This document shows positions 1 to 47,684 of a stretch of DNA of 47,684 nucleotides, piece by piece. This stretch comes from Hadesarchaea archaeon (GTDB lineage: Archaea; Hadarchaeota; Hadarchaeia; Hadarchaeales; Hadarchaeaceae), in contig JAUWBN010000006.1 of the NCBI GenBank assembly GCA_030601675.1, forward strand, positions 1-47,684. The letters are read 5' to 3'. How positions within the stretch are numbered: position 1 is the first letter of the stretch; each line of letters opens with the position of its first letter. A program made the position numbers and the translations under genes. The notes below the pieces were generated by a model. It ran no database searches, was not told the origin of the DNA, and saw only the letters and a list, made by a program, of their open reading frames with translations.

Positions 1-2
1 GA

Positions 3-857
3 GCGGACATATACGGATGCTGCATTAAATTGTTGACGGGTATCAAATATGTGAAGGAACGCTGGGAAGAAAACTTTTATCCCATGTCTGAGCACGTTCG
101 TTCTCACGGGAGAATGTTGGTGATAAAAGATGGTAATGAAAAACAACGCGTAATCTATGACAAGCTTTCAAAAACAGCCTTTCTAATTAACGTGGACTAC
201 TACGGTTGGATAAAATCCATAGCTTTGAGCATCGCTAGTGACGTCCTCGAGGATGGCCACGGTATACATGCTGTTCACGGTGCTTGTGTGGACATAGATG
301 GACGAGGAGTTTGCTTAATAGCACCCTCAGGAACTGGTAAAACAACGCATACCTACGGTCTTCTCAGACTTAAAGGAGTTCGCGTTGTATCTGATGACTG
401 GTTTTTTGTCCGCTTCATGGCTGATCAAGACATTGCATTCGGTTCCGAGAAAAACTTCTACATTCAAGCGGACATAGCAGATACGTGGGGTGAATACAAG
501 AAACTCGTTGAGAAGACAGAGTTTGACGATAAGGGTAGAGCTATTGTGGATGTTAGGTGGATAGTTGGAAAGGGGAAAATACTACCCATGACCACATTAA
601 GAACAGCCATCGTGTTAAAGCGTGACCCAGAAGACGATACCATTGTTAGAAAGTTGATGCCCAATGAAGCGGTTGAATACATGGAAACCGTGGGCTTCTG
701 CAACCCCCACCTATTGGTAAAAGATTCGCGTAAAAACTATTTGAGACGACAGTTTTTCCAAGATTTCTTCAGCCACCTTGAAATCTACCTCATAAACACA
801 ACATTTCCCGTAATTGAAACCCACAAAACAATAAAGGAAGAGATTTTGAAAATATAA
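3..857 (+). CDS. HPr kinase/PEP carboxykinase-like P-loop protein, 5'-truncated by the window edge
   Basis: The frame is open from base 3 (ADIYGCCIKLLT...). It has HGACVD, Walker A APSGTGKTT and a VSDDW motif as in the HPrK/PCK nucleotide-binding fold. Visibly more AT-rich than the downstream genes. Confidence 0.7.
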   Translation, partial: ADIYGCCIKLLTGIKYVKERWEENFYPMSEHVRSHGRMLVIKDGNEKQRVIYDKLSKTAFLINVDYYGWIKSIALSIASDVLEDGHGIHAVHGACVDIDGRGVCLIAPSGTGKTTHTYGLLRLKGVRVVSDDWFFVRFMADQDIAFGSEKNFYIQADIADTWGEYKKLVEKTEFDDKGRAIVDVRWIVGKGKILPMTTLRTAIVLKRDPEDDTIVRKLMPNEAVEYMETVGFCNPHLLVKDSRKNYLRRQFFQDFFSHLEIYLINTTFPVIETHKTIKEEILKI

Positions 858-965
858 CAATTCAGATTTCTTGACCTTTCCGACAGAGAACGGGAAAATT
901 AAATAGCACTTGGGTATGGATATAACTTTATTAAACTCGGACAATCAAGTTCGCGCGGTGTTCAC

Positions 966-2825
966 TTGCGGATCCTGTTGATCCACGCCGATCATCTCGA
1001 ATTCGAGGCGAAGCAGCGCACCCCCGTGGCTGAGGAGGTGCCTGCCGAGCAGCGCTCGGGGCGCCTCGAGGAAGTGCTCGTTGTCTTCACCGCTGCGGAG
1101 GAGGAGGATGAGGGGCTGGCCGATGCGATAGTCAAAAATGCCGCCCGAGAGATCGCCGACGTCGCCCGGAAAGTCGAGGCCAAACGAGTGGCGCTTTACC
1201 CATATGCTCACTTAAGCTCCTCGCTCGCTCCCCCAAAGGTCGCCATCGGGCTGCTCGACGCCACCCGCGACGCTCTGCGCGAGCTGGGTTTAGAAGTCCA
1301 CCGCCTGCCTTTCGGCTGGTATAAGGCTTTCAGGCTCAGCTGCAAGGGACATCCGCTGTCCGAGCTCTCTCGAACGATAACCGCCGAGGCCGGCGAGGAA
1401 GCGGTGGCCGAAGAGGCGAAGGCCCCAAGTGAGTACATCATTTTGACGCCCGAGGGAAAGGAACACGAACTCGACTTGAAAAATGTTGACGCGTGCGAGG
1501 GGCTCCGCGGCCAGTCCCTGCTCCGCCAGTTCGTGCTGAGTGAGGAGCTGGGGCAGAAGCCCGGTGAGGAGCCCGCGCACCTGAAACTCATGCGTCGCCT
1601 AGAGCTCGTCGACTACGAGCCCGCCAGCGATGCCGGGCACTTCCGCTTCTACCCGAATGGAGCGCTCATCAAGGGACTGCTCGAGGATCTCGCGGTTCAA
1701 CTCGCGGACGAAATTGGCGCGAGCCGCATCGAGACGCCCGTGCTATACAAGGCGGACGAACCCGACATAGCCGAGCAAGCGGCACGCTTCTACCAGAAGA
1801 ATTACAAAATCAAGCTGCCTAACCGCACCCTGCTCCTTCGGTTCGCCGGCGACTTCGGCCTTTTCAAGCTCATGAAGCAAACCGGGATGAGCTACAAACA
1901 GATGCCCGTTCGAATATTTGAACTCTCCCCATCCTACCGTCTCGAGCAGAGTGGCGAATGCGTCGGGCTGAAGCGGCTCCGCGCCTTCACCATGCCGGAC
2001 GTGCACTGCTTCTGCCGCGACCTGAAGCAGGGGCTCGAGGAGTACGAGCGGTTGTTCATGGCGTACACGAAGCTGCAGGGCGTGATGGGGCTCGACTACG
2101 TGGTCGCCTTCCGCATGGTCAAGGAATTCTACGAGCAGAACCGAGCCTTCCTCGCCCGCCTCCTAAGGCTCGTCAAGCGTCCCGCGCTCATTGAGCTCCT
2201 GCCAGAGCGAAAGCACTACTGGGTGATGAAGCACGAATTTCAGGTGATCGACTCGGTGGGGGGGAATGCCCAGTTGGCGACGGTTCAGCTCGACCTCGAG
2301 GACTCGGAGCGCTACGGCATCCTCTACGTGGACGAGCGCGGGGAGAGACGCGGGTGCATAATTTTACACTCCTCGATGGGCTCGATTGAGCGCTGGATCT
2401 ACGCGGTGCTCGAGGAGGCCGCAAAATCGCAAAAGGCCGGGAAGGTGCCGAGCATACCGCTCTGGCTCTCGCCCACTCAGGTCAGGCTCGTGCCCGTGAA
2501 CGAGCGGCATCTAAAATTCTGCCTCAAACTTTCAGACTCGCTTGAGAAGGCCAACGCCAGGGTCGATGTCGACGACCGGAGTGAGACCGTTGCGAAGCGA
2601 GTGCGCGATGCCGAGCGCGAGTGGATCCCATACGTGATTGTCATTGGGGACAAAGAGGTGAAAACGAAAAAGCTGCCAGCTAGGGCTCGAGGGGTGAAGA
2701 AACTCAAAACTTTGACAACGAAGGGGTTAATCGCGGAAATCGAACGAAAGACCAAGGGGATGCCCTACAGACCGCTCGCCTTGCCTCGCTTGCTTTCGAT
2801 GCGCCCGATTTTTGTCGGTAGTTAG
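966..2825 (+). CDS. thrS: Threonine--tRNA ligase, archaeal type with N-terminal editing domain
   Basis: 619 aa; N-terminus MRILLIHAD, YPYAHLSS and PFGWYKAF (archaeal editing domain); motif 2 region YRLEQSGE..GLKRLRAFTMPDVH; GSIERW; anticodon-binding domain. TTG start. Confidence 0.97.
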   Translation: MRILLIHADHLEFEAKQRTPVAEEVPAEQRSGRLEEVLVVFTAAEEEDEGLADAIVKNAAREIADVARKVEAKRVALYPYAHLSSSLAPPKVAIGLLDATRDALRELGLEVHRLPFGWYKAFRLSCKGHPLSELSRTITAEAGEEAVAEEAKAPSEYIILTPEGKEHELDLKNVDACEGLRGQSLLRQFVLSEELGQKPGEEPAHLKLMRRLELVDYEPASDAGHFRFYPNGALIKGLLEDLAVQLADEIGASRIETPVLYKADEPDIAEQAARFYQKNYKIKLPNRTLLLRFAGDFGLFKLMKQTGMSYKQMPVRIFELSPSYRLEQSGECVGLKRLRAFTMPDVHCFCRDLKQGLEEYERLFMAYTKLQGVMGLDYVVAFRMVKEFYEQNRAFLARLLRLVKRPALIELLPERKHYWVMKHEFQVIDSVGGNAQLATVQLDLEDSERYGILYVDERGERRGCIILHSSMGSIERWIYAVLEEAAKSQKAGKVPSIPLWLSPTQVRLVPVNERHLKFCLKLSDSLEKANARVDVDDRSETVAKRVRDAEREWIPYVIVIGDKEVKTKKLPARARGVKKLKTLTTKGLIAEIERKTKGMPYRPLALPRLLSMRPIFVGS

Positions 2826-2900
2826 GAACATTTAGCCATTAAGAAGAAAATCAGATTTCTTGGTTAAAATTTAACTTTTTAAAGATACTTTTTTATTTAA

Positions 2901-3119
2901 CTACTTTCTTTTTTTAGATTTTTTATACTCCTCTCCCCTTAACGTCCTTCCTACATGCGGCTTGTGTTCCCTATGTTTTAAAAGAGAAAGAAAAATAAAT
3001 AACCCAATAATAAATACAACAAATATAATTACCCCCTTTCCTATATCCTCCCAGGGAATATCTGTTGATTGAGCAGCCATAACTGCAAGAGATAAGAATT
3101 TCATCTTACTACCATTCAT
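2901..3119 (-). CDS. Small hypothetical single-pass membrane protein in an AT-rich patch
   Basis: 72 aa ORF with one hydrophobic stretch (GVIIFVVFIIGLFIFLSLL) and a Lys-rich tail; a TTATAA box lies at about 3137-3142. Confidence 0.5.
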   Translation of the reverse strand: MNGSKMKFLSLAVMAAQSTDIPWEDIGKGVIIFVVFIIGLFIFLSLLKHREHKPHVGRTLRGEEYKKSKKRK

Positions 3120-3271
3120 GAGTATCCTGGGTACATTATAAATTCCTTTAATTCTCTCTGGTTTTGTTGAAAGGCTAGATAATCATAAGCGCAAAGGGGA
3201 GACCTATCAAGGCCCCAAGTGTTATTGCACAAGTACCAAAATAATAGCTTCCACCGCTTTAAAAACACGAG

Positions 3272-4126
3272 CTACTCGAAGATCCAAAGTTCACCCTCGT
3301 ATTTCCGCCCTTCGAATACTGTACCCTTCGGCAGGCGCTTCACCCCACGCTTCGAGAGGTGCTCGATCAGCGTGCGGTTGAGCGCCTCGAGCGATCGATC
3401 CCCCTTCAGCCACCCGAGTGGAACGTCGACGTGCATAGGCCTGGCTGAGAGGACATGTCGGGTCGTCTTGTGGGCGAACACGTTACCGGAGAGGGCTGCC
3501 TCGATTACCTCGTCCTTCCTCACCCCGGGCACCATCAGCGCGGCGGCAACTTCCCCGGAGCGTGCCCGCTGCACCGCGTCGACCTCGTTCTCGTAGTCCA
3601 CCCTCAGCCCCTCCTCCCTCAGGGTGCGCTCGATCCGCTTCGCCCATGCGTAGCTCTCCCTTATCTCACCGCTTTTCCCCTTCAGCAAGTAGCAGGCATC
3701 TCTGGTGAGCAGGGCCGCGGATGCTCGGCGCTCCTCGAGAGCTCGGGATGACGTTTCCGGCGGGGCGGATTCGACGCCTAGTCCCGGCAGCCTGAATAGG
3801 TCCAGGAGCTTCGGTTCACCCACTTCTCCCCGGATGGTGCGGTACCAACAACCGACGCGCACGTTTGGGTTTCGATGATCGACCAAGCAGACGGGCAGGT
3901 ATCTGCAGCCCAGCTTCCTGAGCGCGGCGACTCGGTGCATGCCGTCGAGCACGACCAGCGTGTTGGAGTCGATGATGGCCGGGTCCCTGACCGCGCCGCT
4001 CGACTTTATCTCGTCGACGAGTTCATCGAGCAGCTCGGGGATGATCTCCTCGTGGATGCGAACTTTGCTCAGGTCCTTGAGCCCAAGTTGGAGCTCGAGT
4101 CCGGGTGCAGCTAACTTGAACAGCAA
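3272..4126 (-). CDS. serK: ParB/Srx-fold protein, probable ADP-dependent L-serine kinase (SerK family)
   Basis: IHEE, LDGMHR, VGCWY and VFAHKTTRHVL match the Thermococcus SerK pattern (PHEQ, DGHHR, TWYP, VFSPKTTRHVL). Confidence 0.7.
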   Translation of the reverse strand: MLFKLAAPGLELQLGLKDLSKVRIHEEIIPELLDELVDEIKSSGAVRDPAIIDSNTLVVLDGMHRVAALRKLGCRYLPVCLVDHRNPNVRVGCWYRTIRGEVGEPKLLDLFRLPGLGVESAPPETSSRALEERRASAALLTRDACYLLKGKSGEIRESYAWAKRIERTLREEGLRVDYENEVDAVQRARSGEVAAALMVPGVRKDEVIEAALSGNVFAHKTTRHVLSARPMHVDVPLGWLKGDRSLEALNRTLIEHLSKRGVKRLPKGTVFEGRKYEGELWIFE

Positions 4127-4307
4127 ATCATCGCCAATAGCACAGGGGCGTCGAGTTTCAAAAAGCTAACGTGAGGGGTCAAATTATTTTTTACCAACGA
4201 TTATTCGGTTTCCGGCTTCTGTGATCCACTTTTTCTTCATGTATTTCGGTAATACCTATCGCCGATATTTTTAGCGCCGTAGACCTCGCTCACCGCAGCT
4301 TCCAAGT

Positions 4308-5240
4308 TCAATCCCTGATTCCCGCCTCGGTTATCTGAAACGTCGCGCTCTCGGGAGGCAGCCCCGGGTGGTCTATGAGCTTGGCGACCCGGGTGTTCGC
4401 CTTGCTCTTCCGCAGGTAGACCCGCGCGGTCATCGCATGGCCCAGCACGTGACCCCCGATGGGCTTGGTCGGGTCGCCGAAGAACATGTCCGGCCTCGAC
4501 ATCACCTGGTTCGTCACGAAGACCGCGAGGTCGTTCAGCTCCGAAAGCCTGTGCAGTGCCGCGATGTGGCGTCCCAGCTTCTGCTGCCGCTCGGCAAGCG
4601 CGCCCCGCCCGCAGTACTCGGTCCGGAAGAGCGAGGTGAGCGAGTCCACCACGACGAGTTTCACATCGTTCTCCTTCGCCATCTCCTGGACCTTCTCGGC
4701 CAAGAGCATCTGGTGGTCAGTCGTGTGCGCTCGGGCGACGTAGATGTTTTCAAGCACCCCCTCGGGGTCCAGCCCCACCGCGCGCGCCATCTGCGCAAGT
4801 CGCTCGGGCCTGAATGTGTTTTCAGTGTCGATGTAAATTGCCTTTGCCCCCAGCCCTCCCTGCTCCGGGGGCTGCTGGACGTTGACGCAGAGCTGGTGGG
4901 CTATCTGGGACTTCCCCGATCCGAACTCGCCGAATGTTTCTGTCACGCCTTGGGTCTCGGCCCCTCCCCCGATTATCTTGTCGAGCGCCGGGCTCCCCGT
5001 CGAGATGTAGCCGAGGTGCTTCCGCCGCTCCATCACCTCGCTTGCCTTCTCATACCCCATTTTCGCTGCATCGCGAGCGGCGTTTATCACCTTCACCGCC
5101 ACCCGCATCCCCATCTCGGCGGCCTCCATCAGCTCACCCGTGGTGGCTACGGCCAAGCTCTCCAACGAGTCGTAACCGGCCGAGTGAAGCTTCTCCGCGA
5201 TCGCAGGCCCGATCCCCTCAAGATCCTCAAATTCGGTCAT
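4308..5240 (-). CDS. radA: DNA repair and recombination protein RadA
   Basis: N-terminal HhH (LEGIGP), Walker [26 protein letters not shown] and NQV. Start reassigned to the ATG at 5240, which follows a GGAGGTGG RBS. Confidence 0.97.
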
Positions 5241-5310
5241 TTGACCACCTCCGTTCGACCCTCTCGCACCTGCGTTTAAGCGGATTGACCCCAGAGAGGT
5301 CACCGAAAGT

Positions 5311-5320
5311 AATTTATAAA
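5311..5320. promoter_or_regulatory. Putative bidirectional TATA box between divergent radA and Lsm genes
   Basis: AATTTATAAA contains the palindromic TTTATAAA core and lies in the short divergent intergenic region. Confidence 0.45.
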
Positions 5321-5351
5321 GGGGGTCGGACGAGCGTCAATTGGGCATTTG

Positions 5352-5594
5352 ATGGAAAAGGGAGCACCAGCAGAACCAGAAAAGGAAACGCAGGTCGACC
5401 TCGGGAAGCTACTGAATGTAACTGTGGTGGTTAGCGCGAAGGACGGCCGGAGATTTCGTGGCAAGCTGACTCAATACGACGCCCACATGAACCTAGTGCT
5501 GGAGGAGGTCGAGGAACTCCCGCAGGAGGGCCCCGCCGCCAAGCATAAGCTCGTTCTGATAAAGGGTGGAAATGTCTCATCGATCTCGGTCTAA
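5352..5594 (+). CDS. Sm-like (Lsm/SmAP) RNA-binding protein
   Basis: Sm1 motif KDGRRFRGKLTQYDAHMNLVL and Sm2 motif VLIKGGNVSSI. Confidence 0.92.
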   Translation: MEKGAPAEPEKETQVDLGKLLNVTVVVSAKDGRRFRGKLTQYDAHMNLVLEEVEELPQEGPAAKHKLVLIKGGNVSSISV

Positions 5595-5860
5595 ACGGGC
5601 TTGACGTATTCCATCGCCTTAAATCCCTCGAGCACTTTTTGTCCGCTTTCGGTCAGCTTGTATTTTTCCTCTATCTCAGCGATCAGGCCACGATCGACGA
5701 GGGCTCGAAGATGGCTCTTCACCGGCCACCAGTCCTCGGCGCCGAAGAGTTCGCGGAGTTCCCGGACCCTCGTACTCCCCCTGCCGGCGATGAGTAGGAA
5801 GACCTTCCCCACGCCTTCTTCATCATCCTTAAGCCAGTTGATATCCTCGGTGACCCCCAT
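5591..5860 (-). CDS. Small winged-helix (wHTH) DNA-binding protein
   Basis: 89 aa; HLRALVDRGLI...KYKLTESG is a typical wHTH recognition helix and wing; 24 nt downstream of ABCE1 on the same strand. Confidence 0.7.
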   Translation of the reverse strand: MGVTEDINWLKDDEEGVGKVFLLIAGRGSTRVRELRELFGAEDWWPVKSHLRALVDRGLIAEIEEKYKLTESGQKVLEGFKAMEYVKPV

Positions 5861-5884
5861 CGCGTTCCCCCACGAAAGATGGAG

Positions 5885-7651
5885 CTATCCGAGATAAAAG
5901 TACTCGCCCCTCTCCTTCTGCTCCCGATCGAGACCGCTCCCCGGCTTGTTCGCCCGGGGCCTACCTGTCTGGGGGTCCCGCCTGAAGGTGACCCCCACCT
6001 CACGCAGGAACATATTCATCCCCTCGCGCATCCCGAGGGGGCCGTGAGTTTTGCCCGCTCGGCTTGGTTCGCCCGCGAAGACGAGCAAGCGGTCGGAGAT
6101 GAAGTCAACGCTGAGCACGTCATGATCCACGACAAACGCCGCGACCTCACGCTTCTCGATCACCCGCCTTATCACGCGCGCCATGCCCAAGCGCTGCTCG
6201 ACGTCGAGGTAAGCGCTGGGTTCGTCGATCAAGTAGACATCAGCTGGTTGCCCCAAGCACGCGGCGATCGCGACGTGCTGGAGCTCGCCCCCGCTCAGCT
6301 CCTCCAACCTCCGCTCGAGCAGGGGCCTCACCTCGAGCGGCTGCAGGATTTCGGGATCGAAGGTCGGATTGAACTCGCCGAGCAACTTGTGCAGCCAGGC
6401 CTCCACGGTGCCGTCGAACTCGAGCTTGAGGTACTGTGACTTGTGGGCGACCGCGAGCTTGAACTCGAGCCGCCCGACCGTAGGTTTGAGCTCCCCCGCA
6501 AGCATTCGCACGAAGGTGGTTTTACCTATGGCGTTCGGCCCCACCACCCCAACTACCTCGGCGGCGTAAACGCTGCCCGGTGAGACCTCGAGCTCGAAGC
6601 CCTTGAAACGTTTCTTGAGCTTGGGGTAGCTGAACATCGCCCGCCCAGCGACACGAGCTTTTGACGGAGGCCGAACTTCGAAGCGGATGGATTCCCGCCT
6701 GAACCTCACGTTCTCCTCGCGCAGGTAGCCATCGAGAAAAACATTTATCCCAACCCTGACCCCCCGGGGGGAGGAGATGACACCGTAGGCCCTAGGTTGG
6801 CCGTAAAGGACGTGGACGTAATCACACATGTAGTCGAGCATCGCGAGGTCATGCTCCACGACTAGCACGGCTTTCCCAGCCCCGGCGAGCCCCTGGATGA
6901 CGCGCGCTGCATTTAGGCGCTGGTAGACATCGAGGTGCGAGCTCGGTTCATCGAAGTAATAAATATCCGCCTCCCGCGCGGCGGTAGCGGCTATCGCCAG
7001 GCGCTGGAGCTCACCCCCGCTGAGGAGCTTGATGTTGCGGTCGAGGACCTCGTTCAGTTCAAGCGCTCTGGCCAGCTCCCTCGCCTCGCCCCGTTCATCC
7101 ACCTTCGCGAGGAGCGCACCGACCTCTCCTCGCACCACTTTGGGAACCCCATCGATGGCTTGAGGCTTGTAAGCCGTTTTTATTCGCCCGATTCGAGCGA
7201 AGTAGGCCTGTAACTCGGAACCCTTGAAGAACTCGTTCAGGGCCCTCGGCGGCGCTGTTTCCAGCGAGCTCAAGTTTGGCCTGAGCCTCCCAGCCAAGAT
7301 CTCAAGCGCGGTTGTCTTGCCCGTTCCGTTCTGCCCGACAAGCCCCGTGACCTTGCCCGCCCTGGGGATGGGTAATTCATAGAGGGCAAATCCGTTGGGG
7401 CCGTAGCGGTGGATGCAGCGCCCTTCGAGCTCATGAGGCAGATTGATGATCGAGATTGCGCGGAACGGGCACTTGTGGACGCAAATGCCGCAGCCCGTAC
7501 ACAGCTCCTCGGAAATCGTTGGCCCGCCCGTTCGCTCGTCGATGACCACCGTCTCTTCGCCGGTTCGAACCCCCGGACAGTAACGGTAGCACTCGAGCGA
7601 GCATCGATTCGGCTGGCAGGAGTCCCGATCAAGAACGGCGATCCTCGGCAT
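5885..7651 (-). CDS. abce1: Ribosome recycling ATPase ABCE1/Rli1
   Basis: N-terminal Fe-S cysteines (CQPNRC..EC...CP; CTGCGICVHKCP), two ABC domains (GQNGTGKTT, GPNAIGKTT, LSGGELQ twice) and the C-terminal TFRRD..TGRPR.NK..S motif. Confidence 0.97.
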   Translation of the reverse strand: MPRIAVLDRDSCQPNRCSLECYRYCPGVRTGEETVVIDERTGGPTISEELCTGCGICVHKCPFRAISIINLPHELEGRCIHRYGPNGFALYELPIPRAGKVTGLVGQNGTGKTTALEILAGRLRPNLSSLETAPPRALNEFFKGSELQAYFARIGRIKTAYKPQAIDGVPKVVRGEVGALLAKVDERGEARELARALELNEVLDRNIKLLSGGELQRLAIAATAAREADIYYFDEPSSHLDVYQRLNAARVIQGLAGAGKAVLVVEHDLAMLDYMCDYVHVLYGQPRAYGVISSPRGVRVGINVFLDGYLREENVRFRRESIRFEVRPPSKARVAGRAMFSYPKLKKRFKGFELEVSPGSVYAAEVVGVVGPNAIGKTTFVRMLAGELKPTVGRLEFKLAVAHKSQYLKLEFDGTVEAWLHKLLGEFNPTFDPEILQPLEVRPLLERRLEELSGGELQHVAIAACLGQPADVYLIDEPSAYLDVEQRLGMARVIRRVIEKREVAAFVVDHDVLSVDFISDRLLVFAGEPSRAGKTHGPLGMREGMNMFLREVGVTFRRDPQTGRPRANKPGSGLDREQKERGEYFYLG

Positions 7652-7724
7652 TTTTTCACCTGTTCTTAGAGTTTCTCTGGGTTAAGCTTTAAAAGCTCCT
7701 CGTGTAAGCAAAATAGGTGAATGT

Positions 7725-7991
7725 TTGCGCGGGTGGTTGATTCTAACGGGGGCGGTCCTCCTCATCATCGTGTTGCCGATCATCGCCCTCACGTACAGCG
7801 GCTGGGTGCGGTTGGTAGGGCAGATCGTGCTCAGCATCTTGCTCATCGTGGCCTTAATCGGCAGTGGCCTTTTCGGCTACATTTGTCTCAGGGCTCAGGC
7901 CAAGAAGTGGGGAGCTGGCCTCTTCATAATCGCCGCGTTATGTATTGTTGTCATTTACTGGGTGTGGGCCGGGCATCTGCCACTTCTCTAG
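7725..7991 (+). CDS. Hypothetical three-TM membrane protein
   Basis: 88 aa, three hydrophobic helices; GGTGA RBS just before the TTG; fills the gap between ABCE1 and the CARF gene. Confidence 0.65.
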   Translation: MRGWLILTGAVLLIIVLPIIALTYSGWVRLVGQIVLSILLIVALIGSGLFGYICLRAQAKKWGAGLFIIAALCIVVIYWVWAGHLPLL

Positions 7992-8470
7992 ACCCCGCCG
8001 CTCGGCACGATCTCGTAGAGCTTGCGGAGGAGATCCCTCAGCGCTTGGGTGTGGTCGAAGATTTTTTCCCTGCCACTCAGAGAACGAGTCGAGTATAGCA
8101 CTCGCACAGGCATTATCCGAGTGAGCACGATTGCCACTGACCCAAGCACCAAGCTCATCGCCTGTGTCCCTCCGCTGTAGTTGATCGTCACCTCGTCGTC
8201 GGGCTTTATCTTTTCCAAGATCTTGCTCAGAGCATCGCCTATGGATTCGGGATCAAAGGGGTCGCACCGATATAGACTCAGCTTGCATCGTACGCGGCGA
8301 GCGGTCTCCTTCAACACCGTGGAGTTGGGCTTGGTGTAGCCGTGCTCGCTCGCGATGTAGTTCAGGCCGTCTTCCGACGCTACAACGTGACACGCCTTCG
8401 GCTTCTGGGTGAGCATGATGTGCTCGACGGGACGAGGGTGGAATCCCAGCGTTAAAATAGCAACTTTCAT
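7988..8470 (-). CDS. Stand-alone CARF-domain protein (Csa3/ring-nuclease-like Rossmann fold), no effector domain
   Basis: Motif I ILTLGFHP and motif II INYSGGTQAMS, plus DPFD..SI..AL..IL; 160 aa with no HTH or nuclease domain. Confidence 0.72.
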   Translation of the reverse strand: MKVAILTLGFHPRPVEHIMLTQKPKACHVVASEDGLNYIASEHGYTKPNSTVLKETARRVRCKLSLYRCDPFDPESIGDALSKILEKIKPDDEVTINYSGGTQAMSLVLGSVAIVLTRIMPVRVLYSTRSLSGREKIFDHTQALRDLLRKLYEIVPSGGV

Positions 8471-8477
8471 TTAACCC

Positions 8478-8732
8478 CTACTCCGGCTTCTGCCACTGTT
8501 CCGCGTTGAGCTGTTTCGTTCGTTCTTGGAGCTTCATCATTATAAAATCCCTCGCCTGCCTTCGTTCGAGCTCACTTTTGAAGGCATCGGAGAGGCGCTC
8601 GAGCCTGGGTTTCGCGAACATCTCGAATGCCAGCTCGATGTCGCGGTCGGTGAGCGGGGAATCCTTCACCTTGTCGGCGAGCAGCTCGGTGGCCTTTTGA
8701 ACTATCCAGTCGAGCTCCGATCGTTCGACCAT
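8478..8732 (-). CDS. Hypothetical helical protein, likely co-transcribed with the CARF gene
   Basis: 84 aa with a GTGA RBS; 7-nt gap to the CARF start. Confidence 0.7.
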   Translation of the reverse strand: MVERSELDWIVQKATELLADKVKDSPLTDRDIELAFEMFAKPRLERLSDAFKSELERRQARDFIMMKLQERTKQLNAEQWQKPE

Positions 8733-8787
8733 TTTATCACGTCAAATTCTTTAAGTTCAGTGGAGGCTTAAATGCTTAAGGGTTCGG

Positions 8788-9309
8788 ATGGACGTTTTTG
8801 AAGCGATTAAGGGCAGGCGGAGCGTGCGCGAATTTGAGTCCACGCCGGTCAAGGAGAAGGATCTGGAAAAAATCCTTGACGCCGCTCGCTGGGCCCCTAG
8901 TGCCGGGCATTGCCAGCCTCTCGAACTAGTCGTCGTGAAAGACCAAGCACAAAAAGAGCGATTGGCGCGTGCAGCGCTCGGGCAGACATTCATCGCGGAG
9001 GCACCGGTAGCCATCGTCGTGTGCACAAACGTCGCCCGTACCTCCCGACGCTACGGCAGGCGTGGCGAGGAGCTCTATTGCATCCAGGATACTGCAGCCG
9101 CGACACAAAATATTCATCTAGCCGCTTGCGCACTCGGCTACGCGACGTGCTGGGTGGGGGCATTCGATGAGGATGCTGTCGCTGAGGTGATCAAAGCTCC
9201 TGCGGGTGTGAGGCCCGTCGCCATCGTCCCGCTCGGCAGGCCAGCTGAGAAACCAAGTCCCCCGCAGCGTATGCCGCTGAACAAGATCGTGCGTGAGGAT
9301 GAATTTTAA
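8788..9309 (+). CDS. Nitroreductase family (FMN-dependent) oxidoreductase
   Basis: RRSVREF, AARWAPSAG..QP, and QNIHLAA.ALGYATCWVGAF. Confidence 0.93.
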   Translation: MDVFEAIKGRRSVREFESTPVKEKDLEKILDAARWAPSAGHCQPLELVVVKDQAQKERLARAALGQTFIAEAPVAIVVCTNVARTSRRYGRRGEELYCIQDTAAATQNIHLAACALGYATCWVGAFDEDAVAEVIKAPAGVRPVAIVPLGRPAEKPSPPQRMPLNKIVREDEF

Positions 9310-10217
9310 CCGAGCAACCTAGCGCCTATTCGGTCCACGCTTGCGACGATGACAGCACCGGGCTCAAGAAACTCGAGAAATACTCGCCTCACTCGTTCAA
9401 GCTTTCCTTCCCTCACCAACGCAAATGTCGCTCTCCCCAGCATCACCTGGCTTGCTCCAATTGCACCCGCCTTCGAAACAGCTTCGGTCAACGCACGAAG
9501 CTCATCGTCTAAAAGCCCGAGGCCCTCCGCAAATTCACGCGATACTTGCATAAAATTTCGAGGGGTGGGTTTTTCTAACAATTTTTTCAGGGCCAAGCCA
9601 CCGAGTCGCTTCGAACGCTCGCGAAATCCCTCCTCGCGCAAAAGCTTCGCCGTCGGTAACCCGGCGAAGGTGCCGCAAACCACCTTTACACCTTTCGGGA
9701 GGTGAATTTGCTCCCACCTGCCGTGTGGGGGGGCACCTGGCTCCAGCCCGATCACCAGCCCGCCGAGCGCCTGCGCCCCCACGTCGCCGAGCCCCGTGCG
9801 ACAGGTCACTTCAGCGACGTGCGCAATCGCCGCAATCCTTTCGCGCGCTAAGCGCAAACCCAGAGCATGGGAGAGGGCTAAGGCGGCGCCGAATGCCCCC
9901 GCACCGCTCGCCCCATACCCAGCGCCTATCGGCACCTTGCAGGAGTGGGCTACCACGACTTCAAGCGGTTCATGTACTAGGCCCAAGAGATTCTCGACGG
10001 CTGTCAAAGTTGTCTTTGCCCCGGGTGCTCGCTCGTTATTTATGTGAACACTTATGCTGGTGCGTGCGGCTGGCTCAACTTTAACTTTCGTGAGCACGCC
10101 GGCATCGATGCAGGGGCCGCAGTTGCGCGAGCCCTTTCGTTCGAATTCGTGGAACTCGTCAAACACTTGAAAAAAACCCGAGATGTGGGCTGGGACGAAA
10201 GCCGATGCCTTCCGCAT
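9306..10217 (-). CDS. pok: Pantoate kinase (GHMP kinase family)
   Basis: AFVPAHISGFF, PIGAGYGASGAG, AHVAEV...TGLGDV and PGAP motifs; overlaps the coaBC stop. Confidence 0.9.
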   Translation of the reverse strand: MRKASAFVPAHISGFFQVFDEFHEFERKGSRNCGPCIDAGVLTKVKVEPAARTSISVHINNERAPGAKTTLTAVENLLGLVHEPLEVVVAHSCKVPIGAGYGASGAGAFGAALALSHALGLRLARERIAAIAHVAEVTCRTGLGDVGAQALGGLVIGLEPGAPPHGRWEQIHLPKGVKVVCGTFAGLPTAKLLREEGFRERSKRLGGLALKKLLEKPTPRNFMQVSREFAEGLGLLDDELRALTEAVSKAGAIGASQVMLGRATFALVREGKLERVRRVFLEFLEPGAVIVASVDRIGARLLG

Positions 10218-11434
10218 TAGCGACGCCCTCGAAGCCCCGCCATCACAGCATCTAGAATTGCCCTCGCGATCTCAACCTTCGTCGCGCGCATCGGTTTAGA
10301 GCCGGAGGGTGTCACGATCACGACTTCGTTGGTGTCGGTGCCAAATCCAGCTCCCGATCTAGCTACATCATTTGCCACGACCATATCGAGCCCCTCGGCC
10401 AGCTTGTCTTTCGCCGCTTCTAGGAGCTCCTCATCGCTCACGTCGTACTCCGCCTTGAACCCCACCACAAAAGCATCTGGCGCGAGTTTTCGGACCCCAT
10501 CGAGCACACGGGGCGCTGACACCAGCTTGAGCGTCACCGGCTCGGAATGCTTAAGCTTCCGCTTCGCTGGTCGCTCGACCGCAAAATCCTGTGCGGCCGC
10601 GGTCGAAACAATGATATCGTGTCGCGACCCAAGCTCGCGCCTGAATGCGTCATGCATCTCCGCCGTTGTTTGCACTCGGACGAGTTTGATGTTGGCTGGA
10701 GGGGTCTCGTTTCCAGGTCCATAAATCAACGTGACCTCGGCGCCGCGAGCGGCCGCGGCTCGGGCCACAGCGATGCCCATCTTGCCCGAACTTCGATTTG
10801 TGATCAGCTTGATCGGGTCGATGGGCTCGATCGTTGGACCAGCGGTGACAAGCGCGCGCATGCCCTGCATGTCACGAGGGCCTAGCAATCCGATGACAAA
10901 ACTTACGATCTCCTGAACCTCCGGCAGCTTGGCCCTACCCTCCTCGAGGCGGGGCTCCAAAACATGAACGTCGGCCGATCGCAGACGTGCGAGGTTCTCT
11001 TTAAGCAATTTGTGCTGGTACATCGACCCGTGCATCGCCGGTACCACGACAACCGGCTTACCCAAACCAAGCGCCACTGAAACGACCGAGGTAACTGGTG
11101 TATCGTCAATCGCGCATGCAACCTTGCTCAACGTGTTTGCGGTAGTTGGTGCGGTGAGTACCAAATCAGTCCACTGCGCGAGTTCGACGTGTTCCAGCTT
11201 ACCCGTCAGCTCGGCGATGACCTCATTGCCCGTCGCCCAGTGCATGAGCTGGGGCGTTATCAACTGGGTTGCGCGAGGCGTCATCACAACCCTCACGTCG
11301 GCCCCGCGGCGCATGAGTTCTCGAGCCAGCTCGGGGCACTTTACCGCTGCAACACTTCCCGTAATGCACAGCACGATTTTTCGTTCGGCTAACTCGGTGC
11401 CCTTTGTGCCGTGGATATCATGGGAGGGGTGCAT
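10217..11434 (-). CDS. coaBC: Bifunctional phosphopantothenoylcysteine decarboxylase/synthetase
   Basis: ITGSVAA, TANTLSK, PAMH, VTAGPT.EPIDP...ITNRSSGKMG, GFKAE and VANDV. Confidence 0.96.
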   Translation of the reverse strand: MHPSHDIHGTKGTELAERKIVLCITGSVAAVKCPELARELMRRGADVRVVMTPRATQLITPQLMHWATGNEVIAELTGKLEHVELAQWTDLVLTAPTTANTLSKVACAIDDTPVTSVVSVALGLGKPVVVVPAMHGSMYQHKLLKENLARLRSADVHVLEPRLEEGRAKLPEVQEIVSFVIGLLGPRDMQGMRALVTAGPTIEPIDPIKLITNRSSGKMGIAVARAAAARGAEVTLIYGPGNETPPANIKLVRVQTTAEMHDAFRRELGSRHDIIVSTAAAQDFAVERPAKRKLKHSEPVTLKLVSAPRVLDGVRKLAPDAFVVGFKAEYDVSDEELLEAAKDKLAEGLDMVVANDVARSGAGFGTDTNEVVIVTPSGSKPMRATKVEIARAILDAVMAGLRGRR

Positions 11435-11525
11435 TCGTTCACCTTAAAGTAAACAGCGTTCATCTGACTTTAAAAGTTGCCTTCAACGACGGCCCGAGCG
11501 TTAGGTTTCTGCTTGACGCACGATC

Positions 11526-12011
11526 TCAAAAACGAGGTCGCTTTAGCAGTTTTCCGTGTGCATCGATCTCGCCGTAGCGTACCCTTATCGACGAGATCGG
11601 CTTCCCGTCCTCGGATAGCACGAAGGGAATCTCGACGATCTCGAGCGGCTTCAGCCCCCTTGAGCTCCTGAGCTTGTTGAGCTCCTCGGCGCGCACTTTA
11701 GTTTCAGGGCTTGCGACTATCGCCTCAAGCTCTGCGTCTTCGAGCGACGGCCCGAATGCATCAGATATCTTTATTATTTCAGCGCGTGCAAGCCAACCTT
11801 TTTCACGGAGTAGCTCTTTCAATGCACGCATGCGAAACTCGAGCAGTTGGATGCCGGCCGAGTCCTTCTGAAGCAGGAGCTGCATCTCGTCCGAGCAGAT
11901 GCCCACGAGCACGCGCTCCCCCAGCTCGAACGCCTTGGCCAAGATCGCCGCGTGCCCATCGTGCAGGTAATCGAATGTCCCCCCGACCACGACTTTCTTG
12001 AACTTCACCAT
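11526..12011 (-). CDS. coaD: Phosphopantetheine adenylyltransferase (archaeal/eukaryal type)
   Basis: GGTFDYLHDGH, SPET and DGKPISSIRVRYGEID; next to coaBC. Confidence 0.92.
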   Translation of the reverse strand: MVKFKKVVVGGTFDYLHDGHAAILAKAFELGERVLVGICSDEMQLLLQKDSAGIQLLEFRMRALKELLREKGWLARAEIIKISDAFGPSLEDAELEAIVASPETKVRAEELNKLRSSRGLKPLEIVEIPFVLSEDGKPISSIRVRYGEIDAHGKLLKRPRF

Positions 12012-12021
12012 AGCACCAAAA

Positions 12022-13362
12022 TCACGCCTTCTCGAGGGCCCGCACGATGTCGCTCCAGCGCTTGGGAAGTGGTCGATGGGTAAATGGTCTCGCGCCAGGC
12101 CCCAAGTAAGTGGCGACCACGTGCCCCCCGCCCAAGAGATAAAACTTAGAGGTCGTCAGCCCCTCGAGCCCGACTGGTCCCCGTGCGTGAACTTTGCCGG
12201 TGCTTATCCCCACCTCTGCCCCCAGGCCGTAGCGGTAGCCATCGCTGAACCGCGTCGAAGCATTGAGCATAACACTCGAGGAATCAACCCCCCTCAGGAA
12301 TCTGAGCGCAGCTTTTTCATCTCGGGTGATTATCGCGTCGGTGTGCTTCGACCCGTAAGTGTTGATGTGCTCGATCGCCTCCTCGATGCCGTCCACAATT
12401 TTGATCGAGATTATCAGGTCTAGATATTCCGTCCGCCAGTCCCGCTCCGTCGCTCGCTTGATGCCCCGCAGGATCCTTCGCGTTCGCTCACAACCACGGA
12501 TTTCAACCCCGGCCTCACGATACCTCTCCGCAATCCCGGGCAAAAAGCGGGACGCGATGGCGCGGTGCACGAGCAAGGTCTCGACCGCATTGCAGACGGC
12601 GGGATACTGAACCTTTGCGTCATAACACACCTCCAGCGCTTGCTCGAGATCGGCGTGCTCGTCGACGTAAACGTGGCATACCCCCTCGGCGTGACCGAGC
12701 ACGGGAATGCGCGTGTTTTCCTGGATGTACCTCACGAATTGTTTGCTCCCGCGGGGCAGCAGCAGGTCAAGATACTCGTCCAGCCCGAGCAGCTCCCGCA
12801 CCTCCCGCCTCGCCTCGATGAGCTGAATCCACCCGCGCGGGACCCCTGCCCGCTCGCTGACGTCGCGGACGAGCTTGAAGAACGCCCCGTTCGAATACTT
12901 CGCCTCCCTTCCCCCTTTCAGAACTACGGCGTTTCCAGACTTGAGGCAGAGTGCCGATATCTGGGGCAGCACATCGGGCCTCGCCTCGAATATCGCTCCG
13001 ACCACGCCAATCGGGCACGACACCTTGTAGAGCTCTAGGCCGTGGTCGAGCTCCGTCGCGTATAGCGTCCTCCCGACTGGGTTCTCGAGCCTCGCGACGC
13101 TTCTCACCATCTCGACCACGTTGCGCAGCTTGTGATCGCTGAGCTTTAACCTCTGAACGAACGCCTTGGAGAGTTTCCTGGCCTTCAAAAGACGTTCGGC
13201 GGCTTGAACGTCCTTCGCGTTTGCCTCCAGTAATGCTCCCTTATTTTTCGAGATGGCCGACGCGATTTTCAGGAGCGCTGCATTTTTTGCTTTGGTTGTG
13301 ATGTTAGCTAGCCTGAACGATGCCCCGCGAGCGGCCATCGCTTTTGAGGCAACCCCGCTCAT
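12022..13362 (-). CDS. proA: Gamma-glutamyl phosphate reductase
   Basis: PIGVVGAIFEARP, LKSGNAVVLKGG.EA, catalytic CNAVETLL, NASTRFSDG and EVGISTGKVHARGPVGL. Confidence 0.97.
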   Translation of the reverse strand: MSGVASKAMAARGASFRLANITTKAKNAALLKIASAISKNKGALLEANAKDVQAAERLLKARKLSKAFVQRLKLSDHKLRNVVEMVRSVARLENPVGRTLYATELDHGLELYKVSCPIGVVGAIFEARPDVLPQISALCLKSGNAVVLKGGREAKYSNGAFFKLVRDVSERAGVPRGWIQLIEARREVRELLGLDEYLDLLLPRGSKQFVRYIQENTRIPVLGHAEGVCHVYVDEHADLEQALEVCYDAKVQYPAVCNAVETLLVHRAIASRFLPGIAERYREAGVEIRGCERTRRILRGIKRATERDWRTEYLDLIISIKIVDGIEEAIEHINTYGSKHTDAIITRDEKAALRFLRGVDSSSVMLNASTRFSDGYRYGLGAEVGISTGKVHARGPVGLEGLTTSKFYLLGGGHVVATYLGPGARPFTHRPLPKRWSDIVRALEKA

Positions 13363-14153
13363 TTTTCCCTCTCCGGGAGGAAAATTGTCCCTATCCCCTC
13401 ACCAGCGGTCACGCGTTCGAGCACGCGCTTCTTCCCTCCGTTGGCTATCACCACTGGTATCCCGGCCTTCGCCGCCATCTTAGCAGCTCTGACCTTGGTG
13501 AGCATGCCGCCGAAGCCGCGAAAGGCCCTACCGGCGAGCCGTTCGACCTCTCGCGTCACTCGCTCAACGGTTCGGATGAGATTCCTTCGCTCCCCCTTGC
13601 CCGCGTAGAGCCCCTCCACGTCCGATAGAATTATGAGGAGGTCGGCGCCGGATCCCATCGCCACGTGTGCCGAGAGGGTATCATTATCGCCGAGTCTTAT
13701 CTCCTCGACCTCCACGCTGTCGTTCTCGTTCACGATCGGGATCACCCCCCACCTGAGCAGGGTCGCGAGGGCGTTCTTGAAATTTCGATACCGCCTGGGA
13801 TCCGTGAAGTCCTCCCCCGTCAGCAGCATCTGTGCCACGTGTTGCTCGTAGTCCCTAAAGCACTTCGAGTAGACCTGCATCAGAATCCCCTGCCCGACAG
13901 CCGCGGCCGCCTGCAGCGAGGGCATATCCTTCGGCCGACGTTTGAGGTTAAGGCGCCCCACGCCGGCCCCTATCGCGCCCGACGAGACGATGATGATTTC
14001 CTTCCCGCGAGCGCGCAGTTTCATCATCTCCTCGACCAGCTTCCCGACCTTGGCCGGGTCGAGCCTAGAGCGTTTGTCGGTGAGGCTGCTCGTGCCGACT
14101 TTCACCACGATTCGCCTTGCCTTGGGGAGGCTTTTTCTTTCTTTTACAACCAT
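13359..14153 (-). CDS. proB: Glutamate 5-kinase lacking the PUA domain
   Basis: VVKVGTSSL, VSSGAI, AAVGQ, PIVNEND, GDND.LSA and GGMLTK. Start reassigned to the ATG at 14153 after an AGGAGGT RBS. Confidence 0.96.
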   Translation of the reverse strand: MVVKERKSLPKARRIVVKVGTSSLTDKRSRLDPAKVGKLVEEMMKLRARGKEIIIVSSGAIGAGVGRLNLKRRPKDMPSLQAAAAVGQGILMQVYSKCFRDYEQHVAQMLLTGEDFTDPRRYRNFKNALATLLRWGVIPIVNENDSVEVEEIRLGDNDTLSAHVAMGSGADLLIILSDVEGLYAGKGERRNLIRTVERVTREVERLAGRAFRGFGGMLTKVRAAKMAAKAGIPVVIANGGKKRVLERVTAGEGIGTIFLPEREK

Positions 14154-14256
14154 CGTCGACCTCCTAAAGCGGTTCCAATTTCTTGAGTTGCATGAACAAC
14201 GGCTAGTTTCAATTCCATCCCTCAATAAAGTTTAGGTCAAAGCATAAAAACTTCGG

Positions 14257-14787
14257 CTATCGTCTCGCGATACAGAAGACGTCTTCCCTGCCAACCTCAC
14301 CTGAACTGAGCGGCTTGAAACCAGCTGCACAAATCCAGCGCTCAAGCTCGCCCAGCGAGTGTTTGCGCTTGAGGGTAATCATGATCACGATCCCCTCGGG
14401 CTTTGCGACCCGTGCGACCTCCCGCACCGTGGCCGCTGGATCCGGCATGTTCTGAAGCAGGGTTACCGAGATTACCGCATCAAAGCTGCGATCGGCGAAT
14501 GGCAGGTAATCGGCATCCGCGAGCACGAGCGCCGCGCTACCCCTCCGTTCCATCGCTAGCTCCAACATCTCCGGCGATGTATCTATGCCGACCACGAACT
14601 CGCTTCGCCGCGTGAGTTCGCTTAAGAGCATGCCCGTGCCGCAGCCCAAGTCAAGAACTTTACTAACCCCGGGGAGATTTCCGGTAACGATCTCGTACTT
14701 CTCGCGCTGGATTTGCTCGTAACGTCGTTCATACACGGGCGCGGTTTCGCTGTAGCGCCGCTTAAGCTCGAGCTTTCTCGCGACCAT
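14257..14787 (-). CDS. Class I SAM-dependent methyltransferase
   Basis: VLDLGCGTG, GIDTSPEML and ADADYLPF...SFDAV. Confidence 0.9.
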   Translation of the reverse strand: MVARKLELKRRYSETAPVYERRYEQIQREKYEIVTGNLPGVSKVLDLGCGTGMLLSELTRRSEFVVGIDTSPEMLELAMERRGSAALVLADADYLPFADRSFDAVISVTLLQNMPDPAATVREVARVAKPEGIVIMITLKRKHSLGELERWICAAGFKPLSSGEVGREDVFCIARR

Positions 14788-14834
14788 CGGAGAACATTTT
14801 TACCTAGCGCCCTAAAGCTTGAGCGGGTTGGTGT

Positions 14835-15902
14835 TTGAGAAAGCACGTTAGGAAATTGAAGGATGAACTCGTTAAACGTGGGTTGGACGCATTTTTGGCC
14901 ATTCAGAACACCCGCTACTTGGCGGGCACGACGGCTGCAAAGGCGGTGATCGTCCCCACCGATGGGCCCCCAGTGCTCATCTGCAGCAGGCTCGAGTTTG
15001 ACCAAGCCAAGAGGGAAGGTTGGATTCGCGATGTTCGGGCCTTTTCGAGGTGGAGGGCTCCCCTGCGCCCCGGGGAGCGGGTAAGCTTTTGCGAGCCCTT
15101 GCAACTCATTGCCGATTGCCTACGAGAGCTGGGTACCCGAGCCGTTGGCTACGATCGAGGAGGGAAGAAATTCGTGCGGAAGTTGCGGGCTGCCCACGCG
15201 GCGAGCTACCGCGAGCTACCAGAACTCATGCTCGAGCTCCGGAAGATAAAGTCGAAGGAAGAAGTGACCTTGTTGCAAAGGGCTGCAAAGATAGCTATGA
15301 ATGGCATGCGTTGCGCCGCGGAGTCGGTCACGGTCGGTCGGACCGAGCTGGAGGTTGCCGCGGAAGCCGAGCGCGAGATGCGAATAGCTGGCTCCGAAGG
15401 CACGCCATTCCCCACGATTGTCGCGTCCGGCAGAAATTCTTGGTTACCCCATGCTAGCGCGACGAGAAAACATCTACGACGGGGAGAACTCGTTGTCATC
15501 GATTTCGGCGCCACTTGGGGGGGCTACGCCTCGGATATGACACGAACGTTTGCACTCTCGCCGACGAAAAAACAGCTCACATTGATCGGGTTGGTTAAGC
15601 GCGCTCAAAAAGCGGCTATCGGTCGTGTTCGCAACGGTGCTAAAGCGAGTAACGTGGATAAAGCCGCCCGCATAATCATCTCACGTGTCGGCTATGCCAA
15701 GTTTTCCCCGCATGGCACAGGGCACGGCGTCGGCATGGAGGTCCACGAGCCTCCGGGCCTTGCCCCAGACTCGAAAGACATCTTGCGCGAGAGGATGGTC
15801 ATCACAGTGGAGCCAGGCATATATGTGCCACGGGTGGGAGGTGCTCGCTGGGAAGACATGGTGTTGGTAACAAAGAAGGGGTGCAAGTCGCTCACGGCAT
15901 GA
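14835..15902 (+). CDS. Xaa-Pro dipeptidase/aminopeptidase (M24B)
   Basis: LR.IKS.EE, PHA, IDFGA..GGYASDMTRT, HGTGHGVGMEVHE, TVEPGIY and R.ED. Confidence 0.93.
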   Translation: MRKHVRKLKDELVKRGLDAFLAIQNTRYLAGTTAAKAVIVPTDGPPVLICSRLEFDQAKREGWIRDVRAFSRWRAPLRPGERVSFCEPLQLIADCLRELGTRAVGYDRGGKKFVRKLRAAHAASYRELPELMLELRKIKSKEEVTLLQRAAKIAMNGMRCAAESVTVGRTELEVAAEAEREMRIAGSEGTPFPTIVASGRNSWLPHASATRKHLRRGELVVIDFGATWGGYASDMTRTFALSPTKKQLTLIGLVKRAQKAAIGRVRNGAKASNVDKAARIIISRVGYAKFSPHGTGHGVGMEVHEPPGLAPDSKDILRERMVITVEPGIYVPRVGGARWEDMVLVTKKGCKSLTA

Positions 15903-15923
15903 ACTTAAATGCCATGCTTGCTT

Positions 15924-18900
15924 TCAAATTTGGATTTTCTCGTATTTGTAAATAACGTGACCCGTTGGTGGGCAATTTGAAAGAGAGAGATTTATGCTAA
16001 CCGAAGCTGCGCCCTCACCAAAGGCGAACGTATAACCGCCCGGTGCTCCATCCACATAATTTACAACATTTTCGTCTAATGGACCGCTGTCATTTCTAGC
16101 GTCAACCAAGCTCCCGAACTGCCCACACCTTAGCAGCGATGGGGGCCCGCTCAGGTAATCAAATCTAAACCAAGAGGGGCTCAGCACTCCCTCTCCTATT
16201 TCCGTTTCCTCCGATTTCAGAATCCAACTTTCGCTGTCACCCTCAACGAACTCAAAACCGGGGGGTGCTTCACCTGGTCCCGGTCCAGGCCCAAGTTCAG
16301 GTGATTTGGCGCTGAGGATATTTGGGGGCTCGCAATAGTACATCCGGTAGGTACCATCCGGGAGTTCAACCACATCAGGATCGTAAATTCCACCTGCCAA
16401 CCTCGCTCCCTCCTCCTTCGTCCAAGTCAGACCGTCGGACGAAATAGCGCTGTAAATACCTCCCTCCTCCTCTCGACCGGGCGGAGCTACAGTATAAAAC
16501 ATTCGATAGGTCCCGTCTGAGAGCACAATCACGTCGGGGTCCATGCGCTGCGCTGGTATCCCGCTGATTGTTTCTCTTTCCCAAGTCCACCCGTTGTCTG
16601 ATGAAATTGCGCATCGAACGGTGTTCTGGTTCTCCTCAGGGCCCTTGTTGAACATGTCCCCGACGTAGTACATTCTGTATCTGCCATCTGGAAGCTCGAT
16701 GATTTCTGGGACGGAGATCGCCCCGTAGTCTGGCGCTCCTTCGCTTTCAAGTCTTATGCCTGATTCCTTCTCCCATATGAGTCCGTCTGTTGAAATCGCA
16801 CTGACAAACCATAAGTGCGCGTTAGGAGGTTGTCCTTCCTGTAAATCGTAAATCATCCTATAGCTGCCATTATCAAGTTGTATTATTGCTGGACAGAAGC
16901 CATTTTCAATCATTACCCCACTCTCTTTCGTCCACGCCAATCCATCCGATGAAATGGCGCTAAAAATGCTCAGGTGGTCGGGGTCGGGCCCCGAATTGTA
17001 ATACATCCGGTAAGTGTTATCTGGGAGCACGATGGTGCACATAGGCACTCCATTAGACACTCTTACGCCGCTTTCTTTCACCCAATCTCCACCAAGTCCC
17101 GGCCCCATCGGCATTTCAATCCCCTTAACGACCGATGCGACGGCAAGCGCTAGTACAACAACCCCTCCAACGATGATGCCCTTCCTCAGCTTCTCGAGCT
17201 TCTCGCCGGATGTTATTCTTCGAATCGCTTCCCACGCCAAGCACGGCAGAAACACCCACAGCAGGACGGTGAGGGGGATCCCAACTATAAACTTCGCGGC
17301 ACCCGGAATCACGTACACCGGCGCGAGCAAGATTTTGAGCGTGAGCGGCTCCTCCTCTTGGGCTTGTTGCTGGCCCCCCTGTTGGCCCCCTGGAAGCTGC
17401 TGATTACCAGGAAGTGGCTGCTCTGCAGCTAAAGCGAAATCGCCTTCTTTGGGGCCGGAGGGAAGATGGTTTCCAAGCAGGCTAAACTTCTCGCTCAATG
17501 CATATGCTCGCAGGCTCGGACGGCTGAAGATGAGCTTAAACAGCTGCTCGTTTTCCAAAATTTGTGTGCGCTCGTGCTCCTCCGTGCTTGCAAGTGCGTA
17601 AATATTCTCCCCCACCTGTTGTTGCCCCATGTACCATTCGGCGGCTAGCTCTGAGGCGTTAATTTGCCCCCCGGATGGCCCTCCTAACATGCTAAGGTGC
17701 GTTATCACCTCTCCTCCCTGAATGGTCCCCTTCAGCCCGACAGCATCCGGCCAGTAAATAAATCGCTCACCGCTTCCGAAAACGTAAACATCGCCGAACT
17801 GTTGGTGAAATTCCTGCAGGGCGTTGTATTCCTCCATTGTTATCGTCGGTTGAAGTTGACGAATTTCACCTTCTTCCCAAACGAAAGTGTGGCAGGCGCG
17901 TACTTGCTGAACCACGACGAACAAGAGCAAGCACAGGAAAACGGCACACCCAGCCATCGTGACAACCCTATGAGATCTCAAGCGGCCTTTGCCTAGTAAC
18001 GCTTGGAGGTTTTTCCCCGCCCTCCAAAGCAGCGCTCCAACCCCCTCAACGAGACCGACCGCCGCTAGCAGCACCATTGGTGTAGCTAGCATTATGACGA
18101 ACCTCCAATTATCGTATGCGACCCAAGTCTGTGCCATTATCAGGGCGCTCATACCCCACGCCAGCAGGAAGAAATCGGCCGGCTTTCTGCGATATGCTGC
18201 AATCCCCGCGCCGATGGCTGCGAGTACCAGCAATAACTGCCCGATATAATCGTTGTAGAGCACATGTAGCACCCCCTCCGGCCCCTGACCTCCTGGTGGC
18301 TGCTGTAGCTCTCCCTGGGCCACTAGGGTTGCTGCCTGCCCCTCGCCCGCCATGCCTCCTATCGTCCCCAGCTTCCCGATGTAAAAGTACCCGCAGATGA
18401 GGGCGACGGGTATCGCGATGATAATTGCAGCTTTGAGCTCACGCCAGGGTATGCGCCTGCGGTAGGCGAGCAAGAACGCGAGGTAACAGATGTACGCAAT
18501 GACCAAGGTGCCGAATGCCAATTCGTGTGTTAGCCCGACCACACCGAGCGCGATTCCGGCGACGACAAAATCTAGCTTCCTCTTACTCTCCAGCCCACGC
18601 CATAGGAAGAGCACGGGCAGAGGGGCCAGGGCCACGCCAAACGCATTCTTTTGGAGTTCGCCCATCATTCGGAAGCTGCCGGGGACGAAAGCGGAGAGAA
18701 AAGCTGCCGCTAAGGCCGTCGCGTCGTTCTTCGTCAGCCTCCTTACCATCAGAAAAGTCGTCAGGGCAACTAGCCCCGAAGCTAGCGCGGTGGCGATATT
18801 GAAAGATGTCATCAGCGAGACGCCGAACGCTGAGAGTATTGTACAGACCCCGGCGGCGAAGTGGAAGAAAACTGGAGGGGATGAAAGAAATGGGTTCGAG

Positions 18901-19112
18901 GGGTAGTGGTCGAGCAGGTAGCCCACGTGGAAGAGGTGATAGGGCCCGTCCCTGCCCAAGGGGAGCCCGTGCCCGAGGGTCACCGAGAGCCGCAGGTAGA
19001 GCGCGCCAGCGAATATCACCAACAAAACAATCAAGATAAGCGCCTGCTTCCTGCTCATCCGGAGAGGCGCGGTCACCAAACGTTTGAGCGCACCTATGCT
19101 AGGTTTCACCAC
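15924..19112 (-). CDS. Large membrane protein: GT-C-like polytopic domain fused to a five-bladed beta-propeller (glycoside-hydrolase-like)
   Basis: 1062 aa. First extracellular loop carries GRDGPYH, followed by many TM helices, Gln/Gly/Pro linkers and two further TMs. Then come five repeats of (S.DG..)W.KE.G...P.(V/I)I.L.DG.YRM.Y. Confidence 0.65.
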   Translation of the reverse strand: MVKPSIGALKRLVTAPLRMSRKQALILIVLLVIFAGALYLRLSVTLGHGLPLGRDGPYHLFHVGYLLDHYPSNPFLSSPPVFFHFAAGVCTILSAFGVSLMTSFNIATALASGLVALTTFLMVRRLTKNDATALAAAFLSAFVPGSFRMMGELQKNAFGVALAPLPVLFLWRGLESKRKLDFVVAGIALGVVGLTHELAFGTLVIAYICYLAFLLAYRRRIPWRELKAAIIIAIPVALICGYFYIGKLGTIGGMAGEGQAATLVAQGELQQPPGGQGPEGVLHVLYNDYIGQLLLVLAAIGAGIAAYRRKPADFFLLAWGMSALIMAQTWVAYDNWRFVIMLATPMVLLAAVGLVEGVGALLWRAGKNLQALLGKGRLRSHRVVTMAGCAVFLCLLLFVVVQQVRACHTFVWEEGEIRQLQPTITMEEYNALQEFHQQFGDVYVFGSGERFIYWPDAVGLKGTIQGGEVITHLSMLGGPSGGQINASELAAEWYMGQQQVGENIYALASTEEHERTQILENEQLFKLIFSRPSLRAYALSEKFSLLGNHLPSGPKEGDFALAAEQPLPGNQQLPGGQQGGQQQAQEEEPLTLKILLAPVYVIPGAAKFIVGIPLTVLLWVFLPCLAWEAIRRITSGEKLEKLRKGIIVGGVVVLALAVASVVKGIEMPMGPGLGGDWVKESGVRVSNGVPMCTIVLPDNTYRMYYNSGPDPDHLSIFSAISSDGLAWTKESGVMIENGFCPAIIQLDNGSYRMIYDLQEGQPPNAHLWFVSAISTDGLIWEKESGIRLESEGAPDYGAISVPEIIELPDGRYRMYYVGDMFNKGPEENQNTVRCAISSDNGWTWERETISGIPAQRMDPDVIVLSDGTYRMFYTVAPPGREEEGGIYSAISSDGLTWTKEEGARLAGGIYDPDVVELPDGTYRMYYCEPPNILSAKSPELGPGPGPGEAPPGFEFVEGDSESWILKSEETEIGEGVLSPSWFRFDYLSGPPSLLRCGQFGSLVDARNDSGPLDENVVNYVDGAPGGYTFAFGEGAASVSINLSLSNCPPTGHVIYKYEKIQI
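16330..17087 (-). repeat. Five propeller-blade repeats with Asp-box-like motifs inside the 1062-aa protein
   Basis: YRMYY, YRMIY, YRMYY, YRMFY and YRMYY alternate with ISSDGLAW, ISTDGLIW, ISSDNGWTW and ISSDGLTW. Boundaries approximate. Confidence 0.8.
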
Positions 19113-19176
19113 GCGATTACCCCAGAGACTATACCTATTAGCTTAAAATTATGTAAACGCTTAAGTCCGTACCGAA

Positions 19177-20625
19177 GTGATTCATACGGGTGAGCGAGTG
19201 AAGCGCGAGCGTTGGAAGAGCAACTTCAGCGAGTGGTTCAGCGGCATCCTGCGCAGTGCCGACATCATGGAGACCCGCTACCCGGTCAAAGGGCTCTTCG
19301 TCTGGCTCCCCTACGGGCTGAAGCTCCGCAACCATGTATTTGCGATCATGCGCGAGCTGCTCGAGCGGAGCGGGCACCAAGAGGTACTCTTTCCCCAGCT
19401 CATCCCTGAAAACATCTTCAAGAAGGAAGCTGAGCACATCCGGGGCTTCGAGGAGCAGGTCTACTGGGTGACGCACGGCGGGAAAGACAAGCTCGATGTC
19501 AAGCTCGCGTTGCGCCCGACAAGCGAAACCTCCATTTACCCCATGTTCGCGCTCTGGATCCGCTCCCATGCCGACCTCCCGATCAAGATCTACCAGATCG
19601 TCAACATCTTCCGCTACGAAACTAAGATGACCAAACCAATGATCAGGCTGCGGGAAGTGACGACATTCAAGGAAGCTCACACCGCCCACGCCAAGCCCGA
19701 GGAGGCAGAGGCGCAGGTGCGGGAGGCTGTGCACATTTACAAGCGTTTCTTCGACGAGCTGGGGGTGCCCTATGTCGTGACCAAGCGCCCTCGGTGGGAC
19801 ACCTTCGCTGGCGCCGAATACTCGCTCGCCTTCGACACGCTGGCACCCGATGGACGGACGTTGCAAATAGGCACGGCCCACAACCTCGGGCAGAACTTCG
19901 CGAAGGTATATGAGCTCAAGTACGAGGCCCCCAACGGGAAGCATCACTACGTCTACCAGGCCTGCTACGGTGTTTCCGAGCGGGTGATAGCCGCGGTGAT
20001 GATGGCGCACGGCGACGATGTTGGTCTCTGCTTGCCACCCAATGTTGCGCCAATTCAGGTCGTGATCGTGCCGATTCCATTCAAAGGCAGGGAAGTTCCG
20101 GTCGAGCAGATTGCAACCGCGATCAAAAACGAACTCGCAGCGGCGGGCTTGAGGGTCCATCTCGACGAGCGTGACCTCCGCCCCGGCAACAAGTTCTACT
20201 ACTGGGAACGCCGGGGGGTTCCGCTGAGGCTCGAGGTGGGGCCCGAAGACGTGAAGAAGGAGCAGGTGACCGTGGTCAGGCGCGACACCGGTGAAAAACA
20301 AGCGATCGCCAAGGGGGCGCTCAAGACCAAGGTCAAGCAGTTGCTCGAGGAAATCACAGGTGACATACGCAAACGAGCATGGAAATCCTTCCACGAGTCC
20401 GTAAAGGATGCCTCCGACACGGAGACGATCAAGCGGGTGATTGAGAAGCGTGGGGGAATAGCCCGTATGCCTTGGTGTGGAGGAAAAGCGTGCGGGAAGG
20501 CGCTAGAGGAGCAAACGGGCGGGGACCTGCTTGGGGAGGAATTCGACGGCAAGACCCCGTCTGGTGCTTGTCCAATTTGCTCCAAACGGGCGAAAGTTAG
20601 TGTGCTGATCGCTCGAACCTATTAA
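19177..20625 (+). CDS. proS: Proline--tRNA ligase, archaeal/eukaryal type
   Basis: NFSEWF, LRPTSET, FRYETK, EAHTAH, GTAHNLGQNF and a C-terminal Zn domain (WCG..C, CPIC) ending ARTY. Confidence 0.97.
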   Translation: MIHTGERVKRERWKSNFSEWFSGILRSADIMETRYPVKGLFVWLPYGLKLRNHVFAIMRELLERSGHQEVLFPQLIPENIFKKEAEHIRGFEEQVYWVTHGGKDKLDVKLALRPTSETSIYPMFALWIRSHADLPIKIYQIVNIFRYETKMTKPMIRLREVTTFKEAHTAHAKPEEAEAQVREAVHIYKRFFDELGVPYVVTKRPRWDTFAGAEYSLAFDTLAPDGRTLQIGTAHNLGQNFAKVYELKYEAPNGKHHYVYQACYGVSERVIAAVMMAHGDDVGLCLPPNVAPIQVVIVPIPFKGREVPVEQIATAIKNELAAAGLRVHLDERDLRPGNKFYYWERRGVPLRLEVGPEDVKKEQVTVVRRDTGEKQAIAKGALKTKVKQLLEEITGDIRKRAWKSFHESVKDASDTETIKRVIEKRGGIARMPWCGGKACGKALEEQTGGDLLGEEFDGKTPSGACPICSKRAKVSVLIARTY

Positions 20626-21503
20626 AGGCTCGTCAAGGCTCCTAGAATCTCTTTCTCGGAGGGGAAGCCGGTGGGGCCCTTATACTTTATCTTCAGCCCC
20701 GCTGCAGCGGTTGCAAATTTTGCCGACTCCAACGCGTCACGCGTGGCGATATGCCTGGCTAGGAACGCAGCGCCGAAGACATCGCCAGCGCCGGTCAAAT
20801 CCTTGGCATCGACTTTCAGGGACTCTATTTTGACCAGCCCCTCGTCGCTGAGCACCATCGAAGCATCCTCCCCTCTGGTCAAGATCGCAATTTTTGGTCC
20901 CATCGCTCTAAGGCTCTCGAGGACCTCCTTGGGACCGCCCCTGAGCGCCCTCACTTCCTCTTTCCCTATTTTTACTATGTCGACATGTTTCAGAAATCCG
21001 CCAAGCTCACGGGATTTGATCTCGACCTTTCCCTCCTTGCTTATCTCCCTCAGAAGCCCCTGGGGGTCGAGCATGACGAGGTTCGACTCACGCTTGATCG
21101 CCTTGAGCACATCAGGCGTTATCTCGTTGGCGATTGGAGAAACGTAGAAGCTTTGGGCGTCACTATAAGCGGCGGGGATATCGTCGGGTGAAATTCCCGG
21201 GGCCACGTGTTTGCAAACTTGCTTGCGATTGCCCGCCTCGTCGTAGGTGTTCTCAAAAGTCGTGGTATACTCACCCGCCACCATGATGCCCTCGGTGTCT
21301 AGGCCGAGCTTGCTGTAAATCGGGGGAAACTTCTCGAGGAAATCAGCGCCAACTTTCGAGACAACGCCAACGTTTTTCCTCAGGGCCGCGAACGTGAGAC
21401 CCGCATAAGTCGGCGCCCCGCCGAGGGCATTTTCGATGACACCCCAAGGTAGCACGTTCACATCGATCGCTACATGCCCGATCACGATGGTTTCGAACTG
21501 CAT
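20622..21503 (-). CDS. PfkB-family carbohydrate kinase (possibly myo-inositol kinase)
   Basis: LGGAPTY, LDPQG and DLTGAGDVFG; 1 nt downstream of ino1. Substrate inferred from context only. Confidence 0.85.
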   Translation of the reverse strand: MQFETIVIGHVAIDVNVLPWGVIENALGGAPTYAGLTFAALRKNVGVVSKVGADFLEKFPPIYSKLGLDTEGIMVAGEYTTTFENTYDEAGNRKQVCKHVAPGISPDDIPAAYSDAQSFYVSPIANEITPDVLKAIKRESNLVMLDPQGLLREISKEGKVEIKSRELGGFLKHVDIVKIGKEEVRALRGGPKEVLESLRAMGPKIAILTRGEDASMVLSDEGLVKIESLKVDAKDLTGAGDVFGAAFLARHIATRDALESAKFATAAAGLKIKYKGPTGFPSEKEILGALTSL

Positions 21504-21504
21504 G

Positions 21505-22578
21505 CTATCGCTCCCTCCTGCCGGCTATAAAATCCTCAACGGCCTGCTTCGCGTCCGTATCTGACATCTGAACGGGTGGGTGCTTGAAGAAATAGGCCGA
21601 GATACCAATCAGCGGTCCGGCGATGCCTCGATCTAGAGCGAGTTTCACGCCCCTTATGGCGTCGATCACAACACCCGCGCTGTTCGGGGAATCCTCGACC
21701 GAGAGTTTCACATCGATGCTAAGGGGCACGTCCCCGAATTTCCTGCCCCGCATGTAGATGTAGCACACCTTGTTGTCCTTCAGGAAGGAAACGTAGTCGC
21801 TGGGGCCGATTCGAAGGGGGATCTCGTAGGGCACTTGGCTTGAAACCGCTTCCGTCTTGCTCACGCGCTTCGAACTCAGGCGTTCCTCTTCGATCATGTT
21901 CAGAAAATCTGTGTTCCCACCTATGTTCAGCTGGTAACTCTCCTCGAGCTTGACTCCCCGGTCGATGAATAGCTTTGCGAGCATGCGATGGAGGATCGTC
22001 GCCCCGACTTGAGATTTGATGTCGTCACCCGCGCAGGGCAGCTTGGCATCCTCGAAGCGCTTCCCCCACTCCTTACCCGAAGCTATGAATTCTGGGATGC
22101 AGTTGATAAATCCGCATCCCGCCTCGATTGCCTGCTGCGCGTAGTAGCGGGATGCCTCGTAGCTCCCGACTGGCAGGTAGCTTATTAAGATATCCGCGCC
22201 CTTGTCTTCGAGCGCTCGGGCGACGTTCACTGGCTTCTGCGTGGGGTCGACCGGTATCACTGGTTTAAGGTATCTGCCCAAGCCATCCAGTGCTTGGGCC
22301 TTCATCACCTCAACACCCAGCCTTGAAACGTCGCTAAATTTGACCGTGCAATTTGGGGGGGCGAATATGGCTTCCGCGAGATCCCTGCCAACTTTGTTCG
22401 CGTCAACATCGAATGCCGCGACAAACTCGATGCTCCGGATGTGGTAGCCGCCGAAGTTCACGTGCATCAGGCCCGGCACGAACTGATCCTCGCGTGCATT
22501 TTTATAGTACTCAACGCCTTGAATGAGCGAGGAAGCGCAGTTCCCCACACCCGTTATCGCTACTTTTATTTTAGCCAT
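21505..22578 (-). CDS. ino1: myo-Inositol-1-phosphate synthase
   Basis: [36 protein letters not shown] and EDSPNSAG. Confidence 0.97.
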
Positions 22579-22602
22579 TGAATCACCATATCTGATCTAA
22601 GA

Positions 22603-22983
22603 TTAGAGGATATCTTCTAACATGAAGAGATAAAACTTTCCATCCATTTCACAAGCGAAACCCACATCTGATGTTTTGCCGTGGTATTTGAGTAAGCCCT
22701 CTAGCTGTGAACGTCTAATGTGATAGCTATGACCTGATTTAACATCTATGAACAGTTTCCTCCCAGCCCGCTCGGCGTGGACATCGATTATTTTCTGTCC
22801 ACCTATGGGTTCCAAGCGCCAACCGTGTAGAGCAAGTAACTCCGACAATTTTCTCTCTGCGCGCTTCCACTTGCGGGCCTTCGTTTCACCCAGCATAGCC
22901 TGACATGAAGGACACCTTTTAGGTTTCCCCCGTGGGCGCCACTCGTATCCACAATTTTCGCAACGCATATTTGTTACAACCAT
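22603..22983 (-). CDS. Zn-ribbon plus PD-(D/E)XK (Hjc-like) nuclease-fold protein
   Basis: C.NCGYEW.PR..PKRCPSC Zn ribbon, then AE..L...L..HGW, IIDV and FIDVK. More AT-rich than its neighbours. Confidence 0.65.
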   Translation of the reverse strand: MVVTNMRCENCGYEWRPRGKPKRCPSCQAMLGETKARKWKRAERKLSELLALHGWRLEPIGGQKIIDVHAERAGRKLFIDVKSGHSYHIRRSQLEGLLKYHGKTSDVGFACEMDGKFYLFMLEDIL

Positions 22984-23053
22984 ATTTCAACTTTGGAGAT
23001 AGCTCATGAAATAAACTATTTAAGGCTTGTGGTAAAGGTGAATTGGGTTTCCT

Positions 23054-23374
23054 TTGGCGATTCGGAGGTTGAAGAAAAAGACGACCGCGGAGCTGTTATG
23101 GCCCTATTTTTTGAAGCTCCTGAAAAAGCGCCCGATGTACGGGTATGAACTACGACAAGAGGTGATCAAGCAATTCGGGTGGAAACCCGCGACCGTTACC
23201 TCCTACCTTGTGCTCTACCGCCTCCAGCACGGGGGCTACGTCACGATAGCGTGGCGAGAGCAGCGAGGCAAGCCCGCGCGCAAGTACTATAAGTTAACGA
23301 AGAAGGGCGAGGAACTGCTGGAGGAAGGGATAAAATACCTAAAGGAGTTCAGCTCGAAACTTTCTGGAAAGTAG
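23054..23374 (+). CDS. PadR-family transcriptional regulator
   Basis: PMYGYEL, Y..LYRL..GGYV and PARKYYKLTKKG. Confidence 0.9.
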   Translation: MAIRRLKKKTTAELLWPYFLKLLKKRPMYGYELRQEVIKQFGWKPATVTSYLVLYRLQHGGYVTIAWREQRGKPARKYYKLTKKGEELLEEGIKYLKEFSSKLSGK

Positions 23375-23965
23375 TCAAGGCAGGCGGAGCTTCGCGACGA
23401 ACAACCTCTGAGCCACGGTGAGATGGGTCAGAATTACGATTAGAACCACTGCGTATTGCGTATACCCAATCAACGCCCCGATGGCTAGGATGAGGATCCG
23501 CTCACCCCGCTCGGCTATTCCCACATCGAGCTTGCCTGAGCCGGCTGCTTCTGCCCTGACGCGGGTGTAGCTGACCATTAAGCTTCCAGCGATGGCTAGA
23601 GTCCCCCATGCCCAGCCAGGCAGAAGACCCGCTTCAGCGAGCCCACCGTTGATGAAAGCGTAGATGATGCCCGCAAAAATCAAGAAATCCACATACCGAT
23701 CGACGACTGAGTCGAGCACTCCCCCGAACGCTGTCTCTCTGCCGATCACCCTAGCAACAGCGCCGTCGATGATGTCAAAAAACCCACAGACGATGAGAAC
23801 AAACCCAGCCCAAAGTTGCATCCCGTACGCGAACAGCATGGCCGCAATGACACCGACGACCAGCCCAATTAGAGTAAAAACATTCGGGGAAAGGCCGGTC
23901 CGCGCGAAGGCTCTGGCCAAGGGTTCCGTCAGCTCCTCTACTCGCTCCCGAACCCTACTCAGCAT
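23375..23965 (-). CDS. CDP-alcohol phosphatidyltransferase, probable archaetidylinositol phosphate synthase
   Basis: SPN.FT, DIIDGAVAR...T.FGGVLDSVVDR, SY.R.RAE and GIAERGER; next to ino1. Confidence 0.88.
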   Translation of the reverse strand: MLSRVRERVEELTEPLARAFARTGLSPNVFTLIGLVVGVIAAMLFAYGMQLWAGFVLIVCGFFDIIDGAVARVIGRETAFGGVLDSVVDRYVDFLIFAGIIYAFINGGLAEAGLLPGWAWGTLAIAGSLMVSYTRVRAEAAGSGKLDVGIAERGERILILAIGALIGYTQYAVVLIVILTHLTVAQRLFVAKLRLP

Positions 23966-24021
23966 GGCTTCACCCCCGGCGCAAGAGATTTTTGTTCGCC
24001 ATCATAAGTGTTTTGGGTGAG

Positions 24022-24858
24022 ATGATGATATACCTTGGTCCCGCGGGCATCCCTACCGTGAGCAAGGAACGAACGACAACCGGGGGCATCAGGTGTGCAG
24101 CCGAACTCAAGCTCAACGCTTTTGAGGTCGAATTCGTTCGCCGGGTCGGGATGAGCAACGAGACGGCGAAGGAGGCTGGAGGAGTTGCGAAGGAGTTCGG
24201 CGTTCTCTTATCAGTCCATTGCCCCTACTTCGTCAACCTGTGCTCGCGGGAACCTGAGAAGCTTGAGGCGTCAAAAAAGCGCATCCTCGATTCAGTCGGG
24301 CGGGCTTTTCACATGGGTGCAGATGTCGCTGTTTTCCACCCCGGCTTTTACGGGGACCTAACGCCTGAAGCCGCGTTCAACGCAGTTGAAGGCGCCTGCC
24401 GGGACATGCTCGACCGGATGCGTGCAAGCGGGATAAAAGGGGTAAGGCTTGGGCTGGAGACGACCGGCAAAGTCAGCCAATTCGGGACACTCGATGAAAC
24501 AATCGAGCTCTGCGAGAAACTCAAGGGTTGCGCACCAGTGGTGGACTTCGCCCACATCTACGCGAGACGGGCGGGGAAGATAGACTACGCCGAGATATTC
24601 GAAAAGCTGAGGCCGCTGAAGCTGAAGCACCTACACGCGCACTTCACCGGCATGGAGTGGACACCCGCTAAAGCGCCGTGGCAGGGGAACGAACGACGCC
24701 ACCTCGAGCTCAAAGTGAACAAGCCACCCTTCGAGCCGCTCGCGCACGAGGTGCTCAAGCGAAAGGTTAACATCACTTTGATCTCCGAGTCACCAATTCT
24801 GGAAAAGGACTCCCTCGAGATGAAGCGCATATTTGAGAGATTAGGGCACCGCTTTTAG
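24022..24858 (+). CDS. nfo: Endonuclease IV (AP endonuclease family 2)
   Basis: HCPYFVNL, FHPG, LETTGK..QFG, DFAH, HAHF, ERRH and ISESP. Start moved to the ATG after a GGTGA RBS. Confidence 0.9.
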   Translation: MMIYLGPAGIPTVSKERTTTGGIRCAAELKLNAFEVEFVRRVGMSNETAKEAGGVAKEFGVLLSVHCPYFVNLCSREPEKLEASKKRILDSVGRAFHMGADVAVFHPGFYGDLTPEAAFNAVEGACRDMLDRMRASGIKGVRLGLETTGKVSQFGTLDETIELCEKLKGCAPVVDFAHIYARRAGKIDYAEIFEKLRPLKLKHLHAHFTGMEWTPAKAPWQGNERRHLELKVNKPPFEPLAHEVLKRKVNITLISESPILEKDSLEMKRIFERLGHRF

Positions 24859-24908
24859 CCAAGAGGCTCACTCAGGTGCCTCTGCAACATGGAGATTCTT
24901 TTCTATGC

Positions 24909-25628
24909 TTAAAACGCGGGTTTCTCAGCTTTGACAGCGATGACCCCCGCAAATTCTTTGAAAATGCTAGAAAGCCGATCATCCAGCTTAACCAAATGAG
25001 TTGCTATGAGTCTCACGAGATTCGAAATAACACCCAACCGCGATAACAAGAAAGGTAAAACATATGTTATCATGGAGAAGTGTCTCACCTCGACATTGAC
25101 GAAGTGTTGAGAAATCGATTTCTCAAGCATTGATGGTATAAAAGGTTTCTCGCTTGGCTCGTGGAAAGGGGATGGAAAAAATGTGCGCGCTGGGGTCGCG
25201 AAGGGGTTCAGATGCCCTGGCTCCACCAGTAATATTTTTCCCCCTGGCTTGAGCACCCTGTAGACTTCTACCAGCGACCTCCTCGTATTGGGAAAATGGT
25301 GTAAAGCTGCCCAACTATAAACGATATCAAACGTGCTGTCTTTAAAGGGGAGGGAACACGCGTCTCCGAGCACGTGATGGAAATTTGGGATTTCTCTATA
25401 AATTTTATGGCCGTGTTCGATGTGTTCTTTTGAGGTGTCTACGCAGACGATGAAACGCCTTTCATCTGCGAGTTTAGCTGTCCTGCTACCCGGGCCGCTG
25501 CCCAAGTCCAGCATGTTTTTCCATTCGGAACCTAAGCGCGCAGATATCCAGCTACTCCAGTGTTCTTCATTGATCCGTGCAAACGTTTCATCCTTTTTCC
25601 AGCTCAATGTTCGGAGTTTAAGTCTCAT
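24909..25628 (-). CDS. Class I SAM-dependent methyltransferase
   Basis: LDLGSGPG, GDACSLPF.DSTFD, LHH and RVLKPGG...EP; relatively AT-rich. Confidence 0.88.
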   Translation of the reverse strand: MRLKLRTLSWKKDETFARINEEHWSSWISARLGSEWKNMLDLGSGPGSRTAKLADERRFIVCVDTSKEHIEHGHKIYREIPNFHHVLGDACSLPFKDSTFDIVYSWAALHHFPNTRRSLVEVYRVLKPGGKILLVEPGHLNPFATPARTFFPSPFHEPSEKPFIPSMLEKSISQHFVNVEVRHFSMITYVLPFLLSRLGVISNLVRLIATHLVKLDDRLSSIFKEFAGVIAVKAEKPAF

Positions 25629-25648
25629 TTTATTTTAACCTCAGTTTT

Positions 25649-26923
25649 TTAGCTCCCCTTCCCTGCCTGTAATTTCTCGCACAAGTCCCTGCGTGATATC
25701 CTCTCCTGAGAGCCTGTATCCATGTCGCGAAGCGTCACCTGTCCCTTATCGAGGTCCTTTGCGCCGACGATGACAACGTTTTTGGTTCCCCTCGCATTTG
25801 CGTACGCGATTGCTTTAGCGAGCTTGCGCCCCATTAGATCGATGTCGACGAGCAGGCCGGCCCTGCGCAGCTCCCCAGCGATTTTCAAACATTCGCTCAC
25901 CATTTCTTCACTGCTGGGGAGGACCAAACAATCTAAGCGCTCGCGGGGGACTATCATCCCCCGCTTCAAAAGGGCTCGGGCGATGCGGTCGATGCCGAAC
26001 CCGACACCAACGGCGGGACTGGGGTCGCCCCCCAAGAGCTCGATGAGTTCGTCGTAACGGCCACCCCCTGCAACTTGGACCCCATCGACGTAGAGTTCGA
26101 AAACGAGGTCTGTGTAATACTCCAACCCGCGGGCGATCCCGAAATCAATCGTGAATTTCTCGACCCCAAACGAGCGAACGTGCTCGAGGATTTCATGTAG
26201 GTTCTTCAGCGCTGCTTTGGCCTTCGGCAGACCAGCGACAAGTTTCTCCACTTGCTTCAACACTTTCACACTCCCACGTAACGCGACTAGCGAGCGAAGT
26301 AATTTTTCATCTCCGGCTCTGACTTGTGCGCGATCAAGCTCCGCTCGAAGCCTTGCTTCCTCACGGCTGTCAATCGCCCGCATGATCGGATCTTGGGCGC
26401 TTCCCTTCGCCCCCGCGTGGGTCAGCACCTCTCGAAGCAGGCGGGTATGGCCTATGCGGAGCTCGTAGTCCGACAAACCGAGTTCCCCCATTACTTCATC
26501 GGAGAGGGCGATCACCTCTGCATCCGCCTCAGCTCGAGCGGAACCTATGATTTCGGTGCCAGACTGCAAGAACTGCCTCCACCGCTGCGCCTGGGGCTCC
26601 TCGTAGCGAAAACAGTTGCCGAAGTAACAGAGCTTCACGGGCTTGGGTGCGGATCGAAGCTGGTTTATGTAGAGGCGGACGACGGGGGCGGTTAGCTCGG
26701 GGCGGAGGGCAAGCTCGCGACCAGATTTATCCTTGAACGCGTAGAGCTGCATCACCACCGATTCGCCGCTTTTTTTGGTGAAGAGATCGAGGGGCTCGAA
26801 TGCGGGTGTCTCAACCTCCTCATAACCATAGCGCTTGAAAACATCACCCATCACGCGCTCGACGTGGCGAATGCTGGCGAGCTCCTCTCCGAGTCGGTCT
26901 TTGGTCCCCTTTGGCCTTTGCAT
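25649..26923 (-). CDS. hisS: Histidine--tRNA ligase
   Basis: RPKGTKD, LRPELTAP, FRYEEPQ..RWRQF.Q, ARGLEYYT, GGGRYD and GFGIDR. Confidence 0.97.
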   Translation of the reverse strand: MQRPKGTKDRLGEELASIRHVERVMGDVFKRYGYEEVETPAFEPLDLFTKKSGESVVMQLYAFKDKSGRELALRPELTAPVVRLYINQLRSAPKPVKLCYFGNCFRYEEPQAQRWRQFLQSGTEIIGSARAEADAEVIALSDEVMGELGLSDYELRIGHTRLLREVLTHAGAKGSAQDPIMRAIDSREEARLRAELDRAQVRAGDEKLLRSLVALRGSVKVLKQVEKLVAGLPKAKAALKNLHEILEHVRSFGVEKFTIDFGIARGLEYYTDLVFELYVDGVQVAGGGRYDELIELLGGDPSPAVGVGFGIDRIARALLKRGMIVPRERLDCLVLPSSEEMVSECLKIAGELRRAGLLVDIDLMGRKLAKAIAYANARGTKNVVIVGAKDLDKGQVTLRDMDTGSQERISRRDLCEKLQAGKGS

Positions 26924-27023
26924 CCCACCGCCTCGGACGCAGTTACTTTTTGAAACTTCTTAAAGCTTCTTTAAACGTCCATCTGTTATCGGTGAAAATT
27001 GAGGATAAACTCTACAGCTGGGG

Positions 27024-30000
27024 CTAGGTCTGCACGGTAAATGTCCAAACGGAAGACTCGTTCTCATTACCTGCTTTATCGATCGCGATTACCTTCCAGG
27101 AGTAATTATCATCTGCCAGACCTGTGGTCGGGGTGTAGGTGTTTTCGGGTGCCGCAAGGGTGACATTGATCTCAGGCGATGAGAAGTCCGAACTGTTGTC
27201 GACGAGCAGGCGATGCTCCGCTGCCCCGGCGCCAACCGTCCACTCAAACGTTGGGGTGTTATTGCTCGTTGTCGTCCCATTTTCTGGTGCGTGGAGCGTT
27301 GCCGCTGTGGGTAGAGTGGTATCAACGACGAACGTCCATACCGACGAGGAGTCTTGGCTTCCCCCGACAATCGCGATTACCTTCCAGGAGTAGTTGTCAT
27401 CGCGTAAAGCATTCTCATCGGCCACCACGTAGCTGTCGATTATCCCGAGCCGGACGTTCTCTTCAGGCGATAAAAAGTCAGCATCATTATCCACAAGCAG
27501 GCGATAATTATCTGCATTACCTTCAGCCCACCCAAAAGTTGGAGTGTTGTCGTTCGTGATCGTCCCATCAGCTGGTGCGCTAGGCGTTGGGGCTCTCGGC
27601 GGCGCCCTGATGATGAGCTTGTAGTTGTCTGACCACCCGCTCGCGTTACCAGTCCGATCGAAAGCTTGAACGCGCCAGTAATAGGTGCCGTTGTGGGAGA
27701 AGAGATACGTGTATGAGTTTTCCTTGATGTCGGAGTTGTCGTGCACGTAAGGTGGGGAGAAACTCACCTCATCGTCGATTTGGGTTCCATAGGTCACGTT
27801 GGGTTCAGGCTCCGTCCATGCGAATGTAGTTTGTAAAGTGTCGAGCTCAAAGTTGTTCTCTGGCTCGCGGAGCTGCGGACTCCCTGGCACCTGGGTGTCG
27901 ACGACGAAGGTCCACGTGGGAGACCACCCGAGCTCGGTGTTGTCAGCTCTGAATGCCATAACCCGCCATGAGTAAGTGTCATCTACCAAGGCGTTCTCAT
28001 CCGGTATCGTATGCGTAACAGTAGAAATGTTTTCTCTTATCTCGGGTGAGGTAAAGTCTGCATCGTTGTCCACCCATAGCTCGTATTTCACCGCATCAAC
28101 AGCACCCGACCACACAAAGGTCGGAGTGTTGTCGCTCGTGGCTGTGTTATCCGTGGGTGAGGTCAACGAAGGCTCATGGTAGACCTTCACCACCTTGACC
28201 AAGCCGTTTGAGCTTGTGTAAGCCACCCCAATGAAATCTGGGATAGTTCCTCTCCCTTCGAAAACGCGCATGAGTATAGGTAACCCGTGTTCCGTAGGGG
28301 CGGTCAGCTGTGCGTGGGTCTGATCCCATGTCGGTGCTTCCACCCAATCCGGCACGAGAATCCATAAGACTTGTGGTATTGCCGGGTCTGGTCTTAAACT
28401 GTAGTCAAGGATCCGCGTTATGTAACCCCCTTGATTGAAAAACGCCCTTACCCAGCCAGCTAAGTGAAGGGTTTCGTCATCCCTCGCTACATATGCCTCC
28501 CACGATTGAGGGTCGAAAAAAACGTTTTCGTCGCTGAAAGTGTAAAGTATTTTTCCATCTTGTATGCTCCCCGATGTGGTAGAATTTTGAACCCCTCCAC
28601 GACGAGTAGCCCAAATTGCTGTATTGTACAAGTATCGGTGGAAAATAACGTAGTCGATTCGAACTCTATAGTTGTCCCTGTAAGTTTTGAAATAAAAAGC
28701 GAGTTCGTTATCATCGGTTAAGGTTGGAAGGTATTGAACATCTGTGCGTCTACCGTTGATAGTCCAGTGGGATTTTAAGAAAATGCCTGTTGAATCCTCT
28801 ACGTAATAAACGTAGTCGGGTGGATAATAGGGCCTATCCTCATTCTCCCAAATCCCTATTTCCCCACGATCACCACCTGAGCCGTCCACCACAGATGCAC
28901 GCCTGGCAACACCTGTCATCAAATGTCCGAAGGACCACTCTATGGCGACCACTGAATTTTCGGGCGTGTTCTCGCGAAGCCAAGCGAAAGAGTCCATGAA
29001 CCCTTCGTCCAACCCATACCCATGCCACTCGGTCGGAGGGGTGGTGCGCCCAGCGACGGCGCGCGCATTGAAGATAAACGTTGTCGCGACTATGCAGACA
29101 CAAAATGCGATCACAACTGAGTCGTGGAGGAAGTGTTTTAGCCATTCTCCAAACTGTTCGAACGATAACCGCCAGACGAGAGAGACCAGCACCGCCGCGC
29201 CCACACCAGCTAGGACAGGCACAAAGGGCCACCACATCCGTTCGAATCGCACCTGCGCCAGCCCTGCTCCAGGCCATACCATCGCGGCGATGACGATCAA
29301 CCAAGAGAGGGACAGTAACCCCCAACGTTTTTTACGCCAACAAAGCATAACCAACGCTAAAACTGCTAAGAGGAAAACAAGTACAGTTAAAACAGCTGCA
29401 TTGCCTTGTTGAGACAAGCTGGTATTAGGATCTCCGCCATACATCCGGTAGACTGTATCCCCCCACGAGTTCGGCGCAGCTTCCTCCCCCGCGACCCTCC
29501 CAAATGAAATCCCCTCGCCAACGCCCCCAATCCCGACACCACCCAAGAGAGATCGGCCGAAGCTGACCCACATCATGGGGCTTTGTCCACCCAGTATGCA
29601 AAGTGCAAGCGTCATTACTGCCAGCATGCCAAGCACGTTGACTATTAAAGGGATATTTGTACGCACGCCTGTTAGAATCCGCATAAAGAGGGAGCTTATA
29701 GATGCACGATGTAAAAATAGCTCTATAAGGGCGGCAAGGATGAGCCCGCCTATTAAAATATAGACTAAATTCATCACGCTGCCGGGGGTCCCCCCTCCTT
29801 TAAAGATAGCCCCTATGAAACCTGTAAACAATAAGAAAACACCGGCTAGAATCACAGGTAACCAAGTTAGGCGTTCGCTGAGTAGGACTAAGAGTAGAAG
29901 TCCAATCACGATGGGGGCAATGTAGAGAGCCCCGGACCATGCCAACCCGAAAAGCCCGTATACGAGCCCCGCTAAGAGCGCAAACTTCGGCATCTCGCTC

Positions 30001-30554
30001 CGTGGGGCCTTGAACAGCTTTATTGTGAAGTAGATGGTCCATATTCCCAAGAGTAGCTGGATCGGCTCCCGGTCGAATGCTCCGACCTTGTGCCAATAGA
30101 TGCTCGAGGTTAGGGTAGCTGCGAAAAATGCTGCAGCACAACCACCGAGGTTTCCCCCAAGTTCCCTGCCGGTCAGGAAAATTGGGATGATCGAGAGGGC
30201 AAAAAGCAGTGGAGCCCAATAGCGAACCACATCCATCAGAGTTACGCTTGGGTTAATGGCGTGGACGCCCCCGTAGAGCATTACCGTTATCAGCGGTTGG
30301 GCTTGCTCCGTAAGGCCAACAGATGCTGCGTAAGGGGCGCGAGAGAGACGGTTATTTTCTACCATGCCGCGGGTTTCATCTATATCCACGGCGATGTCGT
30401 AGAACCATCCGCTGTCCGAGGTAGTCAGCGTGTCGTACTTTTCGCCCGGGATCAGAAGCACTGAAGTCGTAAAAGCCATCAGGGCAAGCAGGTAACCGAC
30501 GAGCAGCCATCGTCTGTAATTCAACCGTGCACCCACTAAACTGAGGTCAGCCAA
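27024..30554 (-). CDS. aglB: STT3/AglB-family oligosaccharyltransferase with a degenerate WWDYG motif (EWSFG) and four C-terminal Fn3/Ig-like repeats
   Basis: Polytopic N-terminus with SDSGWFY (first catalytic Asp position), GAFDRE (DxD/E), VAGEE (TIxE-equivalent position) and QVRF (conserved Arg). Soluble domain has WLRENTPENSVVAIEWSFGH...RRASVVDG and IDYVIF. Confidence 0.82.
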   Translation of the reverse strand: MADLSLVGARLNYRRWLLVGYLLALMAFTTSVLLIPGEKYDTLTTSDSGWFYDIAVDIDETRGMVENNRLSRAPYAASVGLTEQAQPLITVMLYGGVHAINPSVTLMDVVRYWAPLLFALSIIPIFLTGRELGGNLGGCAAAFFAATLTSSIYWHKVGAFDREPIQLLLGIWTIYFTIKLFKAPRSEMPKFALLAGLVYGLFGLAWSGALYIAPIVIGLLLLVLLSERLTWLPVILAGVFLLFTGFIGAIFKGGGTPGSVMNLVYILIGGLILAALIELFLHRASISSLFMRILTGVRTNIPLIVNVLGMLAVMTLALCILGGQSPMMWVSFGRSLLGGVGIGGVGEGISFGRVAGEEAAPNSWGDTVYRMYGGDPNTSLSQQGNAAVLTVLVFLLAVLALVMLCWRKKRWGLLSLSWLIVIAAMVWPGAGLAQVRFERMWWPFVPVLAGVGAAVLVSLVWRLSFEQFGEWLKHFLHDSVVIAFCVCIVATTFIFNARAVAGRTTPPTEWHGYGLDEGFMDSFAWLRENTPENSVVAIEWSFGHLMTGVARRASVVDGSGGDRGEIGIWENEDRPYYPPDYVYYVEDSTGIFLKSHWTINGRRTDVQYLPTLTDDNELAFYFKTYRDNYRVRIDYVIFHRYLYNTAIWATRRGGVQNSTTSGSIQDGKILYTFSDENVFFDPQSWEAYVARDDETLHLAGWVRAFFNQGGYITRILDYSLRPDPAIPQVLWILVPDWVEAPTWDQTHAQLTAPTEHGLPILMRVFEGRGTIPDFIGVAYTSSNGLVKVVKVYHEPSLTSPTDNTATSDNTPTFVWSGAVDAVKYELWVDNDADFTSPEIRENISTVTHTIPDENALVDDTYSWRVMAFRADNTELGWSPTWTFVVDTQVPGSPQLREPENNFELDTLQTTFAWTEPEPNVTYGTQIDDEVSFSPPYVHDNSDIKENSYTYLFSHNGTYYWRVQAFDRTGNASGWSDNYKLIIRAPPRAPTPSAPADGTITNDNTPTFGWAEGNADNYRLLVDNDADFLSPEENVRLGIIDSYVVADENALRDDNYSWKVIAIVGGSQDSSSVWTFVVDTTLPTAATLHAPENGTTTSNNTPTFEWTVGAGAAEHRLLVDNSSDFSSPEINVTLAAPENTYTPTTGLADDNYSWKVIAIDKAGNENESSVWTFTVQT
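27027..28172 (-). repeat. Four tandem ~95-aa Fn3/Ig-like repeats at the AglB C-terminus
   Basis: Recurring P.L..P.....NTPTF.W...Y.L.VDN..DF.SPE...YSW.V.A...S.VWTF.V. Near-identical DNA (ATCGCGATTACCTTCCAGGAGTA) at about 27082 and 27370. Confidence 0.85.
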
Positions 30555-30578
30555 CTTTAAAAATCATCGTTGGCGTTG

Positions 30579-30845
30579 TTACTCTTCTTTCTCGGTCTCG
30601 GGTTTGCTCTCTACCACGCTCGGCGCTGGAGCAGGCACCGGGGAGATTTCTTTGGTGCTAGCCATGATCCAACCCAGCCAGAAGCCCAAGCCAGCGAGGA
30701 TGAGCACCCCCGCAGTAATAGGCAGCGCAAATGCTAGCGTTCCCGGCCCCCAAGTGCCCCGTATATAGCCAAAGAAAATGTGAGCAACCGCTATCACTAC
30801 ACACACTACGCAGAGCAACGCTCCGATCATCCTTGAAGTCCCCAT
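30579..30845 (-). CDS. Small two-TM membrane protein directly upstream of aglB
   Basis: 88 aa, two hydrophobic helices and a Pro/Glu-rich tail; GGTGA RBS; TTTTTAAATA box upstream. Confidence 0.8.
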   Translation of the reverse strand: MGTSRMIGALLCVVCVVIAVAHIFFGYIRGTWGPGTLAFALPITAGVLILAGLGFWLGWIMASTKEISPVPAPAPSVVESKPETEKEE

Positions 30846-30962
30846 TATATCACCTTTAAAGCTAAGAATTGATGGAACAGCCCTTTTTAAATATCTTTCG
30901 CCGCACGAGAGTTTGAGTTCAGATTAGCAACCGTCATAAGTTCGGGCGACAAAACTCTACAT

Positions 30963-31039
30963 GGGCCCGTGGCGCAGTTGGATAGCGCGGCAGCCTCCTA
31001 AGCTGTAGGTCGCGGGTTCAAATCCCGCCGGGCCCGCCA
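30963..31039 (+). tRNA. tRNA-Arg(CCT)
   Basis: GGGCCCG/CGGGCCC acceptor stem, anticodon arm GCAGC-CTCCTAA-GCTGT, GGTTCAAATCC, encoded CCA. Confidence 0.97.
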
Positions 31040-31076
31040 GAAACTTTTTACAAACGCGCGAGCACGATTAAATAGT

Positions 31077-31154
31077 GCCCCTGTGGTGTAGACCGGTCAA
31101 TCATGCGAGCCTCTCGAGCTCGCGACTCGGGTTCAAATCCCGGCGGGGGCACCA
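31077..31154 (+). tRNA. tRNA-Glu(CTC)
   Basis: GCCCCTG/CGGGGGC stem, CGAGC-CTCTCGA-GCTCG anticodon arm, GGTTCAAATCC, encoded CCA. Confidence 0.96.
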
Positions 31155-31293
31155 TGTGGTCACATGTCGTGGAAAGTGGAAGAGGAGTTGGAGAAAAAAT
31201 TGCAAAAAAAGCGCAAGAAGTACCGTGCGGTCTATCGCAGGGCCCACAAAAAAAGCCGCTAGTTTTATTGCCTCGTCCAAAGAAGTTTTTCTT

Positions 31294-31383
31294 GCGGGGG
31301 TGCCCGAGCCTGGTCTAAGGGGCAGGACTTAAGATCCTGTGGCCGTAGGGCCTTCGCAGGTCCGAATCCTGCCCCCCGCACCA
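31294..31383 (+). tRNA. tRNA-Leu(TAA)
   Basis: GCGGGGG/CCCCCGC stem, CAGGA-CTTAAGA-TCCTG arm, long variable arm, encoded CCA; the T-loop reads TCCGAAT. Confidence 0.93.
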
Positions 31384-31397
31384 CAGTCGGTGAACCA

Positions 31398-32030
31398 ATG
31401 GTCAAAATCCTGGAAATCGACAGCCGATCCCCTCGCATCGACGCGATCGCTGAAGCTGCGGCCACGATAAGGGCTGGCGGCCTAGTGGTGTACCCAACCG
31501 AGACTGTTTACGGCCTGGGGGCTGACGCCTGCTCGGACGAAGCTGTGGCAAAAATTTTTGCTGTAAAGGCAAGGCCGTTGAAAGAACCAATTCCTGTTGC
31601 GGTTAATTCATTTGAACTAGCCCATCGGATCGCCGAGTTATCACCCATCGCCGCGCTCGCTTTCAAGAAATTTTTGCCCGGACCGCTCACTTTGGTTGTT
31701 AAATCCAAACGGGGAAAAATTTCAAAACTCGTGACCGCTGGCACCGAAAATGTAGGGATAAGGGTGCCGGACCATCCGGTTGTGCTCAAGCTCATCGAGT
31801 TTGTAGGCGGCCCGATCACAGCAACTTCGGCAAATCTTTCGGGAAAGTCAGCGCCGATTGCGATAAGAGGGGCGCTCGAACAGCTGGGCGAACACGTCGA
31901 CGTGGCGCTCGACTCCGGCAAATGTAAGCTAGGTGCACCATCGACCGTTTTGGACCTCAGCTCTGGGGACCTACGAATCCTCCGGGAAGGCCCGATATCG
32001 GAAAAAGAACTCTCAAGAATTCTCAAATGA
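31398..32030 (+). CDS. tsaC: Threonylcarbamoyl-AMP synthase, short YrdC/TsaC form
   Basis: YPTETVYGL, K.RP, PGPLT, GIRVPDHP, TSANLSG and PSTV; no C-terminal SUA5 domain. Confidence 0.92.
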   Translation: MVKILEIDSRSPRIDAIAEAAATIRAGGLVVYPTETVYGLGADACSDEAVAKIFAVKARPLKEPIPVAVNSFELAHRIAELSPIAALAFKKFLPGPLTLVVKSKRGKISKLVTAGTENVGIRVPDHPVVLKLIEFVGGPITATSANLSGKSAPIAIRGALEQLGEHVDVALDSGKCKLGAPSTVLDLSSGDLRILREGPISEKELSRILK

Positions 32031-32032
32031 TG

Positions 32033-32833
32033 TTACCTTCGTTTTGACTGCCTCGCAATCGAAGCCGCGAAGATCCCTGCCCCAAAACCGTTGTCTATAT
32101 TGACGACCGCGATCTTGGGGGAGCAGGTCTGGAGCATCGTCATGAGAGCCCCCGCGCCCTTCAGCCCCACCCCATACCCGATCGAGGTCGGCACTCCGAC
32201 GACGGGCACGTCAATTAAACTCGAGACGAGAGAAGGTAAAGTCCCCTCCATCCCCGCGACGACCACGATAGCCGTCACCCCCTGCTCGACCATGCGCTTA
32301 AGAGGTTCGAACAATCGATGGATCCCAGCAACGCCAACATCATAGGCTTTCAGCACCTCACAACCCATCACCTCGGCCGCGACCACCGCCTCCTCCGCGA
32401 CCGGCACATCAGCTGTACCAGCCGCAAGTACTCCTATCTTCCCGCTCTTTGGGAAAAGATGGCCCTTCTTTTTGATGACGATGGTTCTAGCCTTGGAATT
32501 GTACTCAACCTCGAAGTCCCCCCGAAGCCTCGATTGGATCAATTTGAGGTGTTTTTCACTCACCCGGGTTACTAGAGCATAGCCGCTCGTGCTCGCGAAT
32601 GCAATCGCAGTTTTGGCAACTGTCTCGGGGCTCTTTCCTTCGGCCAGCACCACTTCTGGGATCCCGATTCGATGAACTCGCTCGATATCCAGCCTTGCTA
32701 GGTCGCCGATCCGCTTTATGTTAAAGGCTGCCAACTTTCGTTTGGCTTGCTCAACGGTGAGTTTTCCGGCCAATAACGCGTTGAGCACGCCTTCAACGCC
32801 GGTGATGAGCTCCTTTCGGCTTTTGGCCCCCAC
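32033..32833 (-). CDS. larB: Nickel-pincer cofactor biosynthesis protein LarB (PurE-like)
   Basis: GIPEVVLAEGK, AGTADVPVAEEA, DVGVAGIHRL, AGMEG.LPS, VPTSIGYG and VVNIDNGFGA. Confidence 0.92.
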   Translation of the reverse strand: MGAKSRKELITGVEGVLNALLAGKLTVEQAKRKLAAFNIKRIGDLARLDIERVHRIGIPEVVLAEGKSPETVAKTAIAFASTSGYALVTRVSEKHLKLIQSRLRGDFEVEYNSKARTIVIKKKGHLFPKSGKIGVLAAGTADVPVAEEAVVAAEVMGCEVLKAYDVGVAGIHRLFEPLKRMVEQGVTAIVVVAGMEGTLPSLVSSLIDVPVVGVPTSIGYGVGLKGAGALMTMLQTCSPKIAVVNIDNGFGAGIFAASIARQSKRR

Positions 32834-32905
32834 GAAATCACGCTTCGCTTATTTTAGGTCGCGTAGTCTTTAAATTATGATGCGGCGAGGTTCAAGGGGA
32901 CGATT

Positions 32906-33277
32906 ATGGAAATCGAGTTATTGGGAAAAAGCCTGAATGCGCCGAAATTCTTGGGGGTGCTTGAAAAAGAATTTGACTGGTTTATTTCTTACACCCTGTT
33001 GCTCGCCGAGAAGCACTTCGAGGACCCGGAAAGCAAGAGGATTTACATCGCGGTCGCCTTCATAGGTGATTACCTCTGGGATCTTCACACCCTCCGATTC
33101 GAGGAGATCATCTACGAGAAGGATCGCACGCGAAGGCGCAAGGTAGCGGTACCCCCCCGAGTCGTGGCCGAGAAGGCCATCGCCGAGCTCCGCGCAGCTT
33201 ACGAAAAAACAAAGGAGCTGCCAGCCCGGATAAAAAAACGTCTGAAGGAAGCCCAAGAGGCCCAAGCCGCAAGGTGA
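32906..33277 (+). CDS. Hypothetical protein
   Basis: 123-aa ORF filling the larB-proC gap, with a TTTAAA box and a purine-rich RBS upstream; no motif recognised. Confidence 0.7.
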   Translation: MEIELLGKSLNAPKFLGVLEKEFDWFISYTLLLAEKHFEDPESKRIYIAVAFIGDYLWDLHTLRFEEIIYEKDRTRRRKVAVPPRVVAEKAIAELRAAYEKTKELPARIKKRLKEAQEAQAAR

Positions 33278-33279
33278 TG

Positions 33280-34068
33280 CTACCTCGATAGTTCCTTCGC
33301 TCTTCTCGCGGCAGCCTTCACCGCATCTCTGAGCGCATCAGCTACTTTTCGCTCTTCTAGCACTTTGAGCCCCTCGACCGTCGTCCCTTTTGGGGTGCAC
33401 ACCATCTCTATTAACTCCTCCAGCGTCTTCCCCTCGCGCAAAATTACTTCACCCGCCCCCTTTGCGGTTTGCGCGGCGAGCTTGAGCGCTACCTCGCTTG
33501 ACAGGCCGAGCTCGACCCCAGCTTCTTGCAGAGCTTGTACGATGAAGTAAAAATATGCCGGGCCGCTCCCGCTCAGTCCCGTGACTGCATCCATCAACTT
33601 TTCATCCACTTTGAACGTCGTGCCCATACCGGCTAGGAGCTTCTCAACTAATTTCCCGTCTTCTCTCAAAGCTCTGGTGCCGAGCGAGAAGCATGATGCC
33701 ATCCCCCCGACGAGCCCACAGATGTTCGGCATTACCCTTATCACCCGCGCGCCCGTCCTAGCTTCAATAAATTTTGTCGAGACCCCTGCCGCGACCGAAA
33801 CGAACAATTTGCCATCCGAGAACTCCTTGGTCTCTTCCAGCACGGATTCAACGATGTCCGGCTTCACGGCGATGAAGATGACATCACAATGTTCCACCAA
33901 CTTTTTGTTGTCGGTTGTCGTCTCGATCCCGAACTTCCCAAGCTCCTTGAGTTTCTCATCGCTCACGTCGCTGGCTACGATCCCCTCCGCCTGAAGCGTG
34001 CCGGCGTTTAGGATACCCTTTATCAGGGAACTCCCCAAATTGCCGCACCCGATGAAACCCACCTTCAT
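33280..34068 (-). CDS. proC: Pyrroline-5-carboxylate reductase
   Basis: GFIGCGNLG, AVKP, SVAAGV, RVMPN, TGLSGSGPAY and V.TP.GTT..GL. Confidence 0.96.
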   Translation of the reverse strand: MKVGFIGCGNLGSSLIKGILNAGTLQAEGIVASDVSDEKLKELGKFGIETTTDNKKLVEHCDVIFIAVKPDIVESVLEETKEFSDGKLFVSVAAGVSTKFIEARTGARVIRVMPNICGLVGGMASCFSLGTRALREDGKLVEKLLAGMGTTFKVDEKLMDAVTGLSGSGPAYFYFIVQALQEAGVELGLSSEVALKLAAQTAKGAGEVILREGKTLEELIEMVCTPKGTTVEGLKVLEERKVADALRDAVKAAARRAKELSR

Positions 34069-34152
34069 ATCACTCCCGCATCCATATCGTTCAAAGATAT
34101 TAAAGTGCTAACCTCGGAAGTCTTTTAGATTTCAAGTGTCAGTTTTAATCGG

Positions 34153-34236
34153 GCCGCCGTAGCTCAGTTGGTAGAGCGCCACCTTGGTATGAGTACAAAA
34201 AGGTGGAGGTCGCGAGTTCAATCCTCGCCGGCGGCT
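34153..34236 (+). tRNA. tRNA-Thr(GGT) with an 11-nt intron (34190-34200) at position 37/38
   Basis: GCCGCCG/CGGCGGC stem and CCACC-TT-GGT-A[TGAGTACAAAA]A-GGTGG; no encoded CCA; followed by a T-run. Confidence 0.9.
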
Positions 34237-34291
34237 TTTTTTCCAAATTGTGTAAAAAGAAACAAACGTGCTTTAAATACTGGCACCTAGA

Positions 34292-35104
34292 ATGAAGTTC
34301 GGTGAATCCGTGCCCGTGATGTGGTTGGAAGGGTTATTAGTTTTCATAGTTTTTCTCGTCGCCATATTTCTGATGGCCGCGATAAGGATTCTGCGGGAGT
34401 ACGAGCGGGCGGTGAAATTTAGGTTGGGCAGGTTCGCAGGGATCAAGGGGCCTGGAATCTTCCTAATCAATCCGATACTCGACAGGATAAAGAAAGTCGA
34501 CCTGCGCACGATAACGCTCGACGTGCCCAAACAGAATATTATCACCAAGGATAACGTAAGCGTCAACGTCGATGCCGTTGTATACATGCGGGTGGTAAAC
34601 CCGGGCGATGCCATCATGAAGGTGGAGCACTATATCATTGCCACGAGCCTACTCGCTCAGACCACGCTGCGGGATGTGCTCGGGCAAAGGGACTTGGACG
34701 AACTGCTGACTAAACGTGATGAACTGAATGTGAGCCTCCAGAAGATCATCGATGAGGCGACCGACGCTTGGGGCATAAAGGTGAGTTCGGTGACGGTGAG
34801 GGACGTGAGCCTGCCCGATGAGATGCTTCGCGCGATAGCGAAGCAGGCGGAAGCGGAGCGGGAGCGGAGATCGAGGGTGATAATGGCCCAGGGTGAGTTC
34901 GAGGCGGCGAAGAAGATGGCCGAGGCCGCGAAGCAGTACCAAGAGAACCCGTCTGCGATAAGACTTCGGGAGCTCCAAACCCTGACCGAGATTGCCCGCG
35001 AGAAGAACATGATCGTGGTGAGCCCGACCCAGCTTGGCACCCGGCTTGGAGAAGTGCTCGGTGTAACTACAGCACTCCGGAAAAAAGGGAAGGGGAAAGA
35101 GTAG
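34292..35104 (+). CDS. SPFH/stomatin-like (slipin) protein
   Basis: EYERAV.FRLGR, VDLRT, ITKDNV.V.VDAVVY, AQTTLR, WGIKV, QAEAERERR and LRELQTL. The true start may be the ATG at 34319. Confidence 0.95.
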   Translation: MKFGESVPVMWLEGLLVFIVFLVAIFLMAAIRILREYERAVKFRLGRFAGIKGPGIFLINPILDRIKKVDLRTITLDVPKQNIITKDNVSVNVDAVVYMRVVNPGDAIMKVEHYIIATSLLAQTTLRDVLGQRDLDELLTKRDELNVSLQKIIDEATDAWGIKVSSVTVRDVSLPDEMLRAIAKQAEAERERRSRVIMAQGEFEAAKKMAEAAKQYQENPSAIRLRELQTLTEIAREKNMIVVSPTQLGTRLGEVLGVTTALRKKGKGKE

Positions 35105-36331
35105 TCATTTCTTGCCACGTTTTTCGACGATTAGCACTAAGCCCTTCACATCCTTGACCACGACCTCCTCGCCCTCTCGAATTCGTTTCTCGGAGGTCGC
35201 ACGCCAGAGTTCACCCTTCAGCCTGACCATCCCATCCGGGGCGAGGTCGGTGGTGGCGACACCAACTTGACCTATCATGGCTTCCCTACCCACAGCTATG
35301 GGTCTCTTCATAGCACGTCTCGCCAGCACGATGAAGACGGCGAAGACGGCGAGCAGACCTATCGCCACCCCCTTCGCCACGTCGCCCGCGACCTCAACCC
35401 ACGGCTCCTTGTTGATCATCATCAGCCCTAGGATGAGGGCAACTCCTCCCCCAATTCCGAAGACGCCGAAGCCAGGCGTGAAGATCTCAGCTGCGATCAA
35501 CACCACCCCCAGCAAAATCAGCGCGACCCCGACGTAGTCTATCTTAAGCACCCCCAAGCCCCAGAAGGCCAACAGCAAACAAATCACGCCAGCTATGCCG
35601 GGAACCCCTATACCCGGGGTGGTTATTTCAGCCAAGATGCCGAGCAGCCCGGCGATAAACAGGATGGCAACTATGTTTGGGTCGCTGAGCACCCTCAACA
35701 CTTTTTCGAAGACGCCCATCTCGATCTCCCTTATTTCGGCGCCGGGCCTACCGATATAGCTTAAAATTTCAGCATCGCTGTGCGCGCGCAGTTCAATGAT
35801 TTTATTGTCGAGCGCCTCCTCGGACCCCATTGCTAAATTTTGCGTCACAAATAGTTCCGCTATTTCTTTTGGACGGCCACGATTTTCGGCCACCTCCCCA
35901 ATCCATTTAGCCATAGCCGCAGTGAACTTCGGATCCTCAGGCCTGGGCTGCGCTACGCCTATCGTTGTTGCACTATCCATGGCTGCAACATGCGACGCAA
36001 GTAGGATGTATGTGCCTGCTGAATATGCCCACCTCCCCTGCGGGGTGACCCAAACTACAATCCTATTCTCCTCGACATCCATCATCTTATCAACAATTTC
36101 TTTGGTTGCAGAAAGTAGTCCGCCTGGGGTGTCGATCTTTATTATCAACCAAACGTTGTCTCGCTCGGCTCGATCGATCGATTTTTGGATGAAGTTCGAG
36201 ATGCCCGCGTCTATCGTCCCTTTCACTTTTATCGAGTAAACGAAGTCCTGCTGGGCCTCGCCAGTGTGTGTCGTCGCTAGGCAGCCGAGAATTATCAGAA
36301 AAATCGCGAGCACGAAAATTCGCTTGTTCAT
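35105..36331 (-). CDS. nfeD: NfeD-family membrane serine protease (long form, ClpP-like ectodomain)
   Basis: Signal peptide, IDTPGG, SAG (catalytic Ser), IG.AQP, TM bundle with E..TPG.G and a C-terminal OB fold (GELWRA). Start reassigned to the ATG at 36331 (MNKR). Confidence 0.93.
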   Translation of the reverse strand: MNKRIFVLAIFLIILGCLATTHTGEAQQDFVYSIKVKGTIDAGISNFIQKSIDRAERDNVWLIIKIDTPGGLLSATKEIVDKMMDVEENRIVVWVTPQGRWAYSAGTYILLASHVAAMDSATTIGVAQPRPEDPKFTAAMAKWIGEVAENRGRPKEIAELFVTQNLAMGSEEALDNKIIELRAHSDAEILSYIGRPGAEIREIEMGVFEKVLRVLSDPNIVAILFIAGLLGILAEITTPGIGVPGIAGVICLLLAFWGLGVLKIDYVGVALILLGVVLIAAEIFTPGFGVFGIGGGVALILGLMMINKEPWVEVAGDVAKGVAIGLLAVFAVFIVLARRAMKRPIAVGREAMIGQVGVATTDLAPDGMVRLKGELWRATSEKRIREGEEVVVKDVKGLVLIVEKRGKK

Positions 36332-36525
36332 CGGCTCGCCGCCCGCTCGATGTTGCCCTTGTCCTGCAGCCCGGCTCGAGGAGCAAATCTTGGCGCCCTT
36401 TTTGCGGGCGCAGCCGCAGGAGAAAAACATTGTCCAACTTGTACATCATCGACTCGAGCACCAATAGCGTTTTTAAGCTCCCGAGCGCAGACCATAATGT
36501 CCAAGCTAGACATGAATAACTTCAT
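36328..36525 (-). pseudogene. rqcH: Frameshifted, truncated 5' remnant of rqcH/Rqc2 (NFACT family)
   Basis: MSSLDIMVCARELKNAIGARVDD continues after a frameshift near 36444 as YKLDNVFLLRLRPQKGRQDLLLEPG, resembling the NFACT-N start; homology then ends at the nfeD start. Confidence 0.75.
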
Positions 36526-36545
36526 ACCATCATCTGGTGTGTGAT

Positions 36546-36842
36546 ATGGAACTCGTGGCTAAAATTACCCTCCTATTCGCCGCGTTCGGGGCGATAGCTG
36601 GATGTGTATTCGAAGTTGCTCCCATCCCAAGCGACTTGTCAGGAGCATTCGCTGGGATTATCATTTTTTTCACCATTTTCTATGTCGCGTATAAACTGGC
36701 ACCAATAGCGCTCAAGTTCACACCCGAGGAGTTCCCGGGTGGAAGGTGGACGGGATGGACCGCGTTCAAGAGAGGATTTTCGGGGTTTTTCATCATGTGG
36801 TTGGTCCTGTGGATAATGACTCATACCATACTGGTTTCCTGA
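36546..36842 (+). CDS. Three-TM membrane protein resembling archaeal EMC6-like proteins
   Basis: 98 aa, three helices, ending G...FFIMWLVLWIM.HT as in EMC6-like proteins. Assignment from memory of the family, not from a search. Confidence 0.55.
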   Translation: MELVAKITLLFAAFGAIAGCVFEVAPIPSDLSGAFAGIIIFFTIFYVAYKLAPIALKFTPEEFPGGRWTGWTAFKRGFSGFFIMWLVLWIMTHTILVS

Positions 36843-36918
36843 GGAACCGTCCCGACTTTTACCCACCCCAATTGCTGTTTTTATCTCCTCGTCACATACC
36901 TTGTGAGGGGGCTGAGAG

Positions 36919-37608
36919 ATGGCCGAGCAAAAACCGCTCGAGGGGCCTGCTGAAAAAAGGATAAAAATCATAGCAGACCACCGCGAGGTCCCATCCGGCG
37001 TCGTGCACGAACTCACGCAGCTCGGCGTCGAGGTTGAAGCGCGCCAGCTTAGCGTCGGCGATTTCATCCTCAGCGACCGCGTTGGGGTCGAACGAAAATC
37101 CGTCGGCGACTTTTTGCAGTCGATCGTCGACAAACGCCTCCTAAACCAAGCCAAGCAATTGGGCGAGACATTTGAGCGCCCGGTGCTCATCTTGGAGGGC
37201 AAGAGTTTGTACTCGCGGAGGGCAATTCACCCGAATGCGATCCGCGGTGCACTCGCCGCGCTCGCTGTAGAGCTCAACATCCCGATATTGCCGACTCGGG
37301 ATGAAAAAGAAACGGCGTTAATCCTCGTCGCCATCGCTAGGCGCGAACAGGTGAAGGAGGCTCGGGAAGTCGTGATACGCGGTGAACCTAAGGGTTTGAC
37401 CCTACCCGAACAACAGCGGTTTGTGGTCGAAGGGCTGCCCGGCGTATCGGCCGTGCTCACAAAACGGTTGCTCGAACGTTTCAGTACGGTCGAGCGGGTG
37501 ATGAGTGCGTCGGGTGACGAGCTGCAGCAGGTGCACGGCATCGGACCTGAAAAAGCGAAGGAGATCAGGCGAGTTTTGAGGGCAGAATATGAGGCTAAAG
37601 CTTCTTGA
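36919..37608 (+). CDS. xpf: ERCC4/XPF structure-specific endonuclease, short form (nuclease plus HhH2, no helicase)
   Basis: ADHRE, L.VGDF, VERKS..DF..SI.D.RL..Q, ILEG and two HhH motifs (GLPGVS, VHGIGP). Confidence 0.9.
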   Translation: MAEQKPLEGPAEKRIKIIADHREVPSGVVHELTQLGVEVEARQLSVGDFILSDRVGVERKSVGDFLQSIVDKRLLNQAKQLGETFERPVLILEGKSLYSRRAIHPNAIRGALAALAVELNIPILPTRDEKETALILVAIARREQVKEAREVVIRGEPKGLTLPEQQRFVVEGLPGVSAVLTKRLLERFSTVERVMSASGDELQQVHGIGPEKAKEIRRVLRAEYEAKAS

Positions 37609-38758
37609 CCGATTCTTTTGTCCGATCGATCGCTTTTTTAATGTCCCCCATAGATGTCGCGTAACTGAATCTCACGTGGCCCTCACCGTACGGGCCAAAC
37701 CCACTCCCCTGCACAGCGGCAACGCCCGCCTCGCGCAACAGGAATTCACAAAGGCTCAAGGATGAGACGCCAAGTTTTTTGACGCTGGGGAACGCGTAGA
37801 AGGCGCCCGCAGGCTTTGTGCATTCAAATCCCTCGATCGAATTCAGCCCCCTGACGATCGCGTCTCGACGCTTTCGATATTCATCGCGCATCTCGCGGAC
37901 GCAATCCTGGGGGCCGCGGAGGGCCGCTACGCCCGCGGCTTGCACAAATCCCGCGACGCACGATGTCGATGCCTGCTGTACCTTGTTCATCCCCGCAATC
38001 AATTCGACCGGCGCGACAGCATAACCCAGACGCCAGCCGGTCATCGCATAAGCTTTCGAGAAGCCGTTGACGTAAATCGTGCGCTCAGCCGTGTTTGGCA
38101 GCGACAACACACTCACGTGCTTTCCCTCGTACACCAAGCAATCGTAAATCTCATCGGACAAGACCCAAAGGTCGTGATCGATCGCAAGGTCAACTATGGA
38201 TCGAAGGTCCCCTCGCTGCATGACCGCACCGGTTGGATTGTTCGGATAATTGATCAATATCATCTTCGTTTTTTTCGTTAGCGCCTCCTGCATCTTCTCT
38301 GCCCCCACCTTGAACTCGTCGGCCTGTGTGGCTTCGACGAATACCGGTTTAGCACCGACCGCCAGCACCATGGGCTCGTAGGTCCAGCAGGGGCTAGGGA
38401 TGATCACCTCATCGCCGGGATCGAGCGCTGCAACCATCGCACAGAAGATGGCGTGCTTCGCCCCGGGGGTGACGATAACGTTTTTTGTGGTTGTGGTGAT
38501 GCCCTTCGTAACGAGGTGCTCCGTGATCGCCTCGCGCAGCTCGGGCAGGCCGGCGCTCGGCGTGTATTTGGTCATCCCGCGTGCGAGGGCCTCCTCCGCG
38601 GCTCGCTTGATGTGGGCCGGCGTGTCGAAATCCGGTTCGCCTACCTCCATGTGGATGATGTCCTTACCCTGGCGCTCGAGTTCTTTGGCTAGGCCGAGAA
38701 CCTTGAGCGTGCTTGAGGGGGGAATCCCCTTCATGCGCTTGGCAGGCTTCAACCTCAC
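37595..38758 (-). CDS. PLP-dependent class I aminotransferase (aspartate/aromatic type)
   Basis: GEPDF.TP, YTPSAGLPELR, NYPNNPTG, SDEIY and NGFSKAYAMTGWRLGY. Confidence 0.95.
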   Translation of the reverse strand: MRLKPAKRMKGIPPSSTLKVLGLAKELERQGKDIIHMEVGEPDFDTPAHIKRAAEEALARGMTKYTPSAGLPELREAITEHLVTKGITTTTKNVIVTPGAKHAIFCAMVAALDPGDEVIIPSPCWTYEPMVLAVGAKPVFVEATQADEFKVGAEKMQEALTKKTKMILINYPNNPTGAVMQRGDLRSIVDLAIDHDLWVLSDEIYDCLVYEGKHVSVLSLPNTAERTIYVNGFSKAYAMTGWRLGYAVAPVELIAGMNKVQQASTSCVAGFVQAAGVAALRGPQDCVREMRDEYRKRRDAIVRGLNSIEGFECTKPAGAFYAFPSVKKLGVSSLSLCEFLLREAGVAAVQGSGFGPYGEGHVRFSYATSMGDIKKAIDRTKESVKKL

Positions 38759-38804
38759 ACCCGCTAAGAATTTACGTGTTCAATATAAACCTACTTCGGT
38801 TCCC

Positions 38805-40394
38805 ATGCACTGGATCGATCGCGTTGCGAAAGCCCTGCTCAAGCGGGGCAAAAAACACATCATCGCAAGCGGCATCTCGGTCTCCGGCCACATCCACATC
38901 GGCCATTGCAACGACATCTTCATAGCCGATGGGGTTCGGAGGGCGCTCGAGGAGTTTGGAGGCGAAGGGCAGGCTTTTTGGTACGCCGATGACTTCGACC
39001 CCATGCGCCGGATACCCTGGCCGTTGAACGAGGGCGAGTTGGCTGAAAGGTACAAACAGTACTTGGGCATGCCTTACATCAACATCCCCTCGCCCGATCC
39101 GAAGTACAAAAACTTCGTCGATTACTTCGCCCGCCCATTCATCGAATCACTCGACGATTTCGGGATTGATGTGAAGATTTACTCAGGTGCGGAAATCTAT
39201 CGAAGCGGGAAGATGGCGGACCCAACCCGAACCGCACTCGAACACGCCGACAAAATCCGCGCGATCCTCAACCGATACCGCTCCAAACCGTTGCCTGAGG
39301 GCTGGTTGCCTTATGATGTATTGTGCGAGCGATGTGGTAGGCTTGCAACTACCCGATCACTCAGCTGGCACGATAACTACGTGAGTTACAGGTGCGAGGG
39401 CTCCGACTATGTCGCCGGCTGCGGCCACGAGGGCGAGGCCGATTTCACCAAAGGTCAAGGTAAACTGACTTGGCGGGTGGAGTGGCCTGCGCGCTGGAAG
39501 TTACTCGACGTCGCCTGCGAACCCTTCGGCAAAGATCATGCGGTCGTCGGCGGAAGTTACGATACGGGCAAATTGATCGCAAAGCAGGTTTTCAAATGTG
39601 AGGCCCCCTACCCCGTGCCCTACGAGTGGGTTAGCCTTAAAGGTAAACGAATGTCCTCCTCGAAGGGAGTCGTGTTCACACTCCCCCAGTGGCTCGAGAT
39701 AGCCGAGCCCGAGCTCCTGCGCTACTTCATCTTCAGGAGCAAACCCATGAAGGCCAAGGAGTTCGACCCCGGGCTAGCGCTGCTTGACCTTTACGATGAG
39801 TACGACCTGGTCGAGCAAGTTCACTTCGGCATGGTGGAGGCGAGTGATCGTAGGAGCGAACAGTTCAAGCGCATCTACCAGCTCTCCCAGCTCCGCGAAA
39901 CGCCAAGACGGCTGGTGCAGCGGGTGCCGTTCAGGTTCGCCACGGTGCTGACCCAAGTAATGAGGGATGAAAAGCATGCGATCAACGTTCTAACTTCCCG
40001 GGGGATGCTAACCGACCCAAGCGAATCCGATATCGAGCTAGCCTTCCGCCGCTTGAGTTGCTCGCGGAACTGGGTGTCCAAACATGCACCCGAGCGTTTG
40101 CGATTCAAGGTTGCCGAAACCTTACCCGCCGAAGCTGTAGAGGGCCTTACCAAAAAACAAAAACAGGGTTTAACGCAACTGGCTGCTGATCTATCCTCGC
40201 GCGATTTCACCCCGGTCGAACTTCACAACCACATCTACGAACTCGCGCAGAGGGTCGGTCTGAAAGCGCCCGAGTTATTCAAGACGGTCTACCTCGCTCT
40301 GCTGGGTCGAGGGTCAGGCCCCCGCGTGGGCAACTTCATCTCGGTTCTCGATAAGGAGTTCGTCATCTCGCGTCTTAGGGAAGCTGCTCTTTGA
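38805..40394 (+). CDS. lysS: Lysine--tRNA ligase, class I
   Basis: Starts MHWID at 38805; SGHIHIG, DDFD.MR, GKLTWRVEWPARW, EPFGKDH, MSSSKG and GPR.G. Confidence 0.96.
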   Translation: MHWIDRVAKALLKRGKKHIIASGISVSGHIHIGHCNDIFIADGVRRALEEFGGEGQAFWYADDFDPMRRIPWPLNEGELAERYKQYLGMPYINIPSPDPKYKNFVDYFARPFIESLDDFGIDVKIYSGAEIYRSGKMADPTRTALEHADKIRAILNRYRSKPLPEGWLPYDVLCERCGRLATTRSLSWHDNYVSYRCEGSDYVAGCGHEGEADFTKGQGKLTWRVEWPARWKLLDVACEPFGKDHAVVGGSYDTGKLIAKQVFKCEAPYPVPYEWVSLKGKRMSSSKGVVFTLPQWLEIAEPELLRYFIFRSKPMKAKEFDPGLALLDLYDEYDLVEQVHFGMVEASDRRSEQFKRIYQLSQLRETPRRLVQRVPFRFATVLTQVMRDEKHAINVLTSRGMLTDPSESDIELAFRRLSCSRNWVSKHAPERLRFKVAETLPAEAVEGLTKKQKQGLTQLAADLSSRDFTPVELHNHIYELAQRVGLKAPELFKTVYLALLGRGSGPRVGNFISVLDKEFVISRLREAAL

Positions 40395-41085
40395 GTCGGA
40401 CTTTCATCTCCGGATGGCTCTGGACCAGCCGTTTGAAAACTTCCTCGAAACTTTCGTTCGGCATGAGTGCGCGTTGGATGAAAATCCCAGTGCGGCCCAC
40501 ATCTCCCCTACGGGTTAGGACCTGCACGCGCTCCCGAACTATATCCAGACCAACACCGACCCGCTTCGCCGCTTCAGCTTCCTTACCCATAACTGGACTT
40601 TCAATATGCCCTCGCGGCGTGGGCTCGATCAACATCAGGCGCTTATCGACACCCGGCACGCGAACCGCTCGCTTGACCTGTTCGGAGCTTGCCGCGCCCC
40701 CGAAATAATAGAACTCGACCTCTAGCCGCTTCGGCTTCACCAGCGGGAAAGTAACCAAACGGTCTTCTTCGATGTAAATGTGTGCCTTCGGGAGCTGCCA
40801 AGGCGTCGCCACGACTATTTCCCGGTTCATTGGCTCGAGCTTGGCCTCTCGAAGGGCTAGCTCGATCTTGTAGGATGGCACGACGTGAGGGACGAACACA
40901 TCAACATCACTATCTTTACCGACGTCCCCACGGGCGACGCTCCCGTACACGATCGGATCGAACCCTTGCTTTACCATAACCTCCATCAGTTCCAGCGCAC
41001 GCGTTCGTAGCTCCTTAAAAAATCGCCAGCGTTCTTCATCGTATACAATTTCGACGATGTCGGCGGCACGAACAGGCTTGACCAT
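40375..41085 (-). CDS. Archaeal Pol-beta-type nucleotidyltransferase domain protein
   Basis: YGSVARGDV..DSDVD, EFYYFGG, RVPGVDKRL and ER..VL.RR..VGRTG. Confidence 0.85.
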   Translation of the reverse strand: MVKPVRAADIVEIVYDEERWRFFKELRTRALELMEVMVKQGFDPIVYGSVARGDVGKDSDVDVFVPHVVPSYKIELALREAKLEPMNREIVVATPWQLPKAHIYIEEDRLVTFPLVKPKRLEVEFYYFGGAASSEQVKRAVRVPGVDKRLMLIEPTPRGHIESPVMGKEAEAAKRVGVGLDIVRERVQVLTRRGDVGRTGIFIQRALMPNESFEEVFKRLVQSHPEMKVRLKEQLP

Positions 41086-41086
41086 A

Positions 41087-41626
41087 TCAAAGCCCTGTTT
41101 CACGGTCGCCGATGACGAAGTTCTTGCCAGACACGTGGAGCAAGGGTTTTACTTGCTCGGCGTTCAGCCTCCCCGCCTTCATCGCACCCTTCTGCGCATG
41201 CGCCACGACGACCCTTCCCGCCACCACAACATATTCGGGTCCCCGATGGATCCAATCGAGTTTGCACTCCAAATTAACCGGACACTCGGCGATTCGCGGT
41301 GGCTTCACTTTCTCGGAAGGTTCCCAGTTCAGGCCGGCTTTCTCGAGCTCGTTGACCCCCCGTGGAAAACTCTTGCTGCAGGTGTACATCTGCTTCTTGA
41401 TTCGCTCCGGAACGAGGTTGAGGACGAATTCCCCCGTCTCGCTGACGTTGCGGTAGGTGTCGCTGTCGTAGCTGGTCGAGAAAATGACGATCGGTGGCTC
41501 TGATTCAACCGGCGTCACCCACGACATCGGCGCAGCGTTAATCCGTCCTTCTTTGTCGACCGTCGTGATCAAAACGATCGGCCGTGGAGCAATCAAACGA
41601 TAAGCATCCTCCAAATCGACCAGCAT
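41087..41626 (-). CDS. Flavin reductase family protein
   Basis: PRPIVLITT, NAAP.SW, DT..N...TGEFVLN and PRI.ECPVNLECKL. Confidence 0.9.
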   Translation of the reverse strand: MLVDLEDAYRLIAPRPIVLITTVDKEGRINAAPMSWVTPVESEPPIVIFSTSYDSDTYRNVSETGEFVLNLVPERIKKQMYTCSKSFPRGVNELEKAGLNWEPSEKVKPPRIAECPVNLECKLDWIHRGPEYVVVAGRVVVAHAQKGAMKAGRLNAEQVKPLLHVSGKNFVIGDRETGL

Positions 41627-41630
41627 ACAA

Positions 41631-41942
41631 TCACCTCAAACTTTCCTCGAGCCATTTTAAATATTCAGGTAACCCGCGCTCGATTGGGACCACCAAGACC
41701 TCGGGCACTTCATAGCTATGCAATTCTTTGATGCGTGGGATTAAGCGATCGAGTTTTTCGTCAGAGGTTTTTATCAGGAGCAGGTTTTCCCTCGCCCGCT
41801 CAAGTTTCCCGCGCCACCTATAAGTTGAACTTGCGCTCGGCAGGACACTAACGCAAGCCGCGAGCTTTTCCGACACCAATTTTTCACTTAGCCTTTTCGC
41901 CTCCGCCCGATTTTTCACCGTCGTCAACACCAGCGAGAACAT
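41631..41942 (-). CDS. cutA: Divalent-cation tolerance protein CutA
   Basis: LV.EKLAACV, S.YRWRG, LLIKT, LHSYEVPE and YLKWL. Confidence 0.95.
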   Translation of the reverse strand: MFSLVLTTVKNRAEAKRLSEKLVSEKLAACVSVLPSASSTYRWRGKLERARENLLLIKTSDEKLDRLIPRIKELHSYEVPEVLVVPIERGLPEYLKWLEESLR

Positions 41943-42014
41943 ACACTTCCCACGACAACAACCCGAACGCAGAGGTTTAAACTTTGCCGATGGTATAGAC
42001 TACGGTGCCTCGAG

Positions 42015-43199
42015 ATGCTTGAATGGGTGCTCGTCGCTCTTGCGCTGCTCGCCCTGTTCTGGGCATCCTTGGTCTTGGTGAATCGCCGATATCGTCTGGA
42101 GAAGCACGGCTTCACCATCACCCCGGGCATGCTGATGTGGCGCACCAAGCGAGGGTTACGATTCATCGACCGCGTGGCAAAATCCTCAAAACGAGGGTGG
42201 CGCACATTTGGGACCGTGGGCGCCGCGATCGGGATATTCCTGATGGCGTTCATTTTATTCAACGTCGCTTTTAACGCCGCGATCACCCTCACACAACCCA
42301 CCCAAGCACTTCCGGGTGTGCGCTTCGTGCTACCCGGTGTCGTCCCCGGCCTGACTATCTTTGGGTGGTTGGTGGGTATAGCCAGCGTGCTTTTTGTTCA
42401 CGAGTTCGCCCACGGGTTCGTGCTGCGTGCACAGGGGCTTAAGACGAAATCAGTTGGCGGGATGTTGTTGGTGGTAATCCCCGGCGCGTTTGTCGAACCA
42501 GATGAAAAACAGTTGAAGAAGGCGCCTATATTAAAACGCCTACGTGTCTTCGGTGCTGGGTCGTTCGCGAACATCTTGTTTGCCTTCCTGTGCTTAGGCA
42601 TCCTCCTTCTCCTCTTGGTCCCCAAACCGGGCATTTATGTGTATGGCTTTGCCGAGAACTACCCCGCCGAAAATGTCTTGGATCCAGGCATGCGCATCCT
42701 CGAAATCGACAACGTGCCCATAAACACATACGAGGATTTCTACAGCTTCATGGACAACACCCAACCGGGGGATAATATCCAAATCTCAACCGACAGCGAG
42801 AATTTCCGAATCGAGCTGGCAAAACGTCCGGAGAATGAAAATAAGGGTTACCTTGGGGTAAGTACGATCTCAGCACGTTCCCACTCCGAGTTCGCCAATC
42901 CCCTATTTGACATGGGGGTGATGATGTTGGTGCTAACGGGGCGCCCTGAGTTCCACCCCTACGTCTACGATGCACGCGTGCCGTGGGGGTTGATAGATCT
43001 GATAAAGTGGATGTTCGTGCTAAACCTCGGCATCGGGCTGTTCAACCTCCTACCGATGGTGCCGCTCGATGGAGGTTACATCTTTCAGGGCATGGTCGAG
43101 CGAGCGAGCTCCAAACGAACGGCCAGGCGCGTGAGCCATGCACTCTCGATAATCGTGCTAGCGTTGCTCATCGTGAGCTTCATGCCCATGCTGGCGTGA
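42015..43199 (+). CDS. Site-2 protease (M50) with a PDZ-like extracytoplasmic insert
   Basis: HEFAH, GAFVEP, AGSFAN, PDZ-like domain ending GYLGV, and FNLLP..PLDGG. Confidence 0.95.
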   Translation: MLEWVLVALALLALFWASLVLVNRRYRLEKHGFTITPGMLMWRTKRGLRFIDRVAKSSKRGWRTFGTVGAAIGIFLMAFILFNVAFNAAITLTQPTQALPGVRFVLPGVVPGLTIFGWLVGIASVLFVHEFAHGFVLRAQGLKTKSVGGMLLVVIPGAFVEPDEKQLKKAPILKRLRVFGAGSFANILFAFLCLGILLLLLVPKPGIYVYGFAENYPAENVLDPGMRILEIDNVPINTYEDFYSFMDNTQPGDNIQISTDSENFRIELAKRPENENKGYLGVSTISARSHSEFANPLFDMGVMMLVLTGRPEFHPYVYDARVPWGLIDLIKWMFVLNLGIGLFNLLPMVPLDGGYIFQGMVERASSKRTARRVSHALSIIVLALLIVSFMPMLA

Positions 43200-43203
43200 T
43201 GGA

Positions 43204-43419
43204 ATGACTTGCATCAAAATTGTAGTAAAGCAGGTGGGGAAGAGACACAAACGCGAACTTCGACTCGCCCCCCACGCCACCATTGCTGACCTACTCAGGA
43301 AACTGGACCAAAACCGAGAGACCATCGTCGTGAGGCGGAACGGGAAGATAGTGGTAGAGGAGGAGCGGCTTTCAGATGGTGACCTCATCGAGATTTTGCC
43401 CATCGTCACAGGTGGTTAG
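43204..43419 (+). CDS. Ubiquitin-like sulfur carrier (MoaD/ThiS/SAMP family)
   Basis: 71 aa beta-grasp pattern (V.RNG, L.DGD.IEI.P) ending in GG; abuts ncsA. Confidence 0.9.
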   Translation: MTCIKIVVKQVGKRHKRELRLAPHATIADLLRKLDQNRETIVVRRNGKIVVEEERLSDGDLIEILPIVTGG

Positions 43420-44379
43420 GTGCTCAAGTGTACTTTTTGTGGGCGGCGCGCGGCTTATAACCGCCGCTATGCGGGCGTGCTCCTCTGCGATCGTTGCTTG
43501 ATCAAAAGCGTTGAAAAGCGCTTCCGGCGCGCGATCGCTGAACACAAGCTTCTCTCGCCCGGTGAGCGGGTCGCGGTGGCGGTATCCGGGGGCAAGGATA
43601 GCATCGCGGCAATGCACTTACTGGTCGAGCATTGCGGGCGTAAAAATTGCGAGCTTGTGGCGATAACGATCGATGAGGGGATAAAGGGGTACCGCGATCA
43701 AAGCCTACCCATAGCCCGGGAAAACGCAAAATCGCTGGGCATCGAGCACTACGTGGTGAGCTTCAAACGAACTTTCGGCGCGACGCTCGATCAAATGGTC
43801 AGGCGCGCGAATGCCAGGAAAACTGAACTGAATCCCTGTACCTATTGTGGCGTGATGCGCCGCTCGCTGCTCAACCAAGCTGCCCGCGAACTGGGGGCGG
43901 ACAAGCTCGCTACCGCACACAACCTCGACGACGAAGTCCAAGCAATCATGCTGAACTACGTGCGGGCCGACTTCTCCAGGCTACACCGCCTCGGGCCATC
44001 CTATCCACCGCGTGAAGGCTTCGTCCCTCGCATCAAGCCTCTGCGCGAGATCCCGGAGAAGGAGGTAGCGCTCTACGCCCTGCTCCGCGGACTAGAGGTG
44101 CACCTCGCCGTCTGCCCTTACACAGGGGGGATCCACACCGAGATTCGCGATTTTTTGAACCGAATCGAGGCCAACCACCCGAACTCGAAATTCATGATCC
44201 TGCGGATGTTCGACCGGCTAAAGCCCCAGCTCGCGCGAATCGTGCCCGAGTTTGAGATGCGAAGGTGTAAAAATTGTGGCGAGCCGACCTCAGCGAACAT
44301 TTGCAAGAGCTGTGAACTCCTAAAGGAACTGGGATTGCGACGGTTGCGGAAAACCCTTATTTCTCCAAAATCCAGTTAA
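43420..44379 (+). CDS. ncsA: tRNA 2-thiolation enzyme NcsA/TtuA/Ctu1 family
   Basis: N- and C-terminal Zn fingers, PP-loop SGGKDS, DEGI.GYR, CTYCGV.RR, TAHNLDDE, RIKPL and CPY. Confidence 0.92.
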   Translation: MLKCTFCGRRAAYNRRYAGVLLCDRCLIKSVEKRFRRAIAEHKLLSPGERVAVAVSGGKDSIAAMHLLVEHCGRKNCELVAITIDEGIKGYRDQSLPIARENAKSLGIEHYVVSFKRTFGATLDQMVRRANARKTELNPCTYCGVMRRSLLNQAARELGADKLATAHNLDDEVQAIMLNYVRADFSRLHRLGPSYPPREGFVPRIKPLREIPEKEVALYALLRGLEVHLAVCPYTGGIHTEIRDFLNRIEANHPNSKFMILRMFDRLKPQLARIVPEFEMRRCKNCGEPTSANICKSCELLKELGLRRLRKTLISPKSS

Positions 44380-44383
44380 ATAC

Positions 44384-44698
44384 GGCGGCGAGCTAGGTCG
44401 GGCGGCTACCCCTCGCCTGTGACCACAAATGGGGTTTATGGTGGGATCAAAGCTCGGGGACGGCGTCGGAACCGTGCGTCGACCTGGTTTCCGGCGAAGA
44501 AGTCCCGTCCTGCTGGGTCGGCGGCGGCAGGGCCTCGGTCGTAAGGCCGGGGAGAACTGCCCTCACCTGCCGAACCCCGTGAGGACCGGAAGGTAGCAAC
44601 GGTAGGCAGGACGTTTGGTGCTGGCAGATCACGGGATGGAGCTAGGGACCAGCAATCGTCGCGTGGGGAAGGCATCAACTTCGGGCGCGCTCGCCGCC
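44384..44698 (+). ncRNA. ffs: Archaeal SRP (7S) RNA
   Basis: Terminal helix GGCGGCGAGC/GCTCGCCGCC, 315 nt, helix 6 with a GTAA tetraloop, helix 8 CCGTGAGGACC-GGAA-GGTAGCAACGG. Confidence 0.93.
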
Positions 44699-44701
44699 TT
44701 C

Positions 44702-44808
44702 GCCGGGGTAGCCTAGCCAGGTATGGCGACAGGTTGCTACGGGTGAAAACCCGCAAATACCTGTTGGTCCTTTGGGCCTCCAGGGTTCAAATCCCTGCCC
44801 CGGCGCCA
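44702..44808 (+). tRNA. tRNA-Ser(GCT) with a 19-nt intron (44740-44758)
   Basis: GCCGGGG/CCCCGGC stem and ACAGG-TT-GCT-A[CGGGTGAAAACCCGCAAAT]A-CCTGT, which forms a strict BHB; long variable arm; encoded CCA. Confidence 0.94.
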
Positions 44809-44833
44809 CCCTTAAGTTTTCTCGGGCCAAAAC

Positions 44834-46009
44834 GTGAGCGGTGGACAGATGCCGGAAGCACCGACTTTGACCGGGCGGGTGGTCTTCCAGTACTTCTACG
44901 ATGTCGGGGGTAACATCGAGCTTGAGCGCGTACCCAAACAAAAACTCGCGGTGGTCGAACGCCATGTCCCAAGGGGAACAAGAATTTTAGCACCGAAATA
45001 TGAGGAGGTGGGTTTCCGGCCGATCAAGGTCGACCTCGGTGCAAGGAAAATCGACCGGCACAAGGCCACCATCGAGGGGCACATTTTCCCCATCGGCGTC
45101 ATAGGAATCAACATAAACATCGAATTCCGCAGGGCTAACTTCGAGGGCATCACAAAACTCGTCACCCTGAACGAAAGGCGGGTGAAAGTGGGTGAAAAGG
45201 AAATCGACTTCGACGAGCTGCCACTCGAGCTCTTCAAGGACCTCATGAAAACGATAAAACCCGCGATAGTTTATCCATACCCCGCGTTCGAGCTCCCGGA
45301 AATCTACACCCTCATCTTGATCGCCGGGTCCGAACCGAGGCTGGAAGCGGAAGATTTCTTGACCAAGTTTCGAAAGCAGACGGCGGGGCTGCTGCGCGGG
45401 GAACGAGACTGGCGCTCGCTCAGCGACAAGGAAGTCGAAGATGCCCTGAAGCCTTACCTGAGTTATTCCGACGAGGACATCGTAATCGTCGACTGGTACG
45501 CGGCGCTCATCAGCGGCGCGGCCGAGTACACCGACGAGCTCGTGCGAATGATCGAGTTCGCGCGGATCCAACTGCTCGAGCTCAAGACCTACGACCGCTT
45601 GCTCGACCGCCGCGTGGAACGGGCCTACAGTTCCCTTCGCACCGCCCTCGCTGGCCCCCGCATGGGCATAACTTGGCGAAGCCGCCCCTATGGGGAGCTT
45701 GCTCGAACCGCGAGTGAGCTGGCGGAACTGCGCATCGAGGTCATGGACTACGTGGGGGACCTCCGCAACATCCTGAAGTTCACGGGAGAGTGGTACTTGG
45801 GGAAGCTCTACCGCGTCGCGAGCGAGCGCTTCCGCATCGCCGACTGGCTGGCGTTAGTCGACAAGAAGCTCAATCAGTTGCAGGAGCTCTACGCCATGGC
45901 GATGGAGCGCATCGACGTGCACCGCGCGACCACCCTTGAGTTCCTGATGATGCTGCTAATCGTGGCCATAGTCGTGCTCGAGGTAATTATGATCGCCCAG
46001 GGGCTCTAG
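44834..46009 (+). CDS. Hypothetical protein with a C-terminal TM helix (RMD1/DUF155-like or CorA-like architecture)
   Basis: 391 aa; helical C-terminal half ending LEFLMMLLIVAIVVLEV. The true start may be the ATG at 44849. Confidence 0.6.
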   Translation: MSGGQMPEAPTLTGRVVFQYFYDVGGNIELERVPKQKLAVVERHVPRGTRILAPKYEEVGFRPIKVDLGARKIDRHKATIEGHIFPIGVIGININIEFRRANFEGITKLVTLNERRVKVGEKEIDFDELPLELFKDLMKTIKPAIVYPYPAFELPEIYTLILIAGSEPRLEAEDFLTKFRKQTAGLLRGERDWRSLSDKEVEDALKPYLSYSDEDIVIVDWYAALISGAAEYTDELVRMIEFARIQLLELKTYDRLLDRRVERAYSSLRTALAGPRMGITWRSRPYGELARTASELAELRIEVMDYVGDLRNILKFTGEWYLGKLYRVASERFRIADWLALVDKKLNQLQELYAMAMERIDVHRATTLEFLMMLLIVAIVVLEVIMIAQGL

Positions 46010-46047
46010 GCGAGTACGCTTTTATCTGTGGGAACAAAAAATCAACT

Positions 46048-46136
46048 GGGCCCGTGGTCTAGTGGTTAAGACGCCACCCTTACAATCTCGATGGGAAAGG
46101 TGGAGATCCCGAGTTCGAGTCTCGGCGGGCCCACCA
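46048..46136 (+). tRNA. tRNA-Val(TAC) with a 13-nt intron (46085-46097)
   Basis: GGGCCCG/CGGGCCC stem and CCACC-CT-TAC-A[ATCTCGATGGGAA]A-GGTGG; encoded CCA. Confidence 0.92.
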
Positions 46137-46655
46137 CTAACTTCTTTCCAAAAGCTTCCGGATTTCAGCGTGAAGTATCTTAAAGCGCTCGAGTGCCGGA
46201 TGCGTTGCTCCCAGGTCCGATTTAAACCACTCCAAAGCACCCTCGTAAGAAGTCGTGCGGTGCCCCATCGCGAGCTTGTCGGCATAGGTGACGACTTTCT
46301 CCTCGAGCGTGCGGGGCATGAAATCCCGCGCTGGGAGTCCGAGCTCCCTCGCCTCCTCGGCTGGAATTCCGGCACCCAAATGACACTCGGCGAACCGCGC
46401 AAATTTGTTTAACTTAAGGCCCCGCAGGATCTTGGCCCCTTCGACCCCATGCCTGATGCCGTGCGTCCGAGCCCGCCCGATGTCGTGCAGCAATGCACCC
46501 AGACTCACGAGGCGCAGGTCGAGCTTGTGACCATTCGCACGAATTCGCCGGGCGAGCCTTAGAGAAATCCGCTCAACGGCAAGCGAGTGCTGAATAACTT
46601 CTCTCGAACAACCAACCTCGTGCAGAGTGCGAAGCGCTTCCTCGCGACCGAACAA
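46137..46655 (-). CDS. HD-domain (HDIG) metal-dependent phosphohydrolase
   Basis: HS..V, ALLHDIGR, HG..GA, HLGAG and P.TLEEK.V.YADK. Confidence 0.9.
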   Translation of the reverse strand: MFGREEALRTLHEVGCSREVIQHSLAVERISLRLARRIRANGHKLDLRLVSLGALLHDIGRARTHGIRHGVEGAKILRGLKLNKFARFAECHLGAGIPAEEARELGLPARDFMPRTLEEKVVTYADKLAMGHRTTSYEGALEWFKSDLGATHPALERFKILHAEIRKLLERS

Positions 46656-46811
46656 CTAGCTCACCATTGGTTAGGAATAGGCAATACCACTTATTTCTTT
46701 TCTTTTTGGCGGTAAACAGTTATCAACACGCACTGAAAAATTAAAGATCACCACTCCCGTGAGCCACAAATGGTTTAAATGTGAACCGCCGAATTTCTAA
46801 GGAGGCAATAA

Positions 46812-47684
46812 GTGAGGACCGAGAGTTTTAGGCGTGGGCTGGGTTCTATCTTGCTAGTTTCTGTGATAGTGTTTTCGATGACTCTCTCGATGACATGTGT
46901 AGCTCCACCAGTTCTCGCAGACGCGGTCATCTCCTACCCGGGACACCAGCTGCAGCCGCAGAACATCTTCGATGTCCCCCAAGGTCATACCTTCACCCTC
47001 AGACATAGGCTGGCGTGGGACGAGCCAAGTGAGTCCGGATACTGTATGGTCGTAATCTACTGGGACTACTTTGGCGGCAATGCGTATCACTTCACCCTCG
47101 AGGGTGCGGTCGCGTACTTCGATGATGATGGCGACAACTTGCCTGACCCAGGCGTTGCCATGATCGATAACACAGTGCAAACAAGAGACAACGGGACCAT
47201 GTACGTAATCGGCATGTCAAACACGGCCGGAGATTGGAGGGATGGGGAATTCAATGTCGACATAACGCTACGCGCGAGCGGGCCCGATGGCACTCCCCAC
47301 GCAGCCACGGATAATCATCCGATCTATTACGCTATTGTACAAAGCCTCGAATCCGTCCCGCCAAGCACCGCAGTCCCGTTAGTCACCGTGCGGGTGCTCG
47401 GCCGGGGCATAGCCGTATCGATCTCGCCTGGTTACCAGGGCGGGGAGCCCGGGGCGACGCTAAGCTACGCCGTCACAGTGAAGAACACGGGGATCGTCGA
47501 GGACAATTATGATTTAATTGTTACGGATAGTGTCGGCTGGGGCCCATCGCTCTCTGAAAATCGATTTGAAAACGTGGCGCCTGGCGAGGACAGGGTGGCT
47601 ACGTTGAGCGTCATCATACCAAGCGACGCGCTGTCGGGCATGGAGGACAGTATGACCGTCACCGCGATCTCGCAGTCGGATCCG
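46812..47684 (+). CDS. Secreted/cell-surface protein with signal peptide and Ig-like (NEW3/COG1470-like) domain, 3'-truncated; not in the supplied ORF track
   Basis: GGAGG RBS at 46801 and a GTG start; MRTESFRRGLGSILLVSVIVFSMTLSMTCVAPPVLA-D; open for 291 codons to the window end; includes Y.VTVKNTG...D.Y.L...GW and V.PGE...TLSV.IP. Confidence 0.85.
   Translation, partial: MRTESFRRGLGSILLVSVIVFSMTLSMTCVAPPVLADAVISYPGHQLQPQNIFDVPQGHTFTLRHRLAWDEPSESGYCMVVIYWDYFGGNAYHFTLEGAVAYFDDDGDNLPDPGVAMIDNTVQTRDNGTMYVIGMSNTAGDWRDGEFNVDITLRASGPDGTPHAATDNHPIYYAIVQSLESVPPSTAVPLVTVRVLGRGIAVSISPGYQGGEPGATLSYAVTVKNTGIVEDNYDLIVTDSVGWGPSLSENRFENVAPGEDRVATLSVIIPSDALSGMEDSMTVTAISQSDP

What the first reader, a model, noticed from the sequence alone, without database searches (positions are those of the whole stretch)
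28926..28940. WWDYG motif of the OST replaced by EWSFG
The codons GAG TGG TCC TTC GGA (minus strand) sit exactly where WWDYG is expected, between WLRENTP.NSVV and GH...RRASVVDG. Two of the three Ser/Thr-binding residues are changed by multi-nucleotide differences, so a single sequencing error cannot explain it. The ORF is intact over 1176 codons, which argues against decay.
Basis: partly seen in the sequence, partly recalled or inferred. Interest (0 to 1): 0.8.

Follow-up and report, generated by a model that had tools for sequence, protein, structure and literature searches.

The report
Sugar-attaching enzyme with rebuilt recognition pocket
The only protein-glycosylating enzyme (oligosaccharyltransferase) of this deep-subsurface archaeon, and of its whole order, has swapped two of the three supposedly universal residues that read the Ser/Thr of the N-X-S/T glycosylation signal, while keeping its catalytic machinery, so it may follow a different acceptor rule.

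Summary
Codons GAG TGG TCC TTC GGA (28940..28926, minus strand) encode EWSFG, residues 539-543 of an intact 1176-codon ORF. HMMER and MAFFT place them column for column on WWDYG of STT3/AglB.

The genome is a 0.94 Mb Hadarchaeales (Hadesarchaea) MAG, and this is its only real STT3 homologue.

- **Clade signature:** in 122 aligned clade members the motif is [Q59/E57]-W(122)-S(121)-[Y60/F59]-G(122)-H(120). Every Hadarchaeales locus that reaches the site carries it. The one Hadarchaeota genome outside the order has WWDYG.
- **Catalytic residues kept:** D47, D161-x-E163, E357 and R436 all align to the canonical columns.
- **Fold:** the AlphaFold model (pLDDT 90) matches yeast Stt3 at Z 37.9.
- **Independent runs:** contigs from another study show the same motif, with only a synonymous change.
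- **Convergence:** a similar [DE]WSYGH arose separately in Methanobacterium paralogues, which sit beside a canonical copy.

Best reading: an active oligosaccharyltransferase with a rebuilt +2 pocket. Whether the sequon rule changed is untested; my in-silico sequon tests were inconclusive. I rate it a new variant of a known kind, interest about 0.6.

The parts
27024..30554 (-). Whole ORF, 1176 codons plus stop: an STT3/AglB-type oligosaccharyltransferase with C-terminal Ig-like repeats. The start is uncertain: TTG codon 1, GTG codon 7, TTG codon 11 or ATG codon 26. The database copy P0002 begins at M26.
29046..30554 (-). Membrane domain, residues 1-503, with about 13 helices in the model; carries the catalytic loops EL1, EL2 and EL5.
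   Evidence: AF2 model; Pfam STT3 N-terminal; hydropathy
30414..30416 (-). D47 in 'TTSDSGWFYD' (EL1), the first catalytic acidic motif. D in 121/122 clade rows and 30/31 canonical rows.
30066..30074 (-). D161-R162-E163 in 'GAFDREP' (EL2), the second DXD-type motif. Aligns to D-N-E of human STT3A/B.
29484..29495 (-). V354-A355-G356-E357 (clade consensus Y-A-S-E) in EL5, the TIXE/SVSE-type motif. E357 is 122/122 in the clade and aligns to E in 30/31 canonical rows.
29229..29249 (-). R436-F-E-R439-M-W441-W442 at the outer end of a transmembrane helix. R436 aligns to the conserved Arg of canonical enzymes (27/31). R439, W441 and W442 are clade-specific invariants.
28179..29045 (-). Periplasmic core domain, residues 504-792.
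28923..28940 (-). E539-W-S-F-G-H544, the replacement of WWDYG(Y/H). The given finding is 28926..28940.
28881..28886 (-). D557-G558, invariant. Aligns to the D of the DGGK / DNXT motif position (V-D-N in STT3).
28719..28754 (-). G601-R-R-T-D605-V-Q-Y608-L-P-T-L612: invariant G-R-R, then a DK-like D-x-x-[R/W/Y]-x-x-x-[M/I/L/V] on helix 602-611.
   Evidence: position inferred, not superposed
27027..28178 (-). Residues 793-1176: about four Ig-like repeats (Big_13 / Rha78A-N-like), extracellular, with 11 N-X-S/T triplets. Many clade members listed lack this domain (700-830 aa, no Ig-domain Pfam hit).

Best explanation
The ORF encodes the single STT3/AglB-type oligosaccharyltransferase of a Hadarchaeales archaeon. 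It keeps the GT-C fold and every catalytic element: the EL1 Asp, the EL2 D-x-E, the EL5 Glu, the conserved Arg and the D-G after the motif. It therefore most likely still takes a glycan from a dolichyl-phosphate carrier and transfers it to Asn of secreted or surface proteins. The genome has a cis-prenyltransferase, one GT2 and eight GT4 enzymes to build such a donor.

What changed is the acceptor +2 pocket. WWDYG became [E/Q]-W-S-[F/Y]-G-H at the base of the order and has been held there since. My inference is that this pocket is rebuilt and functional, not decayed. The retained middle Trp, the Ser hydroxyl and the Glu/Gln side-chain oxygen can still offer hydrogen bonds. The neighbouring DK-like helix is kept and gains two invariant arginines. 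I lean to an altered or relaxed requirement at position +2 of the sequon rather than an unchanged one.

Shown: homology, motif register, conservation, sole-copy status, retention of catalytic residues.

Inferred: catalytic activity, the donor, Asn as acceptor, and any change in specificity.
For: - **Register:** EWSFG lies on WWDYG.
- **Fold:** AF2 model pLDDT 90.1, pTM 0.90. The top 19 Foldseek PDB hits are all PglB/STT3/AglB. VIA-align gives yeast Stt3 8age_A Z 37.9 (rmsd 3.5, 516 aligned), human STT3A 37.2, AfAglB 3waj 32.9 and PglB 3rce 29.9, against ArnT 24.3.
- **Catalytic columns** in the 74-row alignment: D47 = D in 30/31 canonical rows, D161 = D 24/31, E163 = E 18 or D 9 of 31, E357 = E 30/31, R436 = R 27/31, D557 = D 31/31. 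All are 27/27 in clade rows except E163 (22 E, 4 D, 1 R).
- **Motif constraint** in 122 clade sequences of 32-76% identity: Q59/E57, W122, S121, Y60/F59, G122, H120.
- **The one Ala exception** (EWAIGH) is a second paralogue in genome G030, which also has QWSFGH.
- **Sole copy in the own genome:** two PF02516 matches, the other being a PMT_2-type GT-C. No WWDxG occurs in any open frame longer than 117 aa.
- **Across the phylum:** 53 of 66 genomes have a match, nearly always one. 27 of the 29 fetched Hadarchaeales loci carry x-W-[S/A]-x-G; the other 2 are cut by contig ends. 51 of 57 loci from named Hadesarchaea/Hadarchaeota records carry it; the other 6 hold only the N-terminal part. None has WWD.
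- **PF21436** (the core domain holding WWDYG) matches 0 of 65 genomes of the order and 1 of 1 outside it.
- **Donor pathway:** cis-prenyltransferase 1, GT2 1, GT4 8.
- **Recurrence:** an independent [DE]WSYGH in Methanobacterium paralogues (73 of 110 parsed have Ser at the third position, 0 have a first Trp), which also keep the catalytic motifs.
- **Strain level:** in contigs from another study, 16 of the 26 listed differences in the OST domain are synonymous.
Against: - No experiment and no glycoproteome exists for any of these organisms.
- I had no model coordinates, so no distance between E539/S541 and the DK-like helix or a peptide could be measured.
- In my crude gene calls, N-X-S/T in 50 putative secreted proteins is no more frequent than composition predicts (103 observed, 91.5 expected, reverse pattern 99), and no other +2 residue stands out convincingly (N-x-W 20 against 11.5).
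- N and S/T are not co-conserved in the ectodomain alignment (ratio 0.96).
- Both sequon tests lack a positive control, so they neither support nor refute a changed sequon.
- Ser plus Glu/Gln could in principle still bind a Ser/Thr hydroxyl, which favours the 'unchanged sequon' rival.
- The gene scores far below NCBIfam archaeo_STT3 (52.5 bits against 450).
- Its sister group has lost the EL5 Glu, so functional drift occurs in this branch of the family.
Confidence: 0.5

Rival explanations
1. Same job, same sequon. The enzyme still recognises N-X-S/T, and [EQ]-W-S is simply an alternative hydrogen-bonding solution for the Ser/Thr hydroxyl that drifted in once and became locked by compensatory changes such as the G-R-R and R439/W441/W442 innovations.
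For: - The middle Trp, the Gly and the DK-like D...[MILV] are retained.
- Ser, Glu and Gln can all hydrogen-bond a hydroxyl (chemistry; inference).
- Putative secreted proteins are rich in N, S and T, with N-X-S/T at 0.70 per 100 aa against 0.22 in cytoplasmic proteins.
- The enzyme's own Ig-like tail has 11 N-X-S/T in 384 aa.
Against: - WWD is 31/31 in the canonical rows sampled. Passages of PMC4287180 describe it as present in all AglBs, which argues that Ser/Thr recognition normally does not tolerate replacement.
- The N-X-S/T excess in secreted proteins is explained by composition alone (o/e 1.13, reverse pattern equal).
Confidence: 0.3
2. A new acceptor class. The enzyme keeps GT-C chemistry but no longer glycosylates Asn in a sequon. 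It might modify another residue, a lipid or a cell-envelope polymer, or mainly hydrolyse the lipid-linked glycan.
For: - The acceptor pocket is the only conserved element that changed.
- Other GT-C enzymes of similar fold act on other acceptors: DPY19 Z 21, PMT Z 22, ArnT Z 24.
- The AglH-type initiating enzyme PF00953 is absent from 64 of 65 genomes of the order, with one sub-threshold hit.
Against: - STT3, AglB and PglB structures match far better than any other GT-C (Z 30-38 against 24 or less).
- The EL5 Glu and both acidic motifs used for activating the Asn amide are invariant.
- PF00953 is also absent from the control genomes of Haloferax volcanii and Methanosarcina acetivorans in the same search. 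From recall, not from a call, H. volcanii N-glycosylates starting from a GT2 on dolichyl monophosphate.
Confidence: 0.12
3. An inactive relic or purely structural protein, for example a scaffold displaying the Ig-like repeats.
For: - The defining motif is lost.
- The sister group shows real decay: motif HWE[LM]GY / PWPVGY / PFGIGH and EL5 Glu absent in 7/7 rows.
Against: - All catalytic residues are invariant across 122 sequences down to 32% identity.
- The new motif is itself almost invariant.
- Many members lack the Ig tail altogether.
Confidence: 0.05
4. Sequencing, assembly or binning artefact.
For: The source is a metagenome-assembled genome of 85.6% completeness.
Against: - The same motif appears in contigs of runs from another study.
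- It also appears in more than 100 homologues from many sources.
Confidence: 0.01

Closest known systems
Eukaryotic STT3 (yeast Stt3 8age/6ezn; human STT3A 6s7o, STT3B 6s7t)
   Same: - Best sequence and structure match: profile E 1.8e-20; Z 37.9 and 37.2.
- Same fold.
- Same D...D-x-E, EL5 Glu, Arg and V-D after the motif.
- DK-type rather than MI-type helix.
- Similar C-terminal strand ('ytSsnglvkvvkv' against 'YTTEHWLVRIYKV').
   Different: - WWDYG is replaced by [EQ]WS[FY]GH.
- No DNXT double sequon (V-x-D-G-x-E instead).
- Lys of DxxK is replaced by R/W/Y.
- Probably a single-subunit enzyme.
- Extra Ig-like repeats.
Archaeal AglB (Archaeoglobus fulgidus AglB-L 3waj/5gmy/7e9s; the canonical AglB of Hadarchaeota genome G001)
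   Same: - Homologous single-subunit archaeal OST: Z 30-33.
- Catalytic columns shared.
   Different: - AglBs carry WWD: 31/31 sampled.
- G001's copy (WWDYGY, 640 aa) lies next to an AglH-type gene and does not group with the clade in the tree.
- TIGR04154 score is 52.5 against a cut-off of 450.
Methanobacterium 'STT3 domain-containing protein' paralogues (M. paludis, M. congolense, M. aggregans, M. oryzae and MAGs)
   Same: - Near-identical replacement motif: DWSYGH 25 and EWSYGH 20 of 110 parsed.
- Catalytic motifs kept.
   Different: - Independent origin: they nest among methanogen-type WWD[FN]GH AglBs (96* branch) and share those enzymes' EL1/EL2/EL5 signatures.
- The third position is variable (S 73, D 10, other 27 of 110).
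- Several copies occur per genome, beside a canonical WWD[FY]GH AglB; for example M. paludis has both.
- In Hadarchaeales the variant is the only copy.
Bacterial PglB (Campylobacter lari 3rce/5ogl)
   Same: - Fold: Z about 30.
- It is the best Foldseek hit: 5ogl E 1e-17.
   Different: - MI motif instead of a DK-like one.
- WWDYG present.
- An extended D/E-X-N-X-S/T sequon (recalled).
Trypanosoma brucei STT3 paralogues with distinct acceptor and donor specificities
   Same: A precedent that STT3 variants differ in acceptor preference (passage of PMC5131992).
   Different: As far as I recall they keep WWD. The difference there is in flanking-residue preference, not in the +2 pocket.

Membership tests
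STT3/AglB/PglB oligosaccharyltransferase (GT66) | GT-C fold: multi-helix membrane domain plus a C-terminal periplasmic alpha/beta domain | tested here: met
   AF2 model pLDDT 90.1. VIA-align Z 37.9 to yeast Stt3 over 516 residues spanning model residues 7-792. Foldseek top 19 hits are all OSTs.
STT3/AglB/PglB oligosaccharyltransferase (GT66) | Pfam STT3 (PF02516) above the gathering score | tested here: met
   38.6 bits against 24.5, residues 87-246. 39 bits in the genome scan.
STT3/AglB/PglB oligosaccharyltransferase (GT66) | First and second acidic (DXD-type) motifs in EL1 and EL2 | tested here: met
   D47 is 121/122 in the clade and aligns to D in 30/31 canonical rows. D161-x-E163 aligns to D-N-E of STT3A/B.
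STT3/AglB/PglB oligosaccharyltransferase (GT66) | TIXE/SVSE motif Glu in EL5 | tested here: met
   E357 is 122/122 and aligns to E in 30/31 canonical rows in MAFFT. Caveat: HMMER against human STT3A put this loop in a different register.
STT3/AglB/PglB oligosaccharyltransferase (GT66) | WWDYG (WWDXG) motif | tested here: not met
   E-W-S-F-G in the window; [Q/E]-W-S-[Y/F]-G in 122 clade sequences; W-W-D in 31/31 canonical rows in the same columns. PF21436 core domain gives no match.
STT3/AglB/PglB oligosaccharyltransferase (GT66) | DK (DxxKxxx[M/I]) or MI motif helix next to WWDYG | tested here: inconclusive
   D605(121/122)-x-x-[R69/W23/Y9]-x-x-x-[M58/I18/L16/V13] on helix 602-611 lies at offset 66. 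DxxK lies at offsets 59-78 in 24 canonical relatives. hhalign of the C-terminal domains aligned only 49 columns and stopped before this helix. No coordinates were available.
STT3/AglB/PglB oligosaccharyltransferase (GT66) | DGGK / DNXTZNX[T/S] motif after WWDYG | tested here: inconclusive
   D557-G558 are invariant and D557 aligns to D in 31/31 canonical rows, but the rest is V-x-D-G-x-E, neither DGGK nor a double sequon.
NCBIfam TIGR04154 archaeo_STT3 (archaeosortase A-associated OST) | Score above the curated cut-off | tested here: not met
   52.5 bits against 450.
STT3/AglB/PglB oligosaccharyltransferase (GT66) | Transfer of a lipid-linked glycan to Asn of N-X-S/T | not testable with these tools
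   Needs a biochemical assay or glycoproteomics. The in-silico sequon statistics were inconclusive.
Other GT-C enzymes (PMT, ArnT, DPY19) | Closer structural or sequence match than to OSTs | tested here: not met
   ArnT Z 24.3, Pmt4 22.3 and DPY19 21.1, against 30-38 for OSTs. No PMT_2 Pfam hit for this ORF.

The most novel reading that the evidence does not exclude
Hadarchaeales have rewritten the acceptor code of N-glycosylation. Their only oligosaccharyltransferase uses an [E/Q]-W-S-[F/Y]-G-H pocket, together with a G-R-R-x-D-x-x-[R/W/Y] helix, to select something other than Ser/Thr at +2, or nothing at all.

The same solution evolved independently in Methanobacterium paralogues. That would define a second, recurrent class of OST acceptor pocket, and cultured organisms exist in which it could be tested.
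Probability: 0.3. Interest if true: 0.85.

Novelty: new variant of a known kind. Interest (0 to 1): 0.6.

Why it matters
- **The accepted rule.** WWDYG is treated as the universal signature of the OST catalytic subunit and as the structural reason for the N-X-S/T sequon in all three domains. Passages of PMC8342417 and PMC4287180 say so, the latter stating that all AglBs possess it.
- **What was already noted.** Variation had been reported only in extra paralogues (passage of PMC5131992 citing Kaminski 2013).
- **What is different here.** A whole archaeal order has no canonical copy, and the replacement is under tight constraint with intact catalytic residues.
- **If specificity changed.** This would be a natural experiment on how the sequon is read. 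It would also be a source of OSTs with new acceptor rules for glyco-engineering, and a warning that N-X-S/T-based glycosite prediction fails in some lineages.
- **If specificity did not change.** It would show that the Ser/Thr pocket can be built in a second way, which matters for mechanistic models of the enzyme.
- **Testability.** The Methanobacterium paralogues make the question testable in cultured species.

Tried and rejected
- **Desulfurococcales lead.** Four Desulfurococcales loci from the genome-contig scan (L090-L093) looked like a second lineage with the motif. Reading them showed canonical WWDYG; they had matched other search patterns. Rejected.
- **Sequon statistics in the own genome.** I used crude gene calling (897 genes) and a hydropathy-based 'secreted' set of 50 proteins that includes at least one mis-started cytoplasmic gene, LysRS. 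N-X-S/T o/e was 1.13 (103 against 91.5; reverse pattern 99), cytoplasmic 1.01. The strongest +2 residue was Trp at 1.73 (20 against 11.5), which is not convincing across 20 tests. There was no positive-control genome. Inconclusive.
- **Co-conservation of N with S/T at +2** in the ectodomain columns of A1, against 100 within-column shuffles: ratio 0.96, control patterns 0.95-1.10. Inconclusive.
- **Mutual information** between position 539 (E/Q) or 542 (Y/F) and all other columns only recovered subclade structure. Uninformative.
- **hhalign** of clade against canonical DK-type C-terminal domains aligned only 49 columns, ending at D-G. The DK-helix equivalence therefore rests on offset and secondary structure.
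I realigned with a faster MAFFT mode on sequences cut at 900 residues and built a 'quick' LG+G4 tree. It has no bootstraps and is midpoint-rooted, so it gives no direction of change.
- **Expression.** No RNA holder was listed, and the one RNA run of the probable source sample laid nothing. This is no evidence either way.
- **Literature.**
  - Searches for Hadarchaeota terms together with oligosaccharyltransferase listed 15 of 24 papers, none holding the OST term.
  - Searches for the motif strings EWSYG, QWSYG, DWSYG, EWSFG, QWSFG and WSYGH found 8 papers; the 7 listed are unrelated.
  - WWDYG/AglB searches were.
  - PMC12667266 held nothing on motif variants.
  - PMC4054257 (Jarrell 2014 review) is not held.
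  - Kaminski 2013, Magidovich and Eichler 2009, Maita 2010 and Nikolayev 2020 were not seen.
- **ESM Atlas** for the sister-group protein P0247 gave nearest clusters labelled Microcaldota. This is a lead only.
- **Cluster look-up** of 10 odd-motif proteins returned no organism names for the intermediates.
Full report
**What is in the sequence.** The minus strand of 28940..28926 reads GAG TGG TCC TTC GGA. These are residues 539-543, EWSFG followed by H544, of an uninterrupted ORF of 1176 codons at 27024..30554. The start is uncertain: TTG at codon 1, GTG at 7, TTG at 11 and ATG at 26 are all possible, and the database copy P0002 starts at M26.

Pfam finds the STT3 N-terminal family (38.6 bits, cut-off 24.5) and Ig-like domains at the C-terminus. 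NCBIfam's archaeo_STT3 model scores only 52.5 bits against a cut-off of 450.

**Is EWSFG really in the place of WWDYG?** Yes, by three independent alignments.
- phmmer against PDB sequences aligns residues 517-566 to human STT3B 582-631 and STT3A 503-546. The shared flanks are W-L-R-x-N-T-p-E before and R-x-x-x-V-D after, and e-w-s-f-g-h lies opposite w-w-d-y-g-y.
- A profile of 122 clade members gives the same register against STT3A (E 1.8e-20), STT3B and yeast Stt3.
- In a 74-row MAFFT alignment the three columns are W, W, D in 31 of 31 canonical rows and [E/Q/P], W, S in 27 of 27 clade rows.

Each of the two replacements needs at least two base changes. Logan contigs of two runs from a different study (X2, X3; 62-63% of sampled words) cover the site. 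Within 28926-28940 they differ only at 28926 (T>C), which turns GGA into GGG, both Gly.

**Whose gene is it?** The window is contig C35 of a 937,688-base, 35-contig genome of 85.6% estimated completeness and 55% G+C. Named homologues and loci come from Hadesarchaea / Hadarchaeota / Hadarchaeales MAGs.

In this genome PF02516 matches only two places: this gene, and weakly (20.7 bits) the ORF 15924..19112 (-), which Pfam assigns to PMT_2. A six-frame scan of the whole genome finds no WWDxG in any open frame longer than 117 aa; the two WWD.G strings lie in open frames of 30 and 82 aa.

**Is it a clade signature?** Yes.
- Of 246 proteins collected by the two large searches, 221 could be aligned at the site. 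138 read x-W-S-x-[GA] (QWSFG 39, EWSYG 36, EWSFG 28, QWSYG 24, rarer ones 11) and 1 reads EWAIG, making 139. 65 read WWDxG.
- Full-length x-W-S proteins score 277 bits or more against residues 1-720. Canonical WWD proteins all score 68 bits or less.
- In the 122-sequence alignment A1 (32-76% identical to the query), position 539 is Q 59 / E 57, W540 is 122/122, S541 is 121/122, position 542 is Y 60 / F 59, G543 is 122/122 and H544 is 120/122.
- In 66 Hadarchaeota species genomes, 53 have an STT3 match, almost always a single one.
- Of the 29 fetched loci from the window's order, 27 carry x-W-[S/A]-x-G and 2 are cut by contig ends.
- Of 57 loci from named records, 51 carry it and 6 hold only the N-terminal part. 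None has WWD.
- The single Ala exception (EWAIGH) is a second paralogue in genome G030, which also has QWSFGH.
- The only Hadarchaeota genome outside the order, G001, has a canonical 640-aa WWDYGY enzyme. It lies tail to tail with an AglH-type (PF00953) gene.
- The Pfam core-domain model that contains WWDYG (PF21436) matches G001 and none of the other 65 genomes. This model is not very sensitive, since it rings in only 3 of 14 control genomes.

**Is the rest of the enzyme intact?** Yes.
- The AlphaFold2 model of residues 1-792, built on A1, has mean pLDDT 90.1 and pTM 0.90.
- Foldseek's first 19 PDB hits are all PglB, STT3 or AglB.
- VIA-align gives yeast Stt3 Z 37.9 (rmsd 3.5 Å, 516 residues), human STT3A 37.2, A. 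fulgidus AglB 32.9 and C. lari PglB 29.9. Clearly lower come ArnT 24.3, Pmt4 22.3 and DPY19 21.1.

[quoted passage not shown] They map as follows in the 74-row alignment, with clade conservation from A1:

| Element | Clade (A1, n = 122) | Canonical rows (n = 31) |
|---|---|---|
| D47 | 121/122 | D in 30 |
| D161 | 121/122 | D in 24 |
| E163 | E 108, D 12 | E 18, D 9 |
| E357 | 122/122 | E in 30 |
| R436 | 122/122 | R in 27 |
| D557 | 122/122 | D in 31 |

HMMER aligned the EL5 loop to human STT3A in a different register, so the E357 equivalence rests on the MAFFT alignment and on its invariance.

Clade-specific invariants are R439, W441/W442, G601-R602-R603 and D605.

**The DK/MI helix.** In 24 of 65 canonical relatives a DxxKxxx[MILV] string lies 59-78 residues after the first Trp of WWD. 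In the clade, 66 residues after position 539, D605 (121/122) is followed by x-x-[R 69, W 23, Y 9]-x-x-x-[M 58, I 18, L 16, V 13]. The model places this on helix 602-611, which is followed by helix 615-629. This is inferred. hhalign could not align the domains beyond D-G, and I had no coordinates to superpose.

**Where does the clade sit?** A quick IQ-TREE (LG+G4, SH-aLRT only, 74 rows, 563 columns, midpoint root) gives these groupings:
- The x-W-S proteins form one group (28 rows, support 100).
- Its sister (98) is a group of 7 unnamed metagenome proteins with decayed motifs (HWELGY, HWEMGY, DWEIGY, PWPVGY, PFGIGH).
- Those 7 proteins have also lost the EL5 Glu in 7 of 7 rows. Their nearest ESM Atlas clusters are labelled Microcaldota, which is a lead only.
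- G001's canonical enzyme groups elsewhere, with P0165 (99).

**An independent second case.** One protein with EWSYGH (P0198/P0260) scored only 48 bits to the query and fell among methanogen-type WWD[FN]GH enzymes in the tree (support 96). It shares their EL1, EL2 and EL5 signatures rather than the Hadarchaeal ones.

Its 120 best relatives are 'STT3 domain-containing proteins' of Methanobacterium, including cultured M. paludis, M. congolense, M. aggregans and M. oryzae.
- Of 121 sequences, 110 could be parsed at the site. None has Trp at the first position.
- 73 have Ser, 10 have Asp and 27 have other residues at the third position. The commonest strings are DWSYGH (25) and EWSYGH (20).
- Several such proteins come from contigs of identical length, so they probably lie in one genome.
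- Methanobacterium also has canonical copies. All 111 parsed of 120 relatives of P0166 read WWD[FYL]G, including one from M. paludis.

The [D/E/Q]-W-S-[Y/F]-G-H solution therefore arose at least twice. In Methanobacterium it occurs in variable extra copies beside a canonical enzyme. In Hadarchaeales it is the tightly conserved sole copy.

**Can the cell make a donor?** The genome has one cis-prenyltransferase (285 bits), one GT2 (93 bits, on C29 about 2 kb from a GT4) and eight GT4-type enzymes in clusters on C9, C22 and C29. The AglH/ALG7-type phosphosugar transferase PF00953 is absent here and in 64 of 65 genomes of the order (one sub-threshold hit), but present twice in G001. The same search is also blank in the Haloferax volcanii and Methanosarcina acetivorans controls, so its absence is compatible with a GT2-initiated, dolichyl-monophosphate pathway (the pathway type is recalled, not tested here).

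The gene's neighbours are housekeeping genes: HisRS, Sua5/TsaC, ProRS, a methyltransferase, inositol-1-phosphate synthase and a CDP-alcohol phosphatidyltransferase.

**Does the proteome betray a different sequon?** I could not tell.
- In 50 hydropathy-defined 'secreted' proteins from my own crude gene calls, N, S and T are each enriched, but N-X-S/T is at composition expectation (103 against 91.5; reverse pattern 99). No other +2 residue is clearly enriched; Trp is 20 against 11.5.
- N and S/T(+2) are not co-conserved in the ectodomain part of A1 (0.96 of the shuffled expectation).
- Without a positive-control genome these results carry little weight.

**Selection at strain level.** Of the 40 differences listed between the window and the contigs of runs X1-X3 (54 more were not shown), 21 are synonymous and 19 are not. 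Within the OST domain 16 of 26 are synonymous; in the Ig-like tail 5 of 14 are. This is modest support for purifying selection on the enzyme part.

**Interpretation.** The passages I read say that WWDYG and DK/MI form the Ser/Thr-binding pocket (PMC8342417). They also say that all AglBs possess WWDYG (PMC4287180) and that some extra AglB copies vary in WWDXG (PMC5131992, citing Kaminski 2013). The detail that both Trp side chains and the Asp hydrogen-bond the +2 hydroxyl is recalled from the PglB structure paper, which I did not open.

Against that background, an order-wide, sole-copy enzyme with intact catalytic residues and a fixed [EQ]WS[FY]GH is best read as an active oligosaccharyltransferase whose +2 pocket was rebuilt. 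My estimates:
- Rebuilt pocket with an altered or relaxed +2 requirement: about 0.5.
- Pocket still selects Ser/Thr: about 0.3.
- Enzyme serves another acceptor: about 0.12.

By the family's own criteria it fails the WWDYG test. I therefore describe it as an AglB-derived variant that works like an OST, not as a canonical member.

**Limits.** No coordinates, no experiment and no RNA evidence were available. The tree is quick and unrooted. Key reviews and supplements could not be read.

Noticed in passing
window 15924..19112 (-): A second GT-C enzyme of 1062 aa. It has an N-terminal PMT_2 domain (39.7 bits; also a weak 20.7-bit STT3 hit), a Gln/Gly-rich linker and C-terminal repeats 'DG.YRMYY' with a faint GH32-N-like (beta-propeller) hit. 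It has no WWD-type motif and its function is unknown.
   Followed up: partly
window 27027..28178 (-): The OST carries about four Ig-like repeats (Big_13, Rha78A-N-like) with a recurring 'NTPTF.W ... DF.SPE ... Y.W.V.A ... W.F.VDT' pattern and 11 N-X-S/T triplets. In one search the clade splits into long forms (about 1060-1190 aa) with these repeats and short forms (about 700-830 aa) without. One contig of run X1 skips 99 bases (27269 to 27369) inside the repeats.
   Followed up: partly
window 30579..30845 (-): An 88-aa hydrophobic ORF lies 24 bases upstream of the OST gene on the same strand. It has no Pfam hit and a low coding score. It could be a small membrane partner or could be spurious.
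   Followed up: no
proteins P0135, P0247, P0258, P0252, P0142, P0144, P0268 (metagenome proteins): The sister group of the clade consists of STT3-like proteins of about 800-860 aa with an N-terminal extension of about 150 aa. Their motifs are decayed (HWE[LM]GY, DWEIGY, PWPVGY, PFGIGH) and the EL5 Glu is lost in 7 of 7 rows. Two of them (P0247, P0268) come from contigs of the same length, 250,561 bases. The nearest ESM Atlas clusters are labelled Microcaldota.
   Followed up: partly
G001:C10 (locus L098) and the phylum-wide search: The only Hadarchaeota genome with a canonical WWDYG AglB has an AglH-type (PF00953) gene tail to tail with it, plus a second copy elsewhere. PF00953 is missing from 64 of 65 genomes of the order that carries the variant motif. 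Loss of AglH and change of the motif coincide on the same branch, but this is a single evolutionary event.
   Followed up: partly
proteins P0269-P0387: There is a large expansion of STT3 paralogues in Methanobacterium with [D/E/S]-W-[S/D/M/V/G/N]-Y-G-H instead of WWDYG. Several occur per genome, next to a canonical WWD[FY]GH copy. I found no paper that describes them.
   Followed up: partly
G030:C1 (L014) and G030:C11 (L096): One Hadarchaeales genome has two copies of the variant OST: QWSFGH and EWAIGH. The latter is the only clade sequence without Ser at the third position.
   Followed up: yes
window 20622..23965: A cluster of a PfkB-family kinase, myo-inositol-1-phosphate synthase and, after a small gene, a CDP-alcohol phosphatidyltransferase. 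It looks like an archaetidylinositol (inositol phospholipid) synthesis set.
   Followed up: no
window 19138..20394 (-) versus 19177..20625 (+): A 418-codon open frame lies antisense to the prolyl-tRNA synthetase gene. It is a shadow ORF typical of 55% G+C DNA, not a gene (dropped by the coding score).
   Followed up: partly
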